Numbered from the stretch's first letter, positions 1 to 64,000 are shown. The stretch is 64,000 bases of DNA from Actinomycetota bacterium (GCA_003598015.1 QZKE01000066.1:11820-75819), one strand, 5' to 3'. Program-made: numbers and translations. The notes: generated by a model from the sequence alone, not told the origin.

Positions 1-54
1 GCTGTCTTGACTGTTTAACTTGGGTAAACGCAGTAATTTTCGGGAGACAAGGCA

Positions 55-555
55 TTGTCCGGAGGTTACGCTTTCAGCAAGAAGCTGTTACTATGCATCC
101 TGCTATTCGCTTTCTGGGTGGCGCTCACCGCTACCCTGGCCCTCTACGACCTGGTGCTCGGGGCCATATGCTCGGCTTTCGTTGCGGTGATCACCGTCAG
201 CCTGCTGGGACGCGCTCTCGATCCCCGCATAACCCCCATGGTGCTGCTCAGGCTGCCCGTGTTCATGGTGCGGCTGGTCTGGGAGATAATAAAGGCCAAT
301 TACGATGTGGCCAAGATCATTCTCAACCCCAGGCTGCCCATTGATCCCAGGATTGTGGAATACCGCACCTACCTGGCAGGCGATCTTCCCCGCACGGTCT
401 TTTCGGATTCCATTACCCTCACGCCGGGCACGGTGACGGTGGACCTGGAGGAGGATCTGCTCAAGGTCCACTGCCTCTGCCCCTACCACGAGGAGGGGCT
501 GTCCGGCCTGGAGGAGATGGTGGCGTGGCTGTTCGGGGAGAAGAGACATGGATGA
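55..555 (+). CDS. mnhE: Na+/H+ antiporter subunit E
   Basis: Hydrophobic N-terminus; motif SITLTPGTVTVD...VHCL; first gene of an E-F-G cluster; TTG start after GGAG. Confidence 0.9.
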   Translation: MSGGYAFSKKLLLCILLFAFWVALTATLALYDLVLGAICSAFVAVITVSLLGRALDPRITPMVLLRLPVFMVRLVWEIIKANYDVAKIILNPRLPIDPRIVEYRTYLAGDLPRTVFSDSITLTPGTVTVDLEEDLLKVHCLCPYHEEGLSGLEEMVAWLFGEKRHG

Positions 556-820
556 CTTCCTCACCGTCATCGCCTTGATCATCAGCCTCAACGCGGTGAT
601 CTGCCTCTACCGGGCCGTGATCGGACCGACCACCCAGGACCGCTTGCTGGGCGTGAATATCGTAGGCACCAAGACCCTGGTGGTAGTGATCCTGATCACT
701 TTTATCCAAGCCGAGAGCTTCTTCCTGGACGTGGCCATCGTCTATGCCCTGCTGCTCTTCGTGGTGACCGTCGCCGTCTCGCGCTACCTGGAGGCCGAGG
801 GCTGGGAGGAGATGAAGTAG
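548..820 (+). CDS. mnhF: Na+/H+ antiporter subunit F
   Basis: 90 aa, 3 TM, GPTTQDRLL motif; overlaps mnhE stop. Confidence 0.9.
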   Translation: MDDFLTVIALIISLNAVICLYRAVIGPTTQDRLLGVNIVGTKTLVVVILITFIQAESFFLDVAIVYALLLFVVTVAVSRYLEAEGWEEMK

Positions 821-821
821 T

Positions 822-1151
822 ATGGCTCAGAACATCGTGGCGGGCGTCTTCTGCTGCATCGGCACCTTCTTCTTCCTGCTGGGCACCACGGGGCTGGTGC
901 GCATGCCGGATGTCTTCACGCGGCTTCACCCGTCAACCAAGTGCGACACCCTGGGCGCGTGTTCTGTGATCATCGGCATGGCCGTGTACAGCGGCTGGTC
1001 CTGGGACCTCTTGAAACTCGTCCTCATCGCCTGTTTCGTGCTCCTCTCCAGCGCCACCTGCGGGCATGCCATCGGCCGCTCCGCGCTCAAGAGGGATATC
1101 GCATACTGGAGAAAAGACCGTAAGGAAGTGGAAGATGGGCACGGCGCTTAA
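822..1151 (+). CDS. mnhG: Na+/H+ antiporter subunit G
   Basis: GLVRMPDVFTRLHPSTKCDTLG motif; 3 TM. Confidence 0.9.
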   Translation: MAQNIVAGVFCCIGTFFFLLGTTGLVRMPDVFTRLHPSTKCDTLGACSVIIGMAVYSGWSWDLLKLVLIACFVLLSSATCGHAIGRSALKRDIAYWRKDRKEVEDGHGA

Positions 1152-1386
1152 CCTCACCTTCCTTGTACTCCTCGTGGCCACGGCCCTCCTCGCGGTTTTC
1201 GCGCGTGACCTCCTCGCGGCGGTGATCATCTTCTCCGTGTACAGCCTGATCATGGCCCTGATGTGGCAGCGCCTGCAGGCGCCCGACCTGGCCCTCACCG
1301 AGGCCGCGGTAGGTGCTGGAGTGACCGCGGTCCTCTTCGTCGTGACCATCTTCAAGACGCGTCGCAGGGAGGAGGAAGAGGATTGA
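1135..1386 (+). CDS. DUF4040 / MbhD-like antiporter subunit
   Basis: RDLLAAVI...APDLALTEAAVGAG motif; ATG at 1135 within ORF 1066..1386. Confidence 0.85.
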   Translation: MGTALNLTFLVLLVATALLAVFARDLLAAVIIFSVYSLIMALMWQRLQAPDLALTEAAVGAGVTAVLFVVTIFKTRRREEEED

Positions 1387-2135
1387 AGAGAGTAGTCTCC
1401 CTGCTGTTCATAGCCGCGCTGCTCGCCCTCCTCCTCTACGTGGTGGCCAACATGCCTCCCATGGGCGACCCGGAGAATCCCACCAATTCCAGTGAGGTCA
1501 TCAAGCGCTACCTGAACGAAGCGGAGGAGGAGACGCATTGCGAGAACGTGATCACCGGCATCATCCTCAATTACAGAGGCTACGATACCATGGGGGAGGT
1601 GACGGTCATCTTCTGCGCCCTCGCTGCGGTTCTCGCGGTGCTGGGCAGGGAGAAGCGGGGGAAGATCTACGCCTACGCAGACCGCTCCAGGGTGCCGTCC
1701 TCAGCTATCGTCAGGACCATGGTGGCCTTCCTGGTGCCCTTCATCATCCTCTTCTCCATCTATACCATCCTGCACGGCGAGATCTCACCCGGAGGAGGTT
1801 TCCAGGGAGGAGCCATAGTCGGGGGCAGCATGATCATCTTCACCACCATATTCGGCCTCTACGAGTCATCACAGCGCATCCCGCAGAAATTGCGCGCTCC
1901 CCTGGAGGGTTCCGCCGTGATCACTTTCTTCATCGTAGGCATACTGGGCATGGCGGGAGGTGGGAATTTCCTCACCTATGCCTGGCCCAATATCGCTACG
2001 AACCTGCAGCCCTCCGTGGTGACCTGGCTGACCATCCTGGTGGAGATAGGCATAGGCCTCGGCGGTGCCATGGTGCTCATATCCATCCTCTTCAGCATGA
2101 TCCGGGAGGAGGAAGAGATTGCGGTTGCTCCATAA
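1383..2135 (+). CDS. mnhB: Na+/H+ antiporter subunit B (MbhE/F-like fusion)
   Basis: NVITGIILNYRGYDTMGE and HGEISPGGGFQGG motifs; TTG start overlaps the previous stop. Confidence 0.85.
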   Translation: MKRVVSLLFIAALLALLLYVVANMPPMGDPENPTNSSEVIKRYLNEAEEETHCENVITGIILNYRGYDTMGEVTVIFCALAAVLAVLGREKRGKIYAYADRSRVPSSAIVRTMVAFLVPFIILFSIYTILHGEISPGGGFQGGAIVGGSMIIFTTIFGLYESSQRIPQKLRAPLEGSAVITFFIVGILGMAGGGNFLTYAWPNIATNLQPSVVTWLTILVEIGIGLGGAMVLISILFSMIREEEEIAVAP

Positions 2136-2511
2136 CTACCATTACATTGTGGCCATGCTTCTCTTCTGCATCGGGCTGTATACGGTAATCGTGCGCCGCA
2201 ATATCATCAAGAAACTCATCGGCCTGAACATCATGGAGACATCGGTATTCCTTTTCTATATATCGCTGGGATACCTGGAAGGAGGCATCGCTCCCATACG
2301 TGTCGGTGGAGCGGATCCCTCCCGCATGGTAAACCCCATACCGCAGGCCCTCATCCTCACGGGCATCGTGGTGGCGGTGAGCGTGACCGCCCTGGCCCTT
2401 GCCCTGGTCATCCTCCTCTACCGCCAGTACGGCACCCTGGACGTGGACCGCCTCTTCCGCGACGAGGAAGTGGAGGAGGAAACGGCGGAGGAGAAGGAGG
2501 GCACCGCGTAG
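2119..2511 (+). CDS. mnhC: Na+/H+ antiporter subunit C
   Basis: NIIKKLIGLNIM and NPIPQALILTGIVV motifs. Confidence 0.92.
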   Translation: MRLLHNYHYIVAMLLFCIGLYTVIVRRNIIKKLIGLNIMETSVFLFYISLGYLEGGIAPIRVGGADPSRMVNPIPQALILTGIVVAVSVTALALALVILLYRQYGTLDVDRLFRDEEVEEETAEEKEGTA

Positions 2512-3996
2512 ATGGGCGCCTATCGCCATTTCCCCATCCTCATGATCACCATTCCTTTGTTATGCGCGGTGCTCATGCCCTTCCTGGGCTACCTGAGGCA
2601 GAAGTGGGTGGCCTGGGCGGCCCTGATCCCGCTGGCCTCCTCCACCATCCTGGGCTTCCTGCTCATCGGCAAAGTCCCACCCGACGGGTATATCAGCTAT
2701 CATCTGGGCAACTGGGCGCCTCCCTGGGGGATAGAGGTACGCGTGGATTTCATGGGGCTCTTCCTCATGCTGGTGGTATGCTGTATCAGCTTCCTGGCCC
2801 TCGTCTTCTCCCGGCGCTATATAGAGAGGGAGGTCTCCGGGGGGCGCCTGACCGCCTACTACGTGCTCTTCCTGCTCATGTCCGGGGCTATGCTCGGTTT
2901 CGTGGCCACCGGGGATATCTTCAACCTCTTCGTGTTCATGGAGATCCTGGCGCTGTCCTCCTACGCGCTGGTGGCTATCACCGGAAACCGCAACGCCGTG
3001 CGCGCCGCCTTCAAGTACGTACTCATGGGCGCACCTTCCTCTATTATGGTGCTGCTGGCCATCGGGTTTCTCTACTCAGCCACCGGGACATTGAACATGG
3101 CCGACCTCGCGGGACGTATAGCGGAGTCGGGCTACAGCGAGGTGCTTATCGTATCCTTTATCCTCTTCGTCATCGGATTCGGAGTGAAGGCGGCCCTCTT
3201 TCCCCTGCATATGTGGCTTCCGGATGCCCATTCCATCGCGCCCTCACCCATAAGCGCGCTCCTCTCCGGCCTGCTGGTGGAGGTGGGCGCCTTCGCCATC
3301 CTGAGGATAACCTTTTCCGTCTTCACCACGTCCGCGGATAATCTCATGGCGGGAACCCTGGATGCCGTAAGCATATTTGCGGCCGCGGCGGTGCTTTACG
3401 GGGGGATCATGGCCATCATGCAGAAGGACCTAAAGATGATGATCGCCTATTCGACCGTCAGCCATATCGGCTATATCTTCCTGGGTATAACGGCGTTTAC
3501 CAGGGAGGGCCTGGCGGGCGCCATGTACCACATGCTCGACCATGGTCTGGCCAAGGCCTGCCTCTTCCTCTGCGCGGGGTGCTTCATCTACATGAAGGGA
3601 TACCGGCGCATAGACGAGCTCAAGGGAGCCTGGCGCCAGATGCCCTGGACCTGCTTCGCTTTCGCCCTGGCCTCCATATCCGTTATCGGCATCCCTCCCA
3701 CAGCCGGTTTTATCAGCAAGTTCTACCTCATCTACGGGAACTTCACCTCGCAGAGGTGGCCCTACGCGCTGGTGCTCCTGGTAGGGGCGATACTGGCTGC
3801 GGTATACTGCTTCCGTGTGATCTATTACATGTTCTTCCAGCCTGGGAAGGAGGGGGCCTGGGAGGAGAACACCAGGGACGCCGCTCCCTCCATGCTAACG
3901 CCCATCTGGATCCTCTCCCTGGGCACGCTTTTCTTCGGGGTGTTCTCGGGTCTTATAATCGATTCGCTGCTCAAGGCGGCGCAGTATCTGTTGTGA
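2512..3996 (+). CDS. mnhD: Na+/H+ antiporter subunit D (first D-like subunit)
   Basis: GNWAPPWGIE, DIFNLFVFMEI, KAALFPLHMWLPDAHS, AYSTVSHIGY motifs. Confidence 0.9.
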   Translation: MGAYRHFPILMITIPLLCAVLMPFLGYLRQKWVAWAALIPLASSTILGFLLIGKVPPDGYISYHLGNWAPPWGIEVRVDFMGLFLMLVVCCISFLALVFSRRYIEREVSGGRLTAYYVLFLLMSGAMLGFVATGDIFNLFVFMEILALSSYALVAITGNRNAVRAAFKYVLMGAPSSIMVLLAIGFLYSATGTLNMADLAGRIAESGYSEVLIVSFILFVIGFGVKAALFPLHMWLPDAHSIAPSPISALLSGLLVEVGAFAILRITFSVFTTSADNLMAGTLDAVSIFAAAAVLYGGIMAIMQKDLKMMIAYSTVSHIGYIFLGITAFTREGLAGAMYHMLDHGLAKACLFLCAGCFIYMKGYRRIDELKGAWRQMPWTCFAFALASISVIGIPPTAGFISKFYLIYGNFTSQRWPYALVLLVGAILAAVYCFRVIYYMFFQPGKEGAWEENTRDAAPSMLTPIWILSLGTLFFGVFSGLIIDSLLKAAQYLL

Positions 3997-4111
3997 AACG
4001 AAGGGGGTAGTCGATGCCACGGGACAGCACATCGCCCTTCTCGGGTCTTATAATCGATTCGCTGCTCAAGGCGGCGCAGTATCTGTTGTGAAACGAAGGG
4101 GGTAGTCGATG
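3943..4111 (+). repeat. 74-bp exact direct repeat, period 95 bp (3943-4016 and 4038-4111), covering the mnhD end, stop, RBS and ATG
   Basis: ttctcgggtcttataatcgattcgctgctcaaggcggcgcagtatctgttgtgaaacgaagggggtagtcgatg occurs twice. Confidence 0.95.
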
Positions 4112-5920
4112 TCGGATAACAGCACATTCTCCGTAATACCGCTTATAGCGATGCTGCTTCCCTGGGTGTCGCTGGTGGTGATCGTGGCCATGCCCAAGAA
4201 GGCGAAGCAGCTGCGATTATGGCTGTGCTTCCTGGGGACGGTGGCCACCTTCGGGGTGGTACTGTCCCTGTTGCCGGGCATCCTGGACGGCAATACCTAT
4301 ACCATCAAGCTGGCCAGCGTGGTACAGGGGCTGGAGATGCGCCTCAGCGTGGATACGCTGGGCTATTATTTCTCGCTCATCCTGTCCTTTATCTGGATGC
4401 TGACCACCCTCTACTCTATCTCCTATATCGACCATAAAGAGAACCGCTTTTTCGCCTTCATGGCCTTGTGCGAGTCTTTCCTGCTGGGTTGCGCGTTCTC
4501 CGCCAACATGTTCACTTACTTCATCTTCTACGAGATGATGACCTTCGGATCCTACCCCCTGATTATCCACGAGGAGACGGCCATGGCGCGCCGGGCCGGT
4601 TACAAGTACCTCGTGTACGCCATCGCGGCCGGCACTGTCCTCTTCTTCGCCATCATCGCTCATTATTTCTGGGGGGATGGCCAGCTGGGATTCGGGCAGT
4701 ACGGCGTTTTGAGCCTGGAGTTCGCGGGACGTGCCGCTCTGACCACCATCTTCTTCGCCTACCTGGCCGGATTCGGGGTGAAGGCGGCCATCATGCCCCT
4801 GCACGGGTGGGTGCCCGACGCCCATCCGGCGGCGCCCTCCCCGGCCAGCGCGCTGCTCTCCGGGGTTATCCTGAAGGCGGGTGCCTTCGGCATCGTCCGC
4901 GTGGTCTTCAACGTCTTCGGGGTGGAGCTCATGCGGGAGCTGAACGTGTTCATCGTCATGGCCGTTCTGGCCTGCATCACCATCGTGGTGGCCTCCGTCT
5001 TCGCCCTCACCCAGGACAACCTGAAACGCCGGCTGGCCTACTCGAGCATCGGGCAGGTCTCCTATATCATCCTGGGGCTGGCCATGCTGGCCCAGGATGG
5101 CGCCCTGGGCGGCGTCATGCACATCACCCACCATGCCCTGATGAAGGGCTGCCTCTTCCTCTGCGCCGGGGTGATCCTGGTAAAGACCGGCAAAAAGAAC
5201 ATCAGCGAGATGAAGGGGGTTGGATACAAACTACCGATAACCATGATCTGCTTCTCCATCTGCGCCCTGGCCATGATGGGGACGCCGCCGTCGGTGGGAT
5301 TCATCACCAAGTGGCTGTTGGGCAGCGGCTCCCTGGAGGCGGGATTACCCGTCTATATCGTAGTGCTGCTGGTGAGCGCCCTGCTCAACGCGGCCTATTT
5401 CCTGCCCATTATCTATATCGCGTTCTTCCGCTGGGAGGGCGACGATGAGGAGGGGCACGGGGATACCCACCGTCCCAAGCTGGTGTTCGGCAAGGAGGCG
5501 GACCACAAGCTGGTGGTACCCCTGGTCATCCTGTCAGCCCTGGTGATCATCGTAGGTATATGGGTGACCGTCCCCGGCTTTCCGTATTCACTGGTCAACC
5601 CCGCCGTTGAGGATATCTACGGCAGCAATGTCTCGGGTCATGTCTACGAAGACGAGAACGGAAACGGTATCTACGACGATGACGATCCGGGCGTGGCGGG
5701 AGTGACGGTCCAGCTGAGCCTGGATGGAGAGGTAGTGGCGAGCACCGATAGCGATGAGACGGGCTTGTACGAATTCGAGAAGATCGAGGAGGGAACGTAC
5801 GATATCGAGGTTATCACCGGGGCGGGGATGTCCGCCGTCGGCTCCACGCTGATCAGGGGGGTGAAGGTGACGTCCAACGAGGACGTAATCGTGGAAAGGC
5901 CCTTCCTGGTCAGTCCCTGA
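4109..5920 (+). CDS. MrpD/NuoL-like proton-conducting subunit with C-terminal SdrD-B/Cna-B-like domain
   Basis: KAAIMPLHGWVPDAHPAAPSP and NLKRRLAYSS motifs; soluble C-terminus SGHVYEDENGNGIYD...GVAGVTVQL...TDSDETGLYEF...GTYDIEV. Confidence 0.85.
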   Translation: MSDNSTFSVIPLIAMLLPWVSLVVIVAMPKKAKQLRLWLCFLGTVATFGVVLSLLPGILDGNTYTIKLASVVQGLEMRLSVDTLGYYFSLILSFIWMLTTLYSISYIDHKENRFFAFMALCESFLLGCAFSANMFTYFIFYEMMTFGSYPLIIHEETAMARRAGYKYLVYAIAAGTVLFFAIIAHYFWGDGQLGFGQYGVLSLEFAGRAALTTIFFAYLAGFGVKAAIMPLHGWVPDAHPAAPSPASALLSGVILKAGAFGIVRVVFNVFGVELMRELNVFIVMAVLACITIVVASVFALTQDNLKRRLAYSSIGQVSYIILGLAMLAQDGALGGVMHITHHALMKGCLFLCAGVILVKTGKKNISEMKGVGYKLPITMICFSICALAMMGTPPSVGFITKWLLGSGSLEAGLPVYIVVLLVSALLNAAYFLPIIYIAFFRWEGDDEEGHGDTHRPKLVFGKEADHKLVVPLVILSALVIIVGIWVTVPGFPYSLVNPAVEDIYGSNVSGHVYEDENGNGIYDDDDPGVAGVTVQLSLDGEVVASTDSDETGLYEFEKIEEGTYDIEVITGAGMSAVGSTLIRGVKVTSNEDVIVERPFLVSP

Positions 5921-5937
5921 CACGATGAGGTAGAGGG

Positions 5938-8085
5938 TTGCACGAGACGAAGGTAGCGATATTCGCATACTCCATCCTGCCCATCCTCGCCATGGCGCTG
6001 CCCGTGGCGGGAGCACTGCTGGCTGCGGTAGCGGGGGAGAAGCGGGCGCGCTTGCGCAACTGGGCCGCGGTGGTCGCCACCGGGGCGACGCTGCTCATGG
6101 CGGTGCTCATACTGGTGAAGGTGCTATCCGTCGGCGCGGTCTATTTCAACCTGGATATCATGCGCATCGGCACCAGCTACGTGTGCAACCTGGAGGTCGA
6201 CGCCATCGGGGCGTTCTTCGTCTTCTTCACGGCGATCCTGTGGTTCGCCGCTTCCCTGCACGCTTTTCGCTACATGGATCACGAACATAAGCGCACGCGC
6301 TTCTTCTTCTTCATGCTCCTCACCGAGACCGCCACCCTGGGGGTGTTCATGGTCCAGGACTACTTCAGCCTCTACCTGTTCTTCGAGGCCATGGGGCTGC
6401 TGGCCTATGTCCTGGTTATCCACTCCGAAACGGACAAGGCTCGCTCTGCGGCCGCCAAGTACATATGCATGACCGTGGTCGGAGGCCTGAGCCTCATCGG
6501 GGGCATCTTCCTCTACCTGGGCGCCGCGGGCACGATCGCTTTCAAACCCCTGGCCGATAGTGCCTGGCTCACGGGTTCCTTCAAAGTTGTGGCCCTGATC
6601 TGCCTCATCGCAGGCTTCGGCGTGAAAGCGGGCATGGTGCCCCTGCATATCTGGCTCCCCGACGCTCATCCCGCCGCGCCCTCCCCCGCAAGTGCCCTCC
6701 TCTCCGGGGTGATGATCAAGGCGGGCGCATACGGAATCCTGAGAACCGCGCTCACCTTCTTCCAGCAGCCGCCGGTCCATGCCGCGGAAGCCGAGGTAGT
6801 CAGCGGCGCTCACGCCGCGGAGGGGGCGGTGCACGCCGCGTCCGGAATCGCGGGCGACGTGCGCATGCTGGGATTTGCCATAATATGGATGGCAGTGGCC
6901 ACCATGTTCATCGGCATGTTGCTGGCCCTGGTGCAGAACGATATCAAGCGCACCCTGGCCTATTCGAGCGTCAGCCAGATGGGGTATATCCTCTTCGGCG
7001 TCGGGTGCATGACTTACCTGGGGGCGGAAGGGGCCATGGGCATGGGCGGCAGCCTCTACCACATCATCAACCACGCTTTCTTCAAGGGATGTTTCTTCCT
7101 CGCCGCGGGCTCCATTCTCTTCTGCGCCCACGAACTGGATATGTACAAACTGGGTGGCCTGTGGAGACGTATGCCCCTGACCACCATATTCTGGTGCATC
7201 GCTGCGCTGGGCATCATGGGTATCCCTTTCCTGAACGGCTTCGTGTCTAAGACCCTCCTGCATCATGCCATCGTCGAATCGCACGAGTTCGCCGTGGGGG
7301 CCAACCTGGCCACGGCCGGATGGGTGAAGATGGCAGAGATCATGTTCATCATAACCAGTGGCGGCACCATCGGATATATCACCAAGATGACCTACTACAC
7401 GTTCTTCCGCGGGCCGGACCGGGAGCACGCGCATCATATCGAGCACGTAAAGGAAGCGCCCGCGTGGATGCTCGCAGGCACCGGACTACTGGCCGCCGGG
7501 GTTTTGTTCAATGGCCTTTTCCCCGGCGTGCTCCTGAGCAAGCTTATCGGCCCGACGGTGCAGACGGTGCCGGGCTTCGATCCCCATATGGCTGCCCACG
7601 TAGCGGAGGTCCCCATATTCATTTGGGGGAACTTCAAGGAGATCCTCGTCCCCCTGGCCATCGGTATCTCCGTCTTTGTCCTGGGGGCCTGGCCCGACCT
7701 TTTCGGAAGAAGGCGGCGGGGTCCGGATATCTTCCATATCCGGCTCCCGCGCTGGCTGGGGGTGGACTACTGGTACGTGCGGGGAGCCAGAGACTCGCTG
7801 GCGATACTCTTTGCCGGGCAGAGGACCTATGGGCCCATCAAAATGCGCGTTATATCCATGCTGAAACAGGGGGCGTACGGGACGGTTCACACGGTCCGGG
7901 ATGTGATCTACCCGGCGCTCACGGAGAAGCCCTACGAGCGGGTCAAGGAAGGTGTGATCAGGCTGGCCGGGGATACTCGCCGCAGGCTGTTGCCCAGGAT
8001 AAGAGAGTACCAGGGAGATCTCGCCGTCGGAGCCCTGGTTATCGCGGTATCACTCACCATCTTCCTTATCATGAGGTTGCTGTGA
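5938..8085 (+). CDS. MrpD/NuoL/HyfB-like proton-conducting subunit with C-terminal extension
   Basis: KAGMVPLHIWLPDAHPAAPSP, DIKRTLAYSSVSQMGY, NHAFFKGCFF motifs; start uncertain. Confidence 0.85.
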   Translation: MHETKVAIFAYSILPILAMALPVAGALLAAVAGEKRARLRNWAAVVATGATLLMAVLILVKVLSVGAVYFNLDIMRIGTSYVCNLEVDAIGAFFVFFTAILWFAASLHAFRYMDHEHKRTRFFFFMLLTETATLGVFMVQDYFSLYLFFEAMGLLAYVLVIHSETDKARSAAAKYICMTVVGGLSLIGGIFLYLGAAGTIAFKPLADSAWLTGSFKVVALICLIAGFGVKAGMVPLHIWLPDAHPAAPSPASALLSGVMIKAGAYGILRTALTFFQQPPVHAAEAEVVSGAHAAEGAVHAASGIAGDVRMLGFAIIWMAVATMFIGMLLALVQNDIKRTLAYSSVSQMGYILFGVGCMTYLGAEGAMGMGGSLYHIINHAFFKGCFFLAAGSILFCAHELDMYKLGGLWRRMPLTTIFWCIAALGIMGIPFLNGFVSKTLLHHAIVESHEFAVGANLATAGWVKMAEIMFIITSGGTIGYITKMTYYTFFRGPDREHAHHIEHVKEAPAWMLAGTGLLAAGVLFNGLFPGVLLSKLIGPTVQTVPGFDPHMAAHVAEVPIFIWGNFKEILVPLAIGISVFVLGAWPDLFGRRRRGPDIFHIRLPRWLGVDYWYVRGARDSLAILFAGQRTYGPIKMRVISMLKQGAYGTVHTVRDVIYPALTEKPYERVKEGVIRLAGDTRRRLLPRIREYQGDLAVGALVIAVSLTIFLIMRLL

Positions 8086-8134
8086 GCGTATGAAGAATGA
8101 ATATGTTGAGGTATAGCTTCCATTAACCGGGAGA

Positions 8135-8590
8135 ATGTATGAGACGAATCGGGAGTACGGATACGGGATGATGATACGGTTTGCTTTGCTGGTGGCCGAG
8201 TCCGGTGTGAGCAGGGACTTCTTCGCGGTCCTGGTAGCGGGGCTGGCCGGAATCGCGGTCCTCTTCTACGCCGCCGCTTCGGATCTCTTCGATCTCAAGC
8301 TCTTCAAGTTCGATCCCTACGCCTTCAGGCTCCCCAGGGAAGCCCGTGTCGAATACTGGTACACTAGGGCGGCGAAGAGGTTCGAGTCTTTCCTGGCCGA
8401 TGGAGGCTGGAGCTACGCCAAGGCAAAAAAACAGGCAAGGGTGAGGGTGAAAAGGGACTGGCGCAGAATGCGCAAAGAAACGCGCAGGATGTTGCCGGAA
8501 GCCGTCAAGCGGCTTAACCGCGATGTCGCGCTGGGCGCGCTGGCGATAGCCATCGTCCTGGTGGCCCTGTTGATCATAAGCCTGGTATAG
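8135..8590 (+). CDS. Membrane protein resembling the C-terminal region of the preceding antiporter subunit
   Basis: FRLPREARVEYWYTR vs IRLPRWLGVDYWYVR; DVALGALAIAIVL vs DLAVGALVIAVSL. Confidence 0.7.
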   Translation: MYETNREYGYGMMIRFALLVAESGVSRDFFAVLVAGLAGIAVLFYAAASDLFDLKLFKFDPYAFRLPREARVEYWYTRAAKRFESFLADGGWSYAKAKKQARVRVKRDWRRMRKETRRMLPEAVKRLNRDVALGALAIAIVLVALLIISLV

Positions 8591-8648
8591 GAAGGAAACA
8601 TGCGGACTCGCCCGGGCGGGCAGAGTCTGCTACCGGAGACAGGGGGAG

Positions 8649-8888
8649 ATGATGAAGAAAGCGATTCCTCTTTTGGTAGTCGGCGTGGCCGTGCTATTGT
8701 TATTTGGAAGTCTCGCCCCGGCTCTGGCCCAGGAGGAGGGCGATACGGAGGACGGAGGCGGTAGCAGCCTTCGCCTTATCGTCATCATCGCGGCCATATG
8801 GTTGGTGATCATAGCGGCCGTGATCACGGTGGTCATAATGACGAGGAAGAAATCCGGAGAAGATGAGAGGGAAAGCCGCGAGGGTTAG
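8649..8888 (+). CDS. Small exported, membrane-anchored protein
   Basis: GGGGAG RBS; signal peptide ending ALA-QEE; second TM followed by RKK. Confidence 0.65.
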   Translation: MMKKAIPLLVVGVAVLLLFGSLAPALAQEEGDTEDGGGSSLRLIVIIAAIWLVIIAAVITVVIMTRKKSGEDERESREG

Positions 8889-8983
8889 CCGCCGTCCCGC
8901 AGAACGGGAGCCCTCGTTGTGCCCACCCGATCGCGCGGTGGAAAACGGAAAACGGAACGATTGGAAAGGAATGGTGATATCGC

Positions 8984-9433
8984 ATGGATGAAAGGCTGTA
9001 CACCGCTTCCCGCTGGCTTACTGCCCTGGCCATTATCCTGGTACCCTTATCGGTCATCGCCGTCGTCTCCGGCGCATGGGGCCTGAACTACCAGTTCGAC
9101 ACCGCGCAATGGACACGTTACCTGCTTTTCGCGTCCTGGATTCTGCTGGCCCTTTCGGTTATCGCGGGCATTGCCAACCTCATCAGCCCACCCGAGGTAA
9201 CGCTGGAAAAGCCGGTGGCGCCGGCACGCATGGAGGCCGCAGGCGAGACGGAAGGAGATGAGGAGGAGACCGCAAAAAGTGCCCCCCAGGCGGATAAACC
9301 CCCCTTCAATGTCGGCTATGCTTTCCTGCTGGCACAGGCATGTACCCTGGCGTTGGGGGTTGTCCTCTACGTTGCCTACATCTCCTGGATGATCCTGGGA
9401 CTGCAATCCTATCCGGCCCTGACCGGCCTGTAA
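8984..9433 (+). CDS. Hypothetical membrane protein (3 TM)
   Basis: Three hydrophobic segments; co-oriented with the operon. Confidence 0.65.
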   Translation: MDERLYTASRWLTALAIILVPLSVIAVVSGAWGLNYQFDTAQWTRYLLFASWILLALSVIAGIANLISPPEVTLEKPVAPARMEAAGETEGDEEETAKSAPQADKPPFNVGYAFLLAQACTLALGVVLYVAYISWMILGLQSYPALTGL

Positions 9434-9446
9434 GAGCGAACGGAAG

Positions 9447-10178
9447 ATGGGGGAATATCTCCGCCGCTTTTACCGGGAACACGTACAAGCTGCGGGCCTG
9501 GTCTCTTTCAACGTGGTGCTGGAAGAGAGCGATCTCTTCATTTTCGCCGTACGCGATCTTTCCGCCGCAGCCCGTTCATCCCTGGCTCGCCACCGCGGGG
9601 ACCTGGAGGAGTTCATATCCCGCCAGCCGCGTTTCGGGACTTCATTCGTGCCCTATACCGTTCCGGAGGCATCTCCGCCCCTGGTCACCCTCATGGCTGA
9701 AGCGTCCGCCAGGGTGGGGGTTGGACCCATGGCAGCCGTGGCCGGAGCCATTGCGGATATGGTGGGGGAGGACCTGGCGTCCCTGTCAACGGAGGTCATC
9801 GTGGAGAACGGCGGGGACATCCACATCCGTTCCGGGCGGGAGAGGCGCGTGGGAGTATTCGCCGGGGGTTCCCCTTTCAGCGGGCGCCTGGCCTTACGCA
9901 TACCCCCCACATCTGCGCAGGGGTTGGGGGTATGTACATCTTCCGCCACGGTGGGTCCCTCCTACAGCGCCGGCGGGGCCGATTCGGCCCTGGTGGTGGC
10001 GGAGAGCGCCGCGCTGGCAGATGCCGCCGCCAGCGCTCTGGGCAACCGGGCCAAGACCCCGGGATACATCGAGGAAGCGGTAAACGGCGTGGCGGCCATC
10101 GAGGGCGTCATAGGCTGCCTGGTGGTCATGGGCGAGGACCTCGGCGTGCGGGGCGACCTGCAGCTGGAAGGGGTATGA
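9447..10178 (+). CDS. UPF0280 family ApbE-like protein
   Basis: VGPMAAVAGAIA, VIVENGGDI, GVCTSSATVGPS, ADAAASALGN motifs. Confidence 0.88.
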   Translation: MGEYLRRFYREHVQAAGLVSFNVVLEESDLFIFAVRDLSAAARSSLARHRGDLEEFISRQPRFGTSFVPYTVPEASPPLVTLMAEASARVGVGPMAAVAGAIADMVGEDLASLSTEVIVENGGDIHIRSGRERRVGVFAGGSPFSGRLALRIPPTSAQGLGVCTSSATVGPSYSAGGADSALVVAESAALADAAASALGNRAKTPGYIEEAVNGVAAIEGVIGCLVVMGEDLGVRGDLQLEGV

Positions 10179-10182
10179 CCCC

Positions 10183-10566
10183 CTAGAAGAAGGAAGCCAC
10201 CGTCTCCAGCAACTCGTCGGGATCGGCCGGTTTCTCGAGGTAAGCCGCGTAGTCCATCTGCTTGCCGGTCTCCAGTTCGTAGCGCCGTCTGCTTACTTCC
10301 TCCCGCACCGATGTCAGGACGATCAGGGGCGTACCGGCCCAACGCTCGAAGCGCGGCTCGTGCAGGGTGTTGATCACGGCGAAGCCGTCCACGCGGGGCA
10401 TGAGCAGGTCCAGGATGACCAGGTCGGGGCTTTCCGCCTCGATCTTCTCCAGTGCTTCCCCCCCGTCTTTTGCGGTTATGATCTCGTATCCTTCGTCCTC
10501 GAGAAGCATCGAGACTACCTCCACGACATCGGGATCATCATCGGCAAGCAGTATTCTCTTGTTCAT
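10183..10566 (-). CDS. Single-domain response regulator (receiver)
   Basis: ILLADDD...ILDLLMPRVDG...LTS...LEKP. Confidence 0.9.
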   Translation of the reverse strand: MNKRILLADDDPDVVEVVSMLLEDEGYEIITAKDGGEALEKIEAESPDLVILDLLMPRVDGFAVINTLHEPRFERWAGTPLIVLTSVREEVSRRRYELETGKQMDYAAYLEKPADPDELLETVASFF

Positions 10567-10587
10567 CGTTTACCTCCAGCTATTCCT

Positions 10588-11943
10588 TCAGGCCGTCCCC
10601 GTGATATTATCGACTCCCGGCGTACCCGTACCCGCACCTTCCTCGAGCATGTAACGATCCTCCACGCGGCAAGTCACGCCTATGGGTATGGAAAAGGAAA
10701 CCAGGGTACCGGTGCCGGTCTCCGGCACCGGGCTTGTTACCTCTATGGTGCCGTGGTGCATATCGATTATGCGTTTGCATATCGATAATCCCAGCCCCGT
10801 GCCCTCCAGAGATTCCGGGTCGCCCTTGAAGAACTCCTCGAAGACATGGGGCAGATGCCCGGGATCTATCCCCGTCCCGCTGTCCTCGATGTCCACCGTT
10901 ACGGCATCGTTCTCGCGCCGCGCACGGATGGTTATGCGGCCGCCACGTGGTGTATGGCGCACTGAATTGGAGACCAGGTTGAGGATGAGCTGCTGCAGAC
11001 GTATATCCGAGGCGAACACCTCGGGAAGGGGACGGTGTATCTCCGTGGCCACCGTAATGCCCTGGAGCGACGCAAGCTCGTGGGCCATCTCCACCGCGGC
11101 TCCCAGCACTTCCTCCCAAGCGATGGTTTTGAACTCCGTGACGATCTGCCCGCTCTCCAGGCGAGAGAGCTCCAGGAGGTCGCTGATAAGCTCCATCATC
11201 CCGTCCATGCGCTCGATACTGCGGTGTATGCCTTTGACCATGCGTTCATCGAGGCAATCCGTGCTCTTGCGCAATAGAAGCTTGAGGTAGCCCTGCACCG
11301 CCACCAGGGGTGACTTGAGGTCATGGGTAACCATGGAGAGGAAGCTGAGAAAATGGCGGCGTTCGTCTCTGATGCGGGCCAGGTCGCGTCGGGCCTGCTC
11401 GGCGTCCCTCTCCAGGCGTTCCTGGTTCTCCGCGCTGCGCAGGATGCTTCCGCCGAGCTCGGCGATGGATTCCAGGAACTCGAGGTCTTCCCGGTCGAAG
11501 CTCATGCTCTGCGCAAAGAAGAGGCGCATGATGCCCTGCACCTGCTGCTTGTCGCGGAAGGGAAGGAAAACGATGGAAGCAATGCCCTCGCGCTCCAGCA
11601 CCTCTTTGTGGGTTATGCGGGGGTCGCCGGCCACGTCCCATACGAAGAGGGGATTGCCCTTGAGCACCTGCTTCAGTGCGTCGTCGGCCAGGATCTGGCC
11701 TCCGCGCAGCAGGTCCTGGTCGATGCCGCAGCTCACACGCGGAATCATGCGTTTGCCATCTTCCCCGATGGTGAGCAGGGAGCAGCCTTTTGCCTCCGTG
11801 CCCCGGGCTGTCGCCTCTACCAGGGCGCGGATGATGTTATCCGCCCCACCCGCAGCGATCACGGAAAGGGCTATCTCGCGAATGATCTTATGTCGCAATT
11901 GCCCACCGTACCTAGGGTATGAAGATCGGCTCCCCCGTCGCAA
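10588..11943 (-). CDS. GAF-domain sensor histidine kinase
   Basis: N-terminal GAF-like region; H-box THDLKSPL; N-box NLVSNSV; G-boxes DSGTGI and GTGLGLSI; start uncertain. Confidence 0.88.
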   Translation of the reverse strand: MRRGSRSSYPRYGGQLRHKIIREIALSVIAAGGADNIIRALVEATARGTEAKGCSLLTIGEDGKRMIPRVSCGIDQDLLRGGQILADDALKQVLKGNPLFVWDVAGDPRITHKEVLEREGIASIVFLPFRDKQQVQGIMRLFFAQSMSFDREDLEFLESIAELGGSILRSAENQERLERDAEQARRDLARIRDERRHFLSFLSMVTHDLKSPLVAVQGYLKLLLRKSTDCLDERMVKGIHRSIERMDGMMELISDLLELSRLESGQIVTEFKTIAWEEVLGAAVEMAHELASLQGITVATEIHRPLPEVFASDIRLQQLILNLVSNSVRHTPRGGRITIRARRENDAVTVDIEDSGTGIDPGHLPHVFEEFFKGDPESLEGTGLGLSICKRIIDMHHGTIEVTSPVPETGTGTLVSFSIPIGVTCRVEDRYMLEEGAGTGTPGVDNITGTA

Positions 11944-11980
11944 GGATTTGAATAATAGGTTCTTCTTCGAGAAGTATGGG

Positions 11981-12129
11981 CGTCAGGCATAGGGGTCGGC
12001 CCTGGACTTATGCCTGAGCAATATGCCCAGTATATATACATGGGGATTTGAGTGACACCTTATTATCTTTCCTCCTGCTCCTCCCGGCTGTTTCAGGCAT
12101 AAGTCCAGGGCCGACCCCTATGCCTGACG
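11981..12129. repeat. Perfect 37-bp inverted repeat (11981-12017 and 12093-12129) around a 75-bp spacer
   Basis: cgtcaggcataggggtcggccctggacttatgcctga and its exact reverse complement. Confidence 0.95.
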
Positions 12130-12209
12130 ATGTCTCCCACTATACTCTACCCACACTTCTCGGAGAAGAACTGAATAATATTATACATACCCGCATGGCG
12201 TGCGTATAA

Positions 12210-14608
<2,399 letters not shown>

Positions 14609-14628
14609 GAAGCAAGGGGGACAACGCT

Positions 14629-15306
14629 TTGAGCGCCTATGTTCTCTCGGCGACAGCCCTGGTCCTGACAGGCATCATGGCGTGGCTGTGGGAGAGCGGA
14701 GAGACGCGGAGTGAGCCCGCGCGCCTCCTCCTGGCTTGGCTCTGCCTGAGCGCCATTACCGCGCTCATAGCCGCGGCGGGGATATGGATCAAAGACCCCA
14801 CCATAAGTCTTTCCTTCACCGCGGCCGCCCGCTTGTGCTCCATGATCATCGTCTTCCTGCTGTTCATGTTCGCGCGTTCCTTCAGCAGCCCGGCGGATTT
14901 TACCCTCATCTTCTGGTCCATTCCCCTGCAGTTCGGCATGGCCGCGATCATCCTCAATTGGGGGAACATGTTCAAGCTCAGCGGGGATATGTGGGTAATG
15001 GATATGGGTAGTTCATTTGCCTTGGCCACCGTTTTCGTGAACTGGTTTTATGCCGTACTGGCCTTGACGTACGCGGCAGTGCTCTATATAACTCTGCGCC
15101 GGGAGGGCAGGGATAAGGAGAAAAAACGGACGATGATCATGATCGCAGCATTCCTCGTACTGCTCGTAGCGAGCGGGGTCAGAGGATCTCTGAGCGGCGC
15201 GGTCGGTTTCGCTATTACCCTGGGGTATCTGGGCCACCTTGCGGGAGTGTTGCTGCTGGTCTGGGCTTTTCACGGACCCATACTGCTCAAACCGGCGGAG
15301 AGATGA
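14629..15306 (+). CDS. Polytopic (~7 TM) membrane protein, possibly a stand-alone 7TM sensor-like domain
   Basis: About seven hydrophobic segments; TTG 14629 after AAGGGGG; no cytoplasmic output domain. Confidence 0.65.
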
Positions 15307-15319
15307 GAGGTGTATTGGA

Positions 15320-16795
15320 TTGGAAGCACTGTACGCAATGAAAGCATGGGAATTGCAGGATATGATCGACCGCGGCGAGGTGAGCGTATCGGAGGTGCTG
15401 GACGCGGTGCTCGCCCGCCTCGAGCAGGTCGAGAACGAGGTGCATTCCTATATTACGCTGACCCTGGATGCCGCGCGCGCGGCAGCGGCCGAGGCGGACC
15501 GGGCGAGGGATGGCGGAAAGAGCCCGGGCGCGGCGGCAGGCATCCCCATGGCCATCAAGGACGTCTTGTGCACGCGGGGAATACGCACCACTTGCGGTTC
15601 GCGCATCCTCGAGGAATACATACCCGTTTACGATGCCACCGTACTGGAGAGACTGCGCCACGCGGGCCTGGTGTTGGTGGGGAAGGCCAACATGGACGAG
15701 TTCGCCATGGGGTCGTCCACCGAGAACTCGGCCTACGGCCCCACCCGCAACCCCTGGGACCTGGAGCGTGTCCCCGGCGGATCGAGCGGAGGTTCGGCCG
15801 CGGCGGTCGCCGCGGGGGAAGCGATCTGGGCCTTGGGCTCCGACACGGGAGGCTCCATACGCCAGCCCGCTTCCTTCTGCGGCCTTGTGGGCATGAAACC
15901 GACCTACGGGCTGGTCTCCCGTTACGGGCTGGTCGCCTTCGCTTCTTCCCTGGACCAGGTAGGTCCCATAGCACGAGACGTGCGGGACTGTGCCCTCCTG
16001 TTATCCCTCATCGCCGGGCACGATCGCCGCGATTCCACCTCCTTACGGCTCGAGCCGCCCGATTATCTCTCGGCCATGCAGGGGGATATCCGGGGCCTCA
16101 GGGTGGGGATGCCACGCGAGCTCATGCAGGAGGGCTTGACGCCGGGTGTGAGGAAGGCGATGGAAGACTGCCTCCAGAAATTCGAGCAACTGGGTGCGGA
16201 GGTGGACGAGGCCACGCTGCCCAATCTCGATTATGCGCTCTCCGCCTATTACATCATCGCCCCCGCCGAAGCAAGTTCCAACCTGGCCCGCTTCGACGGA
16301 GTACGCTACGGCCTGCGGGTGGAAGGCGCCGAAGACATGATGGAGATGTACGGCAGGACACGTGCCGCTGGCTTCGGGCCGGAGGTCAAGCGGCGCATTA
16401 TGTTGGGAACCTACGCTCTTTCAGCGGGATACTATGAAGCCTATTACGGCCAGGCCCAGAAGGTAAGGACTCTCATCATTCGGGATTTCGATGCCGCTTA
16501 CGAGAAATACGATATATTGGTGAGCCCGACCACCCCGACACCTGCATTCGCGCTGGGGGAGAAGGTGGAGGACCCTCTGGCCATGTACCTCTCGGATGTG
16601 TGCACTATTCCGGTGAACCTGGCGGGCATTCCGGCTATCAGCATACCCTGCGGCCTGGAGGACGGGCTTCCGGTGGGCCTGCAGATCATGGGCAAGGTAC
16701 TGGACGAAACTACCGTCCTGCGCGCGGCAAGGGTCATGGAGGAAGCCCTCGCCTTCCGTGAGAAGCCCGGTTCCGGGAAGGGGGTGGGAGCATGA
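15320..16795 (+). CDS. gatA: Asp/Glu-tRNA amidotransferase subunit A
   Basis: Amidase signature [10 protein letters not shown]...[11 protein letters not shown]; SSNLARFDG; TTG start inferred. Confidence 0.96.
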
Positions 16796-18249
16796 GCGGG
16801 TTAGAGGTAGTAATCGGCCTGGAGATACATGCCGAGCTCAAGACCCTCTCCAAGATGTTCTGCTCCTGTGACGCTTCCTTTGGAGGAGAACCGAACTCTC
16901 GAACCTGCCCGGTATGCCTGGGGCTCCCCGGAGTCCTGCCGGTGCTCAACCGCAAGGCGGTGGAACTGGCGACGCGTCTGGCGCTGGCTCTGCATTGCGA
17001 TATAGCTCCTTACAGTATCTTCCACCGCAAAAACTATTTCTATCCCGATATGCCCAAGAATTTTCAGATATCCCAGTATGACCTGCCGCTGGGGATCGGA
17101 GGCTACCTGGACCTGGAGATGGAAGAGGGAAGGGTGCGTGTAGGCATTACACGCGTACACCTGGAGGAGGATACCGGCAAGACCGTGCACGCCAGCGAGA
17201 GCGGGAGGATACACGATTCGGAGTACAGCCTGGAGGACTTCAACCGCGCCGGTGTGCCCCTGCTGGAGATAGTGACGGAACCCGATATCCGCACGCCTAT
17301 ACAGGCACGTATGTTTATGCAGGAACTGAAGAGCATCATGGAGCACCTGGAGGTGTCGGACTGCAAGATGGAGGAAGGCAGCCTGCGCTGCGACGCGAAC
17401 GTATCCCTGCGTCCGCAGGGTTCTCCGCAGCTCGGAGTGAAGGCCGAAGTTAAAAACATGAACTCGTTTCGGGCCCTCTACCGCGCCCTGGATTACGAGA
17501 TAATGCGGCAAGGGGATTTGCTGGCCTCGGGAGGAGAGGTGGTACAGGAAACACGGCACTGGGACGCGGACTCGGGCGTGACCACGCCGCTGCGTACAAA
17601 GGAGTACGCCTACGACTACCGTTATTTCCCCGAACCGGACCTGGTGCCGCTGCAGCTGGACCTCTCTTTCATCGACGGGGTTCGGGCTGGCCTCCCAGAG
17701 CTCCCGTCGCAGAGGAGGAGCCGCTTGCAGGAGGATTTAGGCCTGCCGGAACACGATGCCGGGCTTCTCACTTCCTCAAAGGCCCTCGCCGACTTCTTCG
17801 AGGCCGCGGTGGATGCCGGAGCGGAGCCCAAGGCGGCCAGCAACTGGATGATGGGGGAACTTTCCGCACACCTCAACGCTCATAATATCGAGATCTCAGA
17901 GGTGCCTATAACGCCCGCTCAACTCGCAGCCATGATCGCACTGATCGATAAGGGGGTTATCAGCGGCAAGATCGCCAAATCCGTCTTCGAGGCTATGCTG
18001 GCAAGCGGCAATGATGCGGAGACCATCGTAAAGGAAAAGGGCATCACCCAGATAAGCGACGAGGAAGAGCTGGTCAGGCATATAGAGGAGGCGATAAGGG
18101 AAAACCCAGCCAGTGTCGAAGATTACCGCAAAGGCAAGGAGAAGGCCCTGGGATTCCTGGTCGGGCAGGTGATGCGCAAGACCAAAGGTCGGGCTAACCC
18201 GCAGCTCGTGAACGAGCTGCTGCGGCGCAGCCTGGAAGGCGAGGGATGA
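16792..18249 (+). CDS. gatB: Asp/Glu-tRNA amidotransferase subunit B
   Basis: [35 protein letters not shown]. Confidence 0.97.
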
Positions 18250-18281
18250 GAGCCCGATAACGGAATGACTGGAGGTAGAAT

Positions 18282-19277
18282 ATGGTAGACGAAGTCCAGA
18301 AGACGTGTCCTGGTTGCGGCACGCCTTTAAAGGAGGGAGCATCGTTCTGCACCAATTGCGGCGCCGCACTGACGGGACCGGAGGCGGCTGCAGCCGCGGC
18401 CGCTGCGCCCCCGCCGACGGCGGAAGGACCTCCTCCGGTGCCACCGGCTGCAGCCGGAGCGCCGCCCGTGCCCCCTGTACCTCAAGCGCCGGTGCCACCG
18501 GCGGTGGGAGAAGGTGCCCCCGAGGCACCCATGCCCGGAATAGCCCCGATGGTGCCGCCCAAACGCAGCAAGGCGCCACTGGTAGTGGGCGTCATCGGCG
18601 GTATCCTGGTCGTGGCGGGCATCGTGGTGCTGGTGCTGTGGCTCGCCGTATGGAAGGACGGTGGTGGGGGAGGCGCCGGTGACCCCATAGACCTGGCGGA
18701 GCAATACATCAACGCCATGGAGAAGGGGGATGCAGACGCCTATTTCGCATGCTTTGAGCCCGAGTTCTTCTCCATGGAGGACAATCCCCTCATGGAGGAG
18801 ATGGGCATGGATGTCAAGGAACTGATCGAGATGACCTTCGACATCGCCGAGATAAAGTTCGACGACTACGCCCTGGAGCTGGAATCCGAGCAGGGGAACA
18901 AGGCCACGGTAGTGACCACCTCCGGGAACCTGTCCATCTCGAGCATGGGTTTCGAGCAGGAATACGACCTGGCGGAAGAGCCCATGGTCTTCGAGATGAT
19001 CAAGAAGAACGGCAGGTGGTACCTGAGCGATGACCCCATGCCGGGTTCCATGGGAGGCGATATGGATCTCGAGGACCTCAACATAGAGGACCTCGACCTG
19101 GAGGACCTGGACCAACTCATACCCGAGGATCTCAACATGGAGGACTTCGAGAATATGTTTCCCGAGGACCTCAACCTGGAGGACCTGGAGAATATGAGCG
19201 AGGAGGACATCAACCAGCTCCTCGAGGAACTGGAGAAGTTGATGGAGGATATGCCCACCGAGGGGAATAGCACCTGA
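18282..19277 (+). CDS. Zinc-ribbon / Pro-rich / single-TM protein with external domain and acidic repeat tail
   Basis: CPGCG...FCTNCG zinc ribbon, Pro/Ala linker, TM segment, KKNGRWY, (E)DL(N/D)xEDL repeats. Confidence 0.8.
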   Translation: MVDEVQKTCPGCGTPLKEGASFCTNCGAALTGPEAAAAAAAAPPPTAEGPPPVPPAAAGAPPVPPVPQAPVPPAVGEGAPEAPMPGIAPMVPPKRSKAPLVVGVIGGILVVAGIVVLVLWLAVWKDGGGGGAGDPIDLAEQYINAMEKGDADAYFACFEPEFFSMEDNPLMEEMGMDVKELIEMTFDIAEIKFDDYALELESEQGNKATVVTTSGNLSISSMGFEQEYDLAEEPMVFEMIKKNGRWYLSDDPMPGSMGGDMDLEDLNIEDLDLEDLDQLIPEDLNMEDFENMFPEDLNLEDLENMSEEDINQLLEELEKLMEDMPTEGNST

Positions 19278-19319
19278 TAGCTGTGGGCAGCTCCGGGTGA
19301 GTATCTAGTAGAGGACGGG

Positions 19320-19348
19320 AAAGGCGGAGGCGAGAACCTCCGCCTTTT
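19320..19348. terminator. Probable bidirectional intrinsic terminator
   Basis: aaaggcggagg-cgagaa-cctccgcctttt between convergent genes. Confidence 0.8.
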
Positions 19349-19368
19349 CGTGCTTTGCTCTTTACGTC

Positions 19369-19758
19369 TCAGGCCTCGGCTACCAGCTTCTCGTAGGCGG
19401 CGGCGTCCATGAGATCGTCCGCTCCCGAGGGGTCTCCGAGCTCCACCTTGACCATCCACCCCGCTTCGTAGCAGTCCTCGTTGATGATCTCCGGCGCCTC
19501 GACGACTTCCTGGTTGGTCTCGACGATGGTGCCGTTGACCGGGCTGTATACGTCGGAGACGGACTTCACGGATTCGATCTCCGCATAGGGCTTGCCGGTT
19601 GCGACTTCCGTTCCCGTAGCCGGGAGTTCGAGGAAGACGATCTCTCCAAGCTGGTCCTGGGCGTAATAGGTTATTCCCAGGGTGGCGATGTTGCCATCGA
19701 TCCGGGCCCAGCAGTGCTCTTCATGATACTTGAGGTCATCAGGGTACATGTGCTTCAC
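19369..19758 (-). CDS. gcvH: Glycine cleavage system H protein
   Basis: GITYYAQDQLGEIVF and ESVKSVSD lipoyl-Lys motif. Confidence 0.95.
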   Translation of the reverse strand: MKHMYPDDLKYHEEHCWARIDGNIATLGITYYAQDQLGEIVFLELPATGTEVATGKPYAEIESVKSVSDVYSPVNGTIVETNQEVVEAPEIINEDCYEAGWMVKVELGDPSGADDLMDAAAYEKLVAEA

Positions 19759-19822
19759 CTCCAGGTAGCTCGAACACGACTATGACATAATATCGCAACC
19801 GCCAGCGGTGTGCTATACCGCT

Positions 19823-21232
19823 CTATTTTCGCGCCGGGGCCGCATGGATGGCACGGTCATGTGCAGCTTCAGCCGCTTCCATCACGGCCTCCGCAAGGCT
19901 GGGATGGGCGTGTACGGTCCTCCCGAGCTGGCTGGCGGTTATGCCCATCTGTATGGCCAGGGCGAGCTCGTGGATGAGGTCGGATGCATGAGCACTCATG
20001 ATCTGGCAACCGATGATCTTATCCGATCCGGCATCCGTAACCAGTTGGATGAAGCCCTGCCCCTTGCCCATGGCCAGAGCCTTGCCCAGGCCGCCGAACA
20101 TGAAACGCCCGATGCGGGTCTCTATGCCCCGCTCCTCCGCCTTGGAGGGGGTAAGGCCTACGCTGGCTATCTCGGGCTCGGTGAAAATGCAGGCGGGTAC
20201 CACGTTATAATTCATCACCGTATCCATACCCATGGCGTTCTCCGCGGCGCACACACCCTCGAACGAGGCGACGTGGGCCAGAAGGATACCGCCGACGACA
20301 TCGCCGATGGCGTATACGCCGGGTACACTGGTCTCCATGTGTTCGTTGACCAGGATCTCCCCGCGCTGACCCACCTCGACCCCCACTCCCTCCAGTCCCA
20401 GGCCCGCGGAGTTGAGCGACCTGCCTATGGAGACCAGGAGCTTGTCGGCCTCGAGGACATCGCCGGTGGAGAGCCTTGCCTTAACACCGTCCGCCCGGTA
20501 TTCAACCATCTCCTCGATGGTGGTCTCGGTGAGGATCTCGATACCCTTCTTGCTCAAGATCCTCTTCATCTGTTGGGAGACGCGATCATCCTCGGTGGGG
20601 AGAATGCGCGGCATGAGCTCTACCATGGTGACCTTGGTGCCCAGGGCGTTGTAGATGGTGGCGAATTCAGAGCCCACCACGCCGCTGCCCACGATGATCA
20701 TGGCCTTGGGTATCTCGGTGAGTTCCAGGCCCTCGGTGGAGGTAAGGATAGCCGGCTGAGCGAAGTCGAAGGTGGGCAGGCGTGCCGGCTCCGAGCCCGT
20801 GGCCAGGATCACCTTCTCGGTTTCGATGAACTTCTCGCCCTCTTCCGTCTCCACCTTCACCTGGCCGGGCGAAGCGAGGCTGGCCGTTCCCTGTACGAAA
20901 TCGACCTTATTGGCCTTGAGGAGCTGCGCGATACCGTTGCGCAGCTGCGCGCTTATCTTCTCCTTGCGCTCCACCATGGCCTTGAGGTCGGGAACCGGGT
21001 CCGAGACTTTGATGCCGTATTCCTCGGCATCTTTGATGGTCTCCAGCGCTTCCGCGCAAGCGAGCAGGGCTTTGGTTGGTATGCAGCCCCAGTTGAGGCA
21101 GGTACCGCCCAGCAGGTTCTTCTCGACCAGCACAACCTCGCCGCCCAGCTGGGCCGCCCTGATGGCTGCCACGTAGCCTCCCGGTCCGGCTCCTACGACG
21201 ACCAGCTTGGCTTTCTGCGTTTCTGCTGCCAT
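19823..21232 (-). CDS. lpdA: Dihydrolipoyl dehydrogenase
   Basis: GAGPGGYVAA, GGTCLNWGCIPTK, HAHPSLAE. Confidence 0.95.
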   Translation of the reverse strand: MAAETQKAKLVVVGAGPGGYVAAIRAAQLGGEVVLVEKNLLGGTCLNWGCIPTKALLACAEALETIKDAEEYGIKVSDPVPDLKAMVERKEKISAQLRNGIAQLLKANKVDFVQGTASLASPGQVKVETEEGEKFIETEKVILATGSEPARLPTFDFAQPAILTSTEGLELTEIPKAMIIVGSGVVGSEFATIYNALGTKVTMVELMPRILPTEDDRVSQQMKRILSKKGIEILTETTIEEMVEYRADGVKARLSTGDVLEADKLLVSIGRSLNSAGLGLEGVGVEVGQRGEILVNEHMETSVPGVYAIGDVVGGILLAHVASFEGVCAAENAMGMDTVMNYNVVPACIFTEPEIASVGLTPSKAEERGIETRIGRFMFGGLGKALAMGKGQGFIQLVTDAGSDKIIGCQIMSAHASDLIHELALAIQMGITASQLGRTVHAHPSLAEAVMEAAEAAHDRAIHAAPARK

Positions 21233-21597
21233 GTCTCCTCCTTCGGACTATTCTGCGATTCCGCGGGTTTACATCGATGGCCTGTGGGCATACTTGGCGT
21301 GATCCCGTGCCCAGGATATTTTATCATCATCCGAGCACACGGGGTTCTTTTTCCTGCATGGTTGCGCAGATAACCGGTTATCCCCTGGCTATGTTCCCGG
21401 TCAAGGCGCCTGGTCTGTTTTTTACTTCAGATTCAAGCCTTCAGACTCAAGGCTGGGGGGGTTTTGCGAAAACTCATTTTGTGGTGAATAATGATAGCCG
21501 TGAATCGCTGAGCGCATATGCCGCAAGACGATGAATAGACTCTTCCAGCAGCACCGATATATATACGCAAGAGACATGATGAGGAGAGGACCGGGCC

Positions 21598-22851
21598 ATG
21601 GGCATGACCATAGCCGAGAAGATATTCTCCAACCACTGTGGCCGCGAAGTGCGGGCGGGCGAGCTCGTCGTCACGGAGGTGGACTTCATGATGGGCCAGG
21701 ATGGCACCTCCCCCCTGGCTATCAAGGCCTTTCGCGAGCTCGGCGGCGAGAGGGTGCTGGATCCCTCCCGCGTTGCGCTGGTCATCGATCACAGCGCTCC
21801 CAGCCCGCTGGAGGGCGTCTCCAACCTCCATACCCTGATGCGCTCCTTCGCGGCGGAGCATGGGATCGGGATCTTCGACATAGGCTGCGGCGTCTGCCAC
21901 TGCCTCCTCCCCGAGCAGGGCCTGGTCGCGCCGGGGGACATAGTTATTGGAGCGGACTCCCATACCACCACCTACGGGGCCGTCAACGCCTTCTCGACCG
22001 GGGTGGGTTCCACGGACCTGGCCGCGGCGATGCTCACCGGAAGGCTGTGGTTCAAGGTGCCGCATACCCTGCGCCTGGAGCTGCGGGGCACGCTTCCCAT
22101 CGGGGTCTACTCCAAAGACGTCGCTCTTTACCTCGCGGGCAGGATCACCGCGGACGGAGCGACCTACATGGCGGTGGAATACGGGGGTGAGCTCATCACC
22201 TCGCTCAGCGTCGAGGCGCGCTTCACAATATCCAACATGGCGGTGGAGATGGGGGCGAAGGCCGGCCTCATGGAGGCCGACGCAAAAACGCTGGAGTGGG
22301 TCTCCGGACGTGTCACGCGTCCCTTCAATCCGGCGGCTCCCGACCGCGGCGCCGATTACGCGGAGGTGATGGAATTCGCACTGGATGGCCTCCCACCCCA
22401 GGTTGCCGAGCCGCACTGCGTGGACAGCGTAAAGCCGGTGGAGGAGTTGGAGGGCATACCTGTCCAGGAAGCGGTCATCGGGACCTGTACCAATGGCCGC
22501 CTCGAGGATCTGGAGGTGGCGGCACGTATCCTGTCCGGCAGGAGGGTCAGCCCCGAGGTGCGTCTCATTGTGGCGCCGGCCTCCCGCAGGGTGCTCATGC
22601 AAGGTATGGAGAAAGGTATAGTGCAGAGGCTGATAGAGGCGGGAGCGGTGTTCGTAGCCCCGGGCTGCGGGCCCTGTGTGGGCACGCATAACGGCGTGCC
22701 CTCGGATGGGGAGCGGGTCATTTCCACGGCAAACCGTAACTTCAAGGGGCGCATGGGGAACGCAAACGCTTTCATCTACCTGGCCAGCCCGGCCACGGTT
22801 GCGGCGAGCGCGGTGGCCGGAAAGATAACCGACCCCCGCCGCATGCTGTAA
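21598..22851 (+). CDS. Aconitase-family hydro-lyase large subunit (LeuC/HacA-like)
   Basis: GADSHTTTYG, IGTCTNGR, PGCGPCVG, STANRNFKGRMG. Confidence 0.9.
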   Translation: MGMTIAEKIFSNHCGREVRAGELVVTEVDFMMGQDGTSPLAIKAFRELGGERVLDPSRVALVIDHSAPSPLEGVSNLHTLMRSFAAEHGIGIFDIGCGVCHCLLPEQGLVAPGDIVIGADSHTTTYGAVNAFSTGVGSTDLAAAMLTGRLWFKVPHTLRLELRGTLPIGVYSKDVALYLAGRITADGATYMAVEYGGELITSLSVEARFTISNMAVEMGAKAGLMEADAKTLEWVSGRVTRPFNPAAPDRGADYAEVMEFALDGLPPQVAEPHCVDSVKPVEELEGIPVQEAVIGTCTNGRLEDLEVAARILSGRRVSPEVRLIVAPASRRVLMQGMEKGIVQRLIEAGAVFVAPGCGPCVGTHNGVPSDGERVISTANRNFKGRMGNANAFIYLASPATVAASAVAGKITDPRRML

Positions 22852-22876
22852 GGGCGGGATCGGAGGACGGAGTCAC

Positions 22877-23386
22877 ATGGAAGAGGGAATGGTGTTGAGG
22901 GGCAAGGCCCATGTCTTTGGAGATGATGTGAACACCGATTACATCATCTCGGGCAAGTACAAGTTCAAGACCCTGGACATGGACGAGCTGGCCTGCCATT
23001 GCATGGAGGATCTGGATCCGGATTTCAACCAGAGGGTAAGGCCGGGTGATTTCATCGTAGCCGGCGGTAATTTCGGCTGCGGCTCCTCGCGGGAGCAGGC
23101 ACCGCTGGTCATCAAGCATGCCGGCGTGAGTGCCGTACTGGCACGCTCCTTCGCACGCATCTTCTTCCGCAATGCCATCAACAAGGGGTTGCCTGTCGTG
23201 GAATGCGATACATCGCAGATAGTGGATGGGGACGAACTGGAGATAAACCTGGGGGCGGGGAAAGTAACCGACCTGACACGCGGCACCGAGATGGATATAA
23301 TCCCGTTACCCGTGGTGATGATGGAGATAATAAGAGAGGGCGGGCTCATCGATTACCTGAAAAAACACGGAGGATTCAGACTATGA
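22877..23386 (+). CDS. Aconitase-family small (swivel) subunit (LeuD/HacB-like)
   Basis: [32 protein letters not shown]. Confidence 0.9.
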
Positions 23387-24378
23387 AGAAGGTCACACTC
23401 ATACCCGGAGACGGGATAGGCCCCGAGATCGTAGAAGCCTGCCGCAGGATCGTCGAGGCAGTGGGGGTCGAGATCGCATGGGACTTGCAGGAGGCGGGGG
23501 CCGACGTGATGGAAAAATACGGCACACCCCTGCCGACACACGTCCTCGACTCGATCCGTGCCAACAAGGTGGCCATGAAGGGCCCCATCACCACACCGGT
23601 GGGCTCCGGGTTCCGCAGCATCAACGTCGCCCTGCGCAAGGAACTCGACCTCTATGCCAACCTGCGCCCGGCCAGGAGCATAGAGGGAGTGCGTTCCCCC
23701 TACAGGGATATCGACCTGGTGGTGGTGAGGGAAAATACCGAAGACCTGTATGCGGGCATCGAGCGCCAGGTCGACGAGGATACGGCGGAGAGCATAAAAC
23801 TCATAACCCGCGGTGCATCCGAGCGTATCTGCCGTTTCGCCTTCGAGTATGCACGGCGGGAGGGACGGCGCAAGGTTACAGCGGTGCACAAGGCGAATAT
23901 CCTCAAGTTCACCGACGGCATGTTCCTGGAGGTGGCGCGCAAGGTGGCGCAGGATTTTCCGGATATCGAGTTCGAGGACCGCATCGTGGATAATATGGCC
24001 ATGCAACTGGTGCAGAAACCGCATATCTATGATGTGCTGGTCCTCCCCAACCTCTATGGGGATATCATCTCCGACCTGTGCGCCGGCCTGGTGGGTGGGC
24101 TTGGGGTCGCACCCAGCGCCAATATAGGCGACGAGATACAGGTCTTCGAACCGGTGCACGGCAGCGCCCCCAAATATACCGGCATGAATAAGGTCAATCC
24201 CACCGCCCAGATCCTCACGGGTGTACTCATGCTGCATTACATCGGGGAGGAAGAGGCGGCGAACCGCATCTACGACGCGACCACGGCGGTGATCGCGGAA
24301 GGCAAGACCGTAACCTACGACCTGGGCGGCGAGGCCGGTACCTCCGATATGGCCGACGCCATTATCGCCAAGCTGTGA
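23383..24378 (+). CDS. Isocitrate/isopropylmalate dehydrogenase family, probably isocitrate dehydrogenase (NAD+)
   Basis: [45 protein letters not shown]; ATG overlaps the previous stop. Confidence 0.85.
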
Positions 24379-24451
24379 GCAAGAACACCCCATCCGTCTG
24401 AGCAACTACATTCGATAGCCTGCATCGCGAAAGCGATTGTGCCGTCTTCGG

Positions 24452-24657
24452 CACAACGGTGCCAGTCGCCAGTCCCGGCGAAGCCGGGCCTGGCCTGGCA
24501 CGAGTACGCTGCGGAGAAATATCACAACGGTGACAGTCGCCAGTCCCGGCGAAGCCGGGCCTGGCCTGGCACGAGTACGCTGCGGAGAAATATCACAACG
24601 GTGCCAGTCGCCAGTCCCCGCGAAGCCGGACCTGGCCTGGCACGAGTACGCTGCGGA
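24452..24657. repeat. Three tandem 71-bp units, each with a long hairpin
   Basis: Units start at 24452, 24523 and 24594; stem gtgccag..gccag.cccggc-gaa-gccggg.ctggcctggcac. Confidence 0.95.
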
Positions 24658-24780
24658 AATGAGACGAAGTGCGCGCGCCCGCCGAGGCCTCCGGCGCGGA
24701 GAACATATATAGACATATGCCCATAAAGGGTATAACATAGGTTATGGGCATATGTTCGTATAGATACGGGAGGTGAGCAG

Positions 24781-25050
24781 ATGCCGCAGAGAGGAAGAGG
24801 AGGGCCTGATTTCAAAAACAGGCCTGGAGGAGGAAGGGGTAACCCCTACCCGTACTGCCGCCGTTATCCGGGTCTGCCGAGACGCTGGTGGACTTGTCCA
24901 TCGTACCGTTCTCCTACGGGAATGTACCCTGATGCCTATACGGCAGGCGCCTGGCCGGGTCACAATATCGGCTTTTGGCGGGGGGCGCCAGAAGGGGCTG
25001 CAATCATAGGCGGTCGGGATGGCACCGGCGGCGGTCTACGAAGGGTGTAG
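24781..25050 (+). CDS. Small Gly/Arg-rich protein (DUF5320-like)
   Basis: GGAGG RBS; GGGRGNPYPYCRRYPGLPRRWW. Confidence 0.6.
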   Translation: MPQRGRGGPDFKNRPGGGRGNPYPYCRRYPGLPRRWWTCPSYRSPTGMYPDAYTAGAWPGHNIGFWRGAPEGAAIIGGRDGTGGGLRRV

Positions 25051-25084
25051 AAAAAAGACGTTCATAGAGAAAGGAGGGTCGCCG

Positions 25085-25390
25085 GTGGGAGGATATGGCA
25101 ACCGCAACATGTATTACGCCACCGGGCAGCCGGGATGGATGAGACTCGGGTACAGCCCGGGATGGCGGGGGCGCAGCCCGAGCGGTCTGGGACCTTGTGC
25201 GGAGTACCTGACCACGGGGCGCTGGCCTTCCCCCCAGATGCAGCAGGCATTTCAGGCGGGCGCGGGTGCAGGGACGGCCGCCATGGGGGCGGGCGAGCTG
25301 GATTATCTCAAGAGACAGTCGGACTTCCTCTCCCAACAGCTCGATGATATCCGCAAACGCATCGAGGAACTGGAGAAATCCGGGGAATAA
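25085..25390 (+). CDS. DUF5320-like protein with C-terminal coiled coil
   Basis: AAGGAGG RBS; RNMYYATGQPGWMR, GLGPC, ELDYLKRQ...IRKRIEELE. Confidence 0.75.
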   Translation: MGGYGNRNMYYATGQPGWMRLGYSPGWRGRSPSGLGPCAEYLTTGRWPSPQMQQAFQAGAGAGTAAMGAGELDYLKRQSDFLSQQLDDIRKRIEELEKSGE

Positions 25391-25581
25391 CCGCTTACAG
25401 CCAGGGGCCGGGCCTTTAAGCCTGGCCCTCCTTGTTTGTCTGGAGATATGGCCCGGATGATGTCTCTTTTCGCGTGGTTGGAAGTAACCCCCGGTTTGCT
25501 TCCCTGGCGATGAGAGACCCGACCCTGCCGAATGTGGATCAAGCACCCGGCTCTGCTATCATTGGACAAGGAGGATCTATC

Positions 25582-25986
25582 ATGATGGACCTGGACTTGC
25601 AGCTTATCGAAGTGGTAGCGGTGGTGGGAGCATCCCGGGATCCCGAGAAGTTCGGCTACAAGGTGCTCAAGGACCTCGAGCATGCGGGCTACGAGGCCTA
25701 CGGGGTGAATCCCTCCTGCGGGGATATAGAAGGCATCCCCTGCTATCCCGACCTCGCGAGCCTTCCCCGCGTGCCCCAGCTGGTGATAACCGTGGTCCCG
25801 CCGAGTGTCACCGAAAAAGTCGTGAGAGAGGCAAAGGAGGCCGGCATCAGCCGCATATGGATGCAGCCGGGCTCCGAATCCGGGGAGGCGGCAGCTTATT
25901 GCGAGGACAACGGCATCGCATACATGCGTGATGCCTGCATAATGATCTTCAGGAAAGAAGGCATCCTCGACCCGGGCGAGAGCTAG
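25582..25986 (+). CDS. CoA-binding protein (YccU-like)
   Basis: VAVVGASRDPEKFG, VNP, IWMQPG, DACI; AGGAGG RBS. Confidence 0.9.
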   Translation: MMDLDLQLIEVVAVVGASRDPEKFGYKVLKDLEHAGYEAYGVNPSCGDIEGIPCYPDLASLPRVPQLVITVVPPSVTEKVVREAKEAGISRIWMQPGSESGEAAAYCEDNGIAYMRDACIMIFRKEGILDPGES

Positions 25987-26221
25987 GGCAACGGCGCCCT
26001 TGCGGCCCGGGTCATGGGCAATGGCCTTGCTTCGCCGCCGTTACCTTGCGGCCGACCCTATGGTCCTCGCATGGGGGTTTTATGCAGGCTACGTCCGTGC
26101 ATAATGCCGGGATCCAATGCGCCGGCTGCGCATGCTCTATCGTTCATCCAGCCCGGCTCCGAGCAATAAGGAAATTCCCCGGGCTGGGATGGATTTACCA
26201 GGGCATTTCCATTAAATGCGC

Positions 26222-26250
26222 TTGACGGCGTCATATAATATCTAAATAAT
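26222..26250 (+). promoter_or_regulatory. Putative sigma70-type promoter for the ilv/leu cluster
   Basis: TTGACG-17 bp-AATAAT in an AT-rich patch upstream of ilvD. Confidence 0.55.
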
Positions 26251-26303
26251 ACAGTCTATAACTCCGTTTTCGGGTTTCTCGCACACTCATCCGGAGGGGA
26301 AAA

Positions 26304-27989
26304 ATGGAATCTATGAGTGACGCCGCCAAGAAAGGCCTACCCAGGGCGCCCCATCGTTCCCTGCTCAAGGCCATTGGTTACATCGATCGCGAGATCGAGC
26401 AGCCCTGGGTGGGGATCGCCTGCGCCATGAACGAGGTCATCCCCGGCCACACTCAGCTGCAGCAGGTCGCAGACGCGGTGAAAGCGGGCGTACGCATGGG
26501 AGGAGGGACTCCCATGCAGTTCGGGATCATTGGAATCTGCGACGGCATTGCCATGGGGCACGCCGGCATGCGCTATTCCCTTCCCTCACGGGAAAACATC
26601 GCCGACAGCGTGGAGATGATGGCCAGGGCCCATGCCTTCGACGCCCTCGTGCTGGTCACCAACTGCGATAAGATCGACCCCGGTGTACTCATGGCGGCCG
26701 CGCGGGTGAACATTCCGGCGGTGGTGGTGAGCGGCGGTCCCATGCTGGCAGGGAGACACCGCGGCAGGGACGTGGACTTCATCACGGTCATGGAGGCCCA
26801 GGGCGCGGTGAAGGCGGGTCGTATGGAAGCGGAGGAACTAAAGGAGCTGGAAGACTGTGCCTGCCCTGGCTGCGGGAGCTGCGCCGGCCTCTTCACCGCC
26901 AATTCCATGAACTGTCTCACCGAAGCCATCGGCATGGGTCTTCCCGGGAACGGCACCATCCCGGCGGTCTATGCGCAGCGCCTGCGCCTGGCCAAGGAGG
27001 CGGGCATCGCGGTCATGGAGATGCTGCGCGTCGGGCGCAAACCCCGTGACATCATAACCCCGGCGTCCCTGCGTAACGCCCTGGCGGTGGACATGGCCAT
27101 CGGCGGATCCTCCAACACCGTGCTCCACCTGCTGGCCATCGCCTACGAGGCGGGGATCGAACTCGACCTGGAGACGATCCAGGAGGTATGTGACGCTACT
27201 CCTAACCTGGCGCGCATAAGCCCGGCGGGCGGGGGTCGCCATCATATGCAGGACCTGCACGAGGCGGGCGGTATCCCGGCGGTGATGGGGGAGCTTTCCA
27301 GGAGAGGGCTTATCGATCTGGACGTTCCCTGCGTCGCCGCGGACCGCATGGGCGATATCATCGCGGGCAGGAAAACTCTCAATCCGGAGATCCTGCGACC
27401 GGTGGAGGATCCCTATATGGCAACGGGCGGGCTGGCCGTGTTGTGGGGAAACCTGGCTCCGGAGGGAGCGGTGGTCAAGCAGTCCGCTGTTCCCGATAAC
27501 CTGCTGCGCCACCGTGGACCCGCGCGGGTCTTCGACGGGGAGGAGGACGCGGTGGAGGCCATGGTGGCGCGGCGCATAGACGAGGGCGACATCATCGTGG
27601 TCCGCTACGAGGGGCCGCAGGGAGGACCGGGCATGCGGGAGATGCTCAACCCCACGGCTACCATCGCCGGTATGGGTATGGCGGATAAGGTTGTGCTCGT
27701 AACCGACGGCCGCTTCTCCGGCGGATCGCGCGGGGCGGCCATCGGGCATGTGTCCCCCGAGGCCGCACAGGGCGGCCCCATAGCCCTGGTTGAGGAGGGG
27801 GACGAGATCGAGGTGGATATAGAACAGCGCAGTATAAGGCTGCTTGTGGACGATGAGGAGTTGCGCCGCAGGGCTGATGCCTGGAGGAAGCCGCCGCTCA
27901 AGGTCAGCGGAGGTTACCTGTGGGAGTACGCTAACCGGGTCTCCAGCGCAAGCCGGGGCGCCGTGCGGCTGCTGGTAGAGGAAGCGTAA
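26304..27989 (+). CDS. ilvD: Dihydroxy-acid dehydratase
   Basis: CDGIAMGH, NCDKIDPG, GSCAGLFTANSM, TDGRFSGG. Confidence 0.97.
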   Translation: MESMSDAAKKGLPRAPHRSLLKAIGYIDREIEQPWVGIACAMNEVIPGHTQLQQVADAVKAGVRMGGGTPMQFGIIGICDGIAMGHAGMRYSLPSRENIADSVEMMARAHAFDALVLVTNCDKIDPGVLMAAARVNIPAVVVSGGPMLAGRHRGRDVDFITVMEAQGAVKAGRMEAEELKELEDCACPGCGSCAGLFTANSMNCLTEAIGMGLPGNGTIPAVYAQRLRLAKEAGIAVMEMLRVGRKPRDIITPASLRNALAVDMAIGGSSNTVLHLLAIAYEAGIELDLETIQEVCDATPNLARISPAGGGRHHMQDLHEAGGIPAVMGELSRRGLIDLDVPCVAADRMGDIIAGRKTLNPEILRPVEDPYMATGGLAVLWGNLAPEGAVVKQSAVPDNLLRHRGPARVFDGEEDAVEAMVARRIDEGDIIVVRYEGPQGGPGMREMLNPTATIAGMGMADKVVLVTDGRFSGGSRGAAIGHVSPEAAQGGPIALVEEGDEIEVDIEQRSIRLLVDDEELRRRADAWRKPPLKVSGGYLWEYANRVSSASRGAVRLLVEEA

Positions 27990-27998
27990 GCGGGGAAG

Positions 27999-29756
27999 GT
28001 GGTTGCCTTGAAGCTGACTGGGGCCAAGGCGTTGGTGAAGAGCCTCGAGGAGGAGGGCGTGGAGATACTGTTCGGTATCCCCGGCGGGGTGATGCTCCCG
28101 GTATTCGACGCCCTCAATGATAGCAAGATCCGTAAGATCCTCACCCGGCACGAACAGGGGGCGGCCCATGCCGCCGACGGCTATGCCCGGGTGACCGGCC
28201 GCGTGGGCGTATGCATGGCCACATCGGGACCGGGAGCCACGAACCTGGTGACCGGGATCGCCAACTCCTATATGGATTCCATTCCCATGGTGGCCATAAC
28301 CGGGCAGGTGGCCACGAACCTTATAGGCACCGATGCCTTCCAGGAGGCTGACACCACCGGCATCACCATGCCCATAGTCAAGCACAACTACCTCATCAAG
28401 GACCCGGCGGACATAGCCGACGTGGTGCAGGAGGCGTTCTACATCGCGCGCACGGGAAGACCGGGGCCGGTCCTTATCGACCTGCCGGTGGACGTATCCC
28501 GTGGCGAACTGGAATACCGCCGTCGCGAGCAACCCCTGCTGCGGGGCTATAAGCCTACGATCAAAGGCCATAAGAAACAGATCAGAATGGCGGCTCGCGC
28601 CATACTCGAGTCCAGGAGCCCCGTCATCTACGTGGGTGGAGGAGTCATCAACTCAGGGGCTTCGCTGGAGTTGAAGAAGCTGGCAGAGGGCAATAAGATC
28701 TTCGTCACCCATACCCTCATGGGCAAGGGCGCGTTCCCGGAGAGCCACCGCCTCTCCCTGGGCATGTTGGGCATGCACGGCACCCGCTGCTCCAACTACG
28801 CCATATGCGAGACGGACCTCATCGTCGCCGTGGGCGCGCGTTTCGACGATCGCATCACCGGAAAGCTCTCGGAGTTCGCGCCCAAAGCCACGGTCGTTCA
28901 TATCGATATCGACCCCGCCGAGATCAGTAAGAACGTGCGTGCCCATATCCCCATAGTGGGAGACTGCAAGCAGGTGCTCAGAGAGCTCAACCTGGCCATC
29001 AAAGAGATGTCCGCGGAGGTGGCGAGCCCGGATCGCCGCGAGTGGAGCACCCTGGTGCTGGATTGGAAGAAAAAATACCCGCTTATCTATGATAAGGGTT
29101 CCGGGCTCAAGCCCCAGTACGTGGTGGAGAAGATCTACGAGGTAACCAAGGGTAATGCCATCGTCTGCACGGAAGTGGGCCAGAACCAGATGTGGGCGGC
29201 CCAGTTCTACAGGATGGAGAAACCACGGCGCTTCGTGTCCTCTGGAGGTCTGGGGACCATGGGCTTCGGCTTCCCCGCCTCCATCGGGGCACAGTTGGGA
29301 TGCCCCAAAGACCTCGTCTTCGATATCGCCGGTGACGGGAGTTTCCAGATGACCATGCAGGAGATGGCTACGGCGGTGCTCGAGGGCACACCCGTCAAGG
29401 TGGCCATCCTCAACAACGGTTATCTGGGCATGGTCAGGCAGTGGCAGCAGCTCTTCTACGACCGCACCTATGCATGCACCTGTCTCCAGCGGGAGCAGAA
29501 CAGCCCGGACTTCGTCGCCCTGGCCGAGGCTTTCGGGGCCAAGGGTATTCGCGTCGAGGACCCGGATATGGTGGAAGCGGCCATCGTCGAGGCGATAGAG
29601 GCGGATTGCCCGGTACTCATGGATTTCCGCGTGGAGCCGGAGGAGAACGTCTACCCCATGGTAGCCCCAGGGGCGCCGCTGTACGATATGATCGGGGACA
29701 TGCTCTATCCGGTGGAGAAGATCCACCCGGAGAAGGCCGAAGAGCCTTTCCTCTAG
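27999..29756 (+). CDS. ilvB: Acetolactate synthase large subunit
   Basis: RHEQGAAH, TSGPGATN, GDGSFQM...NNGYLGMVRQWQ. Confidence 0.96.
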   Translation: MVALKLTGAKALVKSLEEEGVEILFGIPGGVMLPVFDALNDSKIRKILTRHEQGAAHAADGYARVTGRVGVCMATSGPGATNLVTGIANSYMDSIPMVAITGQVATNLIGTDAFQEADTTGITMPIVKHNYLIKDPADIADVVQEAFYIARTGRPGPVLIDLPVDVSRGELEYRRREQPLLRGYKPTIKGHKKQIRMAARAILESRSPVIYVGGGVINSGASLELKKLAEGNKIFVTHTLMGKGAFPESHRLSLGMLGMHGTRCSNYAICETDLIVAVGARFDDRITGKLSEFAPKATVVHIDIDPAEISKNVRAHIPIVGDCKQVLRELNLAIKEMSAEVASPDRREWSTLVLDWKKKYPLIYDKGSGLKPQYVVEKIYEVTKGNAIVCTEVGQNQMWAAQFYRMEKPRRFVSSGGLGTMGFGFPASIGAQLGCPKDLVFDIAGDGSFQMTMQEMATAVLEGTPVKVAILNNGYLGMVRQWQQLFYDRTYACTCLQREQNSPDFVALAEAFGAKGIRVEDPDMVEAAIVEAIEADCPVLMDFRVEPEENVYPMVAPGAPLYDMIGDMLYPVEKIHPEKAEEPFL

Positions 29757-29768
29757 GGGGTGATGGGG

Positions 29769-30245
29769 ATGAAACATACGCTTTCGGTTCTGGTCGAGAA
29801 CAAGCCCGGCGTGCTGGCCAGGGTAGCCGAACTCTTCGCGAGAAGGGGGTTCAATATCGAGAGCCTGGCCGTGGGCACCACGGAGAAACCGGACATATCA
29901 CGCATGACCATCGTCGTGGATGTGGAGGAGCACTCCCTGGAGCAAGTGCGCAAGCAACTGCACAAGCTCATCAACGTCATCGAGATCAGCGATCTCGATC
30001 CGGATTCCTCCGTGGCGCGGGAGCTGGTGCTGGCGAAGATAAAGGTGGATGCGGAGAACCGTTCCGAGGTTATCGAGATAGCGGACATCTTCCGGGGAAA
30101 CATAATAGACGTATCGCGGGAGAGCATCATCGTCGAAGTCACCGGCAATGCATCCAAGCTGCGTGCCTTCGAGGACCTGCTCAAACCCTACGGCATCCGG
30201 GAGCTGGTGAGGACGGGCAAGGTAGCCCTGCCGCGAGGGAAATAG
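29769..30245 (+). CDS. ilvN: Acetolactate synthase small subunit
   Basis: HTLSVLVENKPGVLARV ACT domain; ELVRTG. Confidence 0.96.
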   Translation: MKHTLSVLVENKPGVLARVAELFARRGFNIESLAVGTTEKPDISRMTIVVDVEEHSLEQVRKQLHKLINVIEISDLDPDSSVARELVLAKIKVDAENRSEVIEIADIFRGNIIDVSRESIIVEVTGNASKLRAFEDLLKPYGIRELVRTGKVALPRGK

Positions 30246-30266
30246 AACCATAGGAGGAGGTAGGAG

Positions 30267-31262
30267 ATGGCGGAGATATATTACGAGGATGACGCGGACC
30301 TTTCCCTCCTGGAGGGCAAGACGGTAGCCGTGATCGGATATGGGAGCCAGGGCCATGCGCACGCCTTGAACCTGCGCGACTCCGGCGTGCGGGTAGTGGT
30401 GGGCCTGCGCGAGGCCGATCCCGACCGCGCCAAGGCCGGGGAAGCCGGATTCGAGGTGCTGGGATTGAAGGAGGCGGCCGCCGCGGGAGACATCGTGGTG
30501 ATGCTCGTACCCGACCAGTTCCAGAAAGAGGTCTACGAGGAGAGCGTCGAACCGGGGCTCGCGGAAGGCAACGCCCTCTTCTTCGCCCACGGCTTCAACA
30601 TCCATTTCAACCAGATCATCCCCCCCGAGAACATCGACGTGATCATGGTGGCGCCCAAGGGGCCGGGCCATATCGTAAGGCGCATGTACGAGGAAGGCAG
30701 CGGGGTGCCTTCTCTGGTGGCGGTGTACCAGGATTATACCGGCCGGGCCCTGGGCATAGGGCTGGCCTACGCCAAGGGGCTGGGAGCGGCCCGCGCGGGG
30801 GTCATCAGGACCACCTTCCGCGAGGAGACCGAGACCGACCTCTTCGGGGAACAATGCGTGCTCTGCGGCGGCGTCACCGAGCTCATCCGGGCGGGGTTCG
30901 ACACCCTGGTGGAGGCCGGCTACCAACCGGAGATAGCCTACTTCGAGTGCCTGCACGAACTCAAGCTCATCGTGGACCTCATCTACGAACGCGGCATATC
31001 CTACATGCGCTACTCCATCAGCGACACCGCCGAATACGGCGACCTGACCCGCGGGCGGAGAATTATCACCGCAGAGACGCGAGCGGAGATGCGCCGCATC
31101 CTGGAAGAGGTGGTAAGCGGGGAGTTCGCGCGCGAGTGGATCCTCGAGAATCAGGCGGGGCGCCCCGTATACTACGCGTTGCGCCGCCGGGATGCCGCCC
31201 ACGTCATCGAGCAGGTAGGACGCGAGCTGCGCTCCATGATGAGCTGGCTGCCCAAGGAATAA
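30267..31262 (+). CDS. ilvC: Ketol-acid reductoisomerase
   Basis: [27 protein letters not shown]. Confidence 0.97.
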
Positions 31263-31423
31263 CCGGGTTTTGTTGCGGAAACGGACCGAACCCCGGGTAT
31301 GACGCAGAAGAGCGTTTTGTGATAACTTAAAGTTGCGAGGCTCCTCGGGCTTCGCGGCCTTACAAGAAGCCTGAAGTGAAAACCAGGATAAGGAATAGCG
31401 GTGAAGGTTACTCTGAAATCGTG

Positions 31424-31479
31424 GGGGTCAGGTCTTTCATCTTGCATACCCGGGAATGCAAAATGAAAGACCTGACCCC
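31424..31479. repeat. REP-like 56-bp palindrome, copy 1
   Basis: ggggtcaggtctttcatcttgcatacccgggaatgcaaaatgaaagacctgacccc. Confidence 0.9.
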
Positions 31480-31498
31480 TAAATAGAGGAGGTAGGAG

Positions 31499-32665
31499 AT
31501 GATTCGTAAAGAATACCTGATGACCCCCGGGCCGACGCCCATCCCTCATCAGGTGAGCCTGGTGCAGGCCGAGCCTATTATCCACCACCGCACCCCGGCC
31601 TATACCGAGCTGTTCGTGCGCATGGTGGAAGGCCTGAAGAAAGTCCTGTTTACCGGCAACGACGTGCTCACCTTCGCGGCTTCGGGAACGGGGGCCATGG
31701 AGGGGGCGGTGTCCAACTGCTTCAGCCCCGGGGACCGCGTGCTGGTGGCGGCGGGAGGCAAGTTCGGACAGCGCTTTGCCGAGATCGCCAAGGTCTACAG
31801 CCTCGAGGTGGAGTCCTATGAATATCCCTGGGATGAAGCGGCGGACCCCGCGATCATCGCGCGCCTGCTCGAGGAGAAACCGGATATAAAAGGGGTGTTC
31901 GTGACCCACAGCGAGACCTCCACGGGGGTGGTGAACGACATCAGGGCCATCGGGAAGGTGGTGAAGGATACCCCCGCCATCCTCGTGGTCGATTCCATAA
32001 GCGGTGCGGGAGCCCTGGAACTGCGCACCGATGCATGGAACATCGACGTCCTGGTGACAGGGTCACAGAAAGCCCTGATGACCCCACCCGGCCTGGCGGC
32101 GGCGGCGGTCAGTCCCAAGGCATGGGAAATGGTGGAGAAGGCGGAGTCCCCGGCGTATTATTTCTGCTTCCTGAAGACGCGCAAGAAATACGATTCGGAC
32201 AACCCGGAGTCGCCCTACACGCCGGCCGTCAGCCTGGTCAAGGCGATGTCCACCGCCACCGATCTCCTGCTCGAGGAGGGGATGGAGGCGGCCTGGGAGA
32301 GGCATCGCATCCTGGCCATGTGCACCCGGGCGGCGGTGGAGGCTATGGGGTTGGAGCTGTTTCCCAAGACTCTGGACCGCGCCTACGCGGTGACGGCGGT
32401 GAAGGCACCCGAGGGCATAGGTGGGGGGGATATCGTCAAACATATGAACCGCGTACATGGCGTGATCATCGCGGGCGGGCAGGACAGGCTGAAAGGGCGG
32501 ATATTCCGCATCGGACACGTGGGATATTACAACTTCTTCGATATGGTGCTGGCGCTGTCAGCCCTCGAGATGACCTTGTCGGAACTGGGATTCCCCCTCG
32601 AGTTGGGCGCAGGCATAGCCGCGGCGGAGAGGGTATACTTGGAGATGACGTCCAGCTCCGGATAA
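31499..32665 (+). CDS. Alanine-glyoxylate/serine-pyruvate family class V aminotransferase (candidate SerC substitute)
   Basis: LMTPGPT, SGTGAME, HSETSTG, GSQKALM PLP-Lys; directly upstream of serA. Confidence 0.9.
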   Translation: MIRKEYLMTPGPTPIPHQVSLVQAEPIIHHRTPAYTELFVRMVEGLKKVLFTGNDVLTFAASGTGAMEGAVSNCFSPGDRVLVAAGGKFGQRFAEIAKVYSLEVESYEYPWDEAADPAIIARLLEEKPDIKGVFVTHSETSTGVVNDIRAIGKVVKDTPAILVVDSISGAGALELRTDAWNIDVLVTGSQKALMTPPGLAAAAVSPKAWEMVEKAESPAYYFCFLKTRKKYDSDNPESPYTPAVSLVKAMSTATDLLLEEGMEAAWERHRILAMCTRAAVEAMGLELFPKTLDRAYAVTAVKAPEGIGGGDIVKHMNRVHGVIIAGGQDRLKGRIFRIGHVGYYNFFDMVLALSALEMTLSELGFPLELGAGIAAAERVYLEMTSSSG

Positions 32666-32766
32666 TGGCGGAGACCAGCGGTAATGCGTCAGGGAGGCCG
32701 AGCGCGGCGGAGCGATCGTAGGATACCGGAGGAAAGCGTTCCCGGAGGATAGAGGAGAATAGGGTT

Positions 32767-34359
32767 ATGGAAGAACCGGCCCGTATCCTGATCAAAGAGA
32801 AGATAGCGACGGCGGGAGTGGAGTTGCTGCGCAAGGATTTCGAGGTGGATTTCGTGCCCGACATGTCCCGCGAAGAGATGCTCGAGTGTATAGGAGAGTA
32901 CGAAGGGCTTATCGTGCGATCGGCGACCAAGGTGGACGCGGAGGTCATTCAGGCCGCCAGGCAGATGAAGGTGATAGGACGTGCCGGGGTGGGCGTGGAC
33001 AACATCGACGTGGAGGCGGCCACCAAGCGCGGGATAATGGTCATCAACGCCCCCCAGAGCAATATCATCTCCGCCGCGGAACAGACCATGGCGCTGCTCA
33101 TGGCCATGTGCCGCAACGTGCCGGAGGCGGTGGGCTCGCTGCGCGAAAGGTGCTGGGACCGTAAGAAGTTCGAGGGCGTGGAGCTCTACCACAAGGTGAT
33201 GGGTATAGTGGGCCTGGGACGCATCGGGACCCTGGTGGCGCATCGCTGTCTCGCCTTCGGGATGCAGGTCATCGCCTACGACCCCTACGTCTCCGAGGAG
33301 AAAGGGAAGAAACTCGGTGTCGAACTGGTCTCGGAGCTCGAAGAACTGCTGGACCAGGCGGACTTCATCACCGTGCATCTGCCCAAGACCCCCGAGACAT
33401 ACCACCTCCTGGGGGAGGAGGCTTTCGCGAAGATGAAGGACGGTGTGCGCATACTCAACGTGGCCAGGGGAGGCATCATCGACGAGGACGCTCTCCTGGC
33501 GGCGCTGGACTCCGGCAAGGTCGCGGCCGCGGCTCTGGACGTGTTCGAGAAGGAGCCGGCCACGGAGTGCCCCCTCATCGGGCACCCCGGAGTGATCGCC
33601 ACCCCGCACCTGGGTGCTTCCACCCAGGAGGCGCAAGACCGCGCCGGTACCATGATCGCGGAGTTCGTGCGTTTGGCCCTCAAAGGGGAGTTCGTAGCCA
33701 ACGTGGTCAACCTGCCGGTGCCGGCGGAGGTGGACGAGTCCGTGCGTCTCTTCATGCCCCTGGCGGAGAAACTGGGTCTGCTCCTCACCTACCTGGTGGA
33801 GGGGCACGTTGACGAGATAGAGGTCGAGTACCTGGGCGGGCTGGCGGGCAACGAGACGGGAGTGCTCACGGTTGCCGTACTCAAGGGCTTCTTCCAGAAG
33901 GTCGTCTTCGAGCCGGTCAATTATATCAACGCCCCCATCTTCGCCAGGGAACGGGGCATCGCCGTGCGCGAGACCAAGTCCGAGCAGACCCGGGACTACG
34001 TGAACCTGATCATGGTGCGCGGCCGCCGCGACGGCGACGATGTGGCGGTGGGGGGTACGCTGGTCGGCTTGTCCAACGCGGAGCGCTTCGTCCATGTCTA
34101 CGAATACGACATAGACTTGAGTCCATCGCAGTACATGGCCTTTTTCCGCTACGCGGATATCCCGGGTATGATCGGAAAGATCGGAACCATCCTGGGGAAT
34201 CACGACATCAACATCGCTCACATGCAGGTGGGCAGGCGCAAGATAAGCGGGGAGGCGGTTATGGGCATCAACGTGGACACCCCCATTTCGGAGGACGTGA
34301 TGGAGGAGATACGCAGGGTAACCGACGTGAAGGACAGCAAGTTCATAATATTATGGTGA
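32767..34359 (+). CDS. serA: D-3-phosphoglycerate dehydrogenase
   Basis: RAGVGVDN, GLGRIG, TPHLGAST, C-terminal ACT domain. Confidence 0.96.
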   Translation: MEEPARILIKEKIATAGVELLRKDFEVDFVPDMSREEMLECIGEYEGLIVRSATKVDAEVIQAARQMKVIGRAGVGVDNIDVEAATKRGIMVINAPQSNIISAAEQTMALLMAMCRNVPEAVGSLRERCWDRKKFEGVELYHKVMGIVGLGRIGTLVAHRCLAFGMQVIAYDPYVSEEKGKKLGVELVSELEELLDQADFITVHLPKTPETYHLLGEEAFAKMKDGVRILNVARGGIIDEDALLAALDSGKVAAAALDVFEKEPATECPLIGHPGVIATPHLGASTQEAQDRAGTMIAEFVRLALKGEFVANVVNLPVPAEVDESVRLFMPLAEKLGLLLTYLVEGHVDEIEVEYLGGLAGNETGVLTVAVLKGFFQKVVFEPVNYINAPIFARERGIAVRETKSEQTRDYVNLIMVRGRRDGDDVAVGGTLVGLSNAERFVHVYEYDIDLSPSQYMAFFRYADIPGMIGKIGTILGNHDINIAHMQVGRRKISGEAVMGINVDTPISEDVMEEIRRVTDVKDSKFIILW

Positions 34360-34380
34360 GAATACGGGGAGGGTAGGCCA

Positions 34381-36015
34381 ATGACGCAAAGGATATATAT
34401 CTTCGATACCACGCTGCGGGACGGAGAGCAGGCACCGGGGATCAGCCTGAACCAGAGGGAGAAAGTAGAGATCGCCGAGCAGCTTGCGCGCCTTGAAGTC
34501 GATGCCATCGAGGCCGGGTTCCCCGTCTCCAGCCCGTCCGAATTCGAGGCGGTGAAGTCCATCGCCAAGAACGTCAAGGGGCCGGTTATCTGTGCCCTGT
34601 CCCGTACCGACCGCAACGACATCGACTGGGCCTGGGAAGCCCTGATGTTCGCGGAGCGGCCCCTCATCCATACTTTCATCTCGACCTCCGAGTACCACAT
34701 GAAATACCAGCTCAAGAAGACTCCCAAGCAGGTACTGGAGATGGCCAGAGACGCGGTGGCATACGCGCGCAAGTATACGGAGAACGTCGAGTTCTCGGCC
34801 ATGGACGCCACGCGTTCGGATCCCAAGTTCCTCTACGAGGTATATGCGGCGGCCATCAAGGCGGGAGCCACGGTGATCAATGTCCCGGATACGGTGGGCT
34901 ACGCCGTCCCCGACGAGTTCGCGGTGCTGGTCGAGGGGATAATGAACAACGTCCCGGGCATAGAGGACGTTATGGTGAGCGTACACTGCCACAACGACCT
35001 GGGCCTGGCGGTGGCTAATTCCCTGGCTGCGGCCCGGGTGGGAGCACGCCAGATCGAGTGCGCCATCAACGGCCTCGGGGAGCGCGCCGGCAACTGCTCC
35101 CTGGAGGAGATAGTGATGATCATCAACACCCGCAAGGACGCGACGGACCTGACCACCGGCATCAATACCCGCGAGATATACCAGGCATCGCGGCTGGTCT
35201 CCATGCTCACAGGCTACAACGTGCAGCCCAACAAGGCGGTGGTGGGGGACAACGCCTTCGCCCACGAATCGGGCATCCACCAGGATGGGGTGCTCAAGCA
35301 CCGGGAGACCTACGAGATCATGCAGCCCGAGGATGTAGGCCTGGTGGAGTCGGAGATTTACCTGGGCAAGCATTCCGGCCGGCACGCCCTCAAGACCAAG
35401 CTCGAGGAGATGGGGTTTTACCTCGACGACAATGGACTGGAGAGGGCTTTTATCCGCTTCAAGGAGCTGGCGGGCAAGAAGAAAGAGGTCGCGGTCAAAG
35501 ACCTGGAGGCCATCGCGCTGGACGAGATCCGCACCCTGGAGGAGCTTTTCCAGCTCGAATACATGCAGTCCTCCTCGGGAACCGGCGCCATCCCCATCGC
35601 GGCGGTGAAGCTCTCTCGCGAGAACAAGGGTTTCGAGGCCACCTCCACCGGGGATGGCCAGGTGGATGCGGTGTGCAGGGCTATCCTCAAGGCCGCCAAA
35701 GTGAGGGCGAAGCTGAAGGCTTACCAGGTACAGGCTATCACCAAGGGCCTGGATGCCATGGGCGACGTCACCGTCAAGCTGGACATCGAGGGTCACGAGG
35801 TGGTAGGACGCGGCGTCAGTCCCGACATCATCGAGGCCAGTGCCCGTGCCTACGTCAACGCCATAAACCGTGCGGTGCAGAAGGGCCTCATGGAGAAGAA
35901 GAAACTGGCTCGCCAGGCCAGGTCCACGAGCGCCGCGAAGAAGCCCGCCGCGAAGAAGCCCGCGGCGAAGAAGCCCGCGGCGAAGAAGCCCGCGGCCAAG
36001 AGGCCCAGGAAATAG
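34381..36015 (+). CDS. leuA: 2-isopropylmalate synthase with Lys/Ala-rich tail
   Basis: FDTTLRDGEQ, HCHNDLG, HESGIHQDG, regulatory domain, PAAKK repeats at the C-terminus. Confidence 0.95.
   Translation: MTQRIYIFDTTLRDGEQAPGISLNQREKVEIAEQLARLEVDAIEAGFPVSSPSEFEAVKSIAKNVKGPVICALSRTDRNDIDWAWEALMFAERPLIHTFISTSEYHMKYQLKKTPKQVLEMARDAVAYARKYTENVEFSAMDATRSDPKFLYEVYAAAIKAGATVINVPDTVGYAVPDEFAVLVEGIMNNVPGIEDVMVSVHCHNDLGLAVANSLAAARVGARQIECAINGLGERAGNCSLEEIVMIINTRKDATDLTTGINTREIYQASRLVSMLTGYNVQPNKAVVGDNAFAHESGIHQDGVLKHRETYEIMQPEDVGLVESEIYLGKHSGRHALKTKLEEMGFYLDDNGLERAFIRFKELAGKKKEVAVKDLEAIALDEIRTLEELFQLEYMQSSSGTGAIPIAAVKLSRENKGFEATSTGDGQVDAVCRAILKAAKVRAKLKAYQVQAITKGLDAMGDVTVKLDIEGHEVVGRGVSPDIIEASARAYVNAINRAVQKGLMEKKKLARQARSTSAAKKPAAKKPAAKKPAAKKPAAKRPRK
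35932..36000 (+). repeat. 15-bp coding tandem repeat (AAKKP, about 4.5 units)
   Basis: gc(c/g)gcgaagaagccc units at the 3' end of leuA. Confidence 0.9.
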
Positions 36016-36036
36016 ACCACTTTCAGGTGAAACCGC

Positions 36037-37302
36037 ATGGGATGTACCATAACCGAGAAGATACTCGCGTGGCATTGTGGCCGCGATGAGGTGCAGCCGG
36101 GAGAGCTTGTCAATGCGCGCGTGGACCTCGTCCTCGCCAACGATATCACCGCACCCCTGGCCATAGAGGCATTCCGCGCCATGGGGGCGAAGCAGGTGTT
36201 CGACCCCGCCAGGGTAGTGCTGGTGCCGGATCACTTCGCTCCCGCCCGGGACATACTCGCCGCGGAGAACTGCGCCATGATCAGGGATTTCGCGCGCGAG
36301 CTGGGATTGGAGCATTACTACGAGGTGGGCAGGGTAGGCATCGAACACGTCCTCCTGCCCGAGGAAGGCCTGGTGCTCCCGGGCGAACTCATCGTGGGCG
36401 CCGACTCGCACACCTGCACCTACGGCGCCCTGGGCGCTTTTTCCACGGGGATGGGCTCGACCGACGCGGCCATGGCCATGGCCCTGGGGGAGGTATGGCT
36501 GCGCGTCCCGGAGAGCATGCGCCTGGTCTACGGCGGCGAGCTCGCGCCCTGGGTGGGAGGAAAGGACCTCATCCTGCATACCATCGGACGCATCGGGGTG
36601 GACGGCGCCCGCTATCGCTCCATGGAGTTCTGCGGCCCGGCCATAGAGGCGCTCTCCATGCAGGGGAGGTTCACCATGGCCAACATGGCGGTGGAGGCGG
36701 GGGCCAAGAACGGCATCTTCGCCGTAGACGGCAAGACCCGCTCCTGGCTGGAGAAGAGGGCGCGGCGCGACTACCGCGTCTTCGAGAGCGATGCCGACGC
36801 CTCATACGCGGAGGAATTGAGTTTCGACGTGAGCGCGCTCGAGCCGCAGGTGGCATTCCCGCACCTGCCCTCCAACGTGCGCCCCATCTCGCAGGCCGGG
36901 GAGGTCAAGATCGATCAGGTGGTTATCGGCTCCTGTACCAACGGATGGCTGGAGGACATGGAGACGGCCGCCCGCATCCTGGAGGGGAGGGAAGTGCATC
37001 CCCACGTCAGGGTGATCGTCTTTCCGGGAACACCCAAGATAAAACTGGAGATGATCCGCCGCGGCTGGATGGAGACCTTTATCCAGGCCGGGGCGGTGGT
37101 GAGCACCCCCACATGTGGGCCCTGCCTGGGCGGGCACATGGGGGTGATCGCCGCGGGCGAGAGGGCGGTATCTACCACCAACCGCAACTTCGTGGGCCGC
37201 ATGGGCCACAAGGAAGGGGAGGTCTACCTCACCGGACCCGCCGTGGCGGCGGCATCCGCTGTGACCGGCAGGCTCAGCGACCCCAGGGAGGTGATGGGAT
37301 GA
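36037..37302 (+). CDS. leuC: 3-isopropylmalate dehydratase large subunit
   Basis: GADSHTCTYG, GSCTNG, CGPCLG; lies between leuA and leuD. Confidence 0.93.
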   Translation: MGCTITEKILAWHCGRDEVQPGELVNARVDLVLANDITAPLAIEAFRAMGAKQVFDPARVVLVPDHFAPARDILAAENCAMIRDFARELGLEHYYEVGRVGIEHVLLPEEGLVLPGELIVGADSHTCTYGALGAFSTGMGSTDAAMAMALGEVWLRVPESMRLVYGGELAPWVGGKDLILHTIGRIGVDGARYRSMEFCGPAIEALSMQGRFTMANMAVEAGAKNGIFAVDGKTRSWLEKRARRDYRVFESDADASYAEELSFDVSALEPQVAFPHLPSNVRPISQAGEVKIDQVVIGSCTNGWLEDMETAARILEGREVHPHVRVIVFPGTPKIKLEMIRRGWMETFIQAGAVVSTPTCGPCLGGHMGVIAAGERAVSTTNRNFVGRMGHKEGEVYLTGPAVAAASAVTGRLSDPREVMG

Positions 37303-37808
37303 TGGACTCGCTGATCCTGGAGGGAAAGGCCTGGCGTTACGGGCGCGATATCGATACGGACGCGATCATCCCCGCCCGCCACCTGGCACTGAAGGATCCC
37401 GCCGAGCTCGGTGCGCATTGCCTGGAGGACCTCGACCCCAAGTTCGTGAGGCGGGTGCGCGAGGGGGATTTCATCGTGGCGGAGGAGAACTTCGGCTCCG
37501 GTTCCTCGCGGGAGCATGCCCCCCTGGCCATCAAGGGATGCGGCGTATCCTGCGTCATCGCCGCCTCCTTCGCGAGGATCTTCTACCGCAATGCCATCAA
37601 CGTCGGGCTGCCCATCCTGGAATGCCCGCAGGCCGTGGAGGATATCGGCAGGGGAGACCGCCTGCGCGTCAATCTGGAGAAGGGCACGGTGGAGAATCTC
37701 TCGACGGGGAATACGTTTCAGGCACAACCCTTCCCGGAATTCATGCGCGAGATAATCTCCCTGGGTGGGCTGGTACAATACGTGAAGAAACGCCTGCAAT
37801 CCGGCTGA
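37299..37808 (+). CDS. leuD: 3-isopropylmalate dehydratase small subunit
   Basis: DIDTDAIIPAR, GSGSSREHA; ATGA overlap with leuC. Confidence 0.93.
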   Translation: MMDSLILEGKAWRYGRDIDTDAIIPARHLALKDPAELGAHCLEDLDPKFVRRVREGDFIVAEENFGSGSSREHAPLAIKGCGVSCVIAASFARIFYRNAINVGLPILECPQAVEDIGRGDRLRVNLEKGTVENLSTGNTFQAQPFPEFMREIISLGGLVQYVKKRLQSG

Positions 37809-37924
37809 CGCGGGCCGGGGCGCGGGCGAGCAGGCCGCGGTCACGGGGCAAGCCCTCCCCATATGGCCGCTGGTATGCGCCGGCGAAATAGAAGGATCGA
37901 AAAACATTGACGCGAGGTGAGAGG

Positions 37925-38983
37925 ATGTACAAGATTGCGGTGATCCCCGGCGACGGCACCGGCCCGGAGGTGGCGCGGGAGGGGGTCAAGGTCCTGGAGG
38001 CCATAGCCGGAGTCGCCGGGTTCGACTACGATACGAGATTCTTCGCCTACGGCGGCGACCGCTACCTGGAAACAGGCGTGGTGCTCGACGACGAAGAACT
38101 GGAGGAGCTGCGAGCTTTCGACGCCATCTTCCTCGGCGCCATAGGCCATCCCGGCGTAAAGCCCGGCATCCTGGAGCAGGGCATCCTGCTGCGCATCCGC
38201 TTCGCCCTGGACCAGTACATCAACCTGCGCCCGGTCAAGCTCTTCCCCGGCGTGGACTGCCCCCTCAAGGACAAGGGTCCCGAGGATATAGACTTCGTGG
38301 TGGTGCGCGAGAACACCGAGGGGCTCTACGCGGGCACGGGCGGCTTTCTACGCAAGGGCACCCCCGAGGAAGTAGCGGTGCAGGAGAGCGTGAACACGCG
38401 CAAGGGGGTGGAGCGCTGCCTGCGTTTCGCCTACGAGTATTGCCGCCGCCGCGACCGGGACCGCAAGCTCACCCTGTGCGGCAAGACCAACGTGCTCACC
38501 TACGCCTGGGACCTGTGGGAGCGGACCTTCGAGGAACTGGCACCCGAGTACCCGGATATCGCCACCGACTACGCCCACGTGGACGCCATCTGTATGTGGT
38601 TCGTGAAGAACCCGGAATGGTTCGACGTGGTGGTCACGGACAACATGTTCGGAGACATCATCACCGACCTGGGGGCCATGATCCAGGGCGGCATGGGCAT
38701 CGCCGCGGGAGGCAACATCAATCCCGAGGGCACGTCCATGTTCGAGCCCATCGGGGGATCGGCGCCCAAGTATACGGGCAAGGACGTCATCAATCCCCTG
38801 GCGGCCATCTGCGCCGTGCAGATGATGCTGGACCACCTGGAGGAGAGGAGCGCCGCCGACAGGGTGGAGCGGGCCGTGATACGCGTGTGTTCACGGGACC
38901 TGGAGTCCCTCTCCGCGGGCAGAATGGGGAAGTCCACTTCAGAGGTGGGGGATCTTGTCGTAAAATACATCAAAGAAGAATAA
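37925..38983 (+). CDS. leuB: 3-isopropylmalate dehydrogenase
   Basis: PGDGTGPE, LEQGILLRIR, NMFGDIITD, EPIGGSAP; operon position. Confidence 0.9.
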   Translation: MYKIAVIPGDGTGPEVAREGVKVLEAIAGVAGFDYDTRFFAYGGDRYLETGVVLDDEELEELRAFDAIFLGAIGHPGVKPGILEQGILLRIRFALDQYINLRPVKLFPGVDCPLKDKGPEDIDFVVVRENTEGLYAGTGGFLRKGTPEEVAVQESVNTRKGVERCLRFAYEYCRRRDRDRKLTLCGKTNVLTYAWDLWERTFEELAPEYPDIATDYAHVDAICMWFVKNPEWFDVVVTDNMFGDIITDLGAMIQGGMGIAAGGNINPEGTSMFEPIGGSAPKYTGKDVINPLAAICAVQMMLDHLEERSAADRVERAVIRVCSRDLESLSAGRMGKSTSEVGDLVVKYIKEE

Positions 38984-39041
38984 AGGGAAGCCGGTGCGGC
39001 AGGCACCGGCCATCCTGGGGAATAGAGCGGAAGGAGTTTAG

Positions 39042-39959
39042 ATGCCGATCCCGGAAGTCGAGAAGATCTGGATGGATGGTGAGCTCGTGGATTGGGCGGA
39101 TGCCAAGATCCACATCCTCACCCATACCCTGCACTACGGTTCGGGGGTGTTCGAGGGTATCCGCGCCTACGAGACCCCGCGCGGCGCGGCCGTATTCCGC
39201 CTGGGGGATCACATCAAGCGTCTCTACCGTTCCGCGTCCATATACCATATGCCCATCCCCTTTACTCCCGAGGAGCTCATCGAGGCCACCAAGGTGGTCA
39301 TCAGGGCAAACGGGCTGAAGAGCTGCTATATCCGCCCCATCGCCATCCGCGGCTATGGCGAGATGGGCCTGCACCCGCTGGCGGCACCGGTGAACGTGGC
39401 CATCGCTGTGTGGCCGTGGGGAGCTTACCTGGGCGAGGAGGGTATCAAGCATGGCGTGATGGCCAAGGTATCTTCGTTCCGCCGCAACGAGTCCAACTCC
39501 ATACCCACCGCGGCCAAGGCCACCGGGCAGTATCTCAACTCCATCCTGGCCAAGATGGAGGTGGTGGAGGCCGGATACGACGAGGCCGTGCTCCTCAACA
39601 TGCACGGCCACGTGGCGGACGGAGCGGGGGAGAACATCTTCGTGGTGCGAGGCGGCGCGCTGCTGACTCCGCCCACCACCGCGGGAGCCCTGGAGGGGGT
39701 AACCCGCGACTCGGTCATGCGCATCGCGGAGGATTCCAATATCCCCTGCCGCGAGAAGGACCTGGCGCGCACCGACCTCTACACCGCCGAAGAGGCATTC
39801 TTCACCGGGACAGCAGCAGAAGTCGTGCCCATACGCGAGGTAGACGATCGCGTCATCGGAGAGCCGGGCCCGATCACCCGGCGTATACAGGACAAGTTCT
39901 TCGAGATCGTCAAGGGCCTGGAGAAAGAGTACGAGCACTGGCTGGAATACGTGGACTAG
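39042..39959 (+). CDS. ilvE: Branched-chain amino acid aminotransferase
   Basis: LHYGSGVFEGIRAY, AKATGQY, LEGVTR, FTGTAAEV. Confidence 0.96.
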   Translation: MPIPEVEKIWMDGELVDWADAKIHILTHTLHYGSGVFEGIRAYETPRGAAVFRLGDHIKRLYRSASIYHMPIPFTPEELIEATKVVIRANGLKSCYIRPIAIRGYGEMGLHPLAAPVNVAIAVWPWGAYLGEEGIKHGVMAKVSSFRRNESNSIPTAAKATGQYLNSILAKMEVVEAGYDEAVLLNMHGHVADGAGENIFVVRGGALLTPPTTAGALEGVTRDSVMRIAEDSNIPCREKDLARTDLYTAEEAFFTGTAAEVVPIREVDDRVIGEPGPITRRIQDKFFEIVKGLEKEYEHWLEYVD

Positions 39960-40008
39960 GCTTCGATAAAGCGCCCGCACACGCATCCGTACCTTTGGAG
40001 GATACAGA

Positions 40009-41592
40009 TTGGCTGAAGGCAACGTGAGATTATACGATACCACCCTGCGCGACGGCGCTCAGATGGAGGGCGTGTCCCTCTCGGTGGAGGATAAGCTGAA
40101 GATTCTCCGCCGCCTGGACGAGTTCGGTTTCCATTACGTCGAATGCGGGTATCCCGCCTCCAACCCCAAGGACGCGGAATTCTTCCGCCGCCTGCCGGAG
40201 GTGGAGCTCAAGCATGCGGTGCCGGTAGCCTTCGGTTCCACCCGCAAGGCCATGATCGGGACGGACAAGGACCGTGGGCTGGAGGAATTGCTGCAGGTCG
40301 AGACCCGGGCCATATGCGTGGTCGGCAAGACCTGGGAGCTGCACGTACGCACCGCTCTGCGCACCCAGCTGGACGAGAACCTGTACATGATCGCGGACAC
40401 CGTGGACTTCCTGAAGCGACGCGAGCGTGAGGTCATCTACGATGCCGAGCACTTCTTCGACGCTTATAAGAGCAATCCCGTCTACACCATGCAGACGGTG
40501 AAGGCGGCAGTGGAAGCCGGGGCGGACTGGGTGTGCCTGTGCGACACCAACGGCGGCACCCTGCCCTGGGAAGTGCGCGATATCATGCGCGCGGTGGCCG
40601 GCGAGATCGGCGTGCCCCTGGGCATACACGCCCACAACGACGGCGAGTGCGCCGTGGCCAACAGCCTGGTGGCGGTGGAGGAGGGCGCCGCCATGGTGCA
40701 GGGGACCATCAACGGCTACGGCGAGAGGTGCGGGAACGCCAACCTATGCTCCATCATACCCGCTCTGAATTTAAAGATGGAGCTGCCGGCGGTATCCGGG
40801 GAAAGCCTCGGCTCCCTCACCGAGCTTTCGCACTTCGTGAGCGAGATCGTGAACATCAAGCCGAATTCACACCAGCCTTACGTGGGACAGAAGGCCTTCG
40901 CCCACAAGGGCGGCATGCACGTGAGCGCGGTTACGCGCGAACCCGAGACCTACGAGCACATCAGGCCCGAACTGGTGGGGAACATGCAGCACATCGAGGT
41001 TTCCGAACTCTCCGGAAAGAGCACCATCATCATCAAGGGTAAGGAGCTGGGGCGCGACCTTACCCAGAGCCCCGAGAAGGTGCAGGAGATCCTGGATATG
41101 ATCAAGGAGATGGAGCACAAGGGGTATCATTTCGAGGCCGCCGACGGCTCCTTCGAACTGCTCATGCGCCGCCACCTTGGCATGCACAAGATATTCTTCC
41201 GCCTGGAGAGCTTCCGGGTGATCATGGAGAAGAGGGAGGATGGCAGGGTGGTCACCGAGGCCACCATCAAGGTGCACGTACGCGGCAAGAGAATCATCGC
41301 CACGGGCGAGGGTAACGGCCCGGTGAACGCCCTGGACACCGCTTTGCGCCTGGCTATCGGCAGGGCCTACCCCGAGCTGGACGACATCGACCTCGAGGAC
41401 TACAAGGTCCTCATCCTCAACCCCGAGAAGGCCACTGCCGCCGTGACCCGCGTGCTCATCGAGAGCGGCGACGGCGAGAAGACCTGGGGAACCATAGGCC
41501 TTTCCGAAAACATCATCGAGGCCTCCTGGCAGGCCCTGGTGGATTCCATCGAGTACGGCCTCCTGCATAAAAAAGCGCAACCGGAGCGATAG
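40009..41592 (+). CDS. cimA: Citramalate synthase
   Basis: YDTTLRDGAQ, YPASNPKD, DAEHFFD, AFAHKGGMH, FEAADGSFEL. Confidence 0.92.
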   Translation: MAEGNVRLYDTTLRDGAQMEGVSLSVEDKLKILRRLDEFGFHYVECGYPASNPKDAEFFRRLPEVELKHAVPVAFGSTRKAMIGTDKDRGLEELLQVETRAICVVGKTWELHVRTALRTQLDENLYMIADTVDFLKRREREVIYDAEHFFDAYKSNPVYTMQTVKAAVEAGADWVCLCDTNGGTLPWEVRDIMRAVAGEIGVPLGIHAHNDGECAVANSLVAVEEGAAMVQGTINGYGERCGNANLCSIIPALNLKMELPAVSGESLGSLTELSHFVSEIVNIKPNSHQPYVGQKAFAHKGGMHVSAVTREPETYEHIRPELVGNMQHIEVSELSGKSTIIIKGKELGRDLTQSPEKVQEILDMIKEMEHKGYHFEAADGSFELLMRRHLGMHKIFFRLESFRVIMEKREDGRVVTEATIKVHVRGKRIIATGEGNGPVNALDTALRLAIGRAYPELDDIDLEDYKVLILNPEKATAAVTRVLIESGDGEKTWGTIGLSENIIEASWQALVDSIEYGLLHKKAQPER

Positions 41593-41647
41593 GGGTCAGG
41601 TCTTTCATTTTGCATACCCGGGTATGCAAAATGAAAGACCTGACCCC
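41592..41647. repeat. REP-like perfect 56-bp palindrome, copy 2
   Basis: ggggtcaggtctttcattttgcatacccgggtatgcaaaatgaaagacctgacccc is self-complementary. Confidence 0.93.
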
Positions 41648-41668
41648 CAAGAAAGATAAGAAGGGGCG

Positions 41669-42430
41669 ATGATGAAACTTGCGAGATACCTGCACGAAGG
41701 GCATATAAGATACGGCATACTGGAGGGTGATACCCTCCACGAGCTCGAAAGCACGCCCTTCAGCGGCATCGAGAAGCAGGGGCGCACCTGCGGACTGGAC
41801 GAGGTGGAGATACTTCCACCCGTCTTCCCCCAGAAGATAATCGCGGTGGGCCTCAATTACCGCGACCACGCCGAGGAGTTCGACCTGGAGATGCCGGACG
41901 AGCCGGTGCTGTTCATGAAACCACCCTCCTCGCTGCTGGCACATGACGGCGAGATTATATACCCGCCCATGAGCAAACGCGTCGATTATGAGGCGGAGCT
42001 GGTGCTGGTGTGCGGAGCGGAGTGCCGTAATGTCGGGGCGGCGGAAGCCCCTGCCTATATCCTCGGCTACACCTGCGGCAATGACGTAACCGCCCGCGAC
42101 CTGCAGGCCAAGGACGGCCAGTGGACGCGCGCCAAGAGCTTCGATACCTTCTGCCCCCTGGGGCCCTTCATCGAGACCGATGTCGACCCCGGGGATCTGG
42201 CCATCGAGTTGAGGCTGAACGGAGAGGCGCACCAGTCCTCAAATACCGCCAACATGGCCTTCAGCCCGTTGGAGCTGCTGAGCTTCACGTCCCGCATCAT
42301 GACCCTCTTCCCCGGAGACGTGATCATGACCGGCACCCCCTCCGGGGTGGGGGAGATGTTCCCCGGCGACACCGTCGAGGTGCTCATCGCCGGCCTCGAC
42401 CCCCTGCGCAACTCTGTTATTCAGCGCTAG
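41669..42430 (+). CDS. Fumarylacetoacetate hydrolase family protein
   Basis: VGLNYRDH, DYEAEL, NDVTARD, KSFDTF, TGTPSGV. Confidence 0.93.
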   Translation: MMKLARYLHEGHIRYGILEGDTLHELESTPFSGIEKQGRTCGLDEVEILPPVFPQKIIAVGLNYRDHAEEFDLEMPDEPVLFMKPPSSLLAHDGEIIYPPMSKRVDYEAELVLVCGAECRNVGAAEAPAYILGYTCGNDVTARDLQAKDGQWTRAKSFDTFCPLGPFIETDVDPGDLAIELRLNGEAHQSSNTANMAFSPLELLSFTSRIMTLFPGDVIMTGTPSGVGEMFPGDTVEVLIAGLDPLRNSVIQR

Positions 42431-42584
42431 GTCGAAAAGGCTGTTTGAGGCAATCATTTGGCAAAACCGCTCCACGTCCGATAATCCATAAAGCACAGGG
42501 CAATACAGACCAGGGAGAGGACAGACTGGATGGGCTTGGTGTTCGCCTCTATGGCGGCCTTAATATCGCTGTTGGTGAGATGAT

Positions 42585-43565
42585 ATGGAGCCGGATTACA
42601 GGCGTGCGATAAGGCTGGCGCTGGGGGAGAAACGGCTTTGGGCCGCGGGACTGCTGGCGGCCATCGGCTTTTCCGAAGCGTGGTGGATCGTCTTCGGTTG
42701 GGGGCCGGAGTCCCTGGGCGAGAGATGGGAGAGGGCGGTAGGGGGCTGGATGGGGGACGCGGCCGCCTTCGTGGCCTTCGTCCTGGCCGCGCTGGCAGCC
42801 TTCGTAGTACTCAAGGCCGTGGGTTACCTGGGGGAGATGGTACTGGTGCGCCAGGTGGCACATGAAAGTCCGCGTGGGGTGCCCGGGTTCGCCGAGGCTT
42901 TCTCCTCCTCGCGGCGGCGCTACATCCCCTTCGCGGTTACCCTGCTTCCCTGGGACGCGCTGCGCATAGCGGTCATCTATCTCCCCACGCTGATCATCCT
43001 GGCATGGGACAGGTGGGACCCCCGCCTCCACCATGTCTTACCGTATATCCTGGTCATGCTGGTGTGGTTCCTCATCCTCCTCGCCGTGTATTACCTGGCA
43101 GGCATCACCGTGACGCTGGCGGCCCGCAGCTCCCTGCTCCAAGGGGAGGGGATACCGGAAGCCTGGCGTAGAGGGTGGGAGCTCCTGCGCGGGAACGCTG
43201 GGAGGTGCCTGGCAGTGTGGCTGCAGGCAGTGGCGGCCGATATCCTATTCGTGGTCATAGCCTGGCCGCTCTCCGCCCTACTGCCCTGGGTTGCCGGGCA
43301 GGTTGCCGATCCCATCGGCTTCGCCCCCGCAAGGTGGCTCATTCATCTCCTCGTATACGCGGTACTCGCGGGTGGCCTGGTCATCATGCAGGCAGGCATC
43401 CAGTGCTACAGGTCATCCCTGTGGACTATAACCTTCCTTGCGCTGAGCGGGGAGCCGGAGGACCGGGAAGATTCCCCTCAACGGGGCGACACGGGAGTGG
43501 AGGGGGAGACCTTCTACCCGCCGCTCACCCAACTCCCGGGGCCGCCGCCCGGGTTCATGCCCTGA
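42585..43565 (+). CDS. Hypothetical polytopic membrane protein
   Basis: Several TM segments and a Pro-rich tail; host-like codon style. Confidence 0.7.
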   Translation: MEPDYRRAIRLALGEKRLWAAGLLAAIGFSEAWWIVFGWGPESLGERWERAVGGWMGDAAAFVAFVLAALAAFVVLKAVGYLGEMVLVRQVAHESPRGVPGFAEAFSSSRRRYIPFAVTLLPWDALRIAVIYLPTLIILAWDRWDPRLHHVLPYILVMLVWFLILLAVYYLAGITVTLAARSSLLQGEGIPEAWRRGWELLRGNAGRCLAVWLQAVAADILFVVIAWPLSALLPWVAGQVADPIGFAPARWLIHLLVYAVLAGGLVIMQAGIQCYRSSLWTITFLALSGEPEDREDSPQRGDTGVEGETFYPPLTQLPGPPPGFMP

Positions 43566-43610
43566 GTGGGGGGGCTTACCCCTGGGCCCGATGCTTCCCG
43601 GACAAGAACT

Positions 43611-44282
43611 CTATTTGATGACCTCGTAGAGGAGCCAGACAACGTCGCCCTCCAGCTTCTCCATGCGTTCGAGGCGGAGGGCTATCACGCCATGCGCTGA
43701 AGCGAGCTCGGGGGCGATGAACATGGAACGGAGCTCCTTCCCGCCCACCAGGCACGGGCTGAGCAGCAGGCTGACCTTGTCCACCAGGCCTTCTCGCAGC
43801 AGCACGCCGTTCAAAGTCCCGCCGCAGTCCGCGCGCACCACCGTTATGCCGTAGCGCGAGTTGAGCTCCTCCAGCGCCGCGCGCATGTCTACGTGGTCGT
43901 CGCCGGCGACGATGTAATCGATGCCCAGCCTGTCCAGGTACTCCATGTATTCCCGGGGGGTTGCAGTCGAGACCAGGGCCACCGCATCCCGCCAGTACTG
44001 CTCCTCGCGCAGCAGGTGCCAGGCCTTTACCCGTCCCCGGCTGTCGGGCACCACCAGGAGGGGCAGCGATCCGTCCCTGTTGCGTTGCGGAGGTTCGTAA
44101 CCCTCCAGGTCAAGTTCCAGGTCTTCCTCGGGGTAGCCCGCGACGATGGTGTTCGAGCCAGCCAGGGTGGCTTCTTCCCCGAATGAGGCGGCTATGCCGT
44201 AGAAGAGCGCCAGGTCCGGGGTGATCCAGTCGAAGCGCCCATCCACGCTCACCGCGTTATGCAGTATCACATGTGGCAGCAT
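43611..44282 (-). CDS. RibD C-terminal (DHFR-like) pyrimidine reductase family protein
   Basis: PHVILHNAVSVDGR, DSRGR, GGTLNG...GLVD; GGAGG RBS. Confidence 0.85.
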   Translation of the reverse strand: MLPHVILHNAVSVDGRFDWITPDLALFYGIAASFGEEATLAGSNTIVAGYPEEDLELDLEGYEPPQRNRDGSLPLLVVPDSRGRVKAWHLLREEQYWRDAVALVSTATPREYMEYLDRLGIDYIVAGDDHVDMRAALEELNSRYGITVVRADCGGTLNGVLLREGLVDKVSLLLSPCLVGGKELRSMFIAPELASAHGVIALRLERMEKLEGDVVWLLYEVIK

Positions 44283-44484
44283 ATTACCTCCTTGTGTCTC
44301 TTCAGTCAGCCGCATGACATGCTATCACATGCCGGTGTCAGTAATGGCGATTCCACAAGAGACGCATAGAAGGCCGTCCGGCGCATGCTACGAGGAGGAT
44401 CCGGTCGTGAGATCCAGGGGCTGGACCCCTGAAGACAACGCGACGGACCGCGGGCGGAACGGGACGCAGATCCTCGCCCGGCCG

Positions 44485-45897
44485 TCAGGCGATTACAGCC
44501 TCCCTGCCCTCGCTGTATATTCCGGCCTTGGGTGCGGGCTCGTAGGATGAAGGCGGGTCGGAGTAGCCCGACTCGCAGTTGCGGTTATAGCGGTTGAACA
44601 TCTTCATCCACTTGCCGGCGACCATGGGGTCGCGGCTCAGGACGGTCTTCATCTCGCGCAGCACCTGTCCGGTTATGTGGCGATACCTCCAGACCCCTCG
44701 GCCGAAGAGCTCGTGGGCCCTCCTTCTCATCTCCCGTTCGTCGTTACCGGGCAGCGCCCAGCGCATATCCCATCTCCGGGTATCGGAGAGACTGGCGGAG
44801 ATGACGGAATGCGCTTTCACGCGCTCGTCGTATCTGCGCAGGAAAGAGGCCGAAGCATCCCCGGCCTTGACGGCCTCCACGGCCACGTCGCCGGCGATGG
44901 CCCCCGAAAACCAGGCGTTGGGCACACCGTCACCGAAGGCCGAGCTCTCCATGGCGGCCGCGTCACCGATGATGAGCATGCCCTCTCCGTAGATGGGCAT
45001 CTCGCGTATCCTGCGGTCGAGCCCGGCATAGATGGGGCAGACGTCGAACATCTTCGCCCTCAGCTTCAGCTTGGGGGCGATATCGTTCTTCCAGCGAGAC
45101 ACGGTGTTCGTGAAATTCTCGAAGTATTCCTCGAGCAGCCTGGCCACATGAGGGATCTTTCCCTCGGTCACCAGGAATTGACCCAGGCCGGGGTGGATGC
45201 TCTCGCGGTAGGTGAAGATATAGAAGGTGGACCCGTATCCCAGGGGAGCGGTTATCTTCTCGTCGGGCATGGCGCAGTAGAACTCCACGCTGTTTCCGAA
45301 GGTGCTGTCGACGTCCTCCTTGGCCATCTCGAAATCCCAGAGCATATAGAGCTCGAGGGCGTCGGGCGGCAGCTTGCGTCGCAAACCCGCCTTGAGGGCC
45401 AGGCCGTCCTGGGTGCCCGCGGCGTCGATCACCACTTTGGCCCTGATCTCATCGCCCTTGTCGGTGACGACCCCCTTCACCCTGTCCTGCTCCATGATGA
45501 GATCCATCACCGCCGTGGAGGTGCGCAGCTCGGCCCCGGCTTCCACGGCCCGGTCCGCCAGCCATACGCACATGGGCTCGCAGTAGGCGCTATAGGTGAG
45601 GGCCAGGGGAGGGGGAAGCCACAGCGACTTGTCTGAGGCGTAGATCTCCCCATTTTTCACGAAGTGGTTGACCACCTTGCGTATGGGTTTCTGCAGGGGA
45701 GGGTTGCCGTCGCGTATAAAGGGAGGCGCGAAGAGGAAACCGTAGAAGGGGATGACCAGACCGGATACGACTTTATCCCCCGGCGTGATAGACCGTTCCA
45801 GTACGAGCGTCTTCAGCCCTGCTGAAGCGCACTTATGTGCAGCGACGGGACCGCCGAAACCCGCCCCCACGACCACGACATCATAGTCTTCGCCCAT
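44485..45897 (-). CDS. FAD-dependent oxidoreductase (FixC / geranylgeranyl reductase family)
   Basis: YDVVVVGAGFGG, IIGDAA, C-terminal FLRRYDER; ferredoxin immediately upstream. Confidence 0.85.
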   Translation of the reverse strand: MGEDYDVVVVGAGFGGPVAAHKCASAGLKTLVLERSITPGDKVVSGLVIPFYGFLFAPPFIRDGNPPLQKPIRKVVNHFVKNGEIYASDKSLWLPPPLALTYSAYCEPMCVWLADRAVEAGAELRTSTAVMDLIMEQDRVKGVVTDKGDEIRAKVVIDAAGTQDGLALKAGLRRKLPPDALELYMLWDFEMAKEDVDSTFGNSVEFYCAMPDEKITAPLGYGSTFYIFTYRESIHPGLGQFLVTEGKIPHVARLLEEYFENFTNTVSRWKNDIAPKLKLRAKMFDVCPIYAGLDRRIREMPIYGEGMLIIGDAAAMESSAFGDGVPNAWFSGAIAGDVAVEAVKAGDASASFLRRYDERVKAHSVISASLSDTRRWDMRWALPGNDEREMRRRAHELFGRGVWRYRHITGQVLREMKTVLSRDPMVAGKWMKMFNRYNRNCESGYSDPPSSYEPAPKAGIYSEGREAVIA

Positions 45898-45902
45898 GGC
45901 TA

Positions 45903-46172
45903 TCACCCCCACCGGGTCCTGAATCCCGTGCCTCCCGGCGGCCAGGAGAAGAGGATAGCTTCGGGCGCGCAGACGTACCAGCAGGCGCCACATTCCATGC
46001 ACATATCGAGGTTATCGACCACGGCTTTCTTGCTCGAGATCTTGAAGCATTTCGCCAGGCAGACCCTTACGCAGTTGCCGCAGCCATCGCATCTCTCCGG
46101 GGCGACCGAGATATGCCGGCCCGAACCCTCTACCCACTCCACGCCTGGAAAATCCTGGTAAGTCTTGGTCAT
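45903..46172 (-). CDS. 2[4Fe-4S] ferredoxin (FixX-like)
   Basis: CDGCGNCVRVC and CMECGACWYVC; W..P.GG.G tail. Confidence 0.9.
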   Translation of the reverse strand: MTKTYQDFPGVEWVEGSGRHISVAPERCDGCGNCVRVCLAKCFKISSKKAVVDNLDMCMECGACWYVCAPEAILFSWPPGGTGFRTRWG

Positions 46173-46386
46173 AAAAAACCCCTCCTCCTGCCGGGTAATT
46201 ACTGGTATTTGCGCTACTGCCGATATCTCATCATACTTCCGATGTTTTGCTTAATTCAAGTCAGTAAATGCCCCCTGCATCCCTACCGCAACCCCAGCTT
46301 ATTATCGCTTCACCCGTACTTAACGGAGAAGAACCTGATATCATTATTCTCGTTTCACGAGGATGTTCGTTGAAGGAAGGAGATAG

Positions 46387-47835
46387 GTGTTGCGCCTGCG
46401 TTTCGCGCCCAGCCCGACTGGATACCTGCACGTGGGGGGAGCGCGCACAGCGCTATTCAACTGGCTTCTGGCACGACGCTCCGGGGGCGTATTCATCCTG
46501 CGCATCGAGGACACCGACATCTCGCGCTCCACCGAGGAGGCCATCGAGGCCATTATCGAGGATATGCGCTGGCTGGGACTGGACTGGGACGAGGGCCCGG
46601 AGGTGGGAGGGGACCACTGGCCTTACCGACAGACAGGCCGGGCTGCCCTCTACCTGGAGGCGGCTCACGGCCTGCTGGAGGAGGGCAGGGCCTACCGCTG
46701 TTTCTGTCTCCCCGAGGAGTTGGCGGAGCGGCGGGAACGCGCCGCGGCCGAGGGGCGCAGTCCCATGTACGACCGGCGCTGCCGCGATATCCCGGCGGAG
46801 GAAGCCGCGGGCATGGAGAAGGAGGGAAGACCCTTCGCCCTGCGCTTCCTGGTGCCGGAGGGGGAGACGGTGGTGGAGGACCTCATCCGAGGCGATGTCG
46901 CCTTCTCCAACGCGGAGATAGAGGACTTCGTGCTCCTGCGCAACGACGGATCTCCCACCTACAACCTGGCCGTGGTGGTGGACGACCTGGAGATGCGGGT
47001 GAGCCACGTGGTGCGCGGGGATGATCATCTCCCCAACACCCCCAAACAGGTCCTGCTCTACCGCGCCCTGGGGGCAGGAGAACCCGCCTTCGCCCACCTG
47101 CCCATGATCGTGGGGCAGGACGGCAAGCCGCTCTCCAAGCGCCACGGGGACGTGTCCGTGGGCCGTTTCCGGGAGATGGGCTTCCTGCCCGAGGCCATGG
47201 TGAACTTCCTGGCCCTGCTGGGATGGTCGCTGGATGACTCCACGACCCTCATCGACCGCGAGACCCTCGTCGCCAACTTCGCTCTCGAACGGGTGAGCTC
47301 CAAGCCCGCCGTCTGGGACGACGATAAGCTGACGTGGATGAACGCGCAGTACATTATGGCCCTGGGCGACGAGGAGCTGGCGCGGGTGTTGATGCCCGTA
47401 ATGGTAGGAGCGGGCCTGATAGCCGCGGACGATGAGGAAGCCCGGGAGAGACTGCAGCGCGCCGCGCCACTCATACGCGAGCGCATCAAGGTGCTGTCGG
47501 ATGCCGTTCCCCTGCTGGCCTTCCTCTTCGGGGAGGTGGAGGTAGTGGATGACTCCCGCGAGCTGCTGCGCGGTGACGAGAACGTGAGTATCCTCAGGGA
47601 GACGGGTAAACGCCTGCTGGAGCTGGGGAGATTTGCGTCGTCTGATATAGAGACGTCGCTGCGGGATATGGCCGATGAGTTGAGCATAAAGGCGCGCAAG
47701 GCCTTTCAGCCCATCCGCGTGGCCATCGCCGGCAGCAAAGTGAGCCCGCCGCTCTTCGAGTCCATGGAGATACTGGGGAGGGAAAAGTGCATGCAGCGCA
47801 TCGCTCGCGCCCTGGAGACGGCGCGGGAGGGCTAG
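46387..47835 (+). CDS. gltX: Glutamate--tRNA ligase
   Basis: RFAPSPTGYLHVGG, RIEDTD, PLSKR, SPPLFE. Confidence 0.97.
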   Translation: MLRLRFAPSPTGYLHVGGARTALFNWLLARRSGGVFILRIEDTDISRSTEEAIEAIIEDMRWLGLDWDEGPEVGGDHWPYRQTGRAALYLEAAHGLLEEGRAYRCFCLPEELAERRERAAAEGRSPMYDRRCRDIPAEEAAGMEKEGRPFALRFLVPEGETVVEDLIRGDVAFSNAEIEDFVLLRNDGSPTYNLAVVVDDLEMRVSHVVRGDDHLPNTPKQVLLYRALGAGEPAFAHLPMIVGQDGKPLSKRHGDVSVGRFREMGFLPEAMVNFLALLGWSLDDSTTLIDRETLVANFALERVSSKPAVWDDDKLTWMNAQYIMALGDEELARVLMPVMVGAGLIAADDEEARERLQRAAPLIRERIKVLSDAVPLLAFLFGEVEVVDDSRELLRGDENVSILRETGKRLLELGRFASSDIETSLRDMADELSIKARKAFQPIRVAIAGSKVSPPLFESMEILGREKCMQRIARALETAREG

Positions 47836-48000
47836 CATACTTTTTCCTGCGCATGCCTTGCCGGCAGCTTTCCCGATCTGCGCGGTTGCGAGAAGTGAAG
47901 TGACGTGGCAGGCTCGTTTCAAGGAAGGTGCCGCTGCTTAATGGGTAGATAATGAAAGCCCGAACGCGATTGTCGGGGCTGAACGGTGGAAGGAGACGAA

Positions 48001-48762
48001 ATGCAACTACGCTGGTTGGGTACGGCTGGCTTCGAGCTGAGCAGCGGAGGCGCCACCGTACTTATCGACCCCTATTTCACCAGGAACCCCAAAGCCAGGC
48101 CCGAGCAGAGGTTGAAGCCCGCTGATTTTCCGCACGTGCAGGCGGTCTTCCTGACCCACGGACACTTCGACCACAGCTTCGACGTGCCGGCAGTCGTGGA
48201 ACTCTCCGGTGCGGCGGTATTCGCCTCGCCCGTGGTGTGCCAGTCCCTGGCGTCGAAGGGGGTGCCCTGGAACAGGCTGCGCCCGTGCTGGGGGGGAGAG
48301 AGCGTCGAAGTGGGCCCCTTCCGCTTCACTGCCGTTCCCGCGCGGCATGTCACCTTCGACGCCCACCTGGTGCTCTCCACGGCATGGAAGTGTCTGCCGC
48401 ACCTTCCCGAGCTGGCGCGCCTGGGATCGACACACTACCCTTGCGGGCAGGTGCTTGGCTGGTACATAGAGGTGGAGAGTAAGAGGCTCTTTCACATGGG
48501 CAGCGCCTGCCTGCCCCGGGATCTCGACGAGAAAGTGGACGTGTTCATGGTCCCGGTGCAGGGGAGGACGGATATCTGCTCGGTGGCCGCCGACCTGGTG
48601 GCGAGGATAAAGCCGTCGGTGGTCATACCCCATCACCACGACGATTTTTACCCGCCTTTGAGCCGCTACGTGGACCTGGGTCCCTTCGAGCACGAGCTGC
48701 GCCTGCGGGGACTGCAGGTGCAGGTGCGTACCCCCGCCCTTAACAGATTGATGGAACTGTAG
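48001..48762 (+). CDS. MBL-fold metallo-hydrolase
   Basis: LRWLGTAG, LIDPY, THGHFDH, IPHHHD. Confidence 0.9.
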   Translation: MQLRWLGTAGFELSSGGATVLIDPYFTRNPKARPEQRLKPADFPHVQAVFLTHGHFDHSFDVPAVVELSGAAVFASPVVCQSLASKGVPWNRLRPCWGGESVEVGPFRFTAVPARHVTFDAHLVLSTAWKCLPHLPELARLGSTHYPCGQVLGWYIEVESKRLFHMGSACLPRDLDEKVDVFMVPVQGRTDICSVAADLVARIKPSVVIPHHHDDFYPPLSRYVDLGPFEHELRLRGLQVQVRTPALNRLMEL

Positions 48763-48869
48763 GCCGCGACCCAGGCTGCCCGCCCGCCCGTTTCGCGCAC
48801 CTTTACGCGCTATGGCGGGTCATAGATAATGGACGGTGAAAATCACGCTATACGACCTGGAGGGATGAC

Positions 48870-49886
48870 ATGGAGAACAAGCCTTTTAAAGCACTGGTGG
48901 CGCGCGAAGGAGAGGGCAAGACCTTCATGCGCTCGCTCGAGACGAGGAATATCGAGGACCTCCCCGCAGGTGATGTGATAATCAAGGTCCTCTACAGCTC
49001 GGTGAACTACAAGGACGCGCTTTCCGCCTCGGGAAACAGGGGTGTGACCAGGAATTTCCCCCATACACCCGGCATCGACGCCGCGGGGACGGTGGAGGAG
49101 GACGCGAGCGGCAGGTTCTCTTCCGGAGACGAGGTGCTGGTGACCGGCTACGACCTGGGGATGAACACCTCGGGCGGCCTCGCCGAGTACGTACGCGTGC
49201 CCGCCGACTGGGTGGTGAAATTGCCACAGGGCTTGACCCTCAAGGACTCCATGATCTACGGAACGGCGGGGTTCACGGCTGCCCTTTCGGTACTGAGATT
49301 GACCGAGGCAGGCGTGAAGCCGGGGGACGGAGATGTGCTGGTCACCGGGGCCAGCGGCGGCGTGGGCAGCATCGCCATGCGCATCCTGGCCAAACTCGGC
49401 TACACGGTGGTTGCGGCCGCCGGCCTTATGGACGAGGCGGAGTTCGCGCGCTACGAGGAGATACTGACGAGCCTCGGAGCATCCAGGGTAATACCCGCCT
49501 CCGAGGTCGACGATACCTCGGGCAAGCTCATGTTCAAGGGGATATGGCCCGGCGTGATCGACACCGTTGGAGGCAACATACTGGCCACGGTGGTGAAATC
49601 CGCAGCCTACGGCGGCGTGGTGACCACCTGCGGCAACGCCGCCGGCCACGAGCTGGACCTCAACGTCTACCCCTTCATCCTGCGCGGCGTCAGCCTCCTG
49701 GGCGTGGACTCGGTTGAGTGTCCCATGGACAGGCGTCTCAAGGTGTGGGAGAAACTGGCGGGCGAGTGGAAGCTGGATAGCCTGGAGGAGATGTCGGCCG
49801 AGATCTCCCTGGATGAGGTCGAGGAGAGGATCCAGCTCCTTCTGGACAAGGCGTCCAAGGGCCGCGCCGTGGTCAAGATACAATAA
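48870..49886 (+). CDS. YhdH/YhfP (AcuI-like) MDR oxidoreductase
   Basis: YSSVNYKDAL, PGIDAAG, GTAGFTA, PFILRGVSLLGVDS. Confidence 0.92.
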   Translation: MENKPFKALVAREGEGKTFMRSLETRNIEDLPAGDVIIKVLYSSVNYKDALSASGNRGVTRNFPHTPGIDAAGTVEEDASGRFSSGDEVLVTGYDLGMNTSGGLAEYVRVPADWVVKLPQGLTLKDSMIYGTAGFTAALSVLRLTEAGVKPGDGDVLVTGASGGVGSIAMRILAKLGYTVVAAAGLMDEAEFARYEEILTSLGASRVIPASEVDDTSGKLMFKGIWPGVIDTVGGNILATVVKSAAYGGVVTTCGNAAGHELDLNVYPFILRGVSLLGVDSVECPMDRRLKVWEKLAGEWKLDSLEEMSAEISLDEVEERIQLLLDKASKGRAVVKIQ

Positions 49887-49887
49887 T

Positions 49888-49922
49888 GGGGTCAGGTCTG
49901 CTATTCGCTACCCCCGGGGGTA
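49888..49922. repeat. REP half-site GGGGTCAGGTCT followed by a short palindrome
   Basis: ggggtcaggtct...tacccccgggggta after the yhdH-like stop. Confidence 0.6.
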
Positions 49923-49956
49923 TTAACACATTCTCGTGAATTGGGTTTCCGCCTCA

Positions 49957-49985
49957 TTGAGCCGGGAAAATCCTTATGCTATCAT
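49957..49985 (+). promoter_or_regulatory. Putative promoter of the tRNA pair
   Basis: TTGAGC-17 bp-TATCAT with extended TG, 16 nt before tRNA-Gln. Confidence 0.6.
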
Positions 49986-50001
49986 AGCCAAGGACATTCC
50001 C

Positions 50002-50075
50002 TGGGGGATCGTCTAACGGTAGGACGCGAGACTCTGGATCTCGTTGTGAGGGTTCGAATCCTTCTCCCCCAGCCA
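50002..50075 (+). tRNA. tRNA-Gln(CTG)
   Basis: Cloverleaf: acceptor tggggga/tccccca, anticodon loop ctCTGga, GTTCGAATC, encoded CCA. Confidence 0.95.
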
Positions 50076-50095
50076 GAATTAAATATCGAATGCGT

Positions 50096-50173
50096 GGCGC
50101 ATTAGTCTAGTTGGCCTAGGACGCCGCCCTCTCAAGGCGGAGATCGCGGGTTCGAATCCCGCATGCGCTACCA
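50096..50173 (+). tRNA. tRNA-Glu(CTC)
   Basis: Cloverleaf: acceptor ggcgcat/atgcgct, anticodon loop ctCTCaa, GTTCGAATC, encoded CCA. Confidence 0.93.
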
Positions 50174-50177
50174 GGAT

Positions 50178-50202
50178 AAAAGGCCCCTCGCGGGGCCTTT
50201 TT
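50178..50202. terminator. Intrinsic terminator after tRNA-Glu
   Basis: aaaaggcccc-tcgc-ggggccttttt. Confidence 0.9.
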
Positions 50203-50342
50203 ATTTCCAGCCAATATTTATAACCGAACGTGCGATTGGATTGATGGACAAATTATGGGGGAGGCTGAAAGGAAAATCCCTCGAATATCAACGGATATCA
50301 TGAGCTTTCTATGATATCTATGAAGCGAAGATTTATCTCGCC

Positions 50343-50972
50343 TTACTTCGCTGTCGCACTAATCCTGACTATTCCACATCCGCCGCTATCTTCATTCTGG
50401 GACCATGTCCCGGGATCTGAGTCTATTACCTCGTATGTCCCGGCCGGCAGGTCTATATCTGGGTAGGCGTTCCAGTAGGCATTGGGCACCCCGCCCTGAC
50501 CCGTCGTGCCTGTGGTTTGCCATGGTCCGTATATCTCTCCGCTGGTCGTGTCTTTGAGGGCAATGGTACCCGGTGCTGCGCCCATGTTGAGGTAGTGATA
50601 GTCCACAATACTGTAAATATGGCGCTCTTCGGAAAGGGTGAAGACGGTCGGGGCGCTGACGCCGTTGTACACGGCTAACGGGTTACCGTTGTCGAAGACG
50701 AGCTCGGTGGCCGGCGCTTCTTCTTTCGTCTGTTCCTCCCCTTCATTACTCGTCTGGTGTTCTTGCTCCTCGGTTTCTTGGGGCTGCGAAACCTCTTCAG
50801 AATCATCTTCAAGGTAAGCCGTTTTCCCGCACGAGCACCCTTGCCCATGTTCTCCACATCCATTAGAGGCCAGGGCTATTAAACAGAACAACAAAGCAAC
50901 AGGGGTTAACTTAAGAACGAGTGCGGCCTTGGGTCTATTCGCAAAGGGTTCTGGAACTCGCTTCACGGCCAA
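50343..50972 (-). CDS. Putative lipoprotein with acidic linker and uncharacterised C-terminal domain
   Basis: Hydrophobic stretch ending ASNG-C; Glu/Gln-rich linker; GPW...GQGGVPNAYW...GTYEVIDSDP domain. Confidence 0.75.
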   Translation of the reverse strand: MAVKRVPEPFANRPKAALVLKLTPVALLFCLIALASNGCGEHGQGCSCGKTAYLEDDSEEVSQPQETEEQEHQTSNEGEEQTKEEAPATELVFDNGNPLAVYNGVSAPTVFTLSEERHIYSIVDYHYLNMGAAPGTIALKDTTSGEIYGPWQTTGTTGQGGVPNAYWNAYPDIDLPAGTYEVIDSDPGTWSQNEDSGGCGIVRISATAK

Positions 50973-51117
50973 CCTCCTTACGCATAAGAGCTATTCGATA
51001 CCATGAAACACCCATCCAGACGTTATTATAATACTATCTGTAAAGAGGGTCGATGCGAGCGGCAGGAGTCTAACACTTGCCGCTATCGTTACTTGGTCTC
51101 ATGAAGAGAACCGCTTA

Positions 51118-51197
51118 AGAAAGAACTCAGAAGTTATGCAGTTGGACACGGAGCATTCATGCCCTGCAAGCAAAGAGGCCCCTCACGGGGCCTCTTT
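51118..51197 (+). mobile_element. att-like junction 1: shared arm + degenerate tRNA-Glu 3' end + terminator
   Basis: 33 bp identical to 52027-52059, then catgccctgcaagcaaagaggcccctcacggggcctcttt resembling 50162-50201. Confidence 0.75.
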
Positions 51198-51297
51198 AAC
51201 GGCTTTTGGTGCTAGATAGCCTGAAGCGCCTGATATTAGAACTCGGTCAACCGACGACGCCGCCTTTTTGCCGGCTCGACGTATAAGCAGGAATAGT

Positions 51298-51888
51298 TCA
51301 ACGGATCTTGAACATCACCGCTTCCCCGCCGAAGGGCTGAAAGGTCAGAACAAGACCCTTCTCTCCCGTGGGTACTTCGTAAACAGCTGTAACGGAAGCT
51401 TCCTTGCCCGCATCGATCGGCTGCGCATTGTACAACCCCCCGTAGCCGTTGGTTACCACGAGACTGTACTGCTTGCCCTGGCCGTCCTCCAAGGTGAGAT
51501 CGACGGGTTTGACCCCGGTCGAGATATCGGAACCCGTGTTCTTATAGAGGAAGGTGATCATTAGAAATTCGTTGCCGGCAGAAGGTGCCTGCGAGCTGTT
51601 TGTGCTCTCGCCAGCTTCGCCGGTAAGTAGAAGGGCGTTTGCCTCAGGAGAAGCGAGATCATTGGTCACCGTGACTTTGGATACGGATACCTTGCCGTCT
51701 TCTACAGACGCGGTTTCCCCCACGTCCAGGACCTCTGCTTCCGTTTCTTTCTCGGTTTCCGTCACCTCGGTCTCCTCCGTCTGCTGCTCCGGCGTGGTGG
51801 TTTCGCTCTTCGAGCCACATCCGCTGATAGCCAGGAGAACCATCAGCAAGGATACGAGTAAGATGACCGCAAACAATCTCCTGTTCAT
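51298..51888 (-). CDS. DUF4352-like lipoprotein
   Basis: Lipobox ISG-C; Thr/Glu linker; FLMITFLYKNTG...LEDGQGKQY...VYEVP beta-sandwich pattern. Confidence 0.8.
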   Translation of the reverse strand: MNRRLFAVILLVSLLMVLLAISGCGSKSETTTPEQQTEETEVTETEKETEAEVLDVGETASVEDGKVSVSKVTVTNDLASPEANALLLTGEAGESTNSSQAPSAGNEFLMITFLYKNTGSDISTGVKPVDLTLEDGQGKQYSLVVTNGYGGLYNAQPIDAGKEASVTAVYEVPTGEKGLVLTFQPFGGEAVMFKIR

Positions 51889-52014
51889 GCCCGTCCTCCT
51901 TTCGAATAGACGACAGCAAAAGTGTACTCTTAGAATATGGCAATACTCATCGATGTATTCTCTTGGATCAGGGCTATTTCCTCCTTCCGATATCTTAACT
52001 GGCAGGGAACTTAC

Positions 52015-52104
52015 AACAGCCGTTCGAGAAAGAACTCAGAAGTTATGCAGTTGGACACGAGCGCACATGCGCTACCAGGAATAAAGGCCCTGCGAGGGGC
52101 CTTT
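52015..52104 (+). mobile_element. att-like junction 2: shared arm + tRNA-Glu 3' end + terminator
   Basis: catgcgctaccagga at 52066-52080 is identical to 50162-50176; followed by aaaggccc...gggccttt hairpin. Confidence 0.85.
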
Positions 52105-52391
52105 CTCCTTATCATTAAATGAGGAGAATCCCGTTTCTGGAACATAACGGTTTTCTATCCTATCGTAGTGGGAATGATTTGGGGATAGCGGTCCTTTTCG
52201 ACGTTATCTTTGTTGCGCTGTATGTCGCAATTTGTTCAAATCTGATCTACATGGTAATGTTACTATATAGTAATATTATTTACATAAAATCAATCTAGCC
52301 ACATGCAAATACATTCTGCTTGGATATGCTGAGAATGTTTGGGGCAAATATATCCTATATATAGGGGCACATCAGAAAAGGGGGAGCTGCC

Positions 52392-54236
52392 ATGATCGAA
52401 GATACTATTTTGCTTACCACTCCAACCTTTCCTTACCCGACATTACCTCCAAATGACTCGCTGACAGATGCTATGGGTCAGCGATTCACGCATGGGGACG
52501 ACCTGTTTACACTCAATTCGCATACGCATTGCTATGCAAACCATATTCTTGCGCAGAATGTAAACAAACCATGTATTCTTTTAGAATACCCCAGGTGGAA
52601 GGATTTTACAAAAGAGGTTGATAAACAATATGCCGTTATCGGTATAAGCGCCTTTCCTGTTCATCTGGACAACGTCATGAAGATGTGTGAGTACATAAGG
52701 GAGAAATCACCCGAAACCACTATCCTTCTTGGAAGTTATGCCGCTCAGGCTTTTGCCGCCAAATACGGTGAAGAACCGGAGTTGAAGTACGTGGATCATG
52801 TGGTATTGGGCGAAGGGGTCAGGTGGTTTCGAGACTTTCTGGGAGAAGGTGATCTTGATCGCCCCATTGAGCAGAAACTGATGCCAAAATGCGGAGGAGG
52901 GCCTATCTGCATAAGCAGGTATCCGGGAGGAAATATCGGATTCTTTGTATCAGGGCTGGGCTGCCCGGGCGGATGCGACTTCTGTTCAACAACCGTAATG
53001 TTCAACGGGAAGCGCATTGAGATGCTGACGTCACAGGAATTTGTTGAACACGTGCGCGCTTACTATGAACACTTTCCGCTTGTGAAGAACATATTCGTGA
53101 TCGAGGAGGACCACTTCAGGCACCACGATTACCTACACGCGATACGCGATTACTGGCAAGCCCACCCTGACATCATCGAGCGGCTTGACTGGTTCGCATT
53201 CGGCTCCATCGATAATATCGCTGAATTTGCGGACAAATACGGATGGGATTACATCTCCGAGATCGGCATCGGCTCGATATTCATCGGAGTGGAATCGAAA
53301 TTTGCCGGCGAGTATGGATACGACAAGCGCGAGAAGATGGACGCGCGCGAGGTTTTCAGTAAACTCCATGAACGTGGGATACGCACAGTAGGCGCATGGA
53401 TATGCGGCTGGGATTTCCACACCCATCAGAACATGCTTGAGGACCTCAATTATTTCGTGGCATGCTATCCCACCTATGAGCAGCTCACTCGCATGTCTCC
53501 CTTCCCGGGAACAGTCCTGTACGACAAGCTAAAGGAGGAAGGAAGAGTGCGGAATGTTCCCTGGGAGGATGTTCATTTCTGGAGCAGCGCACAGGTGAAC
53601 ACACATCTTGAAACCCATGAGACGCTGAACCTCACGGAATACGGCTATAAACTGCTCTACGAAACATGGGGGCCCTCTCTTCTGCGCAGGCTCGATGTGG
53701 TGCTCAATGGGTACGAGTACTGGATGAAGTCAGATAACAAGACAATGAGAGAGCATAAGACAAAGCTCTTCAGGCAGCAGGCTGCTCTTACCATGGTCAT
53801 CTCCTCAGCGATGTACCGTTTTGCTCCCAATGGCGTGGTCCGACGGAGGGTGGAAAAGATGAGGCAGAGATACAAAGAGGTAATCGGGGAACCCACGCCA
53901 AGCATGAAGATCGCCGATCGGTATGCGCATTTCGTGGCAAAGAGATGGAAGAAGAAGGATCTTTTTAATCCTTTTAACCAGTACCCGAAGGAGGAGCCCT
54001 TCAAGCGCTACATATATGATAAAAAGGACACAAATGGCGCAATGCCATACAGGACAGAATACCCTCATACCAAGGAGCTGAGAACACGCTTCCAAATGTT
54101 CAGGGAAGTTGCGAGATTCAAGGTACTCGCATTCATAGTATGGATGGTAAAGAACCTGCTGTTTTGGAAGAACGATCCTGAAATCGATGATTATCTCATC
54201 GAGGCCATAAGGTATAGAACCTTTTATGGTTTCTAG
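52392..54236 (+). CDS. B12-binding-type radical SAM protein
   Basis: GCPGGCDFC (CxxxCxxC); N-terminal VIGISA..ILLGSY..VLGEG region; IGVES; PFPGTVLY. Confidence 0.85.
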   Translation: MIEDTILLTTPTFPYPTLPPNDSLTDAMGQRFTHGDDLFTLNSHTHCYANHILAQNVNKPCILLEYPRWKDFTKEVDKQYAVIGISAFPVHLDNVMKMCEYIREKSPETTILLGSYAAQAFAAKYGEEPELKYVDHVVLGEGVRWFRDFLGEGDLDRPIEQKLMPKCGGGPICISRYPGGNIGFFVSGLGCPGGCDFCSTTVMFNGKRIEMLTSQEFVEHVRAYYEHFPLVKNIFVIEEDHFRHHDYLHAIRDYWQAHPDIIERLDWFAFGSIDNIAEFADKYGWDYISEIGIGSIFIGVESKFAGEYGYDKREKMDAREVFSKLHERGIRTVGAWICGWDFHTHQNMLEDLNYFVACYPTYEQLTRMSPFPGTVLYDKLKEEGRVRNVPWEDVHFWSSAQVNTHLETHETLNLTEYGYKLLYETWGPSLLRRLDVVLNGYEYWMKSDNKTMREHKTKLFRQQAALTMVISSAMYRFAPNGVVRRRVEKMRQRYKEVIGEPTPSMKIADRYAHFVAKRWKKKDLFNPFNQYPKEEPFKRYIYDKKDTNGAMPYRTEYPHTKELRTRFQMFREVARFKVLAFIVWMVKNLLFWKNDPEIDDYLIEAIRYRTFYGF

Positions 54237-54239
54237 CTT

Positions 54240-55352
54240 GTGCCATACGAGTGGGCGGTCAGAATCGTGAAAAACAATATAACCACTACAGCAGAGAATA
54301 CGCCTGTCCGTAATATACCGGATGATTATTATCCTCCAGGATGCGGTTTCTGGTATACATTACCCGAAGGACCGGATGCAGGTAAGAAGATGTTTTATCG
54401 TTACAGCACTCACGGCGAAGGCACTCCAGAAAACACCATGGTCTTTGTTCACGGCAATCCTGAGTCGTCATACATTTATAGAAATATCATCAAGGAAATC
54501 ATCGCGAGGGCCAACAAGCCTTTCGCTGTCCTTGCCATGGACCACATTGGATTTGGACTTTCGGATCAAGCGAGTTATCAGATGGAGTGCCTTAATCACG
54601 CTGACAACCTGCTGCTTTTAATAAGAGAATTAGACCTGGAGAACGTAACCTTAGTGGTGCATGATTGGGGCGGACCGACTGGCATAGGAGCATTTCTAAA
54701 AGAACCCGAGCGGGTATCGAATCTTGTGGTGACAAACAGCACGGTATTTCCCATGCCTGAGTCCGGACCCACCTATAAGAACTACCCGATAAGCTGGCTC
54801 GGATGGTCACAAGTACCGCTTATTATGCCCAGATGGTTTTGGGGCTCCTATTCCTCGTATGCTGTTTTTCGGACTCCTGCAAAGCCATTTACTCTGATCA
54901 CGCAATTATTGTTGTATCTGCTGAAGGCTGAGATCGGCATATTCTCAGGTACAGAAGATGAAAGGAACGCTAAACGGTTGTTTAGGGAACAATTCAAGTC
55001 TAAACCTAATGTATTATGCTCAAAGCGCTTTGTGCGGCAGTCAGGAGTCTGGGGCCATGGTAATACATTTAGAGAGCCCACTCTGGGATTGCAGGATACA
55101 TCGCCGTTCTATAGATTCATTCAAGAGAATATTGGAAGTATATGGGGCCCAAATGGACAGAATATCGGGGTCAGAGCAGTGCTGGGGCGATGGGATGCGC
55201 TTGGCAAGGACGAGGTAATAGAACAGTGGATAGACAATCTGCCGCAGCTTGAAGGACACGTAAAAGTGTTTGAAGGTGTAGGGCACTTTGTTGAAGAGGC
55301 CAGACCCAGGGAAATAGCCGACAGTATCATAGAAGTTGCTAAATTGCTTTAG
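54240..55352 (+). CDS. Alpha/beta hydrolase, haloalkane dehalogenase/OleB-like
   Basis: FVHGNP, DHIGFGLSD, VHDWGG (Asp nucleophile), VGHFVEE; start uncertain. Confidence 0.85.
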   Translation: MPYEWAVRIVKNNITTTAENTPVRNIPDDYYPPGCGFWYTLPEGPDAGKKMFYRYSTHGEGTPENTMVFVHGNPESSYIYRNIIKEIIARANKPFAVLAMDHIGFGLSDQASYQMECLNHADNLLLLIRELDLENVTLVVHDWGGPTGIGAFLKEPERVSNLVVTNSTVFPMPESGPTYKNYPISWLGWSQVPLIMPRWFWGSYSSYAVFRTPAKPFTLITQLLLYLLKAEIGIFSGTEDERNAKRLFREQFKSKPNVLCSKRFVRQSGVWGHGNTFREPTLGLQDTSPFYRFIQENIGSIWGPNGQNIGVRAVLGRWDALGKDEVIEQWIDNLPQLEGHVKVFEGVGHFVEEARPREIADSIIEVAKLL

Positions 55353-55355
55353 GAT

Positions 55356-55426
55356 GGGACCAGGTCTCGATAATCAAGTTTTCAGTAATGATATGTCAGA
55401 TTATGCGATATTCGAGACCTGACCCC
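55356..55426. repeat. REP-like inverted pair between convergent genes
   Basis: gggaccaggtctcga ... tcgagacctgacccc. Confidence 0.65.
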
Positions 55427-55432
55427 GTCCTA

Positions 55433-55849
55433 TTAGCTGGCGGGGAACGCTGCTTTGACCGTCTCGATGACCTGCTTGGCCAGGTTGCCCGCCTCCTCGG
55501 CTTCAATGGGATCGTCGTAGAATCGTGATGGGACTCCACCGGGAAGGCCGTTGGGATATCTCGTGGGAATATAGTATCCATCCAGTGATTTGGATCTCTT
55601 CACGCGGGAGAAAACGGGGTCTACTTTCTCGGCCGCTTCTACCAGCTCCGCCACTGAATGGGTCATGAAGACGTCGGGCTCCTCCAGCTTCAGGTAGAGG
55701 TAAGCTTTCAATGCCTTCTCCGCCGCTTGCTGAAAGTTGAACAGGGCGAGGTAAAACCGCTCCCGCTTGCGCAGATCTTCGGCATCTGCGAATTCGTCCA
55801 AGGCCTGCAGGAGCCAGCGCCCTGCCCCTTCTTCAGGAATCCTTTTCAA
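55433..55849 (-). CDS. HEPN domain protein
   Basis: WLLQA.D, FNFQQAAEKALKA, THSVAEL, YIPTRYP; TTG start overlaps the MNT gene. Confidence 0.88.
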   Translation of the reverse strand: MKRIPEEGAGRWLLQALDEFADAEDLRKRERFYLALFNFQQAAEKALKAYLYLKLEEPDVFMTHSVAELVEAAEKVDPVFSRVKRSKSLDGYYIPTRYPNGLPGGVPSRFYDDPIEAEEAGNLAKQVIETVKAAFPAS

Positions 55850-56195
55850 AGACCGACCTCCCACCCTCCAAGACATGCTGCAGGAATACATTGGCCTTGA
55901 CCTCTTCGGCCAGCTCGACGGTATTGAACACCAGGATATCCGAGGCTATAGCCCGGTCGATCTTCGAATAAATGAGGTGGGACCATTCTCTACCCGAGCG
56001 TTCCTGCGGCATTATCACCAGGATGTCCAGGTCGCTTCTGGAATGTATGGTACCATCTGCGAGAGAGCCGAACACCACGACCTTGACCGCCCCCATACTC
56101 TCCAGCTGCGGCAGCAGGCGTTCCAAGGAGGACTGCAGCAATTCCTTCCTCTCGGTTTTCTTGCGCTCGATCTTCTCTAAATCTAGCTTCGTCAT
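55833..56195 (-). CDS. Minimal nucleotidyltransferase (MNT)
   Basis: VFGSLADG...SDLDILV motif; directly upstream of HEPN. Confidence 0.9.
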   Translation of the reverse strand: MTKLDLEKIERKKTERKELLQSSLERLLPQLESMGAVKVVVFGSLADGTIHSRSDLDILVIMPQERSGREWSHLIYSKIDRAIASDILVFNTVELAEEVKANVFLQHVLEGGRSVFEKDS

Positions 56196-56544
56196 ATCTG
56201 ACCCCCATCTCTATTCCCAATATCTACAATACCACAAGAAAGATGCGGAGGGTTTCAGGCCCGGTCGTGCACCTGACATGTAGTAAGAGAGTGCGACGGC
56301 ACTCTGTATTAGCACTATTACTATCGTATAATCCACACTGTTCACCCGACAATATTAAGAGAATATATTTTATTCTTTATCTTCTATTCTGCATCTCCAT
56401 TTATTGCAGAACTTGATATATAGAGCGATATCTATTAACGCAATATGCTCCAGCAGCTCCCATAAACTTTGCGAGGAGCAGGATTCGCCGTATCGGAACG
56501 CCGCCTCCTCGCAGGTTATGGGTAGATTACGCCTTATAAGAGCC

Positions 56545-57612
56545 TTAGCACCATTTCTTCAGTTTGGTGAAACCTGGTACCACCAGATTCAGGAACCCCT
56601 GGAGCGGCGGGAGCGCGGATATGGGCACGAACGCTGCCTTCAACACGGGTTTCTTGATGGCATGTGGGGTAGCATCACTGAGCTTCTTTATAAAGAGAGC
56701 GTACTTTAGCATGGAAACAAGATCGTCAAACAGCTCCCTGGCCTTGGCCCTGTCATCCACGGCCAACGCAGCGATCCTCCCGGTGATCAGAGAGGAGACC
56801 ACCCCGAAACTAAATAGCGCATCGTTCACCCCCGCCAGGGTCCCGGCCAGGATCTTGTTATCGTAAAAGAGGTTCTGGTTGTTGAACGCGATGTTTCCCA
56901 CAGCACAATCGTGGGATCTGAAGTTACTAAACTCAATGCCTGTGCGTTCCAAAAGATGCCCCGTACGCCATGCCTCAAAGCCGCCCTCTTCTACAAGACC
57001 CTCGTGCTTGAAGTATAACGCCAGGGCGAGGCCGTTTGTGTTCCCGCAATAGCAGTAATCGTTGGTGTAACGGTCAAACCACGCGAGCGCCCGAGTCGGC
57101 CCATCATACCTTTTTACGGCAATTAGACAATTATACTTCCTGTATGGGATGCCGAAAAGTTTGAAAACCTCCTCGTTCAAACCTGAAGCTATGATGCTGT
57201 TCGGAGGTAGCTGAGAAAGGTCGGCCTTTGATCGCAGCTCCCAACCGAACTCGAACTTGACCCCTTCCTTCAGCGCTATCCCGTATAAATAATTCTCAAT
57301 CGACGTGGATCGCGCCCCCCTCTCCACGAGGTGACCACAAGCTCTCACCGGGTCGAACTCGAATTTTTTACCGTACATGAAAAATTCTATCTCCTCCATC
57401 GGCGTAACCTGCGGTGCCTTTAATTCGACACCGACAAATCTTCCCAAGATTTCGGGCTGCATGATTGTGCCGTCAACGCCGGGGTGAGCCACCGGTTCAC
57501 CTCCCACCCTCTCGTATCTCTCGAGGACCGTAACATCATGTCCGGACCGCGCGCAGTTTATCGCGGCTACAAGGCCGGAAAGGCCGGCTCCCACCACATT
57601 GATTTCCGCCAT
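56545..57612 (-). CDS. NAD(P)/FAD-dependent oxidoreductase
   Basis: INVVGAGLSGLVAA...VLER, LAGTLAG..D, SLITGRIAA; AGGAGGAG RBS. Confidence 0.8.
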   Translation of the reverse strand: MAEINVVGAGLSGLVAAINCARSGHDVTVLERYERVGGEPVAHPGVDGTIMQPEILGRFVGVELKAPQVTPMEEIEFFMYGKKFEFDPVRACGHLVERGARSTSIENYLYGIALKEGVKFEFGWELRSKADLSQLPPNSIIASGLNEEVFKLFGIPYRKYNCLIAVKRYDGPTRALAWFDRYTNDYCYCGNTNGLALALYFKHEGLVEEGGFEAWRTGHLLERTGIEFSNFRSHDCAVGNIAFNNQNLFYDNKILAGTLAGVNDALFSFGVVSSLITGRIAALAVDDRAKARELFDDLVSMLKYALFIKKLSDATPHAIKKPVLKAAFVPISALPPLQGFLNLVVPGFTKLKKWC

Positions 57613-57789
57613 TATCTCTCCTCCTTTCCGTTTACCGAGTCGTTTGCCAGACCATACCATTACTATCGCTTACCGCTAATGTATCTCATTTTCGTTGACA
57701 CGTTCCGCCCTGCCGACCTTTGCTTTAACACGATATGCACCTCGGCGGAGTGGACGTTGCCAGGCCTCAAGGTTGCCCCTTCACAATCG

Positions 57790-57945
57790 CCGTATTGATT
57801 GAAGCAGTTGGAAATGGCACATGACTCAACGGCACATTCCCCATACCACTTCTGTTTGTCTTCCACCGTCACAGGATAATGATTCTTGAAGGTCGCAAAG
57901 GGACGCGCATAGAATATTTCCCCCCGGGTCGGCGTTGGTCGGTAG
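57790..57945 (-). pseudogene. Internal fragment resembling alkylmercury lyase (MerB) family
   Basis: [38 protein letters not shown] resembles the MerB YPF...W..CA.D region; no start of its own. Confidence 0.45.
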
Positions 57946-57950
57946 AGTTC

Positions 57951-58258
57951 TGGCGGGTGGGAGCACACATGGCGGTGGTATGGAAACGGTTGTAGCGAAG
58001 CCCGTCGGAGGCGAGACGCTCGAACGTCGGCGTCCGGCACGGTCCTCCGAAAGCGCTGGAAGCGCCGAACCCGACGTCGTCGAGGAGTATTATGAGCACG
58101 TTCGGCGCGCCTTCGGGTGGGAGTAATGGTTCTATCGGCAGGAACGACGTCTCAGCGTCCTTGGCGTCATATGTTGTCAGTCCGACATGCTGCCTGTCGG
58201 GTACAGGAAGTACCTCCCGCATGATGCCGCCACGCTCCCTCGGTCCCTGTGATGACAT
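57951..58258 (-). pseudogene. Truncated arylsulfatase N-terminus
   Basis: [15 protein letters not shown]...[11 protein letters not shown] (CxPxR); similarity ends after about 103 aa. Confidence 0.85.
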
Positions 58259-58689
58259 CTCAACCCTCCTTGCCTTCTTCCTGGCAGTGCATGTCCATCA
58301 GTCCGCCTTTTGCCTTTCAAGATTCCGAATTAATCGACATTTCCCCATATGCACCACATGATGCCAATATCCTATCATCCAGCGGGCAGGTCAAGACATA
58401 TAGACACCGGTTATCTCTTTCCTCTCGAGGATTCTGCCGGACATGGCAGAAAAGACTTCCTCCAGGCCGATATTTGGAGAGGCTTGAGCGGTTACGGTAT
58501 GCTTAAGGGGAAGTTCAGAAATAAGTCGCTAAGCGTCCAGGATACTGCCAGCAGGATTGCAATGTTGCAGCAATCGTACCTTCGCACTTCTCACCGGCTA
58601 AGCCGTTTGTACCCTGCGGCCCCTCCTTTTTTCCTGGATTGCAGCAACATCGGCATCCCCGCCCGGGCGAGCCCCTCCCTGGAACATAA

Positions 58690-59142
58690 TCAACCCTTTT
58701 CCTTCTTTTTCCTGTCGCGCTCTTCAGCGGCTGCAGTAAACATGCCAGCCGCGATGCCCATTATCTCTTCAAGGTCAGAGTAGTTGACTTCTTCGCCGTC
58801 AATAGTCAGCGGCTTGCGGGGGATCTCCCCAGCCGGCGAGAAATCATCTTCCGAAGCGATTATCCCGAATTTACGCACTATGGTGTCTTCAACTATCTCA
58901 TCCAGCGGATTGGCCAGTCTTTCTGCGATGTCGATGTGCAGCGCAGACGGCAGTTGTGAGATATCGTCGAGTTCCATGATCCCGATGGAGATTATCTCAC
59001 GCGGATTGTGGAGGTTTACCACCGTGAGCATCCTCGTCGGGACCCCGAAACCATGCGTATGATACCAGGCCTCGCGATAATCATCAAATGATTTTCCATC
59101 ACGGAGCGTCCGCGTGATGATCGCCACACCTTTCACTTTCAT
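58690..59142 (-). CDS. Hypothetical protein
   Basis: AGGAGG RBS before ATG 59142; 150-aa ORF. Confidence 0.65.
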   Translation of the reverse strand: MKVKGVAIITRTLRDGKSFDDYREAWYHTHGFGVPTRMLTVVNLHNPREIISIGIMELDDISQLPSALHIDIAERLANPLDEIVEDTIVRKFGIIASEDDFSPAGEIPRKPLTIDGEEVNYSDLEEIMGIAAGMFTAAAEERDRKKKEKG

Positions 59143-59241
59143 CGCCTGCCTCCTTCCTCGATCAGCCTCGCCAATATTGTATCGGTAGTTGCTGCTGGAA
59201 TTCAGAGGCCATGCTTTAAGCGCCGGCCCGGCATTGGGAAA

Positions 59242-59332
59242 AACAGCCGTTCGAAAAAGTCCTCCGGAGTTTTGCAGCTGGTCACGAGCCCGCATACGCC
59301 AGCAAGATCAAGGGCTCCTGGCGGGGCCTTTT
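59242..59332 (+). mobile_element. att-like junction 3 (degenerate): arm + tRNA-Glu 3' end + terminator
   Basis: Hand alignment: arm 40/48 identical to 52015-52062; 59289-59332 36/44 identical to 50158-50201, ungapped. Confidence 0.8.
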
Positions 59333-59395
59333 CGCCATGAAGCCCCGAAATGCGAGTCTATGCGCACCTTCAAAGGTCAGCGGGCTTTGCCGCCC

Positions 59396-60448
59396 TCAAT
59401 CCCGTCTTATCTCGACGTTGAGAGTGCCATTCTCGCCCTTGTCGTATTGGCAACTGGACCCGCTTCCGCTATTCAGTTCGAAGAATCCCTGCAATATACC
59501 GGCAACCAGCAAGGGAGGGCTGGCATTGTTGACCGTTGCCTCCAGGGAGTCCTCCCGCAGGACGACCTGTACCAGGTTTCCCATGCCCCTCAGGGCGAAA
59601 TGGCGGTGGAGATACTCCTCCAGTTTCCCTATCTCACCCCTGTCGAAGGCCGAGGTAATATAGCGGCGCTGTGCCTCCAATATGGTACGCGGGATTTCTT
59701 CCCCCAACTCGTTTTCCAGTTCCCGAAAAACGGAATCGATGTCCGTGGGACCCACCAGGGCCATGCACCTGGAGGTGGCGGGATCGGCGATGGTCCCCAT
59801 GCCCTGATCCCACTCGTATTCCGCGAGCACAACCGGCAGGCTGCAAACCTGGCACCTCTCCAGTCTCGTGTTTCCGGGCTGGCGCGGCGGCGCTTTGCCC
59901 TGCAGGCGGGCCACCAGCTCCTCCTGGACTTCGCTGTTGGGGCTGGCGGTGAAGATGTAACCGCCGTCTTTTTCCTCGCATTTTACTATGGCGGGGAGGC
60001 CTTCCATGAAGTTAAAGATACCGGCAAGATCCCCGCTATAAAGAGGCACGGAGTAGACGTTGCGGCCGTATATCTTGATGTATTCACTCTTGGCGTAATC
60101 GGCCAGCTCCAAGCGGCCCAGGCCGAGCAGGGCACCCATGTCGGTGCTGATCTTGAAAAACTGACGGCGCATCAGGGTGCGGATCAATGCACCCTTAAGG
60201 CCGGAGAAAGCCTGATGGAAATAATCATAGGCCCCCTTGCGCTTTCCCTCGATGATGATATGGTCGATAGGGACCTTGACCAGTTCCTGTATATTGCGGA
60301 AGAGCATATCAATACCTTCCGACTCGCAGAAAATCACCCTTTGGTCGGGATTTCTGGTCATGACCACGGTACCGTTACTCTCCCACCGGACTTCCTTGCA
60401 GAACCTGGTCGGAATCCCGCAACCCGAACACGACTTTGCCTTCGGCAT
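59396..60448 (-). CDS. Hypothetical protein with CxxC pairs and possible V4R-like repeats
   Basis: AGGGGG RBS; CSGCG and CQVC; two similar halves (LGLGRL / RGMGNL). Confidence 0.65.
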   Translation of the reverse strand: MPKAKSCSGCGIPTRFCKEVRWESNGTVVMTRNPDQRVIFCESEGIDMLFRNIQELVKVPIDHIIIEGKRKGAYDYFHQAFSGLKGALIRTLMRRQFFKISTDMGALLGLGRLELADYAKSEYIKIYGRNVYSVPLYSGDLAGIFNFMEGLPAIVKCEEKDGGYIFTASPNSEVQEELVARLQGKAPPRQPGNTRLERCQVCSLPVVLAEYEWDQGMGTIADPATSRCMALVGPTDIDSVFRELENELGEEIPRTILEAQRRYITSAFDRGEIGKLEEYLHRHFALRGMGNLVQVVLREDSLEATVNNASPPLLVAGILQGFFELNSGSGSSCQYDKGENGTLNVEIRRD

Positions 60449-60757
60449 GAAGCACCCCCTTGACATAAAAAGCGATGTCGACAGCCGCGAAGATAAGATA
60501 TCATAGCCCCAGACGGTTCTTAATACCTTATCGTCAGGAATGAAATATGCCTTTATAGCGGAACTTTTTCGATCTCGTCGAAGGCCGTGCCGGACCAGGC
60601 AGCCGTTACCCGGGGCAGGCAATGCTCGCCCCGAGCATACCGCGGAAGGTGCCACCCGGGCGTTCCCTGCGGGAAGAGCCGCGTTCACCTACGTTCGCCG
60701 TATGTCTTGTGTGGGTCAGCCTGTCGAATATCGAATATCCAGGAATAATATGGCACT

Positions 60758-61336
60758 TTACTCGATCTTCGAGACCCCGCCCTCATCACGCCTCTTCCTG
60801 ATGAAGTGAAAGATGATCATGCTTAGCGGGACCAGGGTGGCGAAGAAGCCGAGATAGGCGGCATAGCCGAGATAGGGGAAGATCATCACCACCTTTCCCT
60901 CGATCTTGTCGATGGGGACCGGGATTCGGTCTGGCCTTTCGGCGGCGTCACCCTTGGTGACGAAATAGGTCAGGTCGTCACCGCCCACTTCCCCCACGAT
61001 GCGGTGGACATTTCTGCCGATCACGGGGTCGGTGAAGGAGATGATATCGCCCGGGTGATATTCATCCTGCGGGATCACGATGACCATGCTCCCCGTTCTG
61101 ATGGTGGGCTCCATCGAGCCGGAGATGATCACCCGGGCATGTATCCACGGATTCAAGGCGGAGAAGAGCAAGAGCAAGAAGAGGGAGAGAAAGAATCCCA
61201 TCACCGCCCAGGCCGATCCTACCAGGATATAGTACGCCGCCCGGTGTTTTCCGCGCAGATACTTGAAAGAGATCTCCCTGGACCATATTGCGCCTTGTTT
61301 CCGGTCTCCGCTGTGCGAGGTTCCCATGGGCAGCAT
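60758..61336 (-). CDS. Signal peptidase I, SipW/archaeal (S26B) type
   Basis: ISGSMEPT, GDIISF, VHRI (His general base), TKGD. Confidence 0.88.
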   Translation of the reverse strand: MLPMGTSHSGDRKQGAIWSREISFKYLRGKHRAAYYILVGSAWAVMGFFLSLFLLLLFSALNPWIHARVIISGSMEPTIRTGSMVIVIPQDEYHPGDIISFTDPVIGRNVHRIVGEVGGDDLTYFVTKGDAAERPDRIPVPIDKIEGKVVMIFPYLGYAAYLGFFATLVPLSMIIFHFIRKRRDEGGVSKIE

Positions 61337-61742
61337 TTTACCATTCTACAGGGGTGCTTCCATGACTTGAACTACGTCCGCCTGCAAGCCCGTACGTCTT
61401 GTACCCGCTCGAACCCGCGTGGATAGCTATAATCTTAGCAGAAAGAAAGCGTTGCCGTCAGAGCAACGAGAGGATCGCCGGAAGGGACCGGACCCTTACA
61501 GAGAACACGCAAGGCGCTTGAAGATGCGCGACAAGAAGGAGCGGGGAAGTGGCGTCAGGGATAGATGGAGGCCAGCTCTTGGATGAAGCCCTTTCGGGTT
61601 TGGTGCATTCACCCGATGGGAATCATTCATAAATACAGATAAACGAGTGGTGACGGCAATGCGGAGTGAGGGGAAGGGGTGATGCAATGCTCGGTTCATG
61701 CCTGCGTGTACTGGAGGTTTCGCGTCCCGGAAAGGAGGCAAC

Positions 61743-62039
61743 ATGTATGCACGGGTAATAACGGTTCTGGTCGATGTCTATCGTATAGATAGAGCCATAC
61801 AGATCTACGAGGAGTGCGTCCTCCCGGCGATCAAACTGCGGGAGGGAGGTATCGGCGCCATGCTTCTCGCCGACCGCAGTACCGGCAGGGGCATTTCCAT
61901 CTCCCTATGGGAAGACAAGGAAGCGCTGCTGGCAGCCCAGGAGAGCGGATTCATGCAGGAGCAGATCCGGAAATTCTCGGCCATGCTGATAGGAACGCCG
62001 GATATAGAGGCTCTAGAAGTGGCAATCAAAGACCCGTAG
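61743..62039 (+). CDS. Dimeric alpha-beta barrel (ABM-like) protein
   Basis: AAGGAGG RBS; MYARV...DRSTGRGISISLWE. Confidence 0.75.
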   Translation: MYARVITVLVDVYRIDRAIQIYEECVLPAIKLREGGIGAMLLADRSTGRGISISLWEDKEALLAAQESGFMQEQIRKFSAMLIGTPDIEALEVAIKDP

Positions 62040-62133
62040 AAGATTTACCCTGTATTGCCCCCGGAAAAGGGCGAAGAGAAGTAGGCATGGCGATGCCGTC
62101 TTCTCTTGGAGGAGCGAGATATAAGGAGAAAAA

Positions 62134-62445
62134 ATGGCTTTCAAGGCGGCTTTCATCGCCCATGCCCCGGACGCCGATCCGGCGCAACACAGGGCGGTCA
62201 TAGCAACGCCCAAGTACGAGCTCTTCGTCAGCGTGGTGAGGGATCAGGGCCAGGCGGTCGAGGAATGCAGGAGATTGGTGGCGGAGGAGGGCATCCATGC
62301 CGTAATGCTATGCCCGGGATTCACGCATGAGGATGTCGCCGGGATCGCGGAAGCGGTGGGCGAGGATGTCGGAGTCAACGTGGCCAGGGGAGACGGACCG
62401 AGCACCCGTATTGCCATGGAGACGATAATACGGGAATGGACCTGA
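62134..62445 (+). CDS. DUF6506-like protein
   Basis: AAGGAG RBS; KAAFI...EGIHAVMLCPGF. Confidence 0.75.
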   Translation: MAFKAAFIAHAPDADPAQHRAVIATPKYELFVSVVRDQGQAVEECRRLVAEEGIHAVMLCPGFTHEDVAGIAEAVGEDVGVNVARGDGPSTRIAMETIIREWT

Positions 62446-63073
62446 CCCGCCTGAAGAAATACCTTCGCACCATTCAGAGAACGAACGTATTAGCGCTGCA
62501 GGTCTTTAAATCTCCCGCGGCCCTTCGTGACGAGCGAAGACCGGTAAGGGATGGGATTATCGATACTCGGCGTCCAGATGTGGACAAGACCCCCATCAGG
62601 ATGGCTACCGTACCTGAATATCCCTGCTCCAAGTTGCGGCATTAAGCATTGATTCTCGCCTATACGGGAGCGATGCGGTTCGTCAATGCGAACTGGTTCT
62701 ATTGTCCTACCGGAAAACAGAATTCGCCAGCTTCTATTTTTGCTTACCTCCAACGCTTGTTTGGACTTGAGTACTGGCGAGGTCAGGCGATCGACCATCC
62801 AGTTCTCCACTGGGACCTCATGGATGAAGATCCACGTGTATTACTGAGGTTGTCCCGCTGGATCCAATCGAAACTGAAAGGCCAGTTCTAGTCACGACAT
62901 TTCCACAGTGCAGCGTGGAACCATGCAATTTGATTTCGAGAATCAGGCAGCACGACCCATTCCAGGCCCGCAAGCAAGATGTCGGGTATAATCTTGAGGG
63001 ATGGGAGAAGGGCGGCAGAGGGCATGTGCGTAATCGAAGAGGATATAGGCAGCGAGACTCGATGGAGGTCCAG

Positions 63074-63568
63074 ATGAAGACGTTAGTGGCGTATTTTTCC
63101 CAGACCGGAAACACCAAGAGGGTCGCGGAAGCCATCTATGGGGAGATCCCCGGTGAAAAGGACATCAAGGCCCTGGACGAACTCGAGGATCTCGAGGGAT
63201 ATGACCTCATTTTCTACGGATTTCCCATCCAGGCCGGCAACCCCGCAAAGGACGCGGGTGAGTTCCTCTCGGGTAGATGCAGCGGGAAGAAGATGGCGCT
63301 GTTCACCACCCACGGCGCGCCCGAGGACGCGGAACGGGTCAAGCCCTGGCTGGATAACGTGAGAAACCTGGTGGCGCAGGAGGGAGCGGAGCTGTTAGGG
63401 GTCTTCGACTGCCAGGGCGAAGTGGCCCAGGCGATCGTCGATTTCCTCCTGAGCAGCGACGATCCGGAACGCCGCAGGTACGGCCAGGAGACCGCCGAGG
63501 CAAAGGGCCTTCCGGACGAGGCGAGGCTCGAGCGGGCACGGTCCTTCGCCAGGGAAATAATCGCGTGA
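63074..63568 (+). CDS. Flavodoxin family protein
   Basis: LVAYFSQTGNTKRVAEAI, YDLIFYG, ALFTTHG, FDCQG. Confidence 0.9.
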   Translation: MKTLVAYFSQTGNTKRVAEAIYGEIPGEKDIKALDELEDLEGYDLIFYGFPIQAGNPAKDAGEFLSGRCSGKKMALFTTHGAPEDAERVKPWLDNVRNLVAQEGAELLGVFDCQGEVAQAIVDFLLSSDDPERRRYGQETAEAKGLPDEARLERARSFAREIIA

Positions 63569-63665
63569 TGGGATAAGGCCTCGAAAAACGTATATAGGTT
63601 AAGTACGGGGCAGTTTGCCCGATATAAGAGGCCTGATCCGATATGCACCGAAGGGGGAATGGAGA

Positions 63666-64000
63666 ATGCCGGACTTCAACCGCTTCTACACCGCCATCCT
63701 GAAAAGTTTCGGACCTTATCCGGTCATGATCCATGGAGACCGCGTCATAACCTATCGCGAGTTCGACGAGCAGACGAATCGCCTCGCCCATGCCCTGCTC
63801 GAGATGGGCATCGGGCGCGACGAGAACATCGGCATCGCGGAATACAACACCCCGGCCTTTCTCGAGGTGACCAGCGCGGCATTGAAGATGACCACCCGTG
63901 CCGTCACCCTGAATTTCAAATTCAAGGAATGGGAGCTTAAGCACGTCATCGAGGACGCGGGGATGACCGCCGTATTCTTCAACGAGGACCTTACCGACCG
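63666..64000 (+). CDS. AMP-binding acyl-CoA synthetase, 5' part (runs off the window)
   Basis: Hand translation MPDFNRF...HGDRVITYREFDEQTNRLAHALLEMGIG...N..AFLE...LNFKF...ELKHVIEDA; not in the ORF track because it has no stop. Confidence 0.8.
   Translation, partial: MPDFNRFYTAILKSFGPYPVMIHGDRVITYREFDEQTNRLAHALLEMGIGRDENIGIAEYNTPAFLEVTSAALKMTTRAVTLNFKFKEWELKHVIEDAGMTAVFFNEDLTD

Follow-up and report, generated by a model that had tools for sequence, protein, structure and literature searches.

Tandem integrase-less units behind a tRNA-Glu gene of an actinomycetotal genome: possible serial integration at the tRNA 3' end

Introduction

How does a tRNA gene come to be followed by a row of small gene units, each closed by a copy of the tRNA's own 3' end, when no unit encodes an integrase? 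The question is raised by a tRNA-Glu(CUC) gene in a MAG of the Candidatus Solincola family (Actinomycetota), here called G000. The stretch of DNA analysed, 64,000 nucleotides long, is referred to as the window, and positions are counted from its first letter. Units with an att site at either end and no integrase are generally regarded as dead remains of larger elements. Comparison of the sequences leads us to a different reading, to which we give a probability of about one half: tiny units without an integrase may have been integrated serially at an att site by an outside integrase, an accretion resembling that of CIMEs.

Results

Anatomy of the junctions

The array lies downstream of genes for gltX, an MBL-fold protein and an alcohol dehydrogenase (Pfam). 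It contains three copies of a junction (J, about 90 bp): a non-tRNA arm of 48 bp is followed by the terminal 12-13 nt of tRNA-Glu(CUC) and then by a GC hairpin, always in the orientation of tRNA-Glu (Table 1). The repeat search placed the copies in one 90-nt family, in which J1 and J3 were 67% and 76% identical to J2, the reference. In a second family, of 44 nt, the tRNA end with its terminator (50158-50201) matched 52062-52105 and 59289-59332, at 82% each; overall, the copies inside G000 are 67-82% alike. BLAST of J2 against the whole G000 assembly gave 13 matches at E<=10. Five of these had E<=0.005, and all five were at the tRNA-Glu locus: J2 itself, J1 (4e-13), J3 (1.4e-12), the tRNA end and the terminator reversed. 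The remaining eight were only 14-23 nt long (E 0.37-4.4). A degenerate arm-plus-core pattern had two matches in the window, compared with none in 100 shuffles. Repeat search, BLAST and pattern search thus agree that the tRNA-end junctions described in an earlier note on this DNA are real, and within this genome the arm is confined to the tRNA-Glu locus.

Some details of that description had to be revised. The tRNA 3' end is indeed repeated, but not from the T-arm onwards as had been proposed: identity begins at CATGCGCTACCA, which comprises the acceptor stem's 3' strand and CCA. The 33 bp said to be identical in the arms of J1 and J2 were recovered, and the likeness of the J2 and J3 arms, counted by hand as 40/48, came to 80% over 41 columns. 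The core of J1 is degenerate, although its arm agrees well with the J2 arm (Table 1). J3 is an older, partly decayed junction, farther out than the other two. No Rfam family matched J, which folded no better than shuffled sequences (z -0.1 to -1.2); the consensus fold was weak (-6.1 kcal/mol) and comprised two GC hairpins only. The hairpin is variable in sequence and retained in form.

Table 1. Features of the tRNA-Glu locus in the window
Feature	Position	Strand	Basis and remarks
tRNA-Gln(CUG)	50002-50075	+	ARAGORN; Rfam tRNA 60.1 bits; upstream member of tRNA pair
tRNA-Glu(CUC), intact, anchor (putative attL side)	50096-50173	+	ARAGORN (ctc); Rfam 68.4 bits; final 12-13 nt form the repeated core
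GC hairpin and T run 3' of tRNA-Glu	50179-50200	+	Inverted repeats I1/I2; sequence; uncalled by a simple terminator scan
Unit 1 cargo, 209-aa lipoprotein-like protein	50343-50972	-	ORF; signal peptide with Cys in translation
J1	51106-51195	+	Arm 90% like J2 arm; degenerate core (67% to J2); GC hairpin
Unit 2 cargo, 196-aa DUF4352 lipoprotein	51298-51888	-	Pfam PF11611, E 2e-11; lipobox in translation
J2	52015-52104	+	Arm, perfect 13-nt tRNA core, hairpin; 91% identical to J of G004
B12-binding radical SAM protein (52392-54236) and alpha/beta hydrolase (54240-55352)	52392-55352	+	Pfam
Inverted repeat I4, 26-nt arms	55350-55432		Between convergent hydrolase and HEPN genes
HEPN (55433-55891) and MNT (55833-56195), toxin-antitoxin pair	55433-56195	-	Pfam PF05168, 1.4e-21; PF18765, PF01909
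FAD oxidoreductase	56545-57660	-	Pfam; mixed cargo/debris stretch 56545-58783
Weak MerB-like piece	57663-58040	-	Pfam; same stretch
Sulfatase N-terminal fragment	57869-58258	-	Pfam; covers profile positions 1-57 of 301 only
Unknown ORF	58349-58783	+	Same stretch
150-aa protein adjoining J3	58690-59142	-	No known family
J3	59242-59331	+	Arm 80%, core 70% like J2; hairpin

An empty site in sister species

The two lipoprotein units are missing from two sister species, G002 and G009, and in both the tRNA-Glu gene is joined straight to the flank found after J2 in G000. Positions 52066-52150 of the window align with the 3' end of the G002 tRNA-Glu and its flank, and 52293-52450 with the start of the G002 radical SAM (rSAM) gene; G009 is collinear with the window in the same way. 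The rSAM gene starts 264 (G002) and 260 nt (G009) behind the tRNA; in G000 it begins 318 nt after the CCA of J2. Units 1 and 2 together thus form a 1.9-kb insertion placed precisely at the 3' end of the tRNA. At the level of sequence comparison with relatives, both this insertion and its exact boundaries are shown, and the unit-precise presence and absence anticipated by the earlier note was found. The empty-site match (tRNA continuous with what lies beyond the distal repeat) applies to units 1 and 2 only.

In G002 and G009 the rSAM-hydrolase pair immediately follows the tRNA, and in G001 it follows an SRPBCC-family gene; within the genus, this pair is what ancestrally adjoined tRNA-Glu on the right. 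Of the three units originally delimited (about 1.0, 0.9 and 7.2 kb), all keep their sizes, and the first two their single lipoprotein-like gene. The 7.2-kb stretch, however, is no single cassette, since the ancestral flank makes up its left part.

Cargo of the units

The genes of units 1 and 2 are intact and have about 100-170 nt of spacer on each side. The unit 1 protein matched no Pfam or NCBIfam family; its translation probably starts a few codons into the ORF. A promoter-like site at 51053-51025 (minus strand) lies outside J, and evidence for it is weak because the region has four such sites where 2.6 are expected. Genes of the array sit on both strands. Farther out, the inverted repeat next to the HEPN gene occupies the position at which G001 has a J, and it has a 90% copy behind tRNA-Glu in G008. 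The 150-aa gene beside J3 recurs together with a J in L053 (83% over 681 nt).

The junction in other genomes and metagenomes

J was found at the tRNA-Glu locus or beside its genes in five of the 23 family relatives and in five metagenome contigs, two of which carry two J each. There it divides different units of one or two genes, with different cargo on either side, in support of the earlier note's interpretation. A search with the arm pattern returned four known relatives only among 185,579 species genomes, five metagenome contigs and no viral contig. The spacing from J to J is 0.9-1.8 kb in G000, L053 and L055. The gene orders are rSAM-hydrolase, J, HEPN-MNT in G001; a 785-aa gene, J, HEPN-MNT in G004; HEPN-MNT, J in G005, L056 and L057; a homologue of the DUF4352 lipoprotein, J, flavodoxin plus the 150-aa gene, J in L053; J, a fucosidase-like gene, J, flavodoxin in L055; and an ABM-like gene, J in G010 and L054. 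HEPN-MNT is thus to the right of J in G001 and G004 and to the left in G005, L056 and L057. Three pairs share their left cargo; in these, the arms follow the cargo (78-85%) and the hairpins differ. G001 and G004, the only pair to share its right cargo, have similar hairpins and arms just 59% alike. This linkage fits a crossover that would fall between arm and hairpin. The tRNA-adjacent gene of G001 and G005 is also tRNA-adjacent in other genera, and J lies farther out; as judged from these maps, the two genomes do not fit a simple insertion at the tRNA.

J2 and the J of G004 are 91% identical over 90 nt, and the flanking genes 75-85%. In G010, a member of another genus, the arm is 88% alike and the gene next to it 77%. 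Between J1 and J2, and likewise between G004 and L055, the arms agree at 90-95% despite unrelated cargo, a likeness that needs constraint or homogenisation. J is more conserved than neighbouring genes, as would be expected of a site still used or recently spread.

Repeats behind other tRNA genes

Nine of the 46 tRNA genes in G000 have a copy of their own 3' end within 6 kb downstream, with no integrase. Behind five of them (Ser-tga, Leu, Ser-cga, Tyr and Arg) the repeats are 35-77 bp long and 94-100% identical. At the repeat loci of tRNA-Ser (two), -Leu, -Tyr, -Arg and -Val, the ten proteins scanned were all cargo (Fic, TIR-cyclase-STAND twice, AbiE-like, PPDK-like, amidohydrolase and others) and none was a recombinase. 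A second junction family is located behind tRNA-Val: 45 copies were counted in 15 of 51 genomes of the class, in three genera and with up to six copies per array, and in several genomes a copy lies within 34 nt downstream of the tRNA. On inspection, no arm motif common to this family and J was seen.

Search for a recombinase

Pfam detected no integrase, resolvase or transposase domain in 20 ORFs between 46.4 and 63.6 kb, in agreement with the earlier statement that the units carry no integrase or recombinase. In the whole G000 genome PF00589 matched XerD (343 bits) and an XerC-like protein only, both on other contigs, and serine recombinase PF00239 had no match. The best scores with the integron-integrase profile, 140 (XerD) and 126 bits (XerC-like), were under the 265-bit cut-off. 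G000 and four other junction-bearing genomes have no tyrosine recombinases besides XerC/XerD. G000 also encodes three proteins with a Y1_Tnp domain (284-391 aa) and two of IS110 type. The assembly is 89.5% complete and consists of 104 contigs, and an integrase may be present in unbinned DNA. A dif-like candidate was picked out by a short motif on contig C2, 4.5 kb from xerD, and serves as a lead only.

The recombinase that the earlier note had proposed to look for beside the same arm elsewhere did not turn up: species-genome, metagenome and viral collections held no integrase-linked copy of the arm, and no circle or excision joint was seen in Logan contigs of relatives. Integrase-bearing primase elements do occupy the same tRNA genes in relatives (tRNA-Glu in G004, tRNA-Val in G001 and G004). 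In G004 the order is tRNA-Glu, an 8.6-kb integrase element, a partial tRNA, cargo and J. The element repeats about 100 bp from the anticodon loop, a repeat absent from J. More generally, the arms of these elements are unrelated to J, and their repeats are much longer, starting from the anticodon loop or including the whole tRNA. Judged by their sequences, they are not obvious helpers. Degraded integrase remnants, which the earlier note had named as a sign of island decay, were absent from the G000 units, but a 92-aa integrase fragment lies 0.8 kb from the J of G010 (Ca. Solincola sediminis), and the third stretch of G000 contains gene fragments (sulfatase, MerB-like). The G010 fragment indicates that ordinary decay has some share in the history of the family.

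Discussion

A model for the growth of the array

In the model that we favour, the 3' end of tRNA-Glu(CUC) would serve as attachment site at which small DNA units accrete by site-specific recombination. An incoming unit would bring an attP made of the 48-bp arm, a copy of the 12-13-nt tRNA end (CATGCGCTACCAG) and a hairpin terminator. Crossover within the short core would regenerate the tRNA and place the unit's own hairpin behind it, and the old tRNA end with its flank would be shoved outward behind the unit's arm, creating J. The hairpin now behind tRNA-Glu would then have been delivered by the newest unit, and J2 would be the original tRNA-Glu end pushed outward, with the ancestral flank beyond. 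Two events, in an order that we infer, would suffice for the 1.9 kb between tRNA and rSAM flank: the DUF4352 lipoprotein unit first, the other lipoprotein unit next. Since the units have no recombinase and the genome has XerC/XerD only, the integrase would have come from elsewhere, and the units would have been mobilised in trans. It could have been supplied by a co-resident helper or by an integrase-bearing tandem element that later departed, as in CIMEs.

Alternative explanations

Each J could instead be the attR scar of an integrase-bearing island or satellite at tRNA-Glu, from which deletions took away the genes for integrase and replication, sparing only the cargo on the attR side. The integrase-primase(-capsid) elements at tRNA-Glu and tRNA-Val of relatives, the integrase fragment in G010, the gene fragments in unit 3 and the decayed cores of J1 and J3 all speak for such a history, and the part of the tycheposon preprint consulted reports tandem integrations, fragmented integrases and scattered partial tRNAs (bioRxiv 10.1101/2020.12.28.424599). 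However, units 1 and 2 (1.0 and 0.9 kb) have intact genes, short spacers and no integrase fragment, and every deletion would have needed its endpoint right at the hairpin before it. Small units of this kind are seen again in L053, L055, G005 and the tRNA-Val arrays, the near-identical repeats at five other tRNA loci point to recent events without an integrase, and the arms of known integrase elements are unlike J. We regard decay of islands as an unlikely explanation of the array as a whole, yet one to be taken seriously.

A role of J for the host, for example as terminator or insulator, protein-binding site or tRNA-end-like RNA, is still less probable. The tRNA end would have been duplicated once, and units would be swapped by homologous recombination between tRNA and J as portable homology anchors, with no site-specific recombinase. 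Conservation of J and of the tRNA-Val junction equal to or above that of coding genes across genera would suit such a module, as would the junction copies so close behind tRNA-Val that they seem part of the locus, the hairpins that change in sequence and are kept as hairpins, and the lack of an available recombinase in at least five junction-holding genomes. But copies as divergent as those in G000 are a poor substrate for homologous recombination, neither folding nor Rfam singled J out (see above), and neighbouring genes in either orientation make a UTR role unlikely. Moreover, a duplicated tRNA end with continuity of the flank is the classic signature of att recombination. The chance that a host recombinase other than a phage-type integrase moved the units, either XerC/XerD (as with pdif modules, IMEX) or the three long Y1 HUH transposase-like proteins, appears very small. 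Its attraction is that XerC/XerD are the only tyrosine recombinases in five junction-bearing genomes, that Y1_Tnp and IS110-type proteins are present in G000, and that J terminates in a hairpin, the type of structure recognised by HUH enzymes. Against this, the dif-like candidate, a lead only, resembles neither J nor the tRNA-Val junction, the two junction families have no arm motif seen in common, and none of the candidate genes is near the arrays.

Comparison with known systems

The locus has the intact tRNA, the repeated 3' core and, for units 1 and 2, the empty site of an att system; the internal integrase gene, which such elements usually carry beside one att site, is absent. Chromosomal integrons hold mostly single-gene cassettes with lineage-specific homogeneous sites, toxin-antitoxin cassettes among them; the cassettes encode no recombinase, share one orientation and for the most part have no promoter. 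The array is similar in its small cassettes with homogeneous sites, its toxin-antitoxin cargo and its want of a recombinase. The term "integron-like", used in the earlier note, is a conjecture, and the hallmarks of integrons are missing: neither intI nor attI accompanies the array, a tRNA gene serves as its anchor, genes point either way and may have promoters of their own (promoter-like sites are not above chance), and J has no attC-like imperfect palindrome or significant fold. The modules bounded by pdif sites and other Xer-dependent elements are small and integrase-free, have repeated recombination sites as borders and are moved by host recombinases. The units here are likewise small, integrase-free and bounded by repeated sites; in contrast, J differs from the dif-like candidate of G000, and its copies are arranged as direct repeats linked to the end of a tRNA gene. 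The Dehalococcoides ssrA islands are reportedly tandem, with short repeats of the gene's 3' end as borders and a recombinase of their own in each. Integration at the end of this small RNA gene (tmRNA) is described in the consulted part of PMC3146451.

CIMEs, as the consulted part of PMC5704250 presents them (ICESt1/St3 family, streptococcal IMEs), keep attL and attR, lack integration and transfer genes and stand one behind another at a target gene's 3' end; a newcomer integrates into the resident's att site, and a neighbour's integrase mobilises them. The units here likewise keep att sites, have no integration or transfer genes and are in tandem at a gene 3' end. CIMEs, however, are decayed ICEs of several kb, whereas these units measure 0.9-1.7 kb and hold one or two genes. 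CIMEs derive from an autonomous integrase element or share att sites with one, and here no parent with the J arm was found. J is also 88-95% alike across unrelated cargo and two genera, and the same genome has a second junction family (tRNA-Val) and many integrase-less tRNA islets. Tycheposon islands of Prochlorococcus, according to the consulted part of the preprint (bioRxiv 10.1101/2020.12.28.424599), are anchored at tRNAs, with successive integrations pushing older elements outward and partial tRNAs scattered; the elements carry a tyrosine recombinase and a primase/helicase, sometimes a capsid gene. The 8.6-kb element of G004 is similar in make-up to what is described there. Their remnants, as far as that part goes, come with fragmented integrases and partial tRNAs, whereas the G000 units have no such fragments and show a conserved non-tRNA arm with only 12-13 nt of tRNA.

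Implications

The view that such units are dead remains has three points against it here: the units are tiny, intact and numerous; the junction is better conserved than the surrounding genes; and the pattern is seen at several tRNAs and in several genera of an uncultured family whose genomes mostly have no integrase beyond XerC/XerD. If truly mobile, the units would represent a minimal trade of single accessory or defence genes, parallel to that of integrons with tRNA ends as docking site, and would point to a helper recombinase yet to be found. If not mobile, they are still of use as a clean record, left by nature, of integrations that recurred at the very 3' end of a tRNA gene, in a kind of region that island finders miss when they require an integrase.

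A wider proposal, which is speculative but deserves mention, is lineage-wide integron-like gene capture at tRNA 3' ends in the Solincola family: the Glu-J and tRNA-Val junctions would be the equivalents of attC, one- and two-gene cassettes would be stacked and shuffled behind tRNA genes, and the recombinase would be outside the cassettes, most genomes having no recognisable integrase gene. The higher conservation of the junctions than of neighbouring coding genes could reflect purifying selection. The cargo that would have been captured includes toxin-antitoxin pairs, Fic and AbiE-like proteins, lipoproteins, transporters and enzymes.

Anatomy of the junction and its distribution in the source genome

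The repeat found behind tRNA-Glu(CUC) is a junction (J) of fixed anatomy, tied to the end of the tRNA. As read from the sequence, it consists of an arm of about 48 bp that has no counterpart in the tRNA, the final 12-13 nt of the tRNA (CATGCGCTACCAG), a spacer of 5-10 nt, and a GC-rich hairpin followed by a T run. J2 and J3 match the tRNA-Glu end plus terminator (50158-50201) at 82% over their right halves. The earlier note had described these copies as repeats of the tRNA 3' end and its terminator, beginning in the T-arm; the repetition holds, but the starting point does not, as tRNA identity stops short of the T-loop. Coordinates are collected in the table.

Features of the tRNA loci and junctions (window positions where no contig or locus is named)
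Feature	Location	Orientation	Remark
tRNA-Gln	50002-50075	+	Rfam 60.1 bits
tRNA-Glu(CUC)	50096-50173	+	Rfam 68.4 bits
J1	51106-51195	same as J2, J3	repeat of about 90 nt
J2	52015-52104	same as J1, J3	repeat of about 90 nt
J3	59242-59331	same as J1, J2	repeat of about 90 nt
Inverted repeat	55350-55432		26-nt arms
Partial copy of inverted repeat	60724-60776		74%
Copy of inverted repeat, G008	L034 10616-10686		90%
Overlapping short ORFs	57663-58258		
Element at tRNA-Glu, G004	C34; L035 1-2600, L029 13740-19901		8.6 kb
Truncated J, G008	C90; L033 4122-4156		35 nt of arm
Two 461-aa paralogues, G008	C90; L033 177-3462	opposite	
tRNA-Ser(tga), Leu(taa), Ser(cga), Tyr, Arg(cct) repeats, source genome	C1, C22, C45, C74, C71; L060-L064		
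tRNA-Val junctions, source genome	C7; L066 367-418 and 1436-1487; L108		
tRNA-Val junctions, source genome	C20; L065 4383-4491 and 6416-6537		
Primase-DUF3631-integrase stretch, G001	C212; L102 132-4018		
Integrase at contig end, G004	C32; L109 8199-8624		

When the source assembly (3.79 Mb in 104 contigs, 89.5% complete) was searched with J2, 13 matches were listed. The five with E<=0.005 all lie at the tRNA-Glu locus, and the other eight had E>=0.37. With its significant matches confined to this locus, J is not a dispersed repeat of the source assembly. A degenerate arm-plus-core pattern matched twice in the window and never in 100 shuffles.

Several other readings of J were rejected, that of a structured RNA as the main one. 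Rfam recognizes only the two tRNAs. RNAalifold on 14 junctions gave nine consensus pairs and -6.1 kcal/mol, the pairs being a GCGC mini-hairpin and the terminator only, and single folds were no better than those of shuffles. The arm does not derive detectably from a decayed tRNA half: in local alignments to tRNA bodies, the score of the Glu arm was reached by 1174 of 2000 shuffles, and the scores of the arms of the tRNA-Val junctions described below by 107 and 1638 of 2000. Substitutions and a 1-nt indel without codon pattern argue against coding sequence, and no promoter-like site was found inside any arm. J is also unlike a candidate dif-like 28-mer located about 4.5 kb from xerD on contig C2 of the source genome, which depends on a short motif and serves as a lead only.

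Insertion at tRNA-Glu relative to sister species

Unit 1 (tRNA to J1) carries a single 209-aa lipoprotein-like gene on the minus strand and unit 2 (J1 to J2) a single DUF4352 lipoprotein gene. Between J2 and J3 are encoded a B12/radical-SAM protein, an alpha/beta hydrolase, a HEPN-MNT pair, an FAD oxidoreductase, a sulfatase N-terminal fragment, a weak MerB-like piece and two proteins without known family.

Relative to sister species the insertion is precise. In G002 and G009, two relatives lacking J, the radical SAM gene starts 264 and 260 nt, respectively, behind tRNA-Glu. Positions 52066-52150, comprising the J2 core, the hairpin and about 45 nt further, align with the end of the tRNA and its flank in G002, and 52293-52450 with the start of the radical SAM gene there; G009 shows the same collinearity. 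J2 therefore marks the displaced original tRNA end. Judged from these alignments, the 1.9 kb with both lipoprotein units sits exactly between the regenerated tRNA and the displaced end, and such an insertion is the classic footprint of att recombination. It is the unit-precise presence and absence that the earlier note had asked for. The 7.2 kb between J2 and J3, which had been taken for a third cassette, cannot be one, since the same collinearity identifies its left part as the old neighbour of the tRNA.

Two minor features lie in this segment. The overlapping short ORFs, with a sulfatase piece covering profile positions 1-57 of 301 and the weak MerB-like match, are probably gene debris. The inverted repeat stands between convergent genes, at a position equivalent to that of J in G001; its partial copy adjoins a signal-peptidase-like gene, and the copy in G008 follows tRNA-Glu directly.

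The junction in relatives and metagenomes

An arm-specific query detected J in 6 of 24 family genomes, namely the source genome, four congeners and one member of a different genus. Searching one genome per species with the arm pattern yielded four contigs, all from Actinomycetota MAGs (G001, G004, G005 and G010), one of which is Candidatus Solincola sediminis, and metagenomes yielded five (L053-L057). In a search for a helper element, the arm patterns matched no viral contig and, among genome contigs, only those of the same four MAGs.

Varied cargo surrounds one junction: every copy in relatives and metagenome contigs lies behind tRNA-Glu or adjoins genes of the tRNA-Glu locus, and the cargo differs. 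According to maps built from simple ORF calling and BLAST clustering, the tRNA is followed in G001 by an SRPBCC-family gene, the radical SAM-hydrolase pair, J and HEPN-MNT; in G005 and L056 by the SRPBCC gene, HEPN-MNT and J; and in L057 by HEPN-MNT and J. G010 and L054 have an ABM-like gene before J. Arrays with two junctions outside the source genome were found in L053 (lipoprotein-2 homologue, J, flavodoxin and a 150-aa gene, J) and L055 (J, fucosidase-like gene, J, flavodoxin), and the typical unit has one or two genes.

In G004 the order is tRNA, an 8.6-kb element, a partial tRNA of at least 49 nt, two genes, J and HEPN-MNT. The element, in tandem with the J-bounded cargo, encodes an HK97-type capsid protein, a CHC2 primase, a D5_N (D5-type) helicase and a 425-aa tyrosine integrase, and is bounded by a repeat of about 100 bp whose start falls within the anticodon loop. 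It resembles a satellite or a tycheposon-like element. In G008, J breaks off within the arm, on a 4.9-kb contig whose two paralogues may be an insertion element.

Proposed position of the crossover and conservation of the junction

Fourteen copies were aligned, the truncated G008 copy being left out. In three pairs with common left cargo the arms follow the cargo (78-85%) and the hairpins differ, whereas in the sole pair with common right cargo (G001 and G004) the hairpins are similar and the arms 59% alike. Arms tracking left cargo and hairpins tracking right cargo would thus fit an exchange inside the short tRNA-identical core, as far as four pairs can indicate. Simple linkage is harder to square with the 90-95% likeness among the arms of J1, J2, G004 and one L055 junction, whose cargo is unrelated; this points to constraint on the arm or to homogenisation of the copies. 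In chromosomal integrons, attC sites are homogenised. J1 is odd in that its arm is 90% but its core 67% like that of J2.

The junction is conserved above its neighbouring genes. J2 and the G004 copy agree at 91% over 90 non-coding bases, compared with 75-85% for flanking genes of the two genomes, and the G010 arm is 88% alike as against 77% for the adjoining gene.

Repeats at other tRNA genes

In the source genome, the last 16 nt recur (<=2 mismatches) within 6 kb downstream for 9 of the 46 tRNA genes; by rough arithmetic about 0.3 loci would be expected by chance. At five of them (table) the repeats of the 3' part measure 35-77 bp, are 94-100% identical and enclose 2.5-5.7 kb without an integrase. 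The enclosed genes resemble those of defence or toxin-antitoxin systems: Fic with an MNT-HTH protein, AbiEi with a nucleotidyltransferase (an AbiE-like pair), a PPDK-like gene with DUF7064, and two paralogous 1210-aa TIR-cyclase-STAND (AAA-TPR) proteins. All ten proteins scanned from these loci and the tRNA-Val(cac) stretch were cargo, with no recombinase.

A second junction family, composed of a distinct arm, the last 13-15 nt of tRNA-Val and a hairpin, occurs behind both tRNA-Val genes of the source genome, with two copies per locus. Among 51 genomes of the class, 15 contain a 29-nt piece of it (<=2 mismatches), 45 copies in all; the reversed-pattern control gave none. All 15 belong to the family, including 9/9, 3/3 and 2/2 genomes of genera g1, g5 and g7, respectively. 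In several genomes a copy lies 34 nt behind the tRNA, and the largest array, in G017, has six. Among the products encoded in these arrays are a P-type ATPase, Fic, a glycosyltransferase, AbiEi, an FGGY kinase, a 1260-aa surface protein and a Fic/MazE-like pair, but no recombinase.

In G001 and G004 a primase-DUF3631-integrase element adjoins tRNA-Val(tac). The G001 stretch encodes a CHC2 primase, a DUF3631 protein and a 306-aa integrase, and ends 13 bp before a full tRNA-Val(tac); in G004 the same integrase (94.6% over 515 nt) is broken by the contig end. The stretch probably represents the right-hand end of a further integrative element.

Recombinases and the proposed mode of mobilisation

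There is no recombinase in the units or, Xer aside, in the assembly. The earlier description of the units as integrase-free was upheld, as a scan of 20 ORFs between 46.4 and 63.6 kb detected no recombinase domain. Across the whole source genome PF00239 gave no match and PF00589 two, both on other contigs, which by NCBIfam are XerD (343 bits, over the cut-off) and XerC-like (321 bits, just under it). Elsewhere the genome encodes three long proteins with a Y1 HUH domain and two of the IS110 type. In five genomes with the tRNA-Val junction (G000, G003, G008, G013 and G019), the PF00589 matches are the Xer pair only. All genomes compared are MAGs, from which integrase-bearing elements are often left unbinned.

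We consider it about an even chance (probability roughly 0.5) that the integrase-less units were mobilised by an outside integrase. Each unit would have entered as a circle with an arm-core-hairpin attP, and an integrase from elsewhere would have carried out the integration. That the locus reflects ordinary decay of islands is a possible but doubtful account; in its favour, G010 has an integrase fragment of 92 aa 0.8 kb left of J. It is unlikely that J is a host-kept module with exchange of units by homologous recombination. Movement of the units by a host recombinase is very improbable.

The closest described concept is the cis-mobilisable element (CIME) with tandem accretion (PMC5704250), and the closest landscape that of islands built by tycheposons, where insertions stand in tandem and partial tRNAs are scattered (preprint bioRxiv 10.1101/2020.12.28.424599). 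In contrast to both, the units here are tiny and intact, the junction is homogeneous across unrelated cargo and genera, recurrence is genome-wide and family-wide, and a parent element was not found. No description of such arrays was found in the literature searched. The comparison with integrons that had been proposed holds only as a functional analogy, since of four integron features tested three were not found.

Comparison with public sequencing runs

The share of sampled words was at most 0.20 in every public run. Four runs were compared as Logan contigs at 85% likeness, and these contained, in pieces, relatives with tRNA-Glu, lipoprotein 1, J1 and lipoprotein 2. No contig had a joint at a junction, such contigs being unable to reveal rare excision products; one of 161 nt links 51090 to 51765. 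In contigs of two sediment runs, the acidic linker (50723-50955) of the lipoprotein-1 gene shows skips of 225 or 231 nt that keep the reading frame, which suggests length variation of this low-complexity linker.
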